Source: Magallana gigas (Eukaryota). From it: DNA of 64,000 nt. This document shows positions 1 to 64,000 of this stretch, one piece after another. A program made the position numbers and the translations under genes. The first letter of the stretch is position 1, and each line of letters starts with the position of its first letter. The stretch covers positions 23,374,001 through 23,438,000 of the forward strand of contig NC_088854.1 of the NCBI RefSeq assembly GCF_963853765.1. The letters are read 5' to 3'. The notes beneath the pieces are model-generated. The model did no database searches, was not told the origin of the DNA, and was given only the letters and a program-made list of their open reading frames with translations.

Positions 1-598
1 CCATTTGTTTGTGAAGATAGGTCACATATTAATTGATTTTAACAACCTATGAAGTAGCTAAAATTATAATTGTGAATAGCATTTACATGTTACCATTCTG
101 TTCTGTATAGATGACATGCAGAATTTAAAAATTCAGAAAATATTGTTGTTAGTACCTGTATCACATTTCTGTATAGAATTAAAGTTAACGTGGAAATTAT
201 AGAAACGAAGAATAACAATTCAGTACCTGAATAAATATTGATACACACATTGCTGATGTTAGTATTTTGACTCAACATCCATTGAATTGCAGATCTTTGA
301 AGATATAATAAACAAGGAATGCGTTATCATCTTGAACTTGTTATTTATTTAGTATCCAGGATTCTGTTTGTGGCAGTTTGTTTTGGATGGAAGTTTTTTT
401 TTCTTGTAAGTGGTATTGGTACATTGAATGAGATTTTTATATCTATAGTCTTGATGTTTAGGACTACAGTAGGTGCGTGATGATGTGTTTTCGCGTTTTG
501 TTGACGTCAACCTCTGGTTACGTCTTTAGACTTTTCAAATCGCATATGATAGATGTAAGGTAAGAAAATAATTATTTATTTACTGTTATAGGGAAATG

Positions 599-846
599 CA
601 TGCACGGATCTAGAGGAGTTAGGGTCCCAAATTTAAATTAATTTGAATTTTCCTTGTGAGGTGTCCGGAACCCCCCCCCCCCCCCCCCCCCCATCCAGCC
701 CCCTTCAAATTTATTAAATTCACATTTACGTACATTTATATAAAAAAATAATAAATTCAACGTTATTGACAAAATCCTCGTACCCCCTGGCAAAAACAAA
801 TAAACCTTGCCCCCTCCCCCTGAAAAAAAATTCTGGATCCGCACAG
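599..846. mobile_element. Short MITE-like repeat with CATGCGCGGATC-type terminal inverted repeats and an internal poly-C run
   Basis: Ends CATGCACGGATC and GATCCGCACAG. Related copies at 16247-16424 and, 3' end only, at ~51385-51450. Confidence 0.65.
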
Positions 847-1395
847 GAGATGTGTTATGTATTATATTTGATTGTAGGCTACACGAATAGACATGCCTTG
901 AACACCCAGTCCAATTTGGGCTCACTGTCACTGTTTGAATGTAAGAGACGTTTCACAGTAAGTTGACTTTTCAGAAGAAATAACTTTCCACACAAAAATC
1001 AAGAAGGGAAAATATATATAACTGTTGCCATTTTTAACATACATGTAAAAAGAAAAGATGAAAAATGAAGAATAATTCATGTTTTCCATTCGTTTGTAAG
1101 GTGTTTTTAACATAGAACCAAGTAAAAACGTTAAAATGACGTTGCGATGAGTTTGTGGTTGCGCCGAGTCATTGGAAGTAGGCAACTTTGTTAGCTTACC
1201 ACGAATGAAAAAATAATATGTTATTAACTTCAAAATTTGTACATTAATAAATGACATACTGGTTATTTTCTGGTGAAATTTCAATGATTTTCTCGTATAT
1301 ATGACAAAAATTCATTTATAGTCTGTTCCATGTTAGATTATCATCATTTTCTGCTGAATTTTCACCAGAAAACACCGGCATAACGTGTTACCACT

Positions 1396-1971
1396 CAAAG
1401 AAGTACATGTACAATTGAAATCGATACAAGGGGACAAAATCCAAAACTTCTTCATAAACACTTCATCTATTTTTACCCTTAACAAATCTACATGAACGAA
1501 ATCAAATTTCTTACGGAGATTTATGATAATCGGGATCGACACCTCGCATATTTTTTCAACGTTATCATCCGGGGACTTTTTGTGTCGATTGCATGCAAAA
1601 TCCCCGTAGACTTTGATTAAAACCTAAGACCTTTCAAACCAGAAATCTGGACCTTTTTCATTCTGTGGTCTGTCCTAGGTAATTACTTCCCCCAACTTTT
1701 TGACTTTTAACGTAAATACACATACTTGTCAAAGAAGTAAAATTGAAATCGATATATAAGGTTGAGAATTCAAGATTTCTTCATTGAAAGTTTATCTATT
1801 TTTACCCGGTGAAATTAACATAAACAAAAACAAATTTCTTACGGAGATTTATAATGGGAAATGTTAACATCTTTTTTTCCGTTCGGAATTACTGGGAACG
1901 CATCGCACAATTTCTTAACGTTATCATCCGGGTGTTTTTATGTCTGCTGCAATTCAAAATCCCCGTAGACT
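1396..1971. repeat. Diverged direct repeat, two copies (1396-1612 and 1730-1971)
   Basis: Shared blocks in the same order: CAAAGAAGTA, AATTGAAATCGATA, ATCTATTTTTACCC, CAAATTTCTTACGGAGATTT, AACGTTATCATCCGGG, CAAAATCCCCGTAGACT. Confidence 0.75.
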
Positions 1972-2367
1972 CTCTATTTTTGGTTGTGTATTGAAGCCTG
2001 AAGTGGGAGAGGGGCGTTTCAAAAATATACGTAGTTTGAGCACTAAGATCTGAATATTAAGCAAAAAGTTGTGAAAGCAGAAACATAGGACATAGTATAA
2101 GAAATGAACATCAAGTTTACCAGGATATGAACTTGGTTGGTCACGTAATCAAATCCTGTGAAACTCGGAGGCAAAACGCAAAAAGACCGGTAAGTAATAA
2201 ACCATAGGGGCTCGGTTGCCAGACTGTAGAGTTCTTTATCATTTGTTCCCAAGGACAAAAATGATGAAAATGAGTAATCTTAAGTATATTTTTGTGTATT
2301 GGATTAAAAATGTTCACTGAAAACTCATGTTTTAATCATGTAAGAAAAGTGTAATCAATGTAAATTA

Positions 2368-3655
2368 AAACAAGAGGCCCATGTGCCACATCGCTCACCC
2401 GAGCAACAATAGCCTTAACGCTGGTCAACTCGGCATTGCAGTAACTGTCTCAAAATCAAAATATCCTGACAACTACACTGTAAGTACAGCAGATCTTGCT
2501 TAAAAAAAAATATCAAAAATCTGTTGATTTTTATCCACATATTTTTTGGTAAATACCAAGCCCCTTTTGTTGTTTTAGTATTAGTAAGAAGAATTTCTCT
2601 ATTCTTATATAACATCCCCCCGCCCCCATCCCCCACAATCCCCACCCCCCCCCCCCTATTTTTCTCTAGGGAATCGTGATTTGATCAAACTTTATTCTGC
2701 ACAACCTGTGCTTTTACAAACGTTACTGCATTTTGGACTGAATACTTTTCCAGATTATTTTTAAAGATTTTTCTCTATACCTTCCTATTTAAAGATTTAA
2801 TCCCACCACCCCCATTGTGGCCCCATCATACTCCGGGGATCATGATTTGAACAAACTTGAATCTACACTATTTGAGGATGCTTCAACACAAGTTAAGTTT
2901 TTCCGGGCAAATGGTTTTTGAGAGGAAGATTTTTAAAGATTTTCTCTATATATCCCTAATATGTAAAAATTAGCCCCCACCCCCCGCCCGCCATGGTGGC
3001 CCGACCCTACCCCGAGGGATCATGATTTAAACTTACTTGAATTTACACTTTCAAGGATGCTTCCGCTCAAAATAGAGCTTTTCTGGCTTAATAGTTTTTA
3101 GAAGAAGATTTTTAAACATTTTCTCTATATATTCCTATGTAAAAATTAATCCCCCTCAATGTTGCCCCATCATTCAACAAAGACCATAATTTAAACAAAT
3201 TTGAATCTACACTATCTGAGGATGCTTCCAAACAAGTTAAAGCATTTCTAGTCAAATAGTTTTTTAGAAGAAAATTTTTAAAGATTGTCTCTATATTTTC
3301 CCATATAAAACTTGATCCTCCAATGTGGCCTCACCCTACCCCAGGACCATTATTTGAACATACCTACAACACTACCTTAGGATGCATCCACACAAGTTTA
3401 AGCTTTTCTGGCATAATAGTTTTAAGAAGATTTCTAAAGATTCTCTCTATATATTCCTATGTAAAAATCCATATCACATTGTGGCCCCACCCTACCCCTG
3501 GGGACCATGATTTGAACAAACTTGAATTTACACTACCCGAGGATGCTTCCATACAACTTTCAGCTTTTTGGGGCATAAAAACTTTTTAGAAGAAGATTTT
3601 TTAAAAGTACAAACAAAATCTTAATAATTCTAAATTATCTCCCCTTTTAATAGGG

Positions 3656-3686
<31 letters not shown>

Positions 3687-3698
3687 TCTTCACCCAGT

Positions 3699-3758
<60 letters not shown>

Positions 3759-3853
3759 GTGAAAAGTTTACAACAACGACAACGACGATCGACAGACATA
3801 CAAATTTTGATCAGAAAATCTCACTCGAGCTTTCAGCTCAGGTGAGCGAAAAA
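2368..3853 (+). mobile_element. Non-autonomous Helentron-type element (HINE) carrying ~5.5 Cg170/HindIII-like satellite monomers
   Basis: Starts AAACAAGAGGCCC. Subterminal inverted repeats TCGCTCACCCGAGC (2391-2404) and GCTCAGGTGAGCGA (3836-3849), 1 mismatch. Monomer marker GATTTGAACAAACTTGAAT recurs at ~2678, 2844, 3024, 3188, 3351, 3509 (spacing 158-180). This architecture is known from Pacific oyster. Confidence 0.9.
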
Positions 3854-4595
3854 GTAAGTTATAATCAAACTGCAGGGAGTGACCAACCAAGTTCATATCC
3901 AAGTAATAGCGAGCGCACCTCGCACAGCGCCGGCGAGCGAAGCGAGCTCTAAGAACCAGTGTGCGCGGGAAAAAGAACGAGCTAAACCTACAGTTCATCA
4001 AACAAAATTTTTTGTCAACGTCCCATAATGCTCTCTAATGTTTTCACCCGTGGTGCTATGCCAAAATTGGCCGACTTTTAACTCGTAATTTACAGTGACT
4101 TACAGTTTGAAGACACGTTTTGAGTACCGCATATGCTCTGACGAGACTCAACAAGATTTGTTACATGCTTCCATACCTCCGTATTGAGTCGAGAAACGTA
4201 AACAAAGACGAACAAAGTCATGGATGACGTCACAGTGCACTCGCGCTATATTTCCCGCGATAAATTTAGAGGTGGATCAAACATCTGTAATGCGTGTACT
4301 AGCTATTTCAGTATAGACTGCGATACCTGCCTCATTGACATATGATTTGTTTTTATTTTTTTTTTAATATACCGATTTTATGTATATATATTAGCAAGAG
4401 CCATAATTTACTGTCATATCGATCCATTTCAAGCTAATTGTGCATGCATAAGTAGGGAGGAAATAAACAATAAGACATTTTGAACTAAATGAAAAGGAAT
4501 AAAATGAAAAATAAACAGTTAAAAAAATTATGTAGATATTGCATATAGTCAGACCATTAAATTTAAAAGTGGGAAATTACACACATACAAACAGG

Positions 4596-4598
<3 letters not shown>

Positions 4599-4668
<70 letters not shown>
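4599..4668. repeat. (CT)35 microsatellite
   Basis: Direct reading. Confidence 0.98.
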
Positions 4669-4670
<2 letters not shown>

Positions 4671-6693
4671 GAAGGGGGTTGCGCTGTATGTATCATAACC
4701 ATTAAAATTAGTACATTTGGCATACTTATTGTAGAGCAATACTCTCTCAAAAATTCTTTGACGTTCGTTGATACCTAAATAAAACTATAAGTTGACAATG
4801 ATGCAAGGTATGTGTAATTCTTGTTGCGCTCGCCAGAACGGTAGCACCGTAAAACATATTATTTTTACAATACTATTTATTCTTACATTTAGACATGTGT
4901 TGCGTTTAAAAATTTTGCGTGTTAACCAGTTTATTTAATTCAAGTAGCCAGTATGGAGCGAGTTCCATACTGCAGTAATTATGATAAAATTGTTGCAGAA
5001 ATGGGCCACCGTATTATTCACGGTTGTCGTGAAATTGGTTGTTTAATTCGTTTAAATTGCATCTTCCTCTCAGCTATTGCACAATCTATCCATTTTCTAT
5101 GAATGTTTATACCCTTTGAATAATCATTATTCGAAGTTTATTTCAAAATAGTTGTTGTTTGAAATGTAAACAACCGATGTCGTAAACCGGAAAAATAACA
5201 ATGTTATTGGCCTACATTGGCATTGAGCACGTGCAGGAGGAATGATAGAAAACTGGGCTATTATGTCATGTTACGTTCACTTATCATGTTAAAATTGCCC
5301 GTTTGTCTCATTCTTCGGGGAACTTTGGGAAATTAATTGGACTTTGTATATTGGCATATGGAGGTAATGTTTTAATTTTGCTCATCATAGGTTACCATGT
5401 CTGCATGCTTATCATAAACATTAGTTTAGCACGATGTTGATTGCAAACCATCACGAATTTCAGTTTCATTTAACACGTGATAGGTAAGCCAAGTTTATGA
5501 TCTCGTTCTCCCTCTTTAGTAAAAAAAGCATTGTCGGTCTAAATTTGTCAGCTGTTTTTGTTGATAAAAAAATAGGTGATGGCAGAATTTAGTAAGTAAA
5601 TTTGATTTTCCAGTAAATGAACTATAGATATAATAAATATTAAATAAGTTGCATGTGCAATTATATATTCTATAAATCTGTTAAATTAAATTATTCCTTT
5701 CATTTATGTATTTCTATCAAGGGTGGGGGTCACAGATTTGATTGTGTCTTGCAAGGTATAATGAATGGTTTCACAATGTTATCAGCGCAGGTATTTCAAC
5801 AATGTCTATTAAAATGCGTATATCTTGAATTGTTTTCCTATATTCAAGCAGTTAAAGCTTGATTTATATGATTTTGCACTTATGCTTATACTTTTATGTA
5901 CATTGTTAGGTACATAAAATTTTTATGTGTTAAATAAATGTTAGTAGTACATGGCACTATATAATTTAATAATAGCTAGGTCAAACATTGGGACATGATA
6001 TTTGGGTTTATATTATGCTATCTAACCAATGTCAATATGTAGGTCAAGTAAACCTCAGATTGGATTCCCAAATATATTTACATTTCACTTTTGACAAGTT
6101 TAAATTGATATCTTTGGTCATGCAGGTCTTTTTGAAGCTAGTCCAACTATAACATGTTACATGTATGTATAGTTCCGTAGAATTAGACATTAAAAAACTT
6201 TTTCCAGTTTTATTTGCACCAAAAAGATTGGACCAACTTCTTTTTTTTTTTTTTCTTTTTTTAAGTATTGACGTTAGATTCTTTAGTACAATCCTTATTT
6301 ATGTAAATACTTTTAAAATTCTGCAATTCCACTTTTTATATCAAATAACTATGTGTGCTGGTTTTTTTTTTCTTTGGGGGGGGGGGGGGGGGGGTTATCT
6401 TGAATAACATATTGTTCACAACTTGTAAATATAATAGCAAAATTTTAAAACTCCACAAAGGATGCTTTTCTTAATTTTGTCAGATTTAATTCCCCGCTTA
6501 ATTTTTATAAGGAATCTACCCAAATCTTCGTTACCATTATTACAGTAAAAGGGATCATTTATTGAGATAGACATTTAGAAAAACGGCTTTCTTGAGTAAA
6601 TCACACTAATGTTTGCATTCTATGGTCAAGGGAGAGTGCTACAGTAACCAGTATTTTAAACTCTTTTAACAACAAATTATACAAAACTTACCA

Positions 6694-7662
6694 GCAGGTC
6701 TGTAGCTCCTGGTCTGAAAAAACAAGATATCTGTGAGCCAATGCTCACTAGTGATACCCCCGCTCTGATGTGAATATGCAAAATAAGCAAAGTTGACATT
6801 CAACAGAAAGCTGGCATCCGATTGGTACAAAAATACATCCCACGATATAGCATGCCTAAACAAATAGTGTGTAAAAATTTCAAGCATCTGCGATAAATAG
6901 CTGCTGAGAAATCTTTGAGGAAAATTTGTTTGAAAATTTTTGCTAAAAATAAACAGTCGTCATTTAACAAGAAATTGACGTCTGATTGGTACAAAAATAT
7001 ATCCAACGATATGGCATGCCTATACATGTACAAATATTGTGTAAAAATTTCAAGCAGCTGCGATAAATAGTTGCTGAGAAATCTTTGACGAAAATTTGTT
7101 TGAAAATTTTGGTTAAAAAATAAGCAAAGTCGTCATTTAACAGGAAGTTGATGTCTGATTGGTACAAAAATATATCCCACGATATGGCATGCCTTAACAA
7201 ACACTGTGTAAAAATTTCAAGCATCTGCCATAAATAGTTGCTGAGATAAATGTGACAGAAATTTTCGTTACGGACAGACAGACAGACAGACACACAAGGG
7301 TAAAACAGTATACCCCCGCTCCATAACCAGCCCCGTAAATTAAAGTCATGCAGTTTGTTTACATGTGAAAATGGCAACTCTCGATCTCAATGTAAATTTA
7401 ACATTTGATTTTCCGAGGTTGGTAGCATGTTCCAGAGAAAGTCTGAGGCATGCTGCAAGTACAGAGAAAAAAAAAAGTAAATTGCATGAAGAATTTAATG
7501 GTACAATTGTTTTCTCAGAATTTGCGTATAAATAAGGTTAATCAGTCCAAAACTAGGGCAAGTTTTTGTGCACAATAAATATACAATTTTTTAATGGGTG
7601 GCACTGTACCTCCCAGGTTTTCCATCCAAATTTTTTCAGGCCGGAAGCTACAGACCTTCAGC
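6694..7662. mobile_element. TA-flanked TIR MITE (GCTGCAGGTCTGTAGCTCC ends) interrupted by a HINE
   Basis: Left end remnant at 6694-6719 and right end ...GAAGCTACAGACCTTCAGC-TA at 7662. Segment ~7345-7662 aligns with ~44563-44860 of an uninterrupted copy. Confidence 0.7.
6720..7325 (+). mobile_element. Second HINE-like family with ~3 internal tandem units of 167-170 bp
   Basis: Starts AAACAAGATATC. GTAAAAATTTCAAGCA recurs at 6871, 7041, 7208. (GACA)n tract at ~7273-7291. ATACCCCCGCTC is present near both ends. Confidence 0.8.
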
Positions 7663-7889
7663 TATACAAAATTATTTTGATTTAGCCGGATTAGTCTGCA
7701 TAGCACCATTAAGTATGTTCTGAAACTCCAGGCATCCACAACTTAATTCATACAAACATTTTAAATTACATGCAGTTGTAAAGGCACCAAAGAAGTAGAA
7801 AAAAAATCTACATGGGGAAATCAGGTGGGTTTTTTTTCAAAGGGATATATAATTCTTATTGGTTTTTGTTTCCAGATATTCCAGTTCCC

Positions 7890-9260
7890 ATGGACTTATT
7901 TGGAGGGACATGGAGAGACAGTGCTCAAAAGCAAGAAAACCAGCTGGATTTGGGGGAGGAGTTGTTGGAAGCAATATGGTGCAACAACCCGGCTGAAGTT
8001 TCCAAGCTGATAGATGATGGTGCTGATTTGAATAAAATAGGAATTATCTTCCAAGATGAACCTACATCACCCTTGAGTTTAGCATGCAAAATGGGTCATG
8101 TGGATGTTGTAAAGATTCTTATTCAGAAAAAGGTGGATTTAAACATGTCTGGACATGATGGCAAGACTGCTCTTCATTACACATGTGAAGGAGATGAGAG
8201 AAGGGATGAAAAGAAAGAAGATTTATTGGAGATCTTGAAGTTACTCATCAAAAATGGTGCTAATATGGAGGCCATGAACAACATGGGATGTACACCACTT
8301 TTTTCTGCATGTGAAGTGGATGATGTAGACATGGTTAAGCTTTTGGTTCAATCTAGCTGCAAAGTGAATGTGCAGTCGATGAATGGAGACTCGCCAATGA
8401 AGGTTGCTTGCAGGAATGCAAAGTTTTGGACGTACTGGCATAGTAGGGAAATGTCTGTGAACAGTGCTCAGAGTGATCCAAATTACTTTCCACCAGTTCA
8501 AATAACTAAGATATTACTTCATGCGAGTGCTGACATAACTGAGGCCACCCTTCTTCCAACAGCAGTCCAGTTTGGTGACCTGACTCTTGTCAAAGAACTA
8601 ATCGACCTTGGCATGGACATTAACATGCTGGATGACAACATGTGCACACCTCTAGGATCAGCCTGCTCCTGTGTTAATGTGAAAACAGAAGTGGTAAAAC
8701 TACTTCTGGATCACGGGGCTGATGTAAACAGAGGAGGGGGGTGGAAGAAGCAGAAGCCAATCATTTTCGCTTACGTCCATAACTCTGTGAATAAAATCAA
8801 ACTTTTGTTGTCATTTGGAGCTACGCTGACCAGGGAAGAGATGACTAATTTAGTCTCCCTTTCCTTTTCAAAATCCATTTTGGAAAATCCAGAAGTCATT
8901 ACGCCATGGAGCAAGGAGCTTATGTCTTGGAACTTGTTGTTAGATGCAGGTTTTACCCCAATAGATAATGACCCTGTTCTTGCCAATAAGATTGATCAAC
9001 TACGCCTCTGCAGCAGCTTTGATAAAATCAATCCATGGGTTTGGGATATGATATTTCCAATGAGGTCCCTGAAAAGCCTTTGTCGCATTGTAATCAGAAA
9101 CAGTTTGAGAAATTTTGTTAAAGACGTTGCTATAGAATTGCTTCCCTTGCCAACAGAAATCAAGAGATATCTGCAGCTGACAGAGTTTTCCTTGCCAGAA
9201 AAAGCTTCATCCAGTGAATCATTTGGTTCAAGGTCTCCAACCAAATCACCAAATCTTTGA
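7890..9260 (+). CDS. Ankyrin repeat and SOCS box protein (ASB-like), 456 aa, single coding exon
   Basis: Multiple ankyrin repeats (SPLSLACKMGH, TALHYTC, TPLFSAC, TPLGSAC, GADVN) and a C-terminal SOCS box (PMRSLKSLCRIVIR...LLPLPTEIKRYL). A splice acceptor TTTGTTTCCAG ends at 7875, so the ORF-track start at 7812 is probably intronic. Confidence 0.9.
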   Translation: MDLFGGTWRDSAQKQENQLDLGEELLEAIWCNNPAEVSKLIDDGADLNKIGIIFQDEPTSPLSLACKMGHVDVVKILIQKKVDLNMSGHDGKTALHYTCEGDERRDEKKEDLLEILKLLIKNGANMEAMNNMGCTPLFSACEVDDVDMVKLLVQSSCKVNVQSMNGDSPMKVACRNAKFWTYWHSREMSVNSAQSDPNYFPPVQITKILLHASADITEATLLPTAVQFGDLTLVKELIDLGMDINMLDDNMCTPLGSACSCVNVKTEVVKLLLDHGADVNRGGGWKKQKPIIFAYVHNSVNKIKLLLSFGATLTREEMTNLVSLSFSKSILENPEVITPWSKELMSWNLLLDAGFTPIDNDPVLANKIDQLRLCSSFDKINPWVWDMIFPMRSLKSLCRIVIRNSLRNFVKDVAIELLPLPTEIKRYLQLTEFSLPEKASSSESFGSRSPTKSPNL

Positions 9261-9915
9261 AATTTTGTGATAATTTACATTAATTGATAAACTGTTTATA
9301 TTATCAAAATGCTATATAAAGAATGAAACTGTATATTTAATACATTTGTGATCTCTAACTATTCAGTATTGTTTTAATATATGCTGTAAGTGCTTAAAGA
9401 TTTTATTTTTATTTACGATATATACCATATGATACAGTGAACTTATAAAATAAGATTATATAAAAAGGAAATTGTTTGAAGTACATAATACTTATGAATT
9501 ACTTTATTGGATATTTATAACACCTTTCTATATTACTGTTTAGTCAGCTTATGTTTTAAAAAATATCAAATACCAAAAGTTGTCTTTCTTGTTTTGTAGA
9601 CTAGAAATAGTCTAAAGAGCCAAGACATATTCATGATGCTTAGATTTGATTTGTGGAATTTAAAATGATTTTTAAATCTTTAAAATATGATGATTTTCAT
9701 TATTAATGAGAAATCCATAGCGCTGAATTCAAAAGACCAATCATGCAATAATATTTGCTATACTGTAATGATGATTGATTATAAGTTACTGTTTTTTGCT
9801 CCTCTTCAGAAGAAAAAATGTGCATAACTTTCCTTTAAATCATTATACTCCACACTGTCTGTGCATTTTGTTTTAAGCATATTACTTTTTTGTAGTATTC
9901 AATAACCCTATATTT

Positions 9916-10234
9916 TTAAAGGTATGCGGCACCTAAATACATGTATTGTGACATACTTCCTATAGAAATAATAAAATCAAGTATAATTTTATTGAATATT
10001 CTCTCAAAATTGCTAACAACTTAGTGCAATGAGATATAGCATTAACTATACACTAATTTGTAAGTCAGGAATTTGAATCCCGCTGGGGATTTTACAATTT
10101 TTACCGTTTAAATTTTTTTTAAACATTTTTTTGGTTTAATATTGCATTTGAAAATTCTAAAGTGGTAAAAGTAATTTGATTATAATGTTCTTTTATCCAC
10201 ATTAGTATCAGCAGGTGTCCCATACCATTTTTAA
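9916..10234 (+). mobile_element. TTAA-flanked MITE with a tRNA-like internal segment
   Basis: Ends TTAAAGGTATGCGGCACCT and AGGTGTCCCATACCATTTTTAA. Internal GTAAGTCAGGAATTTGAATCCCGCTGGGG. Related to ~24950-25159. Confidence 0.65.
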
Positions 10235-10252
10235 AAAAAGGGTCCTATTCCG

Positions 10253-10327
10253 CTAGCGAAGGGTTTTCGGTCCTCTCCACTCCCCATAATTTATGGGGAG
10301 CGGAGATGACCGAAAAGCCTCGGCTAG
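10253..10327. repeat. 75-bp foldback hairpin
   Basis: 37-nt arms, 5 mismatches, 1-nt loop. GCTAGCGAAG is repeated directly at 10252-10261 and 10323-10332. Confidence 0.9.
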
Positions 10328-11123
10328 CGAAGATTGTCATAATCAGTTTTGACAAATATTATAAATAAGGAGTATGTATAGTTTTTGCCGGGTTACGTTT
10401 AAAAGATGTTGTTAAAATGATTGTTTATGCCTTTAATATTGTGTATTCCATAAATAATTTAGATTTAGGTCTGATTTTTTTTTTTTGGCGGCGGGGGCTT
10501 ATACCGGAAATTTCCATTAATTAAATGGTAGAAAAAAATAATCAAACAGTTAATCGGTGGCAACGAAATAAAAATTATCATCAAAATAAGAACCTATAGG
10601 TAATGTATAGGTAAGTTAATACTGCGAACGTTTTGCATAATGCATTTTTCTAACTGTCATATTTCGGATAAAATTGATCTTTTGTCGTTTCAAAATAGGG
10701 GCATTCCTCACTTGGCTCCATTACTCTACGCCCATGTAATGTGTGGGTATAAAAAGTACCTTTTATTCAGATAATGAAAAAAAATTAGCAATAAATATAA
10801 AAAGAGATAACTATATGTAGTTGAACATTACAAGTGCCAATGTCGCGTTTTAAAATCCCTTTCATTAACAAAGGTAACAAAGCGGAAGGGCAGATCAAAG
10901 AACGTATGTTTGGGGTGTTCAACTTACATCTGCAAGAAAAACAAATGGGAACGTACGTACATAATGAAGTTTTGCTGTCACCTATCTGGACAATAATTGT
11001 CCGGAACCAATTGATCCCCAACTTATTAACCGCTACATTAAACTAATAATTAACAAAACTGATTGAGGGAGGGAACCGGGGTCTTTCGGTATAGGGTCAA
11101 GCAGCATTTTCATTGACACAGAG

Positions 11124-13266
11124 ATGGAGAAAAGGTATATATGTATGCTATGGGCATTGTTGATTTGATTTTTGCGGGAAATTGGTATAATTTTTCAAAG
11201 AAATTATGGATTTTAATTTTAATTTTTCAGCATATGTATACGTCCTTTGGCAGCAATTATGGTGCTTCAATTCAGCCTTGCCACAGGTATGGGAATTAAT
11301 TTTTTTTTTTTTACTTTCTCTCTGCCCATTTTGTTATATTTTTGTGTTAATGATATTAACTTGGTACCATGAGAAATTGTTCGCCGTGATTCAGCATAGT
11401 ATTTAGGTTAGCTACATGTATGTATTACAGGCATGGTGCATTTTAAGGTGACTCGCTACACCTTGAAATAGTTTCTCTAATCAGCTGAAAATTAAAAATA
11501 TGTACTTAAATATAATAAATGAAGTATACAATTCAAATATGCGAAAAAATAAGCAATTTTAGATTTTAAAAAATATGATTTTCAAAAATTTATTTCAGTA
11601 AATATGAACAAAACCTAGCCCCAGGCGGATTCGAATTTGATTTGCACAGAATTACAACATTCAAAACTAGTGATTTATTTCTATTTCATTAAGTGTACTA
11701 TAACTGTCATAAATGTTAACTGGCATTGTATGGCATTACAATATATTATGTACAACAAGGAGATGACTCTTTAAGTTTTTGAAACTTGTGTCCACTCTTT
11801 TTGGCACCATTAGTCAGTAATCTGCGGTTCACAAGCCCGACTGAGCTATGATTACATATATATACAAATTGATACAAACAATTTAACAAAACATTTTAAT
11901 CGCCATCTTGTGACGTGGTGTCTCAAAAAGTATTAATAAGTCTTGATGTAGTGAGGAACCTTTAACATTAATTAAGCAGGTACCACCATTCAGTACAGTC
12001 GGACGGGTACAGGGACAGCGGACTATTTCTCCTCCCCCGGATATCCACAGCCATATGCCAGGTAATGTTTAGAACTGCAAGAATAAAACTTAAAATTCTC
12101 ATATTTTTAACAAATTGACTTGACTCCTTAAAGTGTTTCTACTCCTGCTACACTTAGTCTCTAAGTAAAGTCCTTTTTAATAAGCAGATTTCTGCTACTC
12201 ATTTAATTGGTGTTGGAAAAAAATATTTATTTCATTTTCTAAAGTAACTTAACACTGGATTTGGTCCTCACGGCAACCAGTCGTTCGGCTATTCTCTACA
12301 TGGACTTCTTGGACTGTGATCTAGAGTTCGCAACAGCCAAAGTGCCGTACTGTCAGCTCGACCGAATAACAGTGCATGACGGTCAGTTCATAACTCTGAT
12401 TTGCCTGTGTCGGTTACTTTGAAATTGATTTGATCTATTTCTCGTTGAAAAAATGAAGTATCTTTTGAGAGACTTAAAAGTTTATTCCTTTTTAACTTTT
12501 GAAACAACGATATTTTTTCAACCGATCCAAACAGGGCCCCTTTCAAACAGTTCTGTTCTGTACCAAGGATGTTGTCTAAATGACGTCACAACACTACAAA
12601 GTTCCGGTCCAGATCTCTTTTTGCGATTTGTGTCGGATTCCACGGTGAATGGAAGAGGGTTTTATCTCAAGTTCTACACCAATGAGACCGCAACAGGTAG
12701 GTGTTGATAGTTCAATTGAAAATGTTTACGTAAGATTTTTAATAACCATGTACTAATGTTATACAGATATGGTCCATGTAAATTGTAAATATGAAGTGAA
12801 ATTCTACAGGAGCTGAGGAGGCAATTTGTTGATTTTTTTTCTCTCCATAAGTTGTTATGTTTGTGAAATGGGGTATTTTTTTCGGTAATATCTATCATTT
12901 CATCTTTCACATGATTGTTTTCCAGATAGCAGTGAGCTGACCTCAGAGAGTGCAATCATTATCATCATAGTTATAACGACTGTTTGTCTTTCCTGCGTGG
13001 GTGTGCTTCTGCCTCTACTGTATTTTAAACACAAGTATCCTAATTCCAAATTCTCAAATAAAATTCTTCCAAGACTGCATCTACCGAAAACTCTGAAGGC
13101 TTCAGAAAAACTAGAACAAGACAATTTACGAAAAAATACGGCAGGTGCAACGACCTCTGGGACCAAACCACCAGACTTACTGGAATCTTGTTACGGTCAG
13201 ACGAATGCGGGAACTTCGAACAGCAATGGCTCAGTATCAAAAGCATCTGACAAACGATTACGTTAA
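11124..13266 (+). CDS. Type I membrane protein with signal peptide, one CUB domain, one TM helix and a cytoplasmic tail, 262 aa
   Basis: Exons 11124-11134, 11231-11286, 11980-12061, 12245-12381, 12535-12696, 12926-13266 with GT-AG introns, 789 nt in frame. MEKSICIRPLAAIMVLQFSLATG signal. CUB motifs FSSPGYPQPY, YCQLDRITVHDG, LFLRFVSDSTVNGRGF. TM AIIIIIVITTVCLSCVGVLLPLLYF. Confidence 0.85.
11443..11965 (-). mobile_element. TTAA-flanked MITE in CUB-gene intron 2, with a tRNA-derived cassette split by a ~180-bp insertion
   Basis: Ends TTAAGGTGACTCGCTACACC and GATGTAGTGAGGAACCTTTAA. On the minus strand, an A-box TAGCTCAGTCGG (11848-11837) and a T-loop/B-box-like ATTCGAATCC (11636-11627). Confidence 0.7.
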
Positions 13267-13701
13267 TCATTAACGTTAATTCTAACTTAGCAACATGTAC
13301 AAGTATCGTGCTTTGGTAACATGGGTGACTGTAATGGATACAATAGATGTACTTGGAATTTTAACGAAAAAAGGAAATTTGTAAATGTAGTAGTAAATAC
13401 TGTTCCAAAATTATTATTAGGTTTTTATTCTATTATTATCCTGTTTTGTGTGATGTAGATTTTTTGTGTAAATAGAATTTAATTCGATGATCAGGAAAGC
13501 AAATAAGAAGGGTGTAAACTTGAAAACTACAGTTCGTTTACAGTCTGCATAATTAAGGAGGCTGTGTGGTCAACAAAATTAACCATCAGATCTACCTTAA
13601 ATTTTGAAAAATGATTTGTTAATCTTTAAACTGCTATCTAGTATTTTTTTTAAAAATCCGTCAATTTAAACTGTAAAGTTGGAATGTTTTTTTTATATAT
13701 C

Positions 13702-15174
13702 TATACTACGATGGCCGATATGGGCCGGATAAAAAGTAACCACGAGTTGTGTTTGATTTGCCGGCAATTCCTGAAATGCCGGCAAAAAGTAACCACGAGT
13801 TATATTTGATTTGCCGGTAATTCTTAGATGCCGGCAAATCTCAAACGTGGTCAAATCTTACTTATTGTTCAATTAAAATACCAGAGGATATAGAGGTCAA
13901 AAAGTCTCGTTATCTTAATTGACAAAAGGGTTTGACAAAAAACATGGCAGTTTTACTTGCAACGTGCATTATTAATGACATCAAACAGAACACAAGAGCA
14001 AATTAAAAAAAAAGACGGCATCATAACATCCAGACATGTCTTAAACTCATTGGAACCCGACACTCTTAATGAAGCATTTGGTCAATTGCTTATATATCAT
14101 AACTAATTAAGAGCGTTTTGGCGGTATTAATAGCACATGTGACATTTCAAATTTGTAATAAGGCCCACCTCGTCAGGAGCTCACCTTATACATAAATCAA
14201 TTAATCTCTCTGAAATTCATTTGGTTTTAATTTGGATCTAATGATAAGATCACCTATATTTTTGTGTTTACTGTATGCAACCATAGGAGGTGTTGTGAAT
14301 AATTTTTGCATACTTCGTCATGTTGTATGTTATCCAGGTATTTCATAAGTCGTTTCCTTAATACTTTTATACAAATTTGGTCACCAAAACATTAGATACA
14401 GCCTTTTCATTGTGTTCTTCTTTTATTTTTTTAGAAGATTAATTCTATTTGCTGAAATAGTTTCTTGCATAATAGGTTCAATTTCTGATTGTTTTTAATC
14501 TCTTTTTTTAGATGAGTTTTAAAGTCTTTAAAAATACTTTGTAATACAGCTTGATCACTAGTATTTCTCAGATGTCTGGTCCTTTAATTAGGCCCTTGAA
14601 AACTGATGAGCTATGAGCACTTTGTCTGTGCAGGTATTGGAAGCTGTTAGTAGGTTTGATATATGAGCGAATGTCTAATCGCTGGCTATCTGAGAATCTT
14701 GTTTTCTTGTATATGGTCGTGTCTAAGAAATTGACTGGTGTGAGATAATTCATAAGTAAATCTCAGATATTTATGACAAGAGTTCCCTATGTCAAAAAAT
14801 TCTTTAAATTCATCCGGGCTTCCATTAAATAGAATAAAGCCGTCATCTCTATATTTGCCGTGATAAATAAGTTTCGAAAGGCCCTCAACATTGCCGGCGC
14901 GCAATTCCCCCCTTACTTCTCCTCATACTTTGCTTCTTTTCAACCCTTACGACCAATTAAGATAACTTGACTTTTGTGACCTCAATCTTCTGGTATTTTA
15001 ATTAAACATTAAATATAAGATTTGCCCACATTTAAGATTTGCCGGCATCTAAGAATTGCCGGCAAATCAAACACAACTCGTGGTTACTTTTTGCCGGCAT
15101 TTCAGGAATTACCGGCAAATCAAACACATCTCATGGTTTCTTTTTGTCCGGCCCATATCGGCCATCGTACTATA
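13702..15174. mobile_element. Long-TIR element (~220-bp TIRs with 54-bp subrepeats, TA target duplication) containing a Penelope-like RT fragment
   Basis: TIRs 13702-13921 and 14954-15174 (TATA[C/G]TACGATGGCCGATATGGGCCGGA...GTTATCTTAATTG), similar but not identical. Flanked C-TA...TA-CAG. Confidence 0.9.
14201..14900 (-). pseudogene. Decayed C-terminal part of a Penelope-like element reverse transcriptase
   Basis: Frameshifted peptides YHGKYRDDGFILF (catalytic DD), VNFLDTTIYK, YIKPTNSFQYLHRQSAHSSSVFKG and PPMVAYSKHKNIGDLIIRSKLKPNEFQRD* match the conserved PLE RT palm, thumb and linker motifs. Confidence 0.85.
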
Positions 15175-15242
15175 CAGAGATTTTCTGTTTAAGGAGATTC
15201 ATACGATCTATAAAATGGTCACGACCGACCATTCCTCTTAAT

Positions 15243-15408
15243 TAAGGAATAAAGAATCCTTTGAGTATTATGATGTGATACCGGTATTTTTGGTCGGGGC
15301 GTGATCAAATCCAATAAAGCCCGAAGGGCTTTATGATAAATTTGATTAGGCCCCGACCAAAATTATCACATGGTATTCGCCTCTTAATATTCAAAGAACG
15401 ATTCCTTA
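15243..15408. repeat. ~165-bp foldback repeat with a central AAAGCCC-GAA-GGGCTTT hairpin
   Basis: Inverted arms TAAGGAAT/ATTCCTTA, TTTGAGTATTA/TAATATTCAAA, TTGGTCGGGGC/GCCCCGACCAA, ATCAAAT/ATTTGAT. Confidence 0.85.
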
Positions 15409-16056
15409 TTAATTATATTTATATAATTTTTAGTCATTGTACAATTAAATATTTGAATATAAATAAACAAATCCCGTTTGCACCCCAATTATACGCCATA
15501 TGAATTTATTGGCCTGTATAATACAAAATCGATACACATGTAGTTTTATCACATGCAGACAAAGATACTGAAAAATGGAAATATTGGAATAGAAATGCTA
15601 GTATTCAACAAACGAGCACAGTATACATGATATGTATTAAATTTTAGGCAATCAGCACTTTACATTTAGCTGTTTATTCCTCCCAAAATATATAGTTATC
15701 TGTAAACAATTTTGTATTCTAACAGCATGTACATAATGTGTTAAATCAATTTAGTGTCATTTTTTCAGTTGCAATAAAAGAAAAATTCACATGTTTATAT
15801 TTTTGCATTACACAAATCGATTCATGTGACACACTATAAGGTTTTTCAAAACCCTTCATTAGCGAAGCATTTACATAAAAACCTTTTTAATATTTTTTTT
15901 ATAATAAATCCCACACAATATTGGATGAAATCCACACCAGCTATTGCTTTCAGTCATAAACCCTTCGTTGCCTGTGAGTCGTTATTAGCGGGAAATCAGA
16001 TCACTTCCTTCTAAGCAGAACATTTTGGAATGGATGAAGCATTGCTTCAATTGACG

Positions 16057-19000
16057 CTAGGCCGTCTTGGACGTCCGATGAGATTCACCTTTTAGAGACA
16101 AGTACTGGTCGTGAAAGTCTAGTCTTGCTGTATAGTGAAAAGCGATGTTGGTGAACACCACAAGGTATTCACAAGCAGCGAAACCAGTGTACACTGAAAA
16201 GAGAGAGAAAGAGCTTCAATAGACCACTGAGTCCACTATACCTATACATGCGCGGATCTAGAGGGGGTCATGTGGTCCCCCCCCCCCCGGGAAAATGTTA
16301 TTCAGTTCCTGGTAAAGTAACCTAAAATAGGTCTTGGACTCCCTCCTCTGGAAAATAAAATTAAATCACATGTCTGACACCCCAACCACCACCCCTTCTG
16401 GGGAAAAAATCCGGATCCGCGCATTCTACATGTTTATAATATAAAAAACGAACTCTATAGACGATCAATGTACTCACCGCCACTTTCACAATACCAGTTA
16501 TGTCGAAAATACATGTATACCGCCATCATGAAAATGATGAAATTTGACACAAACATTCCAAGTTTATAGTGGTAGGATTGTATTTCCTGAAAAGAAACAG
16601 AACGAAAACTGCATTGGTGTTCAGTGTCGCGAATTCAGTGCGGTTGTTCAAATATGAAGGTACGTAGAGGACATTGAAAAAAAAAAACTTGCAGCGGTGG
16701 ACCATATACCCTTGAAGGTTTTGTTTCAGCATTGATAGCTACCTTAATAGTCTGCATGGTCTACCGAAGAAAACATTCATTCACTTTTTATAATATACAT
16801 CACACTAATTAAATCACTCTTAAATTATTTTCATAAATTTAAGCGAGTACGTAAAGAACGTAAATTGTCATTACTGTCCATCAGTGTGTTAGTTAGCTTG
16901 ACCAGTTAATTTTTCATTGCATTATAATAAACTTCTGATGGCAACCCGTGCAGACTTTCACTAAAACGTTCGGTCAATCACAAATTAATACACGCATGTG
17001 TTACCTGACAATGTAAATGTTTGTTTGATGTGTAGGTAGGAGAATGAGGAGGCAAAAGGATTATTTATCGCAGGCATTTCGATAGCGTGCAATAAATACT
17101 ATGCAAAATGGAATTTGAAATCATTTTCAAAAAGTTCGCTGGGTGCGTGATATTGATACACGGACTCATTGATTAGAACTGGTAACAGATGTTATTCAAT
17201 TTTGTCCGCTGTTAAATGAATTAACCGTTATAGATTTCTCGAAAAATAAACATAATAAACATAGATATAGAATAATCATGTACATGTACAAACAGCATGT
17301 ACAAGAATGTATCGTTGATTTCTAATTTTTTTTTGGAGGGGTGGGTGGGAGTGGGATTTTTTATTTGCAAGACAGCGATACTAGTAATCGAGCCACACTA
17401 AACTACACTGTACATGCATGTATTCAGAGAGAAGTTATTTCTGTGCATTAGTTAGCTTAGTAGTTAGCAGATCGGAAATTTTTTGACACGTAAAGATGTG
17501 TCATTTGTTTCTTTGGCTTCATCTGAGATAGAACCTCTAAAGGTTATATACACAGCAGACAAGGGAAACAGTCGGAATATTGATCAAATTATAATGATTT
17601 GTTCGTTTTAAATGCAGTACTCTAGCTCTAGTGACTTTATTTCCAGTTTCCTAGGTTTCCCATTAATTTTTGATTAAAACTGTTCACTGACTCAGGGATT
17701 ATACATTTTATTTCGATACTTCTGATTACATTTCATGAATTTAATTATAAATAAAACACGTTTATAATCAAGAGATGCTTTTGAATACACTTATTGTTCA
17801 GTAAACTAGATTGTAATTTAGTTCAGTTTGAGCATAATGTGTCATTTATTTCAAGTCAGAAGGCATCGGGTTATGCATATTAGTATGTAGCGCATCTCTT
17901 TGTAGACAAATGAGAGCATCATTTAGACGTGCAATCTCTTGATAATCAAAAAATTAGAGACTATATGGCAAATACTGTCTTTGCCAGTCTTTAATATCCT
18001 TAAAATCCTAATCCGTCCTGAGGGACAGTTATTGCCTTGCATCTTACAATTTGATCTATATCTTTAGTTTCGATACCGTTTTAATCATTGTCTTAAAAAA
18101 GGCAGTTCGTTTGAAATTCATTTTACTATATGTAATTTTGAGAAAACTGTTTCTCAAAAAGTACCCCCGTTTGGTGTTCACTGTGTTGATTACATTGTTT
18201 ACTTACATTTGGAGTCATCTTTCGGCCCCCTATTGTGTGTCCCCATCGGTACAACAAACAGGTTAACAGCATGTAGACCTCAGATGTCACCATGAATAAA
18301 ACGAACATGCTCTCGTGAATTTCTATAAATTAAAATACTTTTTAAAAAGAGCGTGCGCCTATCTGGTAAGTCAATAGTCATGCATGTTAGCTAAAAACGA
18401 AATTGAAACTTTTATGAATCAAAATATTTCATTTGTATCAAAATAAAGCTAAATGTGTAGAATATTGCAGATTGAAATTTGTTTGTAGTTTATTATTGAC
18501 TTGAGTAAGAATAGTCATCAACAAATCGAATACCTCGGTCATCTAAAGACGAAATGTACGTGAGCACAACTAACGCAAAATTCTCCACCACGTGTAGAAG
18601 AGTGCACAGTCCGGCCAGTGTCGAATACAACTTCCTCCATTTCTCCACTAAAAATCGCATGTGGAAACGAAAGTAAGCTAACGCAATAAGGAACCTAGGA
18701 AACGCATGGAGAGCAATGCAGATTCTCCAGACATTTCTCTGTGGAATGTATCCTCCAATGGCGGCACTTATAGAGGGGAGGTAATTAGGTACCTGCACAA
18801 TTTTTGAAAAGTGTTGATTTACATGTACATGTGCATGTCTTTCGGCTAAACTAATGCTTAACCGCACGCAATTACTGTATTTATACTAAGTACACACTAT
18901 CTTGTCAGTTTATTCTACACAAGTAATAACAAATTTAATATCTTTTGACAAGGGCGCTCAGACTTATTGTAATGGCCATCGTATCCGCTCTGCTCTCTAA

Positions 19001-20041
19001 TGCCCCAGTCACACATTCACGGATCAACTCCACGGTTCTACTACGGAATATTTTCCACAGTTGACACCGGAAAATCAAATATTCGTTAATGCCCCAGTCA
19101 CACATTCACGGATCAACTCCTAAGTTCTACTACGGAATATTTTCCACGGTTGACACAGGAAAATCTAATGATTCGGAGTTAGTACGGATGCACTACGGAA
19201 ATGGATACAAATTGATACATACGATTTACTACGGATTTATACGGAGTTAAAACGGACTTCTACGTTCTAAAACGGTTTAGTAAGTTTTTCTAAGGAAGTA
19301 CTACGGTGGTTTCATCCGTAGTGGAATTTTGAACATATTCAAAAATTGTCGCAGCTATACAAGTATTGCTACGTTTGGATACGATAACAGACGGAAAAGC
19401 CACGGGTCAATACATATCGCCACGAATGATTCCGGATCGCTTCCGTAGCTAATCCGGCATTTGATCCATGAATGTGTGACTGGGGCATAAGACATACATA
19501 TGTATATATAAATACATGTAATACCGGTCCTTATTACTAAAATTGTTACATAATTTATTAGGTCAAGTACGTTGATCCTCTAATCTTGGCCAAGAGTTAC
19601 AATAGGCAGTGACTTTTAACTAAGTTACATACCACTGACTAACCTATATATATATATATATCCTGAAAATATATATTTTAATTATTTTTCTTGCATTTTT
19701 TTCACTTTTATTTTATGAAAGTGATGATCTTTTCAATTTAATATACAAGTTCCATATCTCATTCTCTAATATTTTTTTTCAACATTCTTATTTTATGGGG
19801 TTTTTTTAAAAGGGAGAAAAGAATTCTGATCCTGGTTTTAAGCATTTACAATCATTTAACATATATGAACATGAAATAAAATTTTTAAATATCTTACCCG
19901 ACAATGTGTTGCGGTTGATTCTTCAAAATTAAAATACACAGACCATGCCACACAGAATAAAGTTGCAAAAAACGGCAACCCAGCTACAACGTTGCTTAAA
20001 GATGAAAAATGTACACGAAACAGTGCCTTTTCCTTCTCCAT
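16057..20041 (-). CDS. PGAP2: Post-GPI attachment to proteins factor 2 (Frag1/DRAM/Sfk1 family), paralog a, 254 aa
   Basis: Exons 20041-19898, 18792-18534, 18322-18207, 16586-16478, 16193-16057 with GT-AG introns, 765 nt. Motifs [69 protein letters not shown]. Confidence 0.92.
16247..16424. mobile_element. MITE-like repeat with CATGCGCGGATC TIRs, in PGAP2a intron 4
   Basis: CATGCGCGGATC...GGATCCGCGCAT. Same family as 599-846. Confidence 0.75.
19001..19487. mobile_element. PIF/Harbinger-like MITE (TAA target duplication) with a duplicated left end
   Basis: TIR TGCCCCAGTCACACATTCACGGATCAA / TTGATCCATGAATGTGTGACTGGGGCA, flanked by TAA on both sides. The first 89 bp are repeated at 19090. Confidence 0.8.
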
Positions 20042-20418
20042 GTTCTGTTGATCAATGGTGTACTAAGCTCTTGGATTGTTGTTCAATTGTTGAACATTAA
20101 TTTTTAAAAACTTTCGCATTTAATCCAAAGAACAATGTTTTAGTCCTTGTGTAAACACACAATGACATGTACCTCCTCGATATAGACGTCTGTCAATATT
20201 AAACACAATATTGAACTGTGTGAATTGAATCACGTGACAAGAAATTAGATATACATATACGTATCTTAGATAAACAGAGACTGAACAGTTAGTAGTTATG
20301 TAGTATCTTTATCTTGTACATATGTACAGTTTATCACTTACCTCAGGCAAAAATATCGAAGGTCTGTTTTTTTTTTTAAATAAAATGCGCAGACTTGCAA
20401 CTATATACGAGCACAGGC

Positions 20419-20504
20419 ACCATCGTCGGACATCCACGGTTGATTTCGCGTTGTTCCTCTCTACATCACCGACGCGTAGTCAACCGTGGGTGTCCGACGA
20501 TGGT
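20419..20504. repeat. 86-bp hairpin
   Basis: 25-nt arms (20419-20443 and 20480-20504), 1 mismatch. Direct repeat AGGCAC at 20415-20420 and 20505-20510. Confidence 0.9.
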
Positions 20505-20930
20505 AGGCACTTAATGTTTAAATATTTGTTTCTTTTAATATGTAGATTTTTTTTAACTTTTAGAGTTGTATAATTATGATACAGAATAAAATCTTAATCA
20601 ACGTTAATTGGGTCGTGACTCGTTCCATTTAAATGCTTTAAACGATTTAAATGCACTCATTTTTGCAAACTTAAAGAAAAAAATCTTATTAGAAATGTTT
20701 TTAACGACATCATTGACAAGTCTGATCTAGACAGTCATCCAGACTACGTGTTGTGATATAATTGGCTTTTCGCTGCAGATCAGTAGATCTTCAGTAAAAT
20801 TCGGGTTGACATGTAGAACTACAAATCTGCAGCCACTAGTATCTGTCCGTATGTCTTTCTGGTCCGCAATGTAACAACAATTAACCTTACACCGTGCATG
20901 ATTTGCAAAACGTTCGGTTAAGGGAATGTA

Positions 20931-21011
20931 CATCGTCTCAAGACACGGGTTTTGTGTCCATTCTATTTCCACAAAATAGAATGGACACAAAACCCGTGGC
21001 TTGAGACGATG
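20931..21011. repeat. 81-bp hairpin
   Basis: 38-nt arms, 1 mismatch, 5-nt loop CCACA. Flanks GGGAATGTA and GGAAATGTA. Confidence 0.92.
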
Positions 21012-22655
21012 GGAAATGTAAATCAGTGAAACAATCCGACGCAAACATGCGCGGCTCTCCACAGTTTTGTTTTTTTTTTTTGTTTTTTTTTTTGAAGGGG
21101 GGGGGGGGGGGCTTTTATCAGGTAACTTTACAATGGATTGAATTTTTTGTTTTCATGTTGTTTGTCATTTTTTTCATCGCGAGAAAAATGAATAACTTCA
21201 GGCTCCCGTGGTAAGACGCCAACTTTGACGTCTCTCTGTCGACTATAAGCGTTGCATAGACTTTCATTAAATGGGGATTGATAAATTAATTTCAATACCC
21301 TTTCTGGGGATTTCCATAAATCAAAGCAAAACTGCACATCGTATACGTTTTCGCATGCGCGGCCTTTTTTGTTCTTAGTTTAGAGATGCAAAGCGTCGCA
21401 TATATACAGCAGTCTGACAAGGTTAAGACTGTGTCTATTTTAAAATATTTTGTAGGTTCGAGCTTTTTCAAAACGTTTTCAACTGTGGCATTACTTTAAA
21501 AAGCTACGCCACATGTGCGCACATTATACTTCATATGAATTATTCAACGAATATTTTGAAATTGATACTTTGATTATTATGCAAATTTTGGTACATTCTA
21601 TCCCTTGTGGATGTACATAATAAATTAGTAAGCACTTTAACTGAAGGTAGTGTTTTATTTTTGTTTCTCTCAAGATTTCAATATGAAAGATATACAAAAT
21701 ATTTCACTTTCATCGTAACAAATCGGCTTTTAAAAGTAACAAGACATAAACGTTTCATTAAACAGTATCAAACGAACCAATATATTTTGCTCATATTAAT
21801 ATCATACAAGCACCATTCTTCTTGATCCATTCTTGTACAAAAGGTATACAAGTATGTAGATGTATCAGTGTTTGCTGGGCGTGACTCCATAAACATATCA
21901 ACTACTCCATAATCTAACCATTAATCTAACAAATGTCATGCTTCTTGATAAATTGATTATTCCTAGTAGGGATGTAAAAATGCATTGTTACATAAACAGC
22001 ATTGTATTGTGATGCACAGGTGTGTATAATGATAAATCAAATTGATGCATAAAGTAAAATTCCATTAATTTCTTTTATGCTACCTGAAAGTATGCATATC
22101 ATGTTTTCACATTTATATTTAAGTGCCTGCATTTGGGTACACAACAAATTCGGACTTCATTTATATTTAAAAAGAAATTTCATTGTTTTGATTTAATAGA
22201 TTTTTTAATTCAATGGTAGAAAGTATCGAATACAATTAGATATGAAAGATCTGTTCGGACACAATTTCTGAAATTCCGTTTTTCCTTTTTGATTTCAAAA
22301 AAATCATTACAGAGAAACATTCATTGTAAAAATGATATTTCATTATATTCTTCTGATCACAAATATTGCTCTCTTCCCACCCCCTTCACAATACAAAGGC
22401 CTTATTCTTCGAAGCTGATCACAAAGATCACTTTACTGGACATCACAAAAGGGTGCCTGATCTGAATCAAACTGGATGAAGCGATAAAACCCTGAAAATA
22501 TACAATAATTTTAGTGAACACTATATTAATAATAAAAAATATAATTATATCACACACACATAATCTGGTTATCACATTTCAAAAAGCATTTAAAAACAAG
22601 AATGATGATAGAATCCTCAATTATTACCGAACAAGTCTGTGGGTGTAGACAGGGC

Positions 22656-25523
22656 TTACATTTCTTTGGGGTGGTCCCCACTCTCCTCCCCGGCCAGCAA
22701 CACCTGTTGGTCAGAGAAGTCGTATTTAGCCGTGTAGTGGAAGGCAATGTTAGAAAATACTACCAGGTATTCACACAATGCAAAAATGGAGTAAACTGAA
22801 ACAGACAAAAAAAAATATTAGACATCCGTTTGCTACATATATTGATCATCATTATCTTTTAAAGGGACATTAAAACATGTCAAATTTTGTGGAAAATTGT
22901 GTTTTAAAGCTGCTAACACACTAAGGTCGTTTTCAAAAAAATTCATGATGCTTACAGTAATTCTATGATGATATTAAAGTAATAAGTAAAATCAGGTGAG
23001 CTAAAAGATAAATACATGTACTGAAGTCTTTCTCACCTCCTGTTTCACAATACCACTCATGTCGGAAAAATGTGTACACTGCTGTCAAAAACATGGCTAG
23101 ATTGAAGACAAACAGTCTCTTCTTATACTGGTACGACCTGACTTCCTGGCATTAATTATAATATTTCTATCAATTCTTGTTACAAGAAAAGCAATGTAAA
23201 TAAAAGTGTAAATATAAGAAAGCAAATTATGGAAAATGCATAAAAACTGTTCACTCACTGATTTGGTCATGACTCTGCCATTACTTTCATGACTCCATTT
23301 ATACAGTATACATGACAACAACATGTAAACCTCTGAACACACCATGAATACTATAAACATATTTTCGTGAACAGCTGAAAAAGAGATTTGTGTAGTAGGT
23401 AAATTAATAGAGAATGTACATCTCTGTAATATGAAATGAAATAGGATGTTCAATTCAAATCTAAAATTAAATTCACATGAAACTCTCAAAACGTGATTCT
23501 GAATGTCCTTTTAATGGTGACAGTATCTAATAACTCACTACCAGTTTATCAAATAAAGGCAATATGCATATGGTTAAAGATTCCCTGTAGAAATACTGAA
23601 TTTTAGAAATCTTAGATTGTAACAGATCCTATTATGCATTTGGCCATATAATAAAGGCTTTCCTGATAAATTTTGTTTAACAAACAATACATGTAATTTA
23701 AAATCCATTTTAGCTTAGTTTTAGCTTTCTCGAACTTACCATAATTATCAGTTGAGGAAACATAAGTTAGAGTCACTAATGCTGTATTCTCCAAAACATG
23801 CAAGAACACACACAGTCTAGCAAGATTTTTGTATAAAGTGTTTCTTGGACCCACATGAAAACTTGTATAGTAACCAAAATATGCAAAAGCAAACAAGAAT
23901 CTTGGTGCTGCATGAAGAGCTATACATATTCTCCATATATATTTCTGGGGAGCATATCCTCCAATTGCTGAACTAATGGACGGAAGATAATTAGCTATCT
24001 GCAATTAAAAAATAACCATAAGTTAGTAAGTAAAATTACGGTAGTCAAAACATTTCAGATCTAGATATTAGTTGAATCCCCAAATTTTACTCTTAATAGT
24101 TTTATTTTCATTTAATATTACCAACAGTGTTATCTGATTTAATCAGATCTGTCACTTATGGTATTGGGTTCATTCGTCCTATCTACCTGTTCGCCTGAGC
24201 CCGTTCACCCATAGTCTCTGTGCTCTAATTATTGTTCCCCTAGACCTTGTTCGCTCCACCTAAACCTCATTCATAAACCATATCATTTTAAGAGAAAAAT
24301 CTTTATTTCATTTACGGTACTCTGAACATTTTCAATGATAAATTTTATTTTACTTTTAAGCCACACCAATATCATTTCTTGTTCGTTGGACATCCAGTAA
24401 AAAAAAGGTACGAGTGGGCGAGCGATTAAATAATAAAATTATTATTCATTATTGGGCTAATTGCTTGATTTTATTGCCATATATTATAGATAACTCTCAT
24501 GTTTGGTTTTTTTTTTTTTTTACGGTTTGCTTGATGTTTTAAAACAGTTTAAAAAAATTGAGACATTAATTTGCCCACTTTGAAGGGGAGAAGCGGATCA
24601 GCACCTATTACATCTTTGAAGAATTTATATACCCATGCAAGCACAACACAATTAATCATTTAATTTCTAAATGACATATATACGTAGAGGGAACTGTATC
24701 AAACTGTCCAAGGGCAAACGGAAACTAAGGTGAACGGAAACTAAGGTGAACGGCATCAAGGGTGAACACATTTTACTGCAAACGAACATATTACATTTAT
24801 CATTTGCAAGACACAAACCATTAATTAAACAATCACTTACTATGCTAAATCGCTTCATGCATGAGCATCTACATTTTTAATTTAGGAGTGTCATTATTTT
24901 GTAGACATGTACAGGGTTGTCTCTAAAAATTGAAGTAAAAGGAAGAAAGCGTAGTGCGAGTTAGAGGGTTCGCTGCGAATTTGTAAGTCATGAGTTTGAA
25001 TCCTGCTAGGGTTTTTAAAAAATTTCTTTTCCACACTTTTTAAAAACGTATTTCTTGGCTACATAATGTAAAGTTCGAAAATTCGATACTAGTGAAAGTA
25101 TTTTAATTATATGTACTTTAATCCACATTAATATCCACAGAAGTCCCGCACCACCTTAATATTTACTCAGGAAGTTACTGTAACTATTGCACTAAAAGTC
25201 TAAAACAGATTAGGGTTAAAGGGAAGTTATGGCAATGTACGATAAAATATTGTTGAATTCGATGAAGTATTTTTTTTTTTATAATTTACTCATTTTAATT
25301 AGTCTTTGCTTAATCAGAAGTGGCAAGAGGAAATTCGGGTTTCCTGGCTTACTGCATACGATTCTCCTATTATACTTACCCGACAATGCGTCCATGTTGA
25401 TTCCTTAAAATTCAGTAAGATCGATAAAACGATACAAGTTAAAGCTCCTAATAAGGGTAAGAGGGCAACAACTGTCACTAAAAGGGAAAAATTTACATTG
25501 AAAAGTGATTGTTGTCGACGCAT
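22656..25523 (-). CDS. PGAP2: PGAP2 paralog b, 255 aa
   Basis: Exons 25523-25380, 23998-23740, 23374-23259, 23145-23037, 22795-22656 with GT-AG introns, 768 nt. Motifs [61 protein letters not shown]. Confidence 0.92.
24166..24767. mobile_element. Degraded TIR element with short GTTCACCC-type subterminal repeats, in PGAP2b intron 1
   Basis: Left cluster of GTTCGCC/GTTCACCC/GTTCCCC. Right cluster GGGCAAAC, GGTGAAC x3, including a 16-bp tandem ACGGAAACTAAGGTGA. Confidence 0.4.
24950..25159 (+). mobile_element. Partial copy of the TTAA-ended MITE with a tRNA-like segment
   Basis: GTAAGTCATGAGTTTGAATCCTGCTAGGG and right end GTCCCGCACCACCTTAA, homologous to 9916-10234. Confidence 0.55.
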
Positions 25524-25535
25524 GGTTGACGGAAG

Positions 25536-26704
25536 GAATTACAGTGAAGTCGTACCCAAACCCACTCGCACCCAAACAAACTCGTACTCAAATGGTCCGG
25601 TCGTACCCAAAACTGAGTGGTTCACTCGCACCCAAATATTTGAGTACGACTTCACTAGTCAACTCGTACCCACGGTATTTTTTGGCGTTTGCTTTAAACT
25701 TTGTTGTTTTGTATTAGATGCATGTCTGTAGCTCTAATTCGGAAAAAAATTTCCATCCACATTTGTTCAGATCGGGAGCTACCGACATGCAGCTAGTTTT
25801 GTATGTACTTATAAACAGTTATATACTTCAATAATACGCTCACATGTGTATTTGTTGTAGTTCTATGTCAATTTGAATAATTAGCCTAAATAATAATTTC
25901 ATCTCCGGGGGTTTGCAAAGTTTTTTAAAATTAATATATAATATATTAAACTAGTGTCTATTTCAGTTTAAAAAGGATTTTAGACTATTTCTCTTAAACA
26001 TATAATATGACAGCTAGTTTTGTATGTACTTAAACAGTTATATACTTCAGTAATACGCTCACATGTGTATTTGTTGTAGTTCTATGTCATATACATATAA
26101 TGTTTAATAATAAAAACTTCCAAAAGTGATGAAAATGTGTTTTTCTTCTTAATTTCTTCTTAATTATGAGCAGCATGTTTATTTTGTGCTGACAAACTCA
26201 TTGGTTGATCGGTTGAACGGAATCACATAAAGCAATTAATTTTAATTGATGATAGTTAACCTGCTCATAATCATTCTTTGATCCGTCCGCATCAGAACTA
26301 GATTGTACTAGATTTTTATAACAAATTCTTTCAAATTAGTTATACAATTTGCATATTAATGTTATCGATAATATACAAGACATAACAACATACGAATAAA
26401 AGCCATTCATTTTATTTTCTTATAATAAATATAGATCTGCCCGTATTCAAATACACTGAGATCTAGGATAAAACATAACTAAAAAACATAACAAAATATG
26501 AATGAATATGAATGAAAACTATTGTATTTTATTTTCTTATGACTTAGTATAAATATATTTTTTCCCGTGGGTACGAGTTCACTAGTGAAGTCGTACTCAA
26601 ATATTTGGGTGCGAGTGAACCACTCAGTTTTGGGTACGACCGGACCATTTGAGTACGAGTTTGTTTGGGTGCGAGTCGGGTTGGGTACGACTTCACTTGA
26701 TTCC
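25536..26704. mobile_element. Mutator/foldback-like non-autonomous element A (140-bp TIRs, 8-bp target duplication GACGGAAG)
   Basis: TIRs 25536-25675 and 26565-26704, nearly identical, built from repeated (A/G)(C/G)TCG(T/C)AC(C/T)CA motifs. GACGGAAG at 25528-25535 and 26705-26712. Confidence 0.88.
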
Positions 26705-26720
26705 GACGGAAGTAAATAAA

Positions 26721-27426
26721 GAATTACAGTCAAGTCTTACCCAACCCAACTCGCACCCAAACCAACTCGTACCCAAATATTTGAGTACGACTTCACTAGT
26801 CAACTCGTACCCACGGGGAAAAATATACTTATACTAGGAAAATAAAATGAATGGCTTTTATTCGTATGTTGTTATGTTTTGTATATTATCGATAACATTA
26901 ATATGCTAATTGTACAACAAATTTAAAAGAATTTGTTATAAAAATCTGGTATACTATAATTCTATACTTGAATGCGGACGGATTAAAGAATGATTATGAG
27001 CAGGTTAACTATCATCAATTAAAATTAAAATTAATTGCTTTATGTGATTCCGTTCAAAATAAACATGCTGCTCATAATTAAGAAGAAACACACATTTTCA
27101 TCACTTTTGGAAGATCAACATGGTTCGAGAGAGGTGTGTTTCCTGCAAGAAAATGGTAAGTAAATCACTATATTAGATATTGTTTTATAATTAAAACATA
27201 TTTTTTTGAGTAATCAAATGGATTAGGCAACAGGCAAAGTTAATTTAAAGTTAAATAAAACATAAATAAAAAACATAACATATTAATGAGAACTATTGTA
27301 TTTTATTTTCCTAGTATAAATATATTTTTCCCGTGGGTACGAGTTGACTAGTGAAGTCGTACTCAAATATTTGGGTACGAGTTGGTTTGGGTGCGAGTCG
27401 GGTTGGGTACGACTTAACTTGATTCC
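26721..27426. mobile_element. Mutator/foldback-like non-autonomous element B, same family (9-bp target duplication GTAAATAAA)
   Basis: TIRs start GAATTACAGTCAAG and end CTTAACTTGATTCC. GTAAATAAA at 26712-26720 and 27427-27435. Interior ~26837-27114 is an inverted copy of ~26117-26420 in element A. Confidence 0.88.
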
Positions 27427-27706
27427 GTAAATAAAAAAATTTAAGTCTTTAAAACGTTTATAGATTCGTTTAAAATCTCGTTCATTAACTCAAGCACCTT
27501 GTCGACATAGATCTCATAACATAACGGCCTTGACATTTCAACGTGTAAACATTTCTGAAATCATTTCAGAGAAAGACAGAAAAGGCAAAATGATGTCTTT
27601 TCAGTCGATTGTCAGCTGTTTTCGGATCCAGTTTTCATAACGTATTATCCATTTTTCAGAAGTTTATGGCTTTGTTTTATTTCTTAACCTGACCATAGTT
27701 TAAAAA

Positions 27707-30700
27707 ATGTCAAAACTAAGTCAACAAGACAGGAAAGACTTGGAGAAATTTACTAAATTTTTGATTTATAAAAGTCTACAAATAATTGTGCAATCAAGGC
27801 TAGGGGAGAAGATCCAAGCAAAGTCTAAACCATTTTCTTCAGGAGCAGATTGGGTAAATTTATATTGATAATCTTTTTAAATTTTATGTGTTGCATATGT
27901 TCATTGCTGGTTTTTAACACATTTAAGCTTTTGATATTAATGCCTGATAAAATAAACAATCATTCTCTATATTTATTGCATTAAGTATGTGAAGTACAAG
28001 GCATACAAAATTGATGTTTTGTTTGCATCAATATGATTTTTGTATTCTAAACCACATGCATGCATACAATATTAGAATTAACTAAATTGTAATGAATATT
28101 TTGTGGTTTAAAATACAGGTAATATTTGCAATTAATATTGTATGTTTTAGTTTAACCTGGCCATAAAAGATATAGCTGAAGTGCATAATGAAACAAAGAA
28201 GGCTTTAGTCAGTCAGACAGCTCTATTAAGTCAAAATGTTTGTGTGGAAATTTCTCTCAAGACATCAGAAGGGGACTCCATGGTACTGGAAACCTGGTAC
28301 ATAGGATTGAACAAAGAGACTTGTGATGTAAATGCCAGGATCTCATACACAGTATACAATCGAATGGGTATTGCACTAAAGACATTGTTCAGTATTTCCA
28401 GAGTCACTCCAGCGTACAAACTTTCCCGACAGCAAGGAGCTAATGCTGATGAGTATGTGATATGCTACCGGTTTTACCAAGGAGATCCCCAGTTTTTCAT
28501 GCTAGGAGACAATTATCAGACTATAAAGGTTGGTTCTGTGCCAACACCTGTTGGGACCATCTACATCAATCTGGCATACAGAACAAAACTATTAATAACA
28601 CCTCAAAAATCCTGCAAGGCAATTCCCATTGAAGTGAAGGATGATCATTTTAAGAAAGACAACAGTCCAAGACGACCAACTACTCCCAAACCATGCTCAT
28701 TGGGCTTTAGAAGGTATTATGATATTTTGTGTCACAAACAAAAATATATATATTATATGCCTGGAAAAAAGATACCTTTTACTTTGCTTTTCCAACCAAA
28801 ATAGTACCTTGGTAAAATATTGAACTTAATACTTTCCCTTCTTTGTAACTTGGCTGGTTGGAGTAGTTGCCACATTGCTATATGTTTTCATCCAGTTACA
28901 ATGTAATTTAAATCAAATCTTTCACATTCAATTCTGTATCATAATATGTCCATCTGTGAAATCTAACAGCATCTTGTCAAAAATGAGGCACAAACTTCTA
29001 CATATTATTATGAAGATAGTGCCACAATTTCTCATTTTTTACATTTCTGGTGACTCAGACTAGTCTCCATTACACCCCTAAAATATAGAATTGTGTGATA
29101 TCTGTTCTAAATGCAATTCTTTCATGAATAATGAACTCCAACGAGAGCACAAATTCCACCTAGCATCCATATCATAAACATATTCTAAGATACATGTTAC
29201 ATGCACTTTACAATGAATTTGTGTGGTTCACCAAGGCCTTTTTTAATTTTCTTTAAATAGAAACACACGTCAGAATTCCCAGCCAAAGTTACTTTGAGAT
29301 TTTCCTGTACAATCTATTAAAATATCCACACAGGAACATACATGTTTGACAATTTGGCAGCATATACAATCTAATTTTTAGGCAGAGCTCTTAAATGGTA
29401 TAATGAATTAGCATTAATTAAGAAAAATTAAGATTCTAGATAATTTTAGCCGGAAAACTTGTTTTTCCTAACTATAGGTAAAAATTTCATGAACTTCAGA
29501 TGGTTAAGATTAGGGGAATATTCCTAGGGAATTTATAAGCTTCAAGGTTGGATTCATCCCAACAATGTTAACTTTAGTGTTTTTATGCATGTGTTGCTAT
29601 AAAAATGTAACACTTGGTAGCAAGAAATTGATAAACAGACACACTTATTCATTTGATGCAGTCAGAAAGACAATTCTCAAGAATCGGTAATGTTGTACAC
29701 CTACAAGTGTATAAAGTATGGTAAATGTATAATGTATATCTATTGTTTATGCTATCATCATGATTATAAAAGTAATTGATAGGCAGGATGTATATACAAG
29801 ATCTGTTATCAGCCTTCAGTCAGACATAAGATAATACTTAAAACCTCAGAGCACTTGTCTTTGCATCAAACCAGGAAACAGTGTCACAAAAAGGAAGTAG
29901 GATGCAGTGATAATGCAAACAAAATGTCAAACACAAAGTGTATGAATGCACATGTATTATTAGTTTTCAAAATTCCAAAAAGAAGAAAAATAAATTTCCT
30001 TAATTAATTATATTAATGAAACTAATTAATATTTCTTCATAATTGTAGTTTTAGTTTTAAGATAACGATTTATAATTTTACACTATACATGTACTTAGTG
30101 TTTTTTGTGTTGATGACAAATATATATTAATTAAATATCATAAGACATGTATGATATATATCGATCATGCAAGTGGACTATTTCAAGCATATGATGACAT
30201 AACTTCATGTGAGTTTTTGTAATTGAATTATCATTATGATTGATTGAATATAATGAGAATATCCAGTGTCGGGGAAAAAACCAACAAGTTTACAATGTTA
30301 CAGTAACTACTTTTTTACCATTTTTTTAATTACGAAACATATATTTTTATTAGACATTAAAACAGCTTTGTTTTGGTTTATACCAGAAACAGTACATCGG
30401 AGGATTTGTTTGGGGATGGTGTTGATGGACAAGACCTGTGTTCCACCACCTTCGACAACAGTCCAGGGGAAGCCTTCCTCCTCGGCATGACACAGCACGG
30501 ACTGGTGCCACCCAACATACAGCAGAAGACAGCCCTCAAAACAGACAACAGGGAGAATAATGAGGCTCCCAAAAAACAGGAAAAGTAGGGAATTTGAAAG
30601 TCTTTTTTCTTTTTTCTTTTTTAACTTGTATTGAATTGACATCCATAAAATTGTCTCTTGTTTGATTTTTTTGAAGGTGTATGATAATTTAAAGTTTAAT

Positions 30701-32570
30701 TAATTAAATAATTTTAATTTTAGTCCATTTCTGTCTTACCATGAATAATCTTGGGTTTTTAAATTCCATTCATAGTGTTGAAAAGCAGCTCAGTTTCACT
30801 TCGTACCAAAAAGTTGGGGCATTTGCTCAGAATAGAAATTCCAAGGAAATCAACAATACTGACTTAGAAGACGTACCATTCCTAAACTTGCTGCAAGCGG
30901 AGGGCAAATCTGAAGTTAAGATGACAGTGCAAAGAGAACTGCAAAATGATATCGAATCTAATGAACAAGTCTCCAGTAATAAGTCGGAGGAAGAAAAAAG
31001 TTTGGAACAGGCCCTATCACCCTCAGAAAGTATATCTAGTAACACATCTGCCCCAGATGACTTTGTTATGGTGGAATTGGTAAGTTTCAAATTTCTAACA
31101 CACAGTTATATTTGTAGATGTGTTCTGAAAAAATTGCATGGCATAAATGTATTGAAAATGAGGTAGAAATGATTCAATGAATGTAAAACATGTTCAACTG
31201 TAATATGAAATATTATGGAAATCGTGATTTTGCTGTGCACCTATTTTTAACTTTTTACTCACCTGAGCTGAATGCTAAAGTGAGCTTTTCTGATCAAAAT
31301 TTGTCCATTGTCTGTCGTCGTTGGCAGTGTTGTCGTTGTTGTTAACTTTTCACACTTTCATCTTCATCTCCAGAATCACTGGGCAGATTTCAACCAAACT
31401 TGGCACAAAGCATTACTTGGTGAAAGGGATTAAAATTTGTTCAAATGAATGGCCACACCCTTTTTTAAGGGGAGATAATTTAGAATTATTGAAAATTTGT
31501 TGGTATTTTTCAAAAATCTTCTTCTAAAAAACTGTTTGGCCAGAAAAGCTGTAACTTGTTTGGAAGCATCCTCAGGTAGTGTTGATTCAAGTTTGTTAAA
31601 ATCATGGTCCCTGGGGGTTGGGCGGGGCTACAATGGGGGATGAATTTTTACATAAGAAGAATGTATAGAGAAAATCTTTAAAAATCTTCTTCTTAAAAAC
31701 TATTAGGCCAGGAAAGCTTAAACTTGTGTGGAAGCATCCTCAGATAGTGTAGATTCAAGTTTGTTTAAATCATGGTCCCTGGAGGTAGTGTGGGCCACAA
31801 TGGGGGATGCATTTTTACATACATGTAGGAATATAAAGAGAAAATCTTTAAAAATATTCTAGGAAAGTTTTTAGTTAAAAAGCAGTAACTGTGTGAAAGC
31901 ATGGGTTGTGCAGATTAAAATTTGATCAGACCATTATTCCCTAGAAAAAAGTGGGGCCATAAAGGGGAGGGGGGGGTTATATAGGAATAGAGAAAAATCT
32001 TCTTACAGCTACAGCAACACAAGGGGCTTTATATTTACCATAAAAATATGTGGATAGAAATTGGCAGATTTTTTAAATTTTTTGAGCAAGATCTACAGTA
32101 ACTGTACTTAGTTGTCAAGATATTTTGGTTTTGATACTGTAGTGCTAATTTGATCAGAGTTAAGGCAATTGTTGCTCAGGTTAGCGATGTGGCCCCTTGG
32201 CCTCTTGTTTGTTATAGTGTTAAAATATTTTTGAAGACGTTCATGATTTTCTGGGACAACCCTCAAATATAACCATGAATTAAAAAAATTTTAAATGAAT
32301 TAACTTTTCCCATTGATGCATTAGAATTTTTCAACCTGAATCTGCTCATTTTTACAGAAAACCCCATTTGCTGGAGCAGATCCAAACCAAGACTTGGGGA
32401 AATTTTATAGAGAATGTCAAGGGGCTCCACAGCTGACTATGTGTAGTGGTGAAACCAATGTCACGGAGGCACTAGCAGAAATTTCTAGTCAGATACAAAT
32501 GTTCGAGTCCAACATAGAAGGATTTGATGACTTTGTCACTTCTATCACTGAAAGTGTTACTGTGGAATAG
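27707..32570 (+). CDS. ATG13: Autophagy-related protein 13, ~474 aa
   Basis: Exons 27707-27853, 28151-28713, 30387-30584, 30776-31079, 32358-32570, 1425 nt in frame. HORMA N-terminus (QDRKDLEKFTKF...IVQSRLGEK...DWFNLAIKD...CVEISLKTSEGDSM), LIR motif DDFVMV, C-terminal KTPFA...DLGKFYRECQGAP. Confidence 0.95.
31252..32210 (-). mobile_element. HINE with Cg170-like monomers in ATG13 intron 4, same family as 2368-3853
   Basis: Reverse-complement termini TTTTTACTCACCTGAGCTGAA and GCGATGTGGCCCCTTGGCCTCTTGTTT. About 2-3 internal monomers. Confidence 0.9.
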
Positions 32571-33344
32571 ACCCAATAGACAAGTTTTGTGATTCTTAAG
32601 AAGTATAAATTTATATTTGTCAACAGCACTATCATTCCTTTTAACAATATTCTTCATAACATAGTGATACTCATGAATATTTTAACTCCAATGGGTTTCA
32701 TCAATTACATTGTATTTGCCAGTCTTAAATTGTCATTGTATAAGGTAATATGGTGAACATAATGAAAGTCACTGTAAAGTTTTTATTTGCCAGACATTGC
32801 CTAAATAAAATGGTTATTTTATAAAGGGAAAACAGCAGTTTACACCCATTGACCCTTCGGTGACCTTGCAAAGGGAAATATTTTTTGTTAATGTTGGAAA
32901 GTCATCTGTTGAGAAATTTGAGTGTCATTGCTTTACATGTGATAATTTGAAATGTACAAATGTATTCTAGTCTGTGAGTTGATGAACATGTATTAACCTT
33001 CTATCTGTAAAATTTTGCGTATTTTTATAGGTATTGGACTCTACGTATGAGATAGCCTCATCCAAAAATACACAGTCAGTACGACACAAAATTACAGATA
33101 CATTTGATATTTATACTAGGATACATTTATTAATAATTTGATAAATATTAAGTAAAAAATATTGTTATAATCAGAAATTGTAAATATTTCATAATGAAAA
33201 AATACATCAAACATCATATTTTTTGTAGTTTTTTGCATCATATACTAAGGTACAAGTATATAGGTGTCAAATGATATCTTGTGTATTACAACAAAACCTA
33301 AAAAGACCTATTCCAGCCAAAATATGAATACTAAGGAATCACTT

Positions 33345-33549
33345 CAACTTGTAGTGACCCAATTTTCACAGTATTTGTGGGTAGCCCTCACCCACAAATT
33401 TACATCCTTGACAAGACTAATACATGAAATGGAAGATATAGTTTTCCTACTGAAAAATGATGCATCCAAGAAATAACATTTCGATGAATAAGCAAAAAAC
33501 CCACAATCCACAAAAATTGGCCGCCACAAAATTAAATGATTCCACAGTA
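33345..33549 (-). mobile_element. Partial TACTGTGG-ended MITE
   Basis: Right end AAATGATTCCACAGTA resembles the termini of 59890-60101. Confidence 0.45.
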
Positions 33550-34127
33550 GGTTGGTAAACTTTTTCTTTCTTATATTCAAACTTGGCTTGCCAAGCAAGC
33601 ATTCATGAAATGTCAAATACACTTTTTAAAGTTTTTTTTGTGATTTAGCAGTGACTACCAATTATCTGCATTTGGATGTACAACCTGGGTCCCAGGTATA
33701 GCCCATGAAAATTTGTTCAGATTATGAGCTACAGACCTGCAGCTAACTATACCAGTAAAATAGATATGTAAGTCAAAATGATTGTATATGGTACTGCAAT
33801 GGGAGAAAATGTCGACCTAAGGGTTTGCTCACACAATGTCAAGTCCATTAGGAAACTTGATACACACTATATGTGTATTTATTTTGAGACGTTTGCAAAT
33901 GAGCAAATGTTTATTTATGCTACATGGATATTTGTGCTCAGATGCGAAATCGTAAATGATTTGCTATCTCTTTTTAAGGGATAAAAATCTTGAGAGATTC
34001 TGTTATACATATTATTTTGGAACATTTTTCAGATGTTTTTGTATTGCTGTGTGTTCATATGACATGTAGTTTTGCCCTATTTTACACAAACCACGTACTG
34101 ACTTCAAAGATTGACTTTATCCACTTC

Positions 34128-34330
34128 AGGAGGCAGGATGGTCAAGAAATTAACCATCTACCTTAAATTTTAAGATATGGTTTGTTCAGCCACATGTATA
34201 AACTACCTGTATTTTTTAATCAGAAAAAAATCCATAAATTTTACCTTTAAAATTTGGATATTTCACTATATTCTTGTCTTGAAATCTTCTTATTAAGGAG
34301 ATTAATACAGTCTAAAAATGGCCTCTTAAG
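34128..34330. mobile_element. Uninterrupted copy of the MITE that hosts the 13702-15174 element
   Basis: GGAGGCAGGATGGTCAAGAAATTAACCATCTACCTTAAATTTT ... TTAAGGAGATTAATACAGTCTAAAAATGGCCTCTTAA. Confidence 0.6.
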
Positions 34331-35369
34331 TGGGAACTAAATGAATCATAAGTTCGGTACATTGATTTCTATGTAGCATAAATGTTAAGCTCTCCAAATA
34401 TCTTGCATCAAATTACTTTCCTTTTTTTCTTTTTGGAAGGAGAGGTATTTGAAGTTTGTCTTCATAGCAAATAGAGTGCAAATACCTCTCTCTTGCATTT
34501 TCTCTTCTTCTCCATTATATATTATATAACAATTAATCTCTATAACTTTTTTTTTTTAGTATGTGAAATTCCTTTGTTCACTTGTCTTTAAATATGGTTA
34601 TAAAAAAGGGAATTTAAAATTAATACAATGTATGTAAATTACTTTTTAAATATACCTTTTAAACAATTCTTGTATATTTTTGCAACATAGATCCACAGTT
34701 TCCAATGCATTTCTCGAAGCAAAATCAAAATAATTTGCAATTTTGTTGTGAAATACATCTTTATGCTCAAATGTGCCACTAGCTGCTTTTGTTTAAATTT
34801 TCATTGCAAGTGTTTCATTTTGTTCAAAAATACATAAAACTGAAAGCTATGAATACCAAGTGAATGCTTCATGAAGTTATCATACTTTTGTGTATGTAAA
34901 AATCACTGCATGGTGAAAATACACAACTCATTAGAGCCCTATTTGAACATCATATGTAGAAAATTTAACAAGTTTTCCTGTACTTCAGTACACACAAAAC
35001 GTTCTCATGTTGTTTGATAGAAAGTCAAAGACCATAATGCATGGTCCATTCCATTAATAATTACTTGCATACAAATGTACATTTTTATTGGTTTACTGGC
35101 ATTTTTTGGATGTGTTAAATAAATGGAAACTGTGTTGGGTTTATTGTTTTTCTGAATTTTACAAACAGTCTAATCCATGTAATTAATAAATTGCAGTCAC
35201 GTCAGCTTGCTGAATTTCAAAGAGTCCATCTTCCTTTTCAGTGATTAAATGAGCATCTTTCTAAAGATTCTTCATACTTTTTAAAAAAGACATTCATGGA
35301 AAACTTTACCTTGTGGTATACAGTCAAAATTAAACTTCGATCAAGATAAGCATTACTTGGCCAGTAGAG

Positions 35370-35385
35370 TGTCATGTTGTAAATC

Positions 35386-35418
<33 letters not shown>

Positions 35419-35446
35419 TACAACATGACAACTTTGTCATGTTGTA

Positions 35447-35484
<38 letters not shown>

Positions 35485-35495
35485 ACCACATGACA
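35370..35495. repeat. 126-bp near-perfect palindrome
   Basis: 62-nt arms, 2 mismatches, 2-nt spacer CT. Confidence 0.95.
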
Positions 35496-36678
35496 GGAGT
35501 AAAAATAGAAGTTACTGTAGACTGTGGAGACTTGTACCAAATTTTAGAATGGTGGACTGGAAATTCGCAATCGAACACCTGCAAGCAGCTGTCTGGACAG
35601 TTGTGTAAAACAAGAGACTCGTGGGCCTTAACGGTCACCTGATTAAACCCTGTAAAGGTTACATATTTACATACGTTAAAGCTAGGAGCTCTAGAAATAA
35701 TACATTAACTTTCTTCAAAAAAAAAAAATGGAAATACGAAGGTATATCTAAATTAATGTCGCAGATCAGATGCGATCAATTCTTGAAAGTCGATGGAAAA
35801 TCAAAACAGTTTGAAATTTCTATATTTTCTGTTTAGTTCTGATAGTTTCAAATCATTTTAACTAGTTCTTTTGAAAAGGTAAAATTAAATTGAACGTTAA
35901 GGTTGTTTCTGTACGCCCGCGACGTATATAATTTCTGGTTAATTTGGCGTTAGCAGGTTATGTAAATATTTTCTGCAATGGTCCATAACTTCATAACCCG
36001 CATTAATCATCAAAGGAAGCATTTTATTGTTTATATTTACATTTTTTCAAACAAAATTTAAAATGAATTAATCGTTAAGAGTAATAAAACAGTACGTTAG
36101 AAGAAAGAAATAGTCAAGTCGTCTTAATTATATAGGAATTTGAGTCTGACATCATGGATATTTTGTGCAGTCTATGATTTATCTTAGGTTGATTATTAAG
36201 CTTGTTAGAACTGGATCGTGTAGATTTTTTTAAATTGCAGTCTACGAAAAACGGTTCCATTCAGTATGCATTATATGTTTCATTTCAATATATGACTGGT
36301 TGGTCAAACAAAATTTGACATTATTTCAGTTACTTACCTTCTAGAATTAAACCGGGGCTTCCGTCAACATGCTGCCACGTCTTGACCACAGGTGCCCGAG
36401 GAAAGGACCGACACCCCCCCCCCCCCCATACATCCCCCACCCCCCAAGTATCCAGACCCCTAAGACTTTATGTCACATATCCAATATAATTTATACATTC
36501 TTTGAACAAAATTACATAACACAAACAATTTTTTTAACAAGGTCCTCTCTTTACATAATACAACTGCATATATGCCGTAAATTGCAATGTTTTAACACGT
36601 ACGAAACTTTAACTCCCAGGCCGAGGTAGTCCATCCGATTTTTTTTTCAGACTGGGAGCTACAGACCAGCAATACCTA

Positions 36679-36743
36679 CAGGCCGTGCAGACAAATTATC
36701 ACATTGCGCTAACGCGCGGTATTCAATTTGTCTGCACGGCCTG
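36679..36743. repeat. 65-bp hairpin with perfect 19-bp arms
   Basis: CAGGCCGTGCAGACAAATT / AATTTGTCTGCACGGCCTG. Confidence 0.9.
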
Positions 36744-37593
36744 GTGTGGTATTGGACAGACGATATCCAAAAATAAGCATTGAATGCGTAGAATAATGTG
36801 AATGCGATTTCTGAAATACATATCATTATCCTGCTGTAGATGTAGTGCAAGTGAATATTTCGTGTGAGCATTTAGTCCATTACATGTGTAAGTCTTCTTT
36901 TTTATCATTGGTTATTTTTTCTATTTTTTATTTTTTTTTTTTGGTCTTCCTCTTTATTAATTGATTTTGCGTAATTAAATCTCTGGGAATTGTACATACA
37001 TGTAATATTCTTATTTAATTCTTGAACAAAACTAAAAAAGGGTTTCTTAGTTAATACCTATAGACAAAAATTATATTAAATTGAAAGTTGCCTGCGTGTC
37101 CCCATGCAGATTTGAACATTTGTAATAATACTCGATCGTATCGATATCCCTCTTTGTGCAAGTCTACTTGAAAAAAAAAACAACCAGTGGTCCGAAGATA
37201 TTAAAATCAAACGGGTCATTGAAATGAAATATCAGAACTTTTGTCATTTTATTTCTTTGCTGTATATTATAAATGTGTTGAATTTGAAGTATCATTTAGT
37301 AAAGAAAAATTCCATATGTTTTAGCTTGCAATTTTATATATTTATACAAAGGGTTTAAACATCCATATGCATAAACAATATGACAGTAAATGTTAACAAA
37401 ATACGATGCATAATAATTTATATAATTGTATACAAAAATTGATAGAGAAAACACATACTAGTACTTTGGCTAACGCAGTGCAGGATCAGACTTTTTTTTC
37501 ACCAAATCAAATATTAATTCTTTTATGTTCGACTCCTAAAGAATACAAATATTCAAGTGCTTTAAACAACTCCTTAAATTTAAACAAAATACA

Positions 37594-37595
<2 letters not shown>

Positions 37596-37646
<51 letters not shown>
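37596..37646. repeat. (GA)~25 microsatellite
   Basis: Direct reading. Confidence 0.98.
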
Positions 37647-37648
<2 letters not shown>

Positions 37649-37736
37649 AGTTAGTTCTATGTACAGTTGTTCATCCACGATCAATCTTTTTGACATGCTT
37701 ACAACTTATCACAAATATTCACATACTAAAGTTTTA

Positions 37737-37846
37737 GCTGCAGATCTGTAGCTCCTGGTCTGAAAAAAAATCCAAAGTCATCCGAATTTTTTTCAGACTA
37801 GGTCATCCATCCGAATTTTTAAGATCGGAAGCTACAGATCTGCAGC
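37737..37846. mobile_element. 110-bp minimal derivative of the GCTGCAG-TIR MITE family
   Basis: Perfect 17-bp TIRs GCTGCAGATCTGTAGCT / AGCTACAGATCTGCAGC. Confidence 0.8.
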
Positions 37847-39837
37847 ATGCTGAGGAAAATAGAAATTACTGGATGATGGAATTCATATTTTGTCACTATC
37901 TCAATCGCTGTTTTTAATTCTTGTTTAGTACTTTCCCCCTTTGTACCGCATGCTATTTGTATTTTTTCAAGAACAATTTTTTAATCATACACATGTGTTT
38001 ATTGAACTTACTGAATATTAACCACCCACTCCCCCAAAAATAAAATAATAATAACAGGATTTTTTTCTGTGCTTTAAAGTTTAATGAATCATTACTCTAT
38101 AACAAAATGCGTCACATACAGTGCATATATTCAATCATGTAGTACAGTCTACAAGTCGCATACAATATGTACATGTATGGAATAAATAGGGTAGCTATTA
38201 TACATGTAGTACCACTTAACCACACACCCCATATTTCTTTTTTAAAAGTAGAAAGAAAACTGATATAGTTCTAGTAAGACGGACTATGATATCTTCAATT
38301 TTGCAAAGCGTTTACAAAATAAATAGTAAAATTACATTAATTTGCCTATAAACATCAATAAAAAAATTTATAAAGGTAAAAAGTGTCAAAACGAAAAAAA
38401 GGGGGCATGACTTCAAGTTTACACCCTTACCTTATTACCTATTGTGCTATTCTGAAGACAACACAAATACAAACCATCTTCATTTATTGTTTATTTCACT
38501 AGAAAGTACACTGTATAATTATGTACATCCTCAAAAGGAGGTGTCCATTTCAAATTAAACGATACACAATTATATGGATTGTGTTTTACCCCCATTATTA
38601 TCCTGAATTCTGACAATTACAGTAATTTACAATGTTCCTTCTAAATCAAAGTGGATTGTATTTTTTCATATTATCAATCTCAATTTTCACCAACATATCT
38701 AAATATGTTTCTTCCAGAGAACTTAGTTTTATAAACATATACATGCATGTAAATGTATTAATGATGTTTGGTGAGTCATGTGGGATATGAAGAAGGCGAT
38801 TTGGCGATGTACATAATTATATAGAATATTATTATAGTCCCACACACAATGGGCACATAATATTAACATGGTGATAGTATTTTGGCAATGTCTTAGCTAA
38901 TTTACCTCAAACCAGATCATTTTGTTGTTTTTTTCTCACTTAGTAAAAGTAATGGTTCCAAAAACAAATCAGCAAAAGCAACTGTTAAATTTAATATTTA
39001 AGATTTAATACAGATGTCATTTTAAAAAAAAGATATTTTTTTACTGTTGTGAACATACATATATAAATTAAATACGGTTTAAAAAAGAGTAAATGTAAAA
39101 ATGAACACAATGGAATTATTAAAAAGATAAAACTTGAATGATATGTTAATCCTGGACGTTCACTTCTATGTGTTTGAGAACAGGATTCCGTTCAGTTCCC
39201 TCATGCTACAAATAGTGTTACATTCAATAGTTTCTAAAATTTAGAAATTCTATAACTTTGAGAATTCTGTCACAGTGGCTTTATCATTTTCATCTAGAAC
39301 CACTTTTCAAGAATTTTGTTGTTGAGTAGTTCCACGAAACCATCGGAAGAAAGAAATATGATAAAAAAAGAGTCAATGGAAAGAAATTTAGTAGTAAAAT
39401 AAATTAAGGTATCCTTGAAAATGTACCTTTTACAAAACCATAGTAATGGATCCTACAACATAACGTAGGTAAAGCTTGTCAATTTTTTAACGTATAATTT
39501 CTAAATCAGAAAATGCTGACAAATATACTCATTCCATGCAACAAAGTAATCAGGAGTATTAAGCAGTAAATTCAGCCAGTAGATAAGTAGCTGGATTAAT
39601 ATCATCCTAATGAAATTTGTCCGTACAAAGCTGAAATCTTCTGGTTAACTCACTATATACTGTATTGACAAACGCCTTATTCAATAAACATGTACACTGT
39701 ACATATACCTAATGCATATTAATCTTTTGATTCTTCCGCTTAATAAAGTAATACATATACATGTATATATATTTAATTCTAAATGGTAAGGAATAATTGT
39801 AACCACATTGCATGATATAATGCTACCACAAAGAACT

Positions 39838-40389
39838 AGGTACAGTTTTAGTCATATTTCGCCCTGTTTTAGAGTGATTTTTAAAAATATCACCAGAAAA
39901 TGGAAATGTAACATTTATTTACCCAAAAATACCCATAAACTAAGAATCTATAAATAGTTACCTGATTAGACTTTCACAAGGGTAATTGTGACGTCACAAA
40001 CAGTGCATTTTCCCGTAATATTCATAAAACTGAGCAGGTGGTTTTTGAATACAAATCTATGTCCGCAGCCGTCGTCCATGATGAAACTAACATTATAACT
40101 TTATCACGTTAAAACACATGAAATATATTAATTTTGTTGTGGGCGACGGCTGCGAACACATTCTCCTCTTCAAAAAGGAATGAGAAAATGTGCCATTTTT
40201 CATCATGTTTGACTCAATCTTATAAATGTGCCAAATTGAAATCATAATTATTTTTTGAAACAAGATAAAAGTGTATAACTTGGCATTTCATATACCAGGT
40301 ACACACATGTTCAAGAGATTATATGTGGATTTTTATGAGATTTAAACAACTTTTGAATTTTAGGGCAAATATTAAAAGAAACTGTACCT
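39838..40389. mobile_element. TIR MITE with an internal GC-rich inverted repeat
   Basis: Ends AGGTACAGTTTTAGTCATATTTCGCCCT and AGGGCAAATATTAAAAGAAACTGTACCT. Internal arms at 40061-40079 and 40139-40157. Confidence 0.6.
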
Positions 40390-41704
40390 TCTTCTTAAAA
40401 CCATGGACTAGTAAATCAAGACATTTATGACACAAAAGTGAATTAATACAATGCACTATGTCATCAAAATGTTCATAAAAACAAATCCAACACAGGGCAG
40501 GACAGATACAAGATTCATGTACTGAAAACTGGAATGGTTGTTTAAAACAGACAAAGAGAAACTAATGTTTCTGACGATAATCAACGTAGCCTGTATTATA
40601 TGACCCTGCAATTCACAGGAAATGATTGTTACATGATTGTAAGTATGATAATCTGGAGCTTTTTAAGCCCCCCCCCCCCCATAAAAAAATGAAATACAAT
40701 TAACCATAAGATTAAGGACATTTTTTACAAACTAGTGAATCAGGGCTCTATACATACAAAATCATTCCTTTTTTCTGTATAGAAAGCAAATAATAATGTG
40801 TAAAGTGAACTTTGCACTAATGAATAAAGATCAGACAAAAAGTGACTAACCCGATTAAGGGATAGAGTAACAATTTTGGTGCATGGCAAGAAACAACACA
40901 CAATATGTCTGGCTAATCTACAAAAATTCTAAACCTGTAACATCAATACCATCATACATTTTAAAAATAATCCTGTAAAAATTTGGATTATTTAAAATAT
41001 CTAGTAAGAATGTGAATAGAATCCCTGTTTCAGCCACTGATATCCAATGAACTGGGTAAATGTACAGATCTTTTACAAATGAACAATAACATGTTAAATC
41101 AATGCATGACGAGTATCAACCATCTTTTTTAATACCATTATGCATATCATAATTATCTTCCCAACACTGGCATCTATTTTTGAAAAAAAAAAATTGTAAG
41201 AGAAAATTCATGTCACAATCAAATATAATCAGAAATTTCTATACATGCCATGAAAATCAGTCATTAAAAAGTTAAAATTTTGCAGCATTTCTTCCGTAAG
41301 TTCACAGGCAGGTTAAAATCAACATAAAAGGCCGAAAAACTTAATGTTTAGTTTCTCATGCACCGGAAGCATTATGTCAAATGCTGCCCATTTATTAATT
41401 TTATTGTAATATCACAGAAAATTAATGAATAAAATTAAATAAAGAAAAATGAATTGTACTCCTTTTAAATACATGTACATGCATTGTAATTACCTGTAAA
41501 TTAAAATCTTTGCTGACAGCAATATGTATTTTTGAAATTTTTGGCCTGAAAAAGTAAATACAGCAAAATGTTTTCTGAAAATTTTGGCCTGAGAAAGTAA
41601 AGATTAATTTTTGGGGGCACAAAGGACAAGAACAAATAAATATTGTATCATCATTGCACATATTAGAAACAGGAAACAAAAACAACAAAACTATTTCTTC
41701 ATTA

Positions 41705-44700
41705 TCATTGGACGCTTTCCCCTGCCCCTTTCTTCCTAATTCGTAAACTTCTTCGTTTCCCATCCATTTCATCATCTAGACCATTAGTAATGGCCTTGAC
41801 CTCAGGCGTATCTCCATTGGTGTACACAGAATCTGAGATGACGTCAGCTGCTATGATTGATTTGTTTTTGAATTCTAAATAACCGCTGACATGATATCCC
41901 ATGTTGGAGTATGCTATTACATACTCAAATGCAGAGAAAAAGCTAAATGCTGAAAAAATAAGAAAAAATGGCTACAAATGATCATAAACATACAAATATC
42001 AACATTAAACAGAAATAAAATTGTGCATTAGTAAATTATTATAACAATAATTTAATTAATCACATTTTGTTTTTCTCTCCTTGCAGATTTTACAGTGATT
42101 TGAGATAGAAATAGATTGAGATTGGCCAAGATTAATCTTAGGATCTCTCTATGCATTACAAGTTTATCACAGATTGAAGAACTTACCATAAGGAACACAG
42201 AATACCCTGTGTAATATAAAAGCTGTTAACAGTCCGGTTGTGGCTGTCATTATACAGGCAAACATGATCCATTTAATCTTCAGGGATAACTTCTCCTGTA
42301 AATTGAAAATCAAATGAAGTCATTAATTTCTATTTACCAATAGTTAGCTCTCCCTTCTGCTCCCTTTTCCTTACAACTAATTATTGTGCAATGGTTTTTT
42401 TAACAACAGGGTCTATGCTTAATAGCCTTTATCTCTACCAGGTACATGTATATTTGTGAATTTAAACATTAGAGATACCACAGAGTACTGGTATATTACA
42501 TGTAACCTGTTGCCTTTTTAAAAAATATCAACCAAGCGCAGCAAAACCACTTCTTTTGCTACTCTTTTTGTCCATATTGCATTAGTATTCCTCATTTTGC
42601 ACATTTTATGTAGAAAACGAGAAAATTAATAGTGGTATTCAGGCATGAAAGAGGAACAAATTGAACAAGACAATATTGAGATGATGACCATCTCAAAGGG
42701 CCCCGCTTACATAGTTGATAAAAGGATGAGAAGAATTACAGAGAATATTGCTTTGACCTTGACCTATAACTTTGAAATTTTCCATCTGGCATAGAACTTC
42801 TAATTCAATCTTATTACCCCTTACATACTGGCATTTTTGTTCAATCTGAACAGATAAAAACAAAAATGGAAAATAATCTATGGTCTAAAACTGATTATAA
42901 AGAGATCTGCTATGACGTTCATATTGACTTGATTCAAAGTCACTGCACGCCATTAACGAAACGGCTCTGTTTAAGTAAAGTATTAGCCAAAAGGGTTAAG
43001 TGGAGAGTATATATATGCTCTTAAAAAAGGATTTTTGTTTGATCTGATATGACCTTGACATTTAATCTACAAACATCATTCAGGGTCACTGCATAATCAT
43101 AGGCACCATGTTGGTGAAGAATGAGCCAACCTGGAGCAAAGGGAGAAAAGATAATTTATGCTTCGGACAAGGATTTTACCTATAATTCTGCTATCATAAT
43201 AATGGCATTTGACGTTGAAAATTGGTTAAAGGTCACTGCACACCTGTTATTTTACAAGCTGTGCAATGTAAATTAAGCTAAATAAGGCTTAGTGGAAAGC
43301 ATATATACTCTGAAAAAAGGATTTTTGCATGGTCCGATATGACCTTGATCCTTGACCTACAAACTTTCTTCAAGATCACTGCACATCTTTTGACCATAGA
43401 CACTCTATGAGTGAAGTATGAGCTAGACTGGAAAAAGTGGAGAGAAGACAAGAATTTCCTTTATAATTCTGCTATGACCTTAATCTTAGACCTAGAATTA
43501 TGGTTCAAGGTCACTGCACACCCTTTACCCAAAGGCACTCTGTGAGTGAAGTATGTGCCAGATTGGGCCAAGGGGAGAGAAGATATGCTCCGAACAAGCA
43601 ATCTTGGACGGGCAGACAGACGGAAGGACAAAAAGACAGACGGACGGACAGAAGGACTGTTCACTATTGGGCGCCTGCAGAGTGGGGCTCTAATAATTCA
43701 CTTATAAATAGGCATTAAGGAGAAAAGATATTTGAGATTTTACAACTGGAGTGAGGATATTGTGAGATTTATTCATTAGATTAGACTATGAGATATTACA
43801 GATGGGTAATAATATCTTACCGTAGGGGTCAAGATATCTGTCCTCGTCCATTTGAAGATGAGGGTGTTGAGTAACATGTAGCAGCAACTTGTAACCATAA
43901 AAACTACAAATATCTTCTCATGGACAGCTGTAAATGAGAAACAATAATTCTCATTGCAGTTTACATTTAAAAGCACGTTTTTTTTTGTAACAATTATGTC
44001 TCCAAATTCTTAAATGCATTATTAATAAAATGTAGGCTCTAAACTTCCCATAAAGTAAAATACTAGGAACTATCATCATACTTCTCTAGCATTAACTTCC
44101 TGCCACAAACTTGAGCAAATGTACTCTAATTGTAAATGTTCCTGGTATGTTTGTACATACAAGTATAAAGTACCAGTAGTATTTCCTGTATTTCATTTAT
44201 CAATGCATTTAAAGTTGTTTGTACATGTATTGGTTACAATGGTGATTATGATATAATTTACCATGTTTAATTCATAATATTCTTTAGCTGCAGGTCTGTA
44301 GCTCCCATCCTGAAATAATTTGGATGGACAACCTGAGAGCTACAGTGCCTCCATAGTAAAAACTGCAATATACGGCGCACAAAAATTGCACTGTTTTAGA
44401 TTGATAATGGTAACCTTATTTACATACAAATTCTTTAGAAAACATTAGTACCATTAAAATTTTGATGCAATATTATTTACTAGGGCCTACTGATATTTTC
44501 TCTGTACTTGCTTCTGATATTCTTTTAAACACCATCACTAGCCCCCAAAAGGTCAAGTGGTGCAGTCTGTTTACATGTAAAAATGGTGACTCCTGATCTC
44601 GAAATGAATTTAACATGCTTTATTCTCAAAGGTCGGTTAACATGTTTTAGAGGTAAGTAAGAATGTGATATCAGTGGTAAATTGCATGAAGAATTTAATG

Positions 44701-45524
44701 GTACTAATATTTCCCACAGAATTTGTGTGTAAATAAGGATAATCAGTCCAACAACTAGTGCAATTTTTAACATGCCAAAAACTGCTGTTTTTAACTATGT
44801 TTGGCACTGCAGCTCCCAGTTCGTCCATCTGAATTTTTTCAAACTGTGAGCTACAGACCTATTCTTTAAATAAGGTAATTATAGATGTCAAGTAGCGAGT
44901 ACTTACGATAGTTTTCCTTGTTAGAGATATAGGTAACTCCAACCAAACAAGAATTTTCAATGGTGTATAACCAAAAGTTAAGACTGAGTAATTTCTTGAA
45001 AAAAGGTCTGAAATCCTTGTCTACATATGCTAATCTTGCAGCATAATAACTGTAGTACATGAAGCCAACTGCAAATCTTGGTGTGGCATGAAGACCAATG
45101 CAAATTCTCCAAAAGTACGCCCCTGGAGTTATACCTGTCACAGCACTAATGGAGGGAATAACATTGGTTGCCTGAAAAATTAAAGTTTTTCAGCATTTTA
45201 ACACGTATTTACATATATCAGTATATAACATTAATATAAAACGTGTAAAAACCACGCCCAAAAATATACGGCTGGTTTAGATAAGGCATGGTTCAAAGAG
45301 TGTATCGAAAGTACTGTGAATTATCAAATACACATAAGTAATGATCACGGTAATCCAATTACCTTACACACCGTCTCGTTGACGTCATCGAACCGAAATA
45401 TAATACCATGTAGAAAACAGTACAGCAATGAAAACGCTGGCAAAGAGACAGTTACGATTGCAAATGGCTTAAACGGGACAGTAAGCTGAACATCTTCTAC
45501 TCTTCGGGTTTCTAACTTCCCCAT
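41705..45524 (-). CDS. Divergent PGAP2-like (Frag1/DRAM/Sfk1 family) paralog c, 295 aa
   Basis: Exons 45524-45363, 45171-44907, 43927-43821, 42295-42187, 41949-41705 with GT-AG introns, 888 nt, same intron phases (0,1,0,1) as paralogs a and b. Motifs NVIPSISAVTG, WRICIGLHATPRF, ENYPVHEKIFVVF, FSAFEYVIAYSNMGYH. Confidence 0.9.
42664..43694 (+). mobile_element. Third HINE-like family with ~5 internal 135-147-bp units, in PGAP2c intron 3
   Basis: Starts AACAAGACAATATTGAG with GGGCCCCGC. GTCACTGCA-type marker recurs five times. (GGAC/AGAC)n tract at ~43607-43655. Ends GTGGGGCTCTAAT. Confidence 0.8.
44287..44860. mobile_element. Near-intact copy of the TA-flanked GCTGCAG-TIR MITE, in PGAP2c intron 2
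   Basis: Left TA-GCTGCAGGTCTGTAGCTCCC, right GAGCTACAGACCT. Imperfect inverted similarity extends ~190 bp inward. Confidence 0.75.
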
Positions 45525-45683
45525 TTTATCACAAGTTTCTATTCAAAACCACAGTACTAGCTTTGTTACGGCTGCCGGTATACTGGCCGCTCATAAACCC
45601 AACTCGTTCGATTTTTTTGGTTGATGGGGAAAATCAAGTCAACTTGTTCGTTGTTTGTACACTCTGATTTCATCGACTTTTTC

Positions 45684-48600
45684 ATGGTAAGAGTTATCTA
45701 AAAGAAAAATGGCGACGAACAAGGCACGTGTATTTGTTTTTATTTTGAAAGCATATAAGACATGAAGAACTAAACCTCATAGTTTATAATCATGTCAACG
45801 ATTTTAATTAATTATAATCATCTAGTGAAATTCCTTTGAATTTCATGATGTAATTTTGCTGGTAATAAGCAGATAAGAAACTTCTTTTATAGTAATTTAT
45901 ACCATGTTTACTGAGGCCAGTAGCTAGTGACGTATATATATACTATATACGCCCCTGCTGAGGCAGAGATTTAATTTAACTGTTCACTTCATTGTGTGCA
46001 TTGAGGTAAAGATTAATATGATAACTAATTAATGTAAATGATTGTCAAACAATTATTGTTGACCAGGGTAAACTTTCATGAGAATTTTAAGTGGCTTTAC
46101 TTTTGGAATGTTTTATCAACATGATAGTTACCAAAATTTAAGCTCTCTACACCTCTACAAGTTCACTTCATTGTGTTTAATTCATTGTATGCATTAATGA
46201 TGAAGATATGGTAATAAATATTTTTATCACCTAATTTATACTATCACATATTCGACAAGCTATTCTGCAATTGTCTGAATGTCATGTTGCTCATAGGACT
46301 AAAGGAGAAATCCTAAGAAATTCCTTCTTTGACTTTATCTGTTTTCATTCTTTAGAACTCAAATTATGAAAAGCCAAAAGATTTGAAGTTTGATGATTTG
46401 GTAGTAGATATTTGCTTCCATCCAAATCGTGAGGTTATTGCTGCAGGACACATTGGAGGAAATGTGACGATGTAAGTAAGAGCTTAATAAACAAGCTATA
46501 GTATGTCGGCAGTTTGTTGCAAGAAGTCTCATTGGATTGAATGTGTTTGGTTTTCTGTTTTGTTATTAGCGAAAATGAAGGTTCCATGAATAAACATGAT
46601 AAAATACTTTGTAGTTTAAAATGCAATGAAAATGTATGGTCACTCACTGGATACATTTTCAATTTTCATATTACACTTGGAAAATGTACATCACATTGAA
46701 TTTTAAGTAGTGCAGTTGAAATAACATTGATATATACATTAAAAAAACTGTTAAAATAAACATGAAAAAAGAAAAGAATATCTCATGGCTTATGATAGTA
46801 TTCATTGTATATGCTTTTTATCCAAGTATTGTTGCATGTGTTTTGATCATCATTAAAGTTTGTTGTAAAAAAAACACAACTATGGTGGTTTTTTTCAAGT
46901 AGATCACCTCCCATGAGGACATTTTAACTAATATATTTATATATCAGCAATTCATTTTCAGACACACATATTCCACCACGGGGGAAAATAATGAACTGAT
47001 GAACCTGGAACACCACAAAAAAGCCTGCAGAGCTCTGAAATTTTCCAGTGATGGCATCCATCTCTATACAGCATCTAAAGACAAATCCATCCAAGTGATA
47101 GACCTCAACACAGGATCTGTCAAACAAAAACTCAAAGGAGCACACAGGTACAACTGTGACGTGTCCTAATATCATATCGCTCTGCTACACACTTTAGTCA
47201 TATATACAGAATATATACCTGTTCATCAGTGTGTAGTTTTATGAGGACAGAATAAAATTATTGTTGGTTTAGAATTGCCCCCCGCCTCATTGAAATACCC
47301 TCTAGTGATAATATTTTTTATAGCAAACAATAAAAAACTTTTTTTTATAGGTAGATTTTTTTTTTAACCAATTTTTATTTGATTTGAACATATTTTATTA
47401 TGCAAAAATACATTTACATAAATGGATTTACCAATTTTTGATTACCGTAATTAGAATTCAAGTTTGAAATATAAAAACAAATCCCTCCCTCCCTCCTGGG
47501 TCTAGAAACCTCCAGGTGGCAATTCCAAACAATTTTTTTAAAGATGGCCTTAGATCAAATTGGTTTCAGTGGTGTCACGTAAATAATCATATGTAGTTAA
47601 GTGGTTTTGAAATTAATTTCAAATTTTCTGTTATCCCTGTTTTAAGTGTTTCAGTTCTTTGATAGATTAGTTGATATTGATTTTATCAAACATTTTACAG
47701 TTCAGCCATATATTGTCTACAAGTAACTGGTGAAAACTTCCTCGCTTCTGGGGATGATGATGGCTGTTTGAAGGTAATATAAGCATGTGCATGTGGTTAG
47801 CAATTTGATTTAGAAGGTATTAAATGCTTCTGAAGTCAAGGAAAGATTAAAATTGGTATGCTTTTATGGATTAACAACAAAAATTGAAATACATTTTTAG
47901 GTAACAATTACTGATTAAAAACTTAATTACAAGGTTGTAAATAAATTTTCTATTCAAGTTGAAGAGGGCAGTTTTAGAGTAAAATCAGACATTGTTTGCC
48001 TTTTATTTTGTTGTACCCTAGAACAGCTTTGGGATTTAAGGACCAAGACGGCAGTGATGGATATGAAAGAAAACGAGGACTATATCAGTGACTTAGCTGT
48101 AGATGACCAACAGAAATTCCTACTGGCTACAAGGTACATGAGCCGGTAGTTTTTACTTCTAACAATAACATGTTACAGTGTGGAATAAAGGAGAATGGGA
48201 GTGGCAAAATGTTCATTTAGAAATGATATAAGATTTCTTACGCCTTTTAAAATTTGAGGTAACTGTATATTACTGAAATAATGATTTTGTTTTTCTCTCA
48301 TGTTTTTTGCTAGTGGAGATGGAACACTGACAGCATTCAACATAAGACAGAAAAGAATGGAACTTCAGTCCGAGTTGTTTGACTCTGAGCTACTGTCATT
48401 GTCAATTTTAAAAGTAAATATTATTATTAGTAGTCTAATTGAATGGTAATATCTTGTGTAAATGAAGTATCAAAGAATTACATGAAAAGATTAATTCATG
48501 TAGTGCATGAACGGTACATATAATTTTTCAAAAATACATACTGATGTTAGTTTTCTGAATACTTCACTGTGCTCTTTTTTTTTTATTAACAAAATAATTA

Positions 48601-49514
48601 TTTTGTTGCCATTATAGACTTATTCATAACTTTTAGGGGAACCAGAAGGTCTTGTGTGGTACCTCAGAGGGGGTCATCAACATCTTTAATTGGGGAGAGT
48701 GGGGAAATATCAGTGACCGATTTCCAGGCCACCCTCTGTCAATCGACTGTATGGTGCCAATCACCAGAGATATTGTGTGCACAGGCTCCAGTGATGGCAT
48801 TGTCAGGTATATAGAACCTACGTATAGACCTGCCTTATTTGGTATATAGGTACTTGTTTGAAATCTTTGTACTCAAGTCTGTCAGTCATTGACAGAACTG
48901 ATTTTCATTACTTATATTTTTTCAATCAGTTGGAAGTACATAAGTACAAGTTCAATGTACATGTTGATAAATGCAAAGTCACTGTCTTTGTACATGAATG
49001 AGAGAGAGAGAGACAAACACACACACACACACACACATTGTTCTATCCCTTTTATTGGATTGTTTAATATACACAGAATTTCTTTGAACTATTTTCAGAA
49101 ATTCTATTCAAATTATAAAAGATTTTTCATTAGTACTGGTACGTGCAACCCTGTATTAAATATATTTTTATCTTCCTTTTCAGAGCTGTTCATATCCTGC
49201 CAAACAGATTTATGGGTGTGGTTGGAGAACATGATGAATTCCCAGTTGAAAACCTAAGTCTCTCACATGACAGAAAATTGCTAGCAAGTTGTTCACATGA
49301 CCAGACTGTAAAATTCTGGAAGGTTGATAACCTTAAAAAAGAAAAAGTGAATACAAAAAAGAAAGCCAAAAAGACTAACAAACCCAAGCACCTGGCTCCA
49401 AAGGATGACTTCTTTGCTGGCCTGGCAGAAGGTGAACCTTCATCAAAAACTGAAAAGAATGATGAAGATGATGACAATGATGATAGTGATGATGATAGTG
49501 ATGATGATGAATAA
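45684..49514 (+). CDS. WDR55: WD repeat-containing protein 55, ~361 aa (first exon uncertain)
   Basis: Exons (45684-45686 or 45709-45723), 46356-46471, 46962-47147, 47701-47773, 48027-48133, 48314-48413, 48637-48806, 49184-49514. Motifs FHPNREVIAAG, HHKKACRAL, SKDKSIQVID, ASGDDDGCLKLWD, SIDCMVP, CTGSSDGIVRAVHILPNR, LASCSHDQTVKFW, DDFFAGL, acidic tail. Confidence 0.93.
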
Positions 49515-50169
49515 ATCAATTGTTGTAAGATGAATTTGTCAGTTTCTGTTCATGGTATATTAAAGATATTCCGATTTTCTGAAACGGCCAACTGCAAACA
49601 GTATATTCCGCACTGGCTAATTTGGGTCAGGAAAACTTGAATAATGAAGGCCCTTGCTCCTTTGTATGCAGGATACTCTCCATATTCTGTTTTTAAAGAT
49701 CTGTGAGCAGACTGTGTTTTTTGTTCGCTGGCTCTTCTTATACTCTTCATATACAAATGCCAGTAATAAAGCACATTAAATACAAGTTTATTTTATTTAG
49801 TTAATCAGCTCAAAAACCATTGCAGTATTATGAAATTAATAGACCATTGCAAGGGTAATGAATGAAGACATCAGAACATGGATGACAGGAACATTGTCTT
49901 CCACTCCAGTTTTATTGTTCTCTCCCTCCACTCATCAAACAAGTTTGTATCATTGTTTGTGAGCTTTTCCTTTGATGTCAGCAATTCATTTTTTCTTGAT
50001 ACACAACAGTTTTATGTGGTGTATCTGTGATAGATCACACTTTAAAAAAAAATAAAGAGTAGCAAAAAATAAGAAAATTGTATTTATCATTTACAAATTC
50101 ATGAACTTATCATTTTTTACTGCTTAAACAGCCACTTAATTACGGCTCGAAATGAAATACACAATTATC

Positions 50170-50460
50170 TAAATCCGGTGTACTCCACGAGTCCAGATTT
50201 TTTCCTCATCTTCCGGCATTATCGAATCAACTTGTCGCACTTTGGTACCTGAGCCCTTTGATAATAATTCCTTCATGCAAACATCTAAAACTTTGCCGAA
50301 AACGGCAATAAGGTCGCCATGTTCATCAAGAAAATTCACTGCCATTCTGTTTATGTACATCTAAAACAAAGCGCCATTACAAGTAATTCTGTTTAGGATC
50401 TTCATCCCGGAGATGCATATCAACAGATTGTGAATGTTCAGGTTTCCTAATTTACTTAAG
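50170..50460 (-). pseudogene. Fragment of a Crypton-A/DUF3504-like tyrosine-recombinase-associated ORF
   Basis: FLDEHGD...LDVCMKELLSKGSGTKVRQVDSIMPEDEEKIWTRGV fits the LDxxMKxLxxxGxG...QAxxI...ExxLWxxG pattern of Crypton-A/ZMYM/KCTD1-type proteins. Flanking sequence has stops and the match truncates. Confidence 0.65.
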
Positions 50461-50710
50461 AAATTCGGTTTCAACTATATCCTAAGAATTGCGAGAGCAT
50501 AAATTCACAACCGTCATCCACGGCATTTTTGCTTAAAAGGGCGAGGTAGATGGAACTTTCATAAAATGTATTACGCTTAACTTCTAGAATCACGTGCTCT
50601 TTTTCATTGGTCATATAAAATGGAACATAATAAAATTTTGATAGATCATGGGCAACTCAGTGCATTGAAAACAACGATACAAAACATATAGAGTAACTTT
50701 TTAACTTGTG

Positions 50711-50765
50711 CATCTTCAGATATCAGACTCGGGGGACAAGCCCCCTCGTCTGTTATCTGAAGATA
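50711..50765. repeat. 55-bp hairpin starting CATCTTC
   Basis: 18-nt arms plus inner GGGGG/CCCCC with loop ACAAG. Outer TTAAC/GTTAA extends the symmetry to 50701-50775. Confidence 0.85.
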
Positions 50766-53454
50766 CACTCGTTAAAATGTACTCTATATATTACTTGAAA
50801 TACGAATGTGAAATATATGTATGTCCTTACATCGTATTAAAGAGCAAGCAGGTAAAAACGGATCACCTCGTATCTAAACCTAAATTCTAAAGGAAATTAC
50901 ACGATCAGCTACGTTTTGTCAACCATGCCGTTCGTAGCAGATCGTAGTGGGAATGACAATTAGAACTTTACATTACTTGTATAAAGAATGGTAAAGGAAA
51001 ATATTTTTGAATGCCCTTTGCGGTATGTGATCAAATGACATTTTAAATGTGGACCTAAAAAATCAAAAACATTCTTTTTGCGTTCCTGAAGGAGGTGGCA
51101 TTTCTACGAAAACCCATAGAGTTTATTTTCGTTGTTAAAAAAAATGTTTCGCGAATAAACACGCAATTCCTTCAAATAATTAACATATCGTTGAGAATGT
51201 GATTTTCAATATATCAATGAAAATTGATAACCCCAATAATTATGAAATTACATTATGTACATTATGTAAAAGTCTTTACATCCATCGACAAAGTGCTTGT
51301 ATCACAGCTTAAATACCGTCAACTATATTAACTTAATATGCTCTTAATCGTTGAAGTACGCGAAATAAAAAAGGCTATAAGAACCCCCCCCCCCAGGCAA
51401 AAACATTTACCCCCCCCCCCCTTGAAAAAATTTTATGGACCCGCGCATGACCAGAAATTAGATTTCATGAAAAGGGACCGATAGAAATATTTTTAAAAAT
51501 CCGGTTTTCCCCTTTGTTTTTGACAAAATAATCTGAACGACTTCATTTGGATTTTTGGGTTGATTTTTTCCCGTTATTTTTATTTTTTTTTAATCAGTTG
51601 TAACTCATACAGAAACTGACAAGACTGAAATCTTCGCCATACAGTGATTATATAAGGACCTGTCGGCGTGTGAATAGTTAATTGCATTCCTTAACTTCAA
51701 TTTGAAACTGCTTTCAAATCCATTGTTTAATTATGTAACGGACATGTAAAATTAAATTCAAATAGCTATAATAAACAATATTTATTTTCATCGTTCATTT
51801 ACTTAAAGTGTTGACTGAATGGATATCTAACGTTACATTTGAGAGCACAAACTTCACCGACTTGCACGGGCAAGAAATGCCGGTTGTGTCGTTTGTGAAT
51901 TTAAAACATAATTCATGCATGCATTAACCACTTTACACTTATTATACGTTTGATGATTCCACGAAACACCCCGCAATCCATGTAATGGTGGTTTTTTTTT
52001 AAGGATCGTACGTGAATATTATGATATTATAAGCTACAGAAAAGGGGAGTTAATTACATGCTGAGAAATTTAGGGATCATACAATATATTTCTTACTTCA
52101 TTTTGATTTTATTTCTTATTTCTCGTTGCAACTTTTTTTAATGAAATCAAATAGAATTATGTTGTATAACGTTATATGGATACCCTGAATTGTGTGTAAG
52201 AGATTTAAATAGACAAAGCTACATGTATATCTTCGAGATCTGTATTTCAAACCCTTAGTGGCTACCGTACAAATAATCTTTCGACAGTTTCGTCGGACTG
52301 CGCATGTTTTGACAGCTGAACGGCTTTTTTTACCAGTAATTTTTACAAGATTTACAAATATTATTGAGATATCGTAAGTATAAAATTCATGCATCAGTTT
52401 ATTTCCTGTTGTGAGATTCAATGCTGTAACGTAATTGTACTGTTGAATCGCGATATTGAAAAAAGTATTCTACTTTCGTTTTAACAATCGGCCATCAAAC
52501 GCATAGATACTAATCTTTTTGACAAAAAGTGCAGAAAGTTTTATACGTTAAACAAGTTCTACACTTGTTGTTACATATGTTTATGCATATAATAATATTA
52601 TTTTAATGTATCTGAATCACAATATGCCGTTTTTCTGGGTTTTGTTTTGAAATAGTTATAAAATATAAAATTATAAAATAGTTTTGAAAATGTTTAAATA
52701 AACTAAGCTATATATTCATGTCTTTAACCGTTTTATTTGGCTAAAATGTTGTGATAACTTCATTATGTACAAATGATTTGATCCAGATAATAAATATGAT
52801 TTATAACATTATTTGATAATAATAAAAAAAAGAAAGTATGGATATACGTAACTGATGAGGCAGTTACAATCCGCAATGACACACAGATGTACAACCCTAC
52901 CGAGCCAAATAATATTACATCTACACTGTATTTAGTAGAAGAAATAGTAAATTGTTTGACCCACTTGAAAGATGATACATAGTCTAGCCAATACCATCAG
53001 TATTTGCTTGTATTTTTATGATAGTGAGATAAGACGGTCACCTTTATTTCTCCACAGTTATCTGTAAGTTTTCAGTATAATTAATTTTACTAAACTGTAT
53101 GATAGTGGTCCAGTATCCAGGAAGATATTTAACTTTGACTGGAAAGGAAGCTTAGTTCCGATCATTAGAAACTTTATATTTAGACACATGAAAATTCAGA
53201 TCGCACAGTTTTGTTATTATCGTACATGTACATACATGTAGTCACGTGTTTTGTTAGCAGCATTTCAAATTCGTCTTTGTATAAATCTTGCACAGAGCTT
53301 TCCCCTTTATTTCTAGGAAGATTAAGAATTTAGGTCGCAATATTTTAATCATGTCATTGTAACATTTATTATAATTATACCTTTCTTTCTTTTTTAAAAT
53401 CAGTTTTAACCTCCACCCCTTTTGTTTACCCATGCAGGAATTCTATAACTAGCT

Positions 53455-56076
53455 ATGGCGTGCGCACAAGAGGATCGCCTGATGACCGCTGCCATAGATT
53501 TTGGCACGACCTACTCGGGCTATTGCTTCTCGTTTCGCCACGACTTTGAGAACGACCCCCTCAAGGTCTCGGCCAACACTTGGACGGCGGGGACGGCTGG
53601 CCTCGTGTCCCTCAAAACCCCCACCACCGTACTACTGGACAGCAACCAGGAGCTGGTGGCGTTTGGATACGAAGCGGAAGATCGCTACGCGGAGTTAGCG
53701 GAAGATGAGGAGCATGCAGAATATTACTACTTCCGGCGATTCAAGATGACCTTGTTTCAGTCATCATCTGTAAGCTTTGTTTGAAATAAATAAGAAAACA
53801 AATACAAAAGTGCTTTTAAATAATATTGTAATTAACGATGATAATGCTTCAATGACGGATATACATGTATGACCTCTATCAATGGCCTTGACACTTCACC
53901 TTTAATGATATAGACCTGTGAATCTGACCTTTCACATGCTAGAAACAATTGCGATCAATATTCGAAAGTTTTTATCAGATATACATATTCTCGTATTATT
54001 CATGGTTGCAGCGACTGACGCGAGACACCATGCTAAAAGATATGGCCGGTGGAAAGCAAGCTAAAGCCATAAAAGTATTTGCACATGCTATCCGGTATCT
54101 GAAGGACCATATGTTGAATACTCTGGAGCAGCGAGGCGCGGGAATCAAGGCCAAGGACATTAACTGGGTGCTGACGGTTCCCGCAATCTGGGAGGACCCT
54201 GCTAAGCAGTTCATGCGGGAGGCTGCAGAAGAGGTCAATATGCACGATTTTTATCAATATCAAGCTATATTTCTAATATCACTAGAACCTACATTGGATC
54301 AGTCAGAGAAACACTCCATAAACGCATTATTATTAATATATCATACCAAAAACTAGCTATTTTTTTCTTTCTGTACAATAGGCAGGAATAAGCCGTAATC
54401 AGCTCATGATAGCGCTTGAACCCGAGGCAGCCTCTTTGTTCTGTAAATATCTGCCCATAGAAAAGCTACAGGGCTCGGAAGGAGGAATCGGTGCTTTTAA
54501 GCCCGGAAGTCGATATCTTGTGCTTGACGCAGGAGGTAAGCAAGGATGGTAGAAACTACAGAACAATAATACAGTAGCGTAATTTAATGAATTTATTTTA
54601 TATCAGTATGAACTGTATATTAAAAGCCCATCTGCTTATCGTGCATTAAAATTGTAATTGCGACCTAATGATACAGTATGGTGATTTGTTGCAATAGCAC
54701 GGATTCTTGTCCGTTTGTTTCAATAAAAATCCCCTTTATGACCACCTGAAGAGCCCTTGAACCCATGTTATTCTAAGATCAAACCTGAATATATGATCGC
54801 ATGTATGATGTGACGTGTTTTGTACTGGTCAACGATATTTTTATTGGGTTTCATTGTGGGCGATTTATTCAAAACCATAGAGCTATAAAAACTGACGGCA
54901 TCTTTTAAATGAATGTGAATATAGATCATATTTTGTATAGAATAATTTTAAATATCGTTATATGTTAATTAATATTTGTTATTAAATAGTCGTGGTCTCT
55001 GAACTATTTCAGGAGGAACTGTCGATATCACTGTACACGAGGTTCAGTTCAATGGAACGTTGAAGGAGCTGGACAAAGCTAGCGGTGGGGCCTGGGGCGG
55101 GACTAGAGTGGACGAGTCCTTCAAAGAAATGCTGGAGGAGATAGTGGGCGGGGGCATGCTGGAAGAGTTCGCCTTGTCGCACACTGCCGACTACATCGAT
55201 CTGTTCAGAGATTTCGAAACCAAAAAACGCAACGTCAAAGACGACTCGCCCGGGAAAATCACCATACGAATACCAATCACTTTACAAGAGTTGTACGAGG
55301 AACGAGCAGAGGGAGAAATTAAGAAGAAGATTCGTCAAACCAAATACAAAGATGATCTCACATGGGTGGGCGATCGTCTGCGCATTGACAAACCCCGTTT
55401 TGTTGAGCTGTTCTCTGCTGCGTGTGATGGGATGGTGGATCACGTGAAAAAGTTGCTGAAATCACCTAAAGTTCGAGGCACAAACAACATCCTGATGGTT
55501 GGAGGATTTTCTGAATCCCCGTTGCTACAGAAGAGGATTCGAGAAGAATTCCCAAACTGTCGAGTGATCATTCCTCAAGAAGCTGGGTTAGCGGTGTTGA
55601 AAGGTGCCGTTATATTTGGACACCAGCCTGCCACAATAGCGGCACGTATTTCAAAATACACGTATGGTATATCAGTAATGACAAAATTTGATCGCAGTAA
55701 ACATCCCATGTCGAAAATGAAAAAAGTAGAAGGCAAAGAGAAATGTAAAGACGTTTTCGATAAGCATGTTTCAATAGGACAGCTGCTGGAAATAGACGAG
55801 GTTCAGAGTGAAAAGAGCTATTGGCCATTGTATGATGACCAAACACAAGTGTCATTGCGTGTGTTTACATCTACCGATGAGGAGCCGGCATTTGTCGACG
55901 ATCCCGGATGTAGTTATCTTGGGAAGTTGACCGTCGATGTTCCTAAATACGGTTCCGATAAAGAAATATTGTCAAGTTTCACATTTGGTGGAACTGAACT
56001 TAAAGTACAAGCCGTTGTCAAGAGCACGGGAGAAACTACAAGTGCTAATTTTGACTTTTTAGAAGGGGAGCCGTAG
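53455..56076 (+). CDS. HSPA12A: Heat shock 70 kDa protein 12A/12B-like, 584 aa
   Basis: Exons 53455-53769, 54012-54233, 54382-54535, 55013-56076, 1755 nt. Motifs AAIDFGTTYSGY, KTPTTVLLD, WVLTVPAIW, ALEPEAASLFC, VLDAGGGTVDITVHE, ASGGAWGGTRVD, MVGGFSES, GLAVLKGAVIFG. The exact 12A/12B label is not resolvable by eye. Confidence 0.93.
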
Positions 56077-57708
56077 TCGTAAAAACTACAGAGTGCGCAA
56101 TACTAAAACTGCTAGAATGGAAGAAGGCCACTTCGCAAATTCGTCGTATTTCTTGAAACAAGTGAACTATTTGACGTGTCCATTTACTATTATAGCCATA
56201 CCTTCTTCAAATCATATTTTACAATAAATACTAGCAACACACAGATGTCATGATTTTTATATTCAAGGCTCCTCTAAATTAATTTGCTCTGTTCAAAATT
56301 CTTTCTGGTTAAAACTGAAAACATGTAAATTAATAATTAAATATCAAAACAAATACCCGAGTTAGCCGCTGAAAAAACTTTTTAACGGTGTTAAAATACA
56401 TATACAATCATCTATTATTTCCAAAATATTTATCTTCATATGCCAATGAAAAATAGATGTTAATTAATGATTAAACGATCAAATTATATTAAAAAACATT
56501 AGCATGACTGCACAGTGGCAACGATATGGACAGAATGTCAGCTATTTTATTGTGCAAGTTATTTTAACTTTTCTATTTAAAAGGGGGGGGGGGGGGGGTT
56601 CATAAATTGAGAGCTTAATAAAATTATTAAAGTGTATTACAAGTGACACACACCAGAAATTCTTTAATATTAATTCATGGCCTCGCAAATTATTAAAAAA
56701 AATATCAAATTCAAAAATAACTTTTTCCACTAACGTTATATAAATAAAATTATGCATTTCCACAGTAAAATACGCTGAATATGCTCCATTTCTGTGTAGT
56801 CACTCAACAGCTCAATGAATCGGAAATCCATATTTTCCCGCAGAATTTCGTTATTGTGTATACATGTTGGCGAGAAAATATTATTAATAATACACTGGAT
56901 TGGAGGTGATAACTCCCGGGAATTTTATTTCCGTGCGTTTTCTTTTGCAAATTTAGAATTCTTATTGTTGTCTCCCTTTGTAAACAGACAGAAGCCAGGC
57001 TAGCAGAAAGCAAATCGATTTTTCCTCGACTGATGGGAAGAGTGGTATTTGTTCCGTGATGTAACATTAATATTCAATGTTCTTTATAAATAATGTAACT
57101 AGGCTCTAGATCTAGTGAACGCTTATGGTTAAAACTCGCAGAGATATGACGTCCGAATTACCTCTACTTATTACCCGCCCACACATTAGTCTATTTTAAA
57201 GAGTAAGTAAATAATAGTCAGTATTATTATTATTATTTTATTTTTGAAACTTAAAAAGGCTTCTTTTGACCTTTCAATCTCATTGTTACATTGTAAATAT
57301 GTTGTGTTATAAAAATTATCTTGAGGAGGAAATAAAAAAAAAAGAAACAAAATCATTAAAGCAGAAACAAAAATGGTACTTGATGTAACGTTAACTGTGT
57401 TATATTCCGGACATTCCAGCCTTAAAAAATGGGCAGTGACTTGCAATTTAATGAACTGCATAAGGATGATCTGAAAAAATATTTGCTTTTATTGAAATTA
57501 AACAATTATTCCTACATCTCTATTCTGTATTCATTATGGTTTAATTTGAATTTTTTTGCTTTGTAGGATTCATTTTGATAAAGTTTTAAGAAGAAGATAA
57601 TCTAATCTATGCAACTGGGTCAAAAGCAGTGGTTTGCTGATATGTCCTCTGAAACTGGAGGTTGATCATTCAGACCATGGTTACGTGAGATAAACATTTA
57701 CAGAGAGA

Positions 57709-60700
57709 ATGCTGGTGACTGCCATTCTGTGCTCCTTCATCTTTGGTGTTGTGTTCACTCTCCTTGTCCAGTTCCTCTTCCTAAGAAACCAGCTGAATAA
57801 TACGCCAGTTGAGCCAATAAAAAATCGTCCACAGTTTACTGACTTCAAGCTACCAAAGGTATCAGACTTTTTCATATGGAAATTTTATTTTGTATGTTGT
57901 ATTTTTTTTCCTAGCAGTTTGATTAAACTCCATCAATTGATTTGGTTAGATAAAGATTTGTAAAATCACTATTTTTTTTATTAAGGAAAATATTTATGAG
58001 CACCCAAATTTATACTAGTTTTAGAACAATATTTTTTTTCCTTTTTTTTCCTTCAAGGAACTGTTTGAAGCCTTAAAAGAAGCTCTGAAGAAAGACCAGA
58101 AAGAGAGCTGTTTAGCCTTAAACTTGATCATTTGCTTCTTATTTAGAGAGCTGAAAGACAAACAATTTATCAGAAGGTAGTTTGTTATGTATCATATGCT
58201 TGCATTTTTGATTTGGTTGGTTTCATTGTATATAAACCTCTTACAAGATGCATGACCATATTTACATATTGTTTCCTATTTATATTGTCAGATGGGTTAT
58301 CAAGAAAATGAACTTAGAATTTGCAGAGCTAATGCAAAAAACAGCAGGAAGAATTCTAGAACAGATAACAGTAAGTTAGAATTTATTTTATGTGATTGTA
58401 AATGTACCAGATTGCTCCTGATGGAGGTACCAATGTGAACCGATCTTGTTTCTGCTTGCATCTGGATGGTGCGTGGATGTATAACCAAATGTTGCCATGT
58501 GTAAAATAAAACATGTTACCGGTAATATAGGCATGGCGAACATCCTTTAAAAATGTATAGTTTCTGTTACTCTAGGTTCAGGAGTTCAATCTAGGACCAG
58601 CATTCCCTGTCATAAAGTCTGTAGCTGTTAAAGGAACCAAAATAGAGAAAGATGCAATTGATGCAAGTATCACAACTATAGGCTAGTCTGTTCAAATTTA
58701 TCAATGTTCTTTTCTTTTATATTCATTAACTTTATATTTATATGAATATGCATAAAAAGACTAGAAACTATATATACACATATATGTAGCACATGGCTCT
58801 GTCTCATTGAGGTATTACTAAACTTTTTTTACAAAAGAATTTTGTCCTATGAAATAGATTAGACATATTAAATGCATTAATACATATATACCTATAGTTA
58901 AAGTTAAACTTAAAAAAAAAACCGTATGTTTATTTGAATGGTTATAGGCTAATGAAATAATAATTTAAAGAATCAACATGTTCATAATTCCAGAAATTAG
59001 ATGTAGAAGTTGACCTGGATTACCGGGGTGGTTTCCAGTTAGCCCTGGGTATTGACCTAGTTCTTGGAAAGCAGGTGTTTCTCTCGGTTACGGTCATGAA
59101 CCTCCAGGGAAGGGCCCGGCTGCAGTTCTCCCACAAACCCTACACCCACTGGTCCTTTTCCTTCTACGAGGAACCTCAGATAGACTTTCTGGTGGAGTCT
59201 AAGTTTGGAGGGAGGGCCACGCCCCAGCTTACATCACTGATCATTAAGCAGGTGGGAAAGACAGCTAACGTACCTCTGTACGTCATATTTGAAGTGTTGA
59301 TGAAATGTACTGGCATACAATACATATATTTTGATGCATTGAAGTATCTATTTAATAAACAATTGTTCGCTTCCTTGCAGAAGAAGAAGTCACATTTTTT
59401 TGGCCAAGTACAGATTATTTTTAAAAAATAAATTATTCTCTCCAAAACCTTACATTTGTTATAATTTGATGACAGGTATAAATGAACAAAAACAAGACAC
59501 TTTTTAAATTTAAGATAAATGATATTTTCACAGAGCTAAGGTAGACATAACTTCAAGTCTTAATTATCTAGTGTGTTGTAGCACATTACTTTGTTTTTAG
59601 ATTTAAGATCTGATTTATAACAATCATGCACATTTCTTTTCTGTAGATAAAGAGAACCATCAGGAAGAAGCACACACTGCCTAACTACAAGTTTAGGATG
59701 AAGCCTTTTTTTACTCCCCCTCCACCCAGAGTCCCCCAGAAAGACCTCTTTGTTAATGGCGCCAAGATAGGTCAAGGCAAGCTGACTGTCACAATTAAGG
59801 GCTGTTCACGCTTGATCGACGTTCCAGCAGATTCCCTTCTCTACTGCACATTATCTGTTGGTAAGAGATTGATTCACAATTGATACATGTACTGTGGTTT
59901 CATTAATATTCAAGGGTATCAATTTTCATGGATATAGTGAAAATCACAGTTTCAAGGATACGTAAATTCGAGGCCAATGACCCTATCAATACAAAATCTT
60001 AATAGAAATTGCACTTCAATGAACATTTAATTTCGTGGATCAACTTAACAATGAAATCCACGAAAAATTGGTATTCAACGAATATTGATGAAACCACAGT
60101 ATATCATCTGAATTGTGTTAAGCATTAGATTAGGTAAATTGGTACTATGTAGAAGAGATGTTCAATGTTTTTGGTCAATGTATAAATATTTATTCTCACA
60201 TGTGCTTGTACTGGAAGTAAAATACATGTACAGTGTATTGATAACACAAATACATCCTTTTTCCTGCTTTAAAAAAATAATTTTCAACATTTAAAAAATG
60301 TTTAACAGTGTTGGATACAAGTTTTTAAATTTATTCAGATGCTTGATGTTTATTTGTAGATAGCTGTCCTTGGCTGGAGTTACTTGAAAAGAAGAAAAGG
60401 ATCTGGGTGATTCAGGACATAGAGATCATCAAAGGCTCTGCAGAGTCAATAGGACTCAGTTTTAAAGAGGTTAATAATTAGACTATATGAACATTTTCAA
60501 TATTTGCAAGTTTAAAACGATGTAACACTTCAATGGGTGTAATTATTCAAAATGAAACGTTTTTTGGCTCATTTTAACTTGAATAACCTGAAACAGAAAT
60601 TTTTGGAGTGAAGAGAGATGAGTATGTGGTAAATAAAACCATTCTAACAAGAGCTTGGATTTTGGGTAGTTGTGTCATACAGCAATGTGACGTAGGTCTG

Positions 60701-63700
60701 TCTATTTCATTGCTGGCCATTCAGCCACGTGTCTTTGAAATCAACAAGATTTTTCCGGCTTTGGAGCTAAGACTAGGCAATCGGTGTATATTTCACTTGA
60801 AACCAGTGTCATTTTTCACTTGTTTTGATGCAAGAAATAAATAGATACTTCCTACTGAAAGTCCAAGTCCTTGTTAAAATGGTTTTAAAAACTGATATGC
60901 ATATATTTTTGTGTTCTGAAGGATTTCTTACTGGATAAATACGAGGATGTAGTTGTGGTGGACTTTATAACTGCAGATTCTCCAGCTGACAAATCAGATA
61001 TCAGAAAAGTAAGTAATCAACTTAGGTTTCATCATGTTGAATATCCACAGTTTGGTCATGCTGTGAATGCTGGGGAGGATTTTTGAATACTTCAATCTTT
61101 ATTTTTTAGGGAGATATTCTGACTTACATTAACAATGTGAAAGTGACTACATCCAAACAGGCTGCCAAGTTATTTAAAGGTGCTGGAGAGAGGTATAGAT
61201 ATAACCCATTCCGTAGAAAAGAATTCAACGATTCATATTAAAATGCTCTAGAAATCATGATATAAAAGTATACATTTATATTGTGTTAGAGCCATGGACA
61301 TTCTTCACAAATTGAAAGTATAAAGCATAGATTTATGTGTTCTGTCTGATATTAAAATGTATTTCACAGATTTTTAGTTCGAATAGAGAGAGCACGGATG
61401 AAAAATCATGCACCTCATGACCTTCAAATAACAGAGGATAATGTCAGCATCAAAGTAAGTTTGCTTTTTAGAAAAAGTTAATAAGCATTCCATCTCATGA
61501 TTTTAACAGATATGATTTTGATAATAATTTGCCCTTTAATTTTAGGATTTTCCCCAGAGTGATGTAACAAAAACATCAGAATGCTCCGAGGATTTTGTCA
61601 ATATCAGTATAAACACCCAACAAGTGGCTAAAACTTCCTACCCCCTCCCCTCCCCATCAAGCAGTCCACAGAAAAGAGTACTGGATCTAGTGAATACAGG
61701 CTTGGGCAAAGGGAAGACTCTTTTGAAGGGGAGGTTAAAAAGTAATACAATAAATGAGCCGCCAACAAACTTACAGGTAACGGAGACAAAAGGCAGCCCT
61801 CTGCCCATCAGGAGAAATCTTTCAGATAAAAATTTGTCTCAACTTGGAACCTCCCCATCTGGGTCATCTGGATCATTGCCCTTTGAAGATGCAGAATTTA
61901 AGGCCAGATGCCAGAGTGATGCATCCTCCATTAAGGTTGGTTTACCGGTAAAAAATATTATCCCAATATTAAGATCCAAATCCAAACTCAATTAAGATCA
62001 CCAATGGTGCTCCTCTGAAATTTAGTGATGGAAGCAAACATAAAGTGGATTATTTTACACAAGTTTTCTTTAAAATCTGGTTTATTACATACAATGTTTA
62101 GGATAAACATGATCGAAGCATTCTTTTTGTTGTAGTCTTTAGAGTCAGCTGAAGGACAGCCATTGGAAAATTCTGAAGATGAGGATGAAAACTTTGATAT
62201 CATACAAACCATTGAAATTCCTTCATGTTCTGTAAGTTGTATTAGCTAAGGTAGTATTTACAACTCTATTTGTCAATGAAAGCTAAATAAAATGTACTAG
62301 TAATGGTGTAGTTTGGCTTCAGATCTAGAAGAGATATAATTATGTATGAACATGTATCCTTTTCACAAACTGCTACATACAGATTACCCTCTTAGAAGAA
62401 TTTGTTTTCTTTTTGATTTGGACTTAAAAAATCTTAGGATACAAGATTCTTCTGTCTATATATATCAGTTTAAACAAATATTATGAAGAAGAGGAGTTAA
62501 AAAGTATGTGTGCAAATTGTTTTTAACAAAACAACCAAAATTCAAATGTAATTTATCTTTGCAAATACATGTACATACATGTTGTACATTTCAAAATGTT
62601 GTCATAAATTTATCTTTATCAGGTAAAAATCTTTCATTTTGATTGTAAATACATATGCATTTATATCAATTGGTATTGCTTATGGTTATTGCAGAATCCC
62701 ACCTGGAATGAAACATTCACCTTCAATGTGGAAGCTGATGAAAAGTTCTTGAATGTCTGCGTGTCTTGCAAAATACCAGAGAAGCTTGACAAGCAGAATA
62801 AAATTGTCAAGCCCTCAAAAGTCTTTCCTGTGGGACAAGTAAGTAGTGATAGATGGTTACTAACAGAAAATTTGTAGTTATAACAATTTGAATAGAAAAT
62901 GTTTTTATCTGAAATAAACAGGTACATTTATATGATATTGTATGAAAAGAATGTGTTAATTACATTGATTACAGATTCCATACATAAGTCTCTATGTTGC
63001 ACGGTGTAATATTTCTGTAGGGTCTGAGAAAAGTAATATAAATTCATATGTGTTTAATTTCTAGCATTAAACTGTACATTTATATGTACATGTAATAGAT
63101 ACATAATCTATATATAACCCCACTTCTCTTTTTAATGTTATGAAACAGATAATGTAATCTGGTATTCTGTACAGGTGAGCCTGCCACTGTTGGATGTCTG
63201 TCTGGACTGCATGATGACCCTACAGGGAGACACCCAGCAGACAGTGGCTCTGGAGCCCACGGAGGCCCGGGCCGGCGCCAGGTAAACCCAAGACATAGTG
63301 TAAACCCAAGACAAAGTTTAAACCCAAGACAAAGTGTAAACCTAAGACAAAGTGTAAACCCAAGACAAAGTGTAAACCCAAGGCAAAGTGTAAACCTAAG
63401 ACAAAGTGTAAACCCAAGACAAAGTGTAAATCCAAGGCAGAGTGTAAACTCTTGATTTTATCTACTATCAAAATAAAAAGTTGGAATCTTTGAAAATATA
63501 TTTTATTGAAACAAAAACAAGTTTAAATCAGTACATGTATTTATTACTTAGTTAAGTTCAAGCCAATGGAATTCATACAGTGAGGTTACCAAAAATACTA
63601 TGGCAAAAAAAGAATTAAAAAATTAAGTTTATATTACTGGTTTAAAAGTAGTGACATACTGTGATCAGTTTATCTTATTTTCAGAAATTGAATACCGGTA

Positions 63701-64000
63701 GATTATGATATTCTAAATATATATGTCTGATAATTCATAGTGATGTGCCATTATATTGATATACCAGTGTATTGGTTTTTTTGTTGTTGCTTAATACGTA
63801 TCGCGATACGGGTTCCAAAATGCAGGTATTTTTCACATATTTTAAAAATTCTGAAAATATTAAAATCGTTTCATCGACTGAACTTAAAATTACAATAACC
63901 AGAAATTTTTGGTGATTCCCATCCCTAATAAATTATTTAGGAATCATGGAACATACATGTGAAGTTGTTAGTTTCTACTGATTATTTATTTTCAGTCGAG
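57709..64000 (+). CDS. PDZD8: PDZ domain-containing protein 8 (TM, SMP, split C2, PDZ), 5' partial, continues past the window
   Basis: Exons 57709-57858, 58058-58176, 58292-58370, 58576-58662, 58994-59251, 59647-59860, 60360-60469, 60921-61007, 61110-61192, 61370-61454, 61546-61936, 62136-62231, 62695-62838, 63175-63281, next acceptor at ~63995. Motifs FLFRELKD, RWVIKK, YRGGFQLA, PYTHWSFSF, PQLTSLIIKQ, KKHTLPNYKFRMKPFF, SPADKSDIRKGDIL, NPTWNETFTF. Confidence 0.93.
59890..60101. mobile_element. 212-bp MITE with 22-bp TIRs (Tc1/mariner-like, TA ends) in a PDZD8 intron
   Basis: TACTGTGGTTTCATTAATATTC / GAATATTGATGAAACCACAGTA, 1 mismatch. Confidence 0.85.
63282..63451 (+). repeat. 18-bp minisatellite, 9 units plus a partial tenth (GTAAACCCAAGACAAAGT)
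   Basis: Direct reading. It starts exactly at the PDZD8 exon 14 donor. Confidence 0.95.

What the first reader, a model, noticed from the sequence alone, without database searches (positions are those of the whole stretch)
25521..27435. Two Mutator-like elements inserted ~8 bp apart, 12 bp upstream of the PGAP2b ATG, in the PGAP2b/ATG13 divergent promoter
Seen: the pre-insertion site reconstructs as CATGGTT-GACGGAAG-TAAATAAA-AAAATTT. Element A duplicated GACGGAAG and element B duplicated GTAAATAAA, and the two targets overlap by one base. The target contains an ETS-type CGGAAGT motif. About 1.9 kb is added between two head-to-head genes that were otherwise only a few hundred bp apart, yet both ORFs are intact. 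Near-identical TIRs suggest recent events. Inference: local hopping or promoter targeting, with likely effects on PGAP2b and autophagy-gene expression. The long inverted segments could also promote rearrangement.
Basis: partly seen in the sequence, partly recalled or inferred. Interest (0 to 1): 0.72.

Follow-up and report, generated by a model that had tools for sequence, protein, structure and literature searches.

The report
Two jumping-gene relics in oyster promoter
Two small non-coding cut-and-paste transposons of one young oyster family landed 8 bases apart in the short shared promoter of a PGAP2-like gene and ATG13; the insertions are real, but this is an ordinary kind of event and the elements look hAT-like rather than Mutator-like.

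Summary
Element A (window 25536-26704, 1169 bp) is flanked by GACGGAAG. Element B (26721-27426, 706 bp) is flanked by GTAAATAAA. The two duplications share one G, and A starts 12 nt upstream of the PGAP2-like ATG. Removing both elements leaves 291 bp between the two ATGs.

Both are non-coding members of one family of about 50 copies in this 564-Mb oyster genome. They share asymmetric termini, 100-140-bp inverted ends and five copies per end of a subterminal motif.

The label "Mutator-like" is not supported. Of 43 paired ends, 39 have a recognisable duplication: 37 of 8 bp and 2 of 9 bp. The 31 perfect 8-bp sites show the hAT-type nTnnnnAn bias (T2 19/31, A7 17/31). No autonomous partner was found, so the superfamily remains inferred.

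A-type copies are 99.1-99.9% alike, so they are very young. B-type copies are 96-99.7% alike. A and B belong to different subfamilies, so B is not a local hop of A.

CGGAAG occurs at only 1 of 41 other target sites, so it is not a target motif.

Independent DNA contigs reach 28-29 nt across both outer junctions. RNA shows ATG13 transcripts starting about 145 bp beyond B, and a spliced but weak PGAP2b signal. Polymorphism and the PGAP2b transcription start remain untested. Interest is modest.

The parts
25380..25523 (-). Coding exon 1 of the PGAP2-like gene ('PGAP2b'). The ATG is at 25523-25521 and the GT donor at 25379-25378.
   Evidence: Translated. It is 50% identical to exon 1 of the upstream paralogue. 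An RNA contig of run X15 joins it to exon 2, skipping 1381 nt, which equals intron 23999-25379.
25528..25535 (.). Left copy of the 8-bp target duplication of element A (GACGGAAG).
25536..26704 (+). Element A: a 1169-bp non-coding transposon of the 'A-type' subfamily. Its inverted ends are about 140 bp long and 98% alike.
   Evidence: Five other full copies exist in the genome, all with target duplications (four of 8 bp, one of 9 bp), and are 99.1-99.3% identical to A in substitutions. Its longest ORFs, up to 84 aa, lie across the repeated ends.
25536..25675 (+). 5' inverted end of A. It carries five forward copies of the motif CG[TC]AC[CT]CAA.
   Evidence: The motif is absent from the other 62 kb of the window.
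26565..26704 (-). 3' inverted end of A.
26705..26720 (.). 16-bp host spacer between A and B. It consists of the right copy of A's duplication (26705-26712) and the left copy of B's duplication (26712-26720), and keeps an intact CGGAAGT.
26721..27426 (+). Element B: a 706-bp non-coding transposon of the 'B-type' subfamily. Its termini point the same way as A's, but its interior is inverted relative to A's.
   Evidence: Eighteen other full copies were aligned: B is 99.2% identical to its nearest copy and 97.9% to the consensus.
27427..27435 (.). Right copy of the 9-bp target duplication of B (GTAAATAAA).
27436..27570 (+). Unique 135-bp stretch between B and the apparent ATG13 transcript start. 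It is the remaining ATG13 core promoter.
   Evidence: RNA contig 15 of run X15 (depth 220) begins at 27571 and is directly preceded by sequencing-adapter letters. A TCAG initiator-like motif lies at 27566-27569. That this marks the transcription start is an inference.
27707..27852 (+). ATG13 coding exon 1, followed by GT..AG intron 27853-28149.
   Evidence: ORF. The splice is seen in RNA runs X15 and X21. The Pfam ATG13 hit lies at 28241-28588.

Best explanation
Two separate cut-and-paste insertions of non-autonomous DNA transposons from one young oyster family hit the same short shared promoter. That promoter was about 155 bp from the PGAP2b ATG to the ATG13 transcript start.

Both elements lack a transposase gene. 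They must be moved in trans by an enzyme that recognises their shared asymmetric tips (GAATTACAGT... and ...ACTTGATTCC) and the repeated subterminal motif. The staggered cut is 8 bp, occasionally 9 bp, and favours nTnnnnAn. This points to a hAT-type transposase rather than a Mutator-type one.

B belongs to the older subfamily and probably arrived first. A belongs to a subfamily whose copies differ by under 1% and arrived recently, 8 bp away.

The closeness is most likely due to a preference for open promoter DNA, to tethering of the transposase on the resident copy, or to both.

Consequences:
- The ATG13 core promoter (135 bp) is left intact.
- PGAP2b now has transposon DNA 12 nt upstream of its ATG, so its 5' UTR or transcription start must lie in element A or beyond it.

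Shown: the two elements, their duplications, family membership, duplication length and bias, copy identities, ATG13 expression and PGAP2b splicing.

Inferred: the superfamily, the order of insertion, the reason for the closeness, and the effect on PGAP2b.
For: - Element ends and duplications.
- Family size: 51 5'-type ends genome-wide at up to one mismatch. There are 98 3'-type ends, a count inflated by end fragments carried inside another repeat.
- Duplications at 43 paired ends: 31 perfect 8 bp, 6 of 8 bp with one mismatch, 2 of 9 bp, 4 with none; two of those four are the end fragment inside the other repeat.
- Target bias over the 31 perfect 8-bp sites: T at position 2 in 19/31 (p=0.001) and A at position 7 in 17/31 (p=0.011). 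This matches the hAT pattern reported for hobo and Hermes (PMC3276498, PMC10368747).
- Subterminal motif: five copies per end and none elsewhere in the window. Repeated subterminal binding sites are a hAT trait (PMC10368747).
- Non-coding: no ORF above 84 aa. The two larger family copies examined are small elements carrying nested inserts.
- Ages.
- Independent DNA contigs at both outer junctions, the ATG13 transcript start and splice, and the PGAP2b splice.
- A second case of family-into-family insertion, at C3:51799874-51800606.
- Two of about 50 copies lying within or beside another copy is far above what I estimate for random placement in 564 Mb (about 2e-4 expected for adjacency; my own arithmetic).
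Against: - No autonomous copy was found. No hAT, MULE, P-type or IS1595/Merlin-type domain hit lies within a plausible distance of an unpaired family end.
- The tips do not fit the usual hAT YARNG start, and the 100-140-bp inverted ends are much longer than typical hAT ends.
- The target bias rests on only 31 sites, and positions 5-6 are also A-rich.
- The junction-bridging contigs reach only 28-29 nt into the elements and stop in repeat sequence.
- Nothing here shows where PGAP2b transcripts begin.
Confidence: 0.8

Rival explanations
1. The elements are non-autonomous Mutator-like elements (MULEs), moved by a MURA-type transposase.
For: The inverted ends are long (about 100-140 bp) and carry repeated internal motifs. 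One of the two window copies has a 9-bp duplication. MULE transposase genes are present in this genome (81 hits). Mutator elements are known, from general knowledge, to favour the 5' ends of genes.
Against: 37 of 39 recognisable duplications are 8 bp and only 2 are 9 bp, whereas 9-11 bp is the Mutator norm. The T2/A7 bias is the hAT signature. No MULE domain lies near any unpaired family end. The nearest is 8.8 kb from a variant end on C2, and the other copies of that MULE have no family end nearby.
Confidence: 0.12
2. The elements belong to another superfamily that makes 8-bp duplications, such as P or Merlin, rather than hAT.
For: An 8-bp duplication with an occasional 9-bp one fits Merlin (8-9 bp) and P (8 bp). 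The 3' tip begins with GG. P-type (25 hits) and IS1595/Merlin-type (27 hits) transposase domains exist in the genome. The tips do not fit the hAT YARNG rule.
Against: The target is AT-rich with T2/A7, not the GC-rich palindrome known for P (GTCCGGAC; PMC3276498). No P-type or Merlin-type hit is plausibly linked to a family end. The closest are 9.6 kb away (next to a captured end fragment, not a true end) and 19 kb away.
Confidence: 0.2
3. The A-spacer-B structure arose in one event, either an inverted duplication, an aberrant (alternative) transposition, or arrival as one 1.9-kb composite, and not by two insertions.
For: A's right part and B's left part form a large quasi-palindrome around the 16-bp spacer. 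Paired hAT ends are known to act together (PMC3744419, PMC9910405).
Against: Each element has its own exact duplication (8 bp and 9 bp), and the empty site reconstructs cleanly. A and B are different subfamilies with different ages. The outer flanks (GACGGAAG and GTAAATAAA) do not match each other as a composite would require. The 16-mer spacer has only one other genome match, with no family ends near it.
Confidence: 0.04
4. The arrangement is an assembly artefact, with repeat copies wrongly placed at this locus.
For: The elements are repeats. Short-read contigs break inside them, and no contig spans the whole stretch.
Against: Contigs of independent run X2 join unique flank to element sequence at both outer junctions without mismatch at the left one. 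The perfect duplications and clean empty-site reconstruction are not expected from a mis-join. In run X1 the window's own letter at the one A-specific position checked (25660) has a depth of about 10, close to single-copy depth.
Confidence: 0.03

Closest known systems
Non-autonomous hAT elements and hAT-type MITEs (for example Ds of maize, or the Mar MITEs of Drosophila, PMC3517528)
   Same: They make an 8-bp target duplication with an nTnnnnAn bias. They have no coding capacity and carry repeated subterminal motifs near both ends. Their two tips differ slightly; Hermes' ends also differ by two swapped base pairs (PMC10368747). Closely linked pairs arise often (PMC3429523).
   Different: Here the tips are GAATTAC/GGAATCA rather than YARNG, and the inverted ends are 100-140 bp rather than 10-25 bp. 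No hAT partner was found in this genome, and 2 of 39 duplications are 9 bp.
Mutator-like elements (MULEs)
   Same: Long inverted ends of over 100 bp, non-autonomous derivatives, and a known taste for promoters and 5' UTRs.
   Different: The duplication here is 8 bp, not 9-11 bp. The target bias is hAT-like, and no MULE transposase is linked to the family.
Closely linked Ac/Ds pairs that undergo alternative transposition (PMC3744419, PMC9910405, PMC3239180)
   Same: Two elements of one family lie side by side with termini pointing the same way. The 3' end of one faces the 5' end of the other across 16 bp ('reversed ends'), and the outer ends could define a 1.9-kb macrotransposon.
   Different: No rearrangement or composite movement has been observed here, and activity of the transposase is only inferred from young copies.

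Membership tests
hAT superfamily (non-autonomous member) | 8-bp target site duplication | tested here: met
   31 perfect 8-bp duplications, 6 of 8 bp with one mismatch and 2 of 9 bp, among 39 recognisable duplications.
hAT superfamily (non-autonomous member) | Target consensus nTnnnnAn | tested here: met
   T2 19/31 (p=0.001) and A7 17/31 (p=0.011), with 10/31 having both. The sample is small. The reference pattern is in PMC3276498 and PMC10368747.
hAT superfamily (non-autonomous member) | Short inverted ends (about 10-25 bp) starting with YARNG | tested here: not met
   The tips are GAATTACAGT and GGAATCAAGT, and the inverted ends are 95-140 bp. The YARNG rule is from general knowledge.
hAT superfamily (non-autonomous member) | Repeated subterminal transposase-binding motifs | tested here: met
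   CG[TC]AC[CT]CAA occurs five times in each end of A, is fewer in B, and is absent from the other 62 kb. That these are binding sites is inferred.
hAT superfamily (non-autonomous member) | An autonomous partner with the same tips encoding a hAT transposase (DDE plus hAT dimerisation domain) | tested here: inconclusive
   None of 123 PF05699 hits lies near an unpaired family end. No more DNA could be fetched to compare ends.
Mutator / MULE | 9-11-bp target site duplication | tested here: not met
   Only 2 of 39 duplications are 9 bp and none is longer.
Mutator / MULE | Long inverted ends (about 100-200 bp or more) | tested here: met
   133 nt at 98% in A and 95 nt at 96% in B.
Mutator / MULE | A partner encoding a MURA-type (MULE domain) transposase | tested here: inconclusive
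   None of 81 PF10551 hits is credibly linked to a family end.
MITE (miniature inverted-repeat element) | Small, non-coding, with inverted ends and a target duplication, and multiple homogeneous copies | tested here: met
   B is 706 bp and its 19 aligned copies (B included) are 96-99.7% alike. A is 1169 bp, large for a MITE, and its six copies (A included) are 99.1-99.9% alike. The family has only about 50 copies.
P superfamily | 8-bp duplication at a GC-rich palindromic target (GTCCGGAC-like) | tested here: not met
   The length fits, but the targets are AT-rich with T2/A5-7. The P motif is from PMC3276498.
Merlin superfamily | 8-9-bp duplication and an IS1595-type transposase partner | tested here: inconclusive
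   The duplication lengths fit. None of 27 PF12762 hits is within 19 kb of a family end.

The most novel reading that the evidence does not exclude
The family homes to active promoters or to its own resident copies. A still-active oyster hAT-type transposase would steer insertions into open, H3K4me3-marked promoter DNA or next to bound copies. Candidates include the Spindlin-Tudor-bearing hAT transposases noted elsewhere in this genome by earlier readers. This would explain two hits 8 bp apart here and a family-in-family nesting on C3. It would also leave a reversed-ends pair able to rearrange the PGAP2b/ATG13 locus.
Probability: 0.1. Interest if true: 0.6.

Novelty: new member of a known kind. 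Interest (0 to 1): 0.27.

Why it matters
As it stands this is a clean but ordinary example of small DNA transposons inserted in a gene-proximal region.

It has some practical value:
- The A-type subfamily, with copies under 1% apart, shows that a cut-and-paste transposase was active very recently in this oyster. Such insertions are therefore likely to differ between animals and could serve as markers.
- One member of a three-gene PGAP2-like cluster now has transposon DNA 12 nt from its start codon. This makes it a natural test of whether a transposon end can supply a 5' UTR or promoter.
- The side-by-side pair with facing ends is the configuration that drives chromosome rearrangements in maize and rice.

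It also corrects the family label from Mutator-like to 8-bp, hAT-like.

Tried and rejected
- Search for an autonomous partner:
  - The two longer family copies turned out not to be autonomous. L062 (3.4 kb) is a B-type copy with a nested reverse-transcriptase element (822-aa ORF, RVT_1). L061 (2.8 kb) is a 620-bp element with a 2.2-kb non-coding insert.
  - L020 and L022 are truncated older relatives of A's 5' half.
  - Many 'solitary' 3'-type ends are a 57-bp end fragment carried inside another repeat of at least 2.9 kb. The Helitron ORFs in L063 are unrelated.
  - Positions of hAT, MULE, IS1595/Merlin and P-type domain hits were compared with all family ends, and none is linked.
I did not try to get those letters another way.
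- Empty-site alleles: two exact-pattern scans of metagenome contigs found nothing. No empty-site joints appeared in runs X1, X2, X15 or X21, but short-read contigs break in the repeats, so this says nothing about polymorphism.
I redid the count from the stored loci.
- RNA depth over the elements comes mostly from other copies (616 of 751 reads were only 90-95% alike), so it was not used for this locus. RNA contig 13 of run X15, which starts exactly at the element edge, carries 133 foreign letters and belongs to another copy.
- The paper search for an oyster MITE family of this kind gave nothing specific. Earlier notes of this scan held no look-alike by sequence.
Full report
**What is there.** The window is G000:C2:23374001-23438000 of a 564-Mb, ten-chromosome oyster assembly. 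Read from the sequence, the order along the plus strand is:
- CAT at 25521-25523, which is the ATG of a minus-strand gene
- GGTT
- GACGGAAG at 25528-25535
- element A at 25536-26704 (1169 bp)
- GACGGAAG at 26705-26712
- GTAAATAAA at 26712-26720, overlapping the previous repeat by one base
- element B at 26721-27426 (706 bp)
- GTAAATAAA at 27427-27435.

The elements add 1892 bp. The ATG-to-ATG distance falls from 2183 bp to 291 bp without them.

**The genes.**
- The minus-strand gene matches Pfam Frag1, the PGAP2-type family, at window 23741-23992. Two more such genes lie at about 18.5 kb and 45 kb in the window.
- Its five coding exons align without stops to the upstream paralogue at 50-71% identity.
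- Exon 1 is 25380-25523, and intron 1 (23999-25379) has GT..AG ends. An RNA contig of run X15 skips exactly 1381 nt there.
- The plus-strand gene is ATG13. Its ATG is at 27707, the Pfam ATG13 match lies at 28241-28588, and intron 27853-28149 is spliced in two RNA runs.
- An abundant RNA contig (depth 220) begins at 27571 and is directly preceded by sequencing-adapter letters. A TCAG initiator-like motif lies just upstream. I take this as the approximate ATG13 transcript start, which is an inference.
- B therefore ends about 145 bp upstream of that start. Before the insertions, the PGAP2b ATG lay only about 155 nt from it.

**The family.**
- A and B share their tips (5' GAATTACAGT..., 3' ...ACTTGATTCC) and long inverted ends (A 133 nt at 98%, B 95 nt at 96%).
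- Both carry the subterminal motif CG[TC]AC[CT]CAA. It occurs five times per end in A and nowhere else in the other 62 kb of the window.
- Neither has an ORF above 84 aa.
- Genome-wide there are 51 5'-type ends within one mismatch. There are 98 3'-type ends, but many of these are a 57-bp end fragment carried inside an unrelated repeat of at least 2.9 kb.
- In every paired copy a 5'-type tip is matched with a 3'-type tip.

**Superfamily.**
- Of 43 paired ends found in the fetched loci, 31 have perfect 8-bp duplications, 6 have 8 bp with one mismatch, 2 have 9 bp (B here, and L005), and 4 have none. Two of those four are the captured end fragment, not true copies.
- Over the 31 perfect 8-bp sites, oriented by the element, T is at position 2 in 19 (p=0.001) and A is at position 7 in 17 (p=0.011).
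- This is the nTnnnnAn pattern reported for hobo and Hermes (PMC3276498, PMC10368747).
- Hermes also has repeated subterminal binding motifs and tips that differ by swapped bases (PMC10368747).
- Mutator elements typically give 9-11 bp (general knowledge), so that defining feature was tested and not met.
- Against hAT: the tips do not start with YARNG and the inverted ends are unusually long.
- I found no autonomous partner. The two larger copies are small elements with nested inserts. No hAT, MULE, IS1595/Merlin or P-type domain hit is credibly close to an unpaired end.
- I therefore file the family as 'hAT-like by target signature, superfamily not proven'.

**Age and relationship.**
- The six A-type copies differ by 1-11 substitutions in about 1170 bp, which is 99.1-99.9% identity. 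The window's A differs from the other five copies mostly by indels. That is a very recent burst.
- B-type copies are 96.0-99.7% alike. The window's B is 99.2% identical to its nearest relative and 97.9% to the consensus.
- A and B differ by a 45-bp segment in both ends. Their shared interior is only 78% alike and runs in opposite directions, although the tips point the same way.
- They are therefore two independent arrivals from different subfamilies. B is not a local hop of A.
- The duplications fit either order of insertion. The subfamily ages suggest B arrived first.

**Why so close.**
- With about 50 copies in 564 Mb, I estimate about 2e-4 chance pairs within 20 bp (my own arithmetic).
- A second case exists at C3:51799874-51800606, where one family member with its own 8-bp duplication sits inside another.
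- This points to non-random targeting. The cause could be open DNA at a compact two-way promoter, or tethering to a resident copy. Closely linked Ds pairs arise at about 1% frequency in rice (PMC3429523).
- The CGGAAGT motif itself is not a target. Only 1 of 41 other sites has CGGAAG within the 32-bp site.

**Consequences.**
- ATG13 keeps 135 bp of unique upstream DNA and is well expressed.
- PGAP2b is spliced but weakly represented. Its k-mer depth is about 10-30 against 220 for ATG13 in X15, and it has almost no reads in X21. Depth is a poor measure of expression.
- Transposon DNA starts 12 nt upstream of the PGAP2b ATG, and I saw no AG acceptor in the last 37 nt before the ATG, read. So the 5' UTR or transcript start of PGAP2b must now lie in element A or beyond. 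This is an inference. No read here shows the start.
- A's 3' end faces B's 5' end across 16 bp. The junction folds as a quasi-palindrome with arms of about 110 nt (-96.9 kcal/mol, z = -18).
- This is the 'reversed-ends' layout that causes rearrangements with Ac/Ds (PMC3744419, PMC9910405). Nothing of the kind has been observed here.

**Independent support and limits.**
- Contigs of run X2 join unique flank to element at both outer junctions: 25309-25564 with no mismatch, and 27399-28900. They reach only 28-29 nt into the elements, just under the tool's 31-nt rule.
- No empty-site joints were seen in four runs or in metagenome contigs. Short-read contigs break in these repeats, so polymorphism is untested.
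- Run labels are coded, so I cannot say whether 'organism B' is another species.

**Verdict.** This is a real, tidy, recent double insertion of a small 8-bp-duplication DNA transposon family in a shared promoter. The 'Mutator' label and the motif-targeting idea are not supported. It is of modest interest unless homing, or an effect on PGAP2b, is shown.

Noticed in passing
L063-L066, L068 and L069 (for example G000:C3:11212331, C4:26682583, C9:6673690): A 57-bp piece of this family's inverted end, with conserved sequence on both sides, is carried inside another repeat of at least 2.9 kb present at six of the fetched loci and probably at others among the unpaired ends. It inflates counts of 'solitary' ends. 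L063 also holds Helitron Rep and PIF1 ORFs nearby.
   Followed up: partly
L062:548-3919 (G000:C7:49621047-49624418): A B-type copy with an 8-bp duplication carries a nested insert of about 2.7 kb with an open 822-aa reverse-transcriptase ORF (RVT_1, E=5e-30). It is probably a young non-LTR retrotransposon.
   Followed up: partly
L049:812-2386 (G000:C3:51799185-51800759): One family member (733 bp, duplication AAATATAT) is nested inside another (834 bp) at the inner edge of its right inverted end. The outer element has no recognisable duplication.
   Followed up: partly
window 24839-25192 (PGAP2b intron 1): A very high-copy repeat. Summed contig depth is 1,700-4,250 against about 10 for the flanks in DNA and RNA runs, with many loose ends at 24912 and 24948.
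   Followed up: no
window about 16060-20062, 22659-25523 and 43779-45240 (minus strand): Three Frag1/PGAP2-like genes lie on the same strand. The first two are 50-71% identical per exon. The third is more distant and has a TGA inside its Pfam match, so it may be an intron or a broken gene.
   Followed up: partly
window 27120-27160 (inside element B): An ATG-led 12-codon stretch runs straight into GTAAGT, so it looks like a captured first-exon fragment.
   Followed up: no
G000:C3:36926128-36926143: This is the only other exact genome match of the 16-bp spacer GACGGAAGTAAATAAA. No family ends are nearby, so it is probably chance (about 0.3 or more expected).
   Followed up: partly
window 25536-26704 versus 26721-27426: The A-type interior (A 582-909) is inverted relative to the B-type and 834-bp subfamilies, while the asymmetric tips keep the same orientation. 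This suggests a flip of the interior by recombination between the long inverted ends during the family's history.
   Followed up: partly
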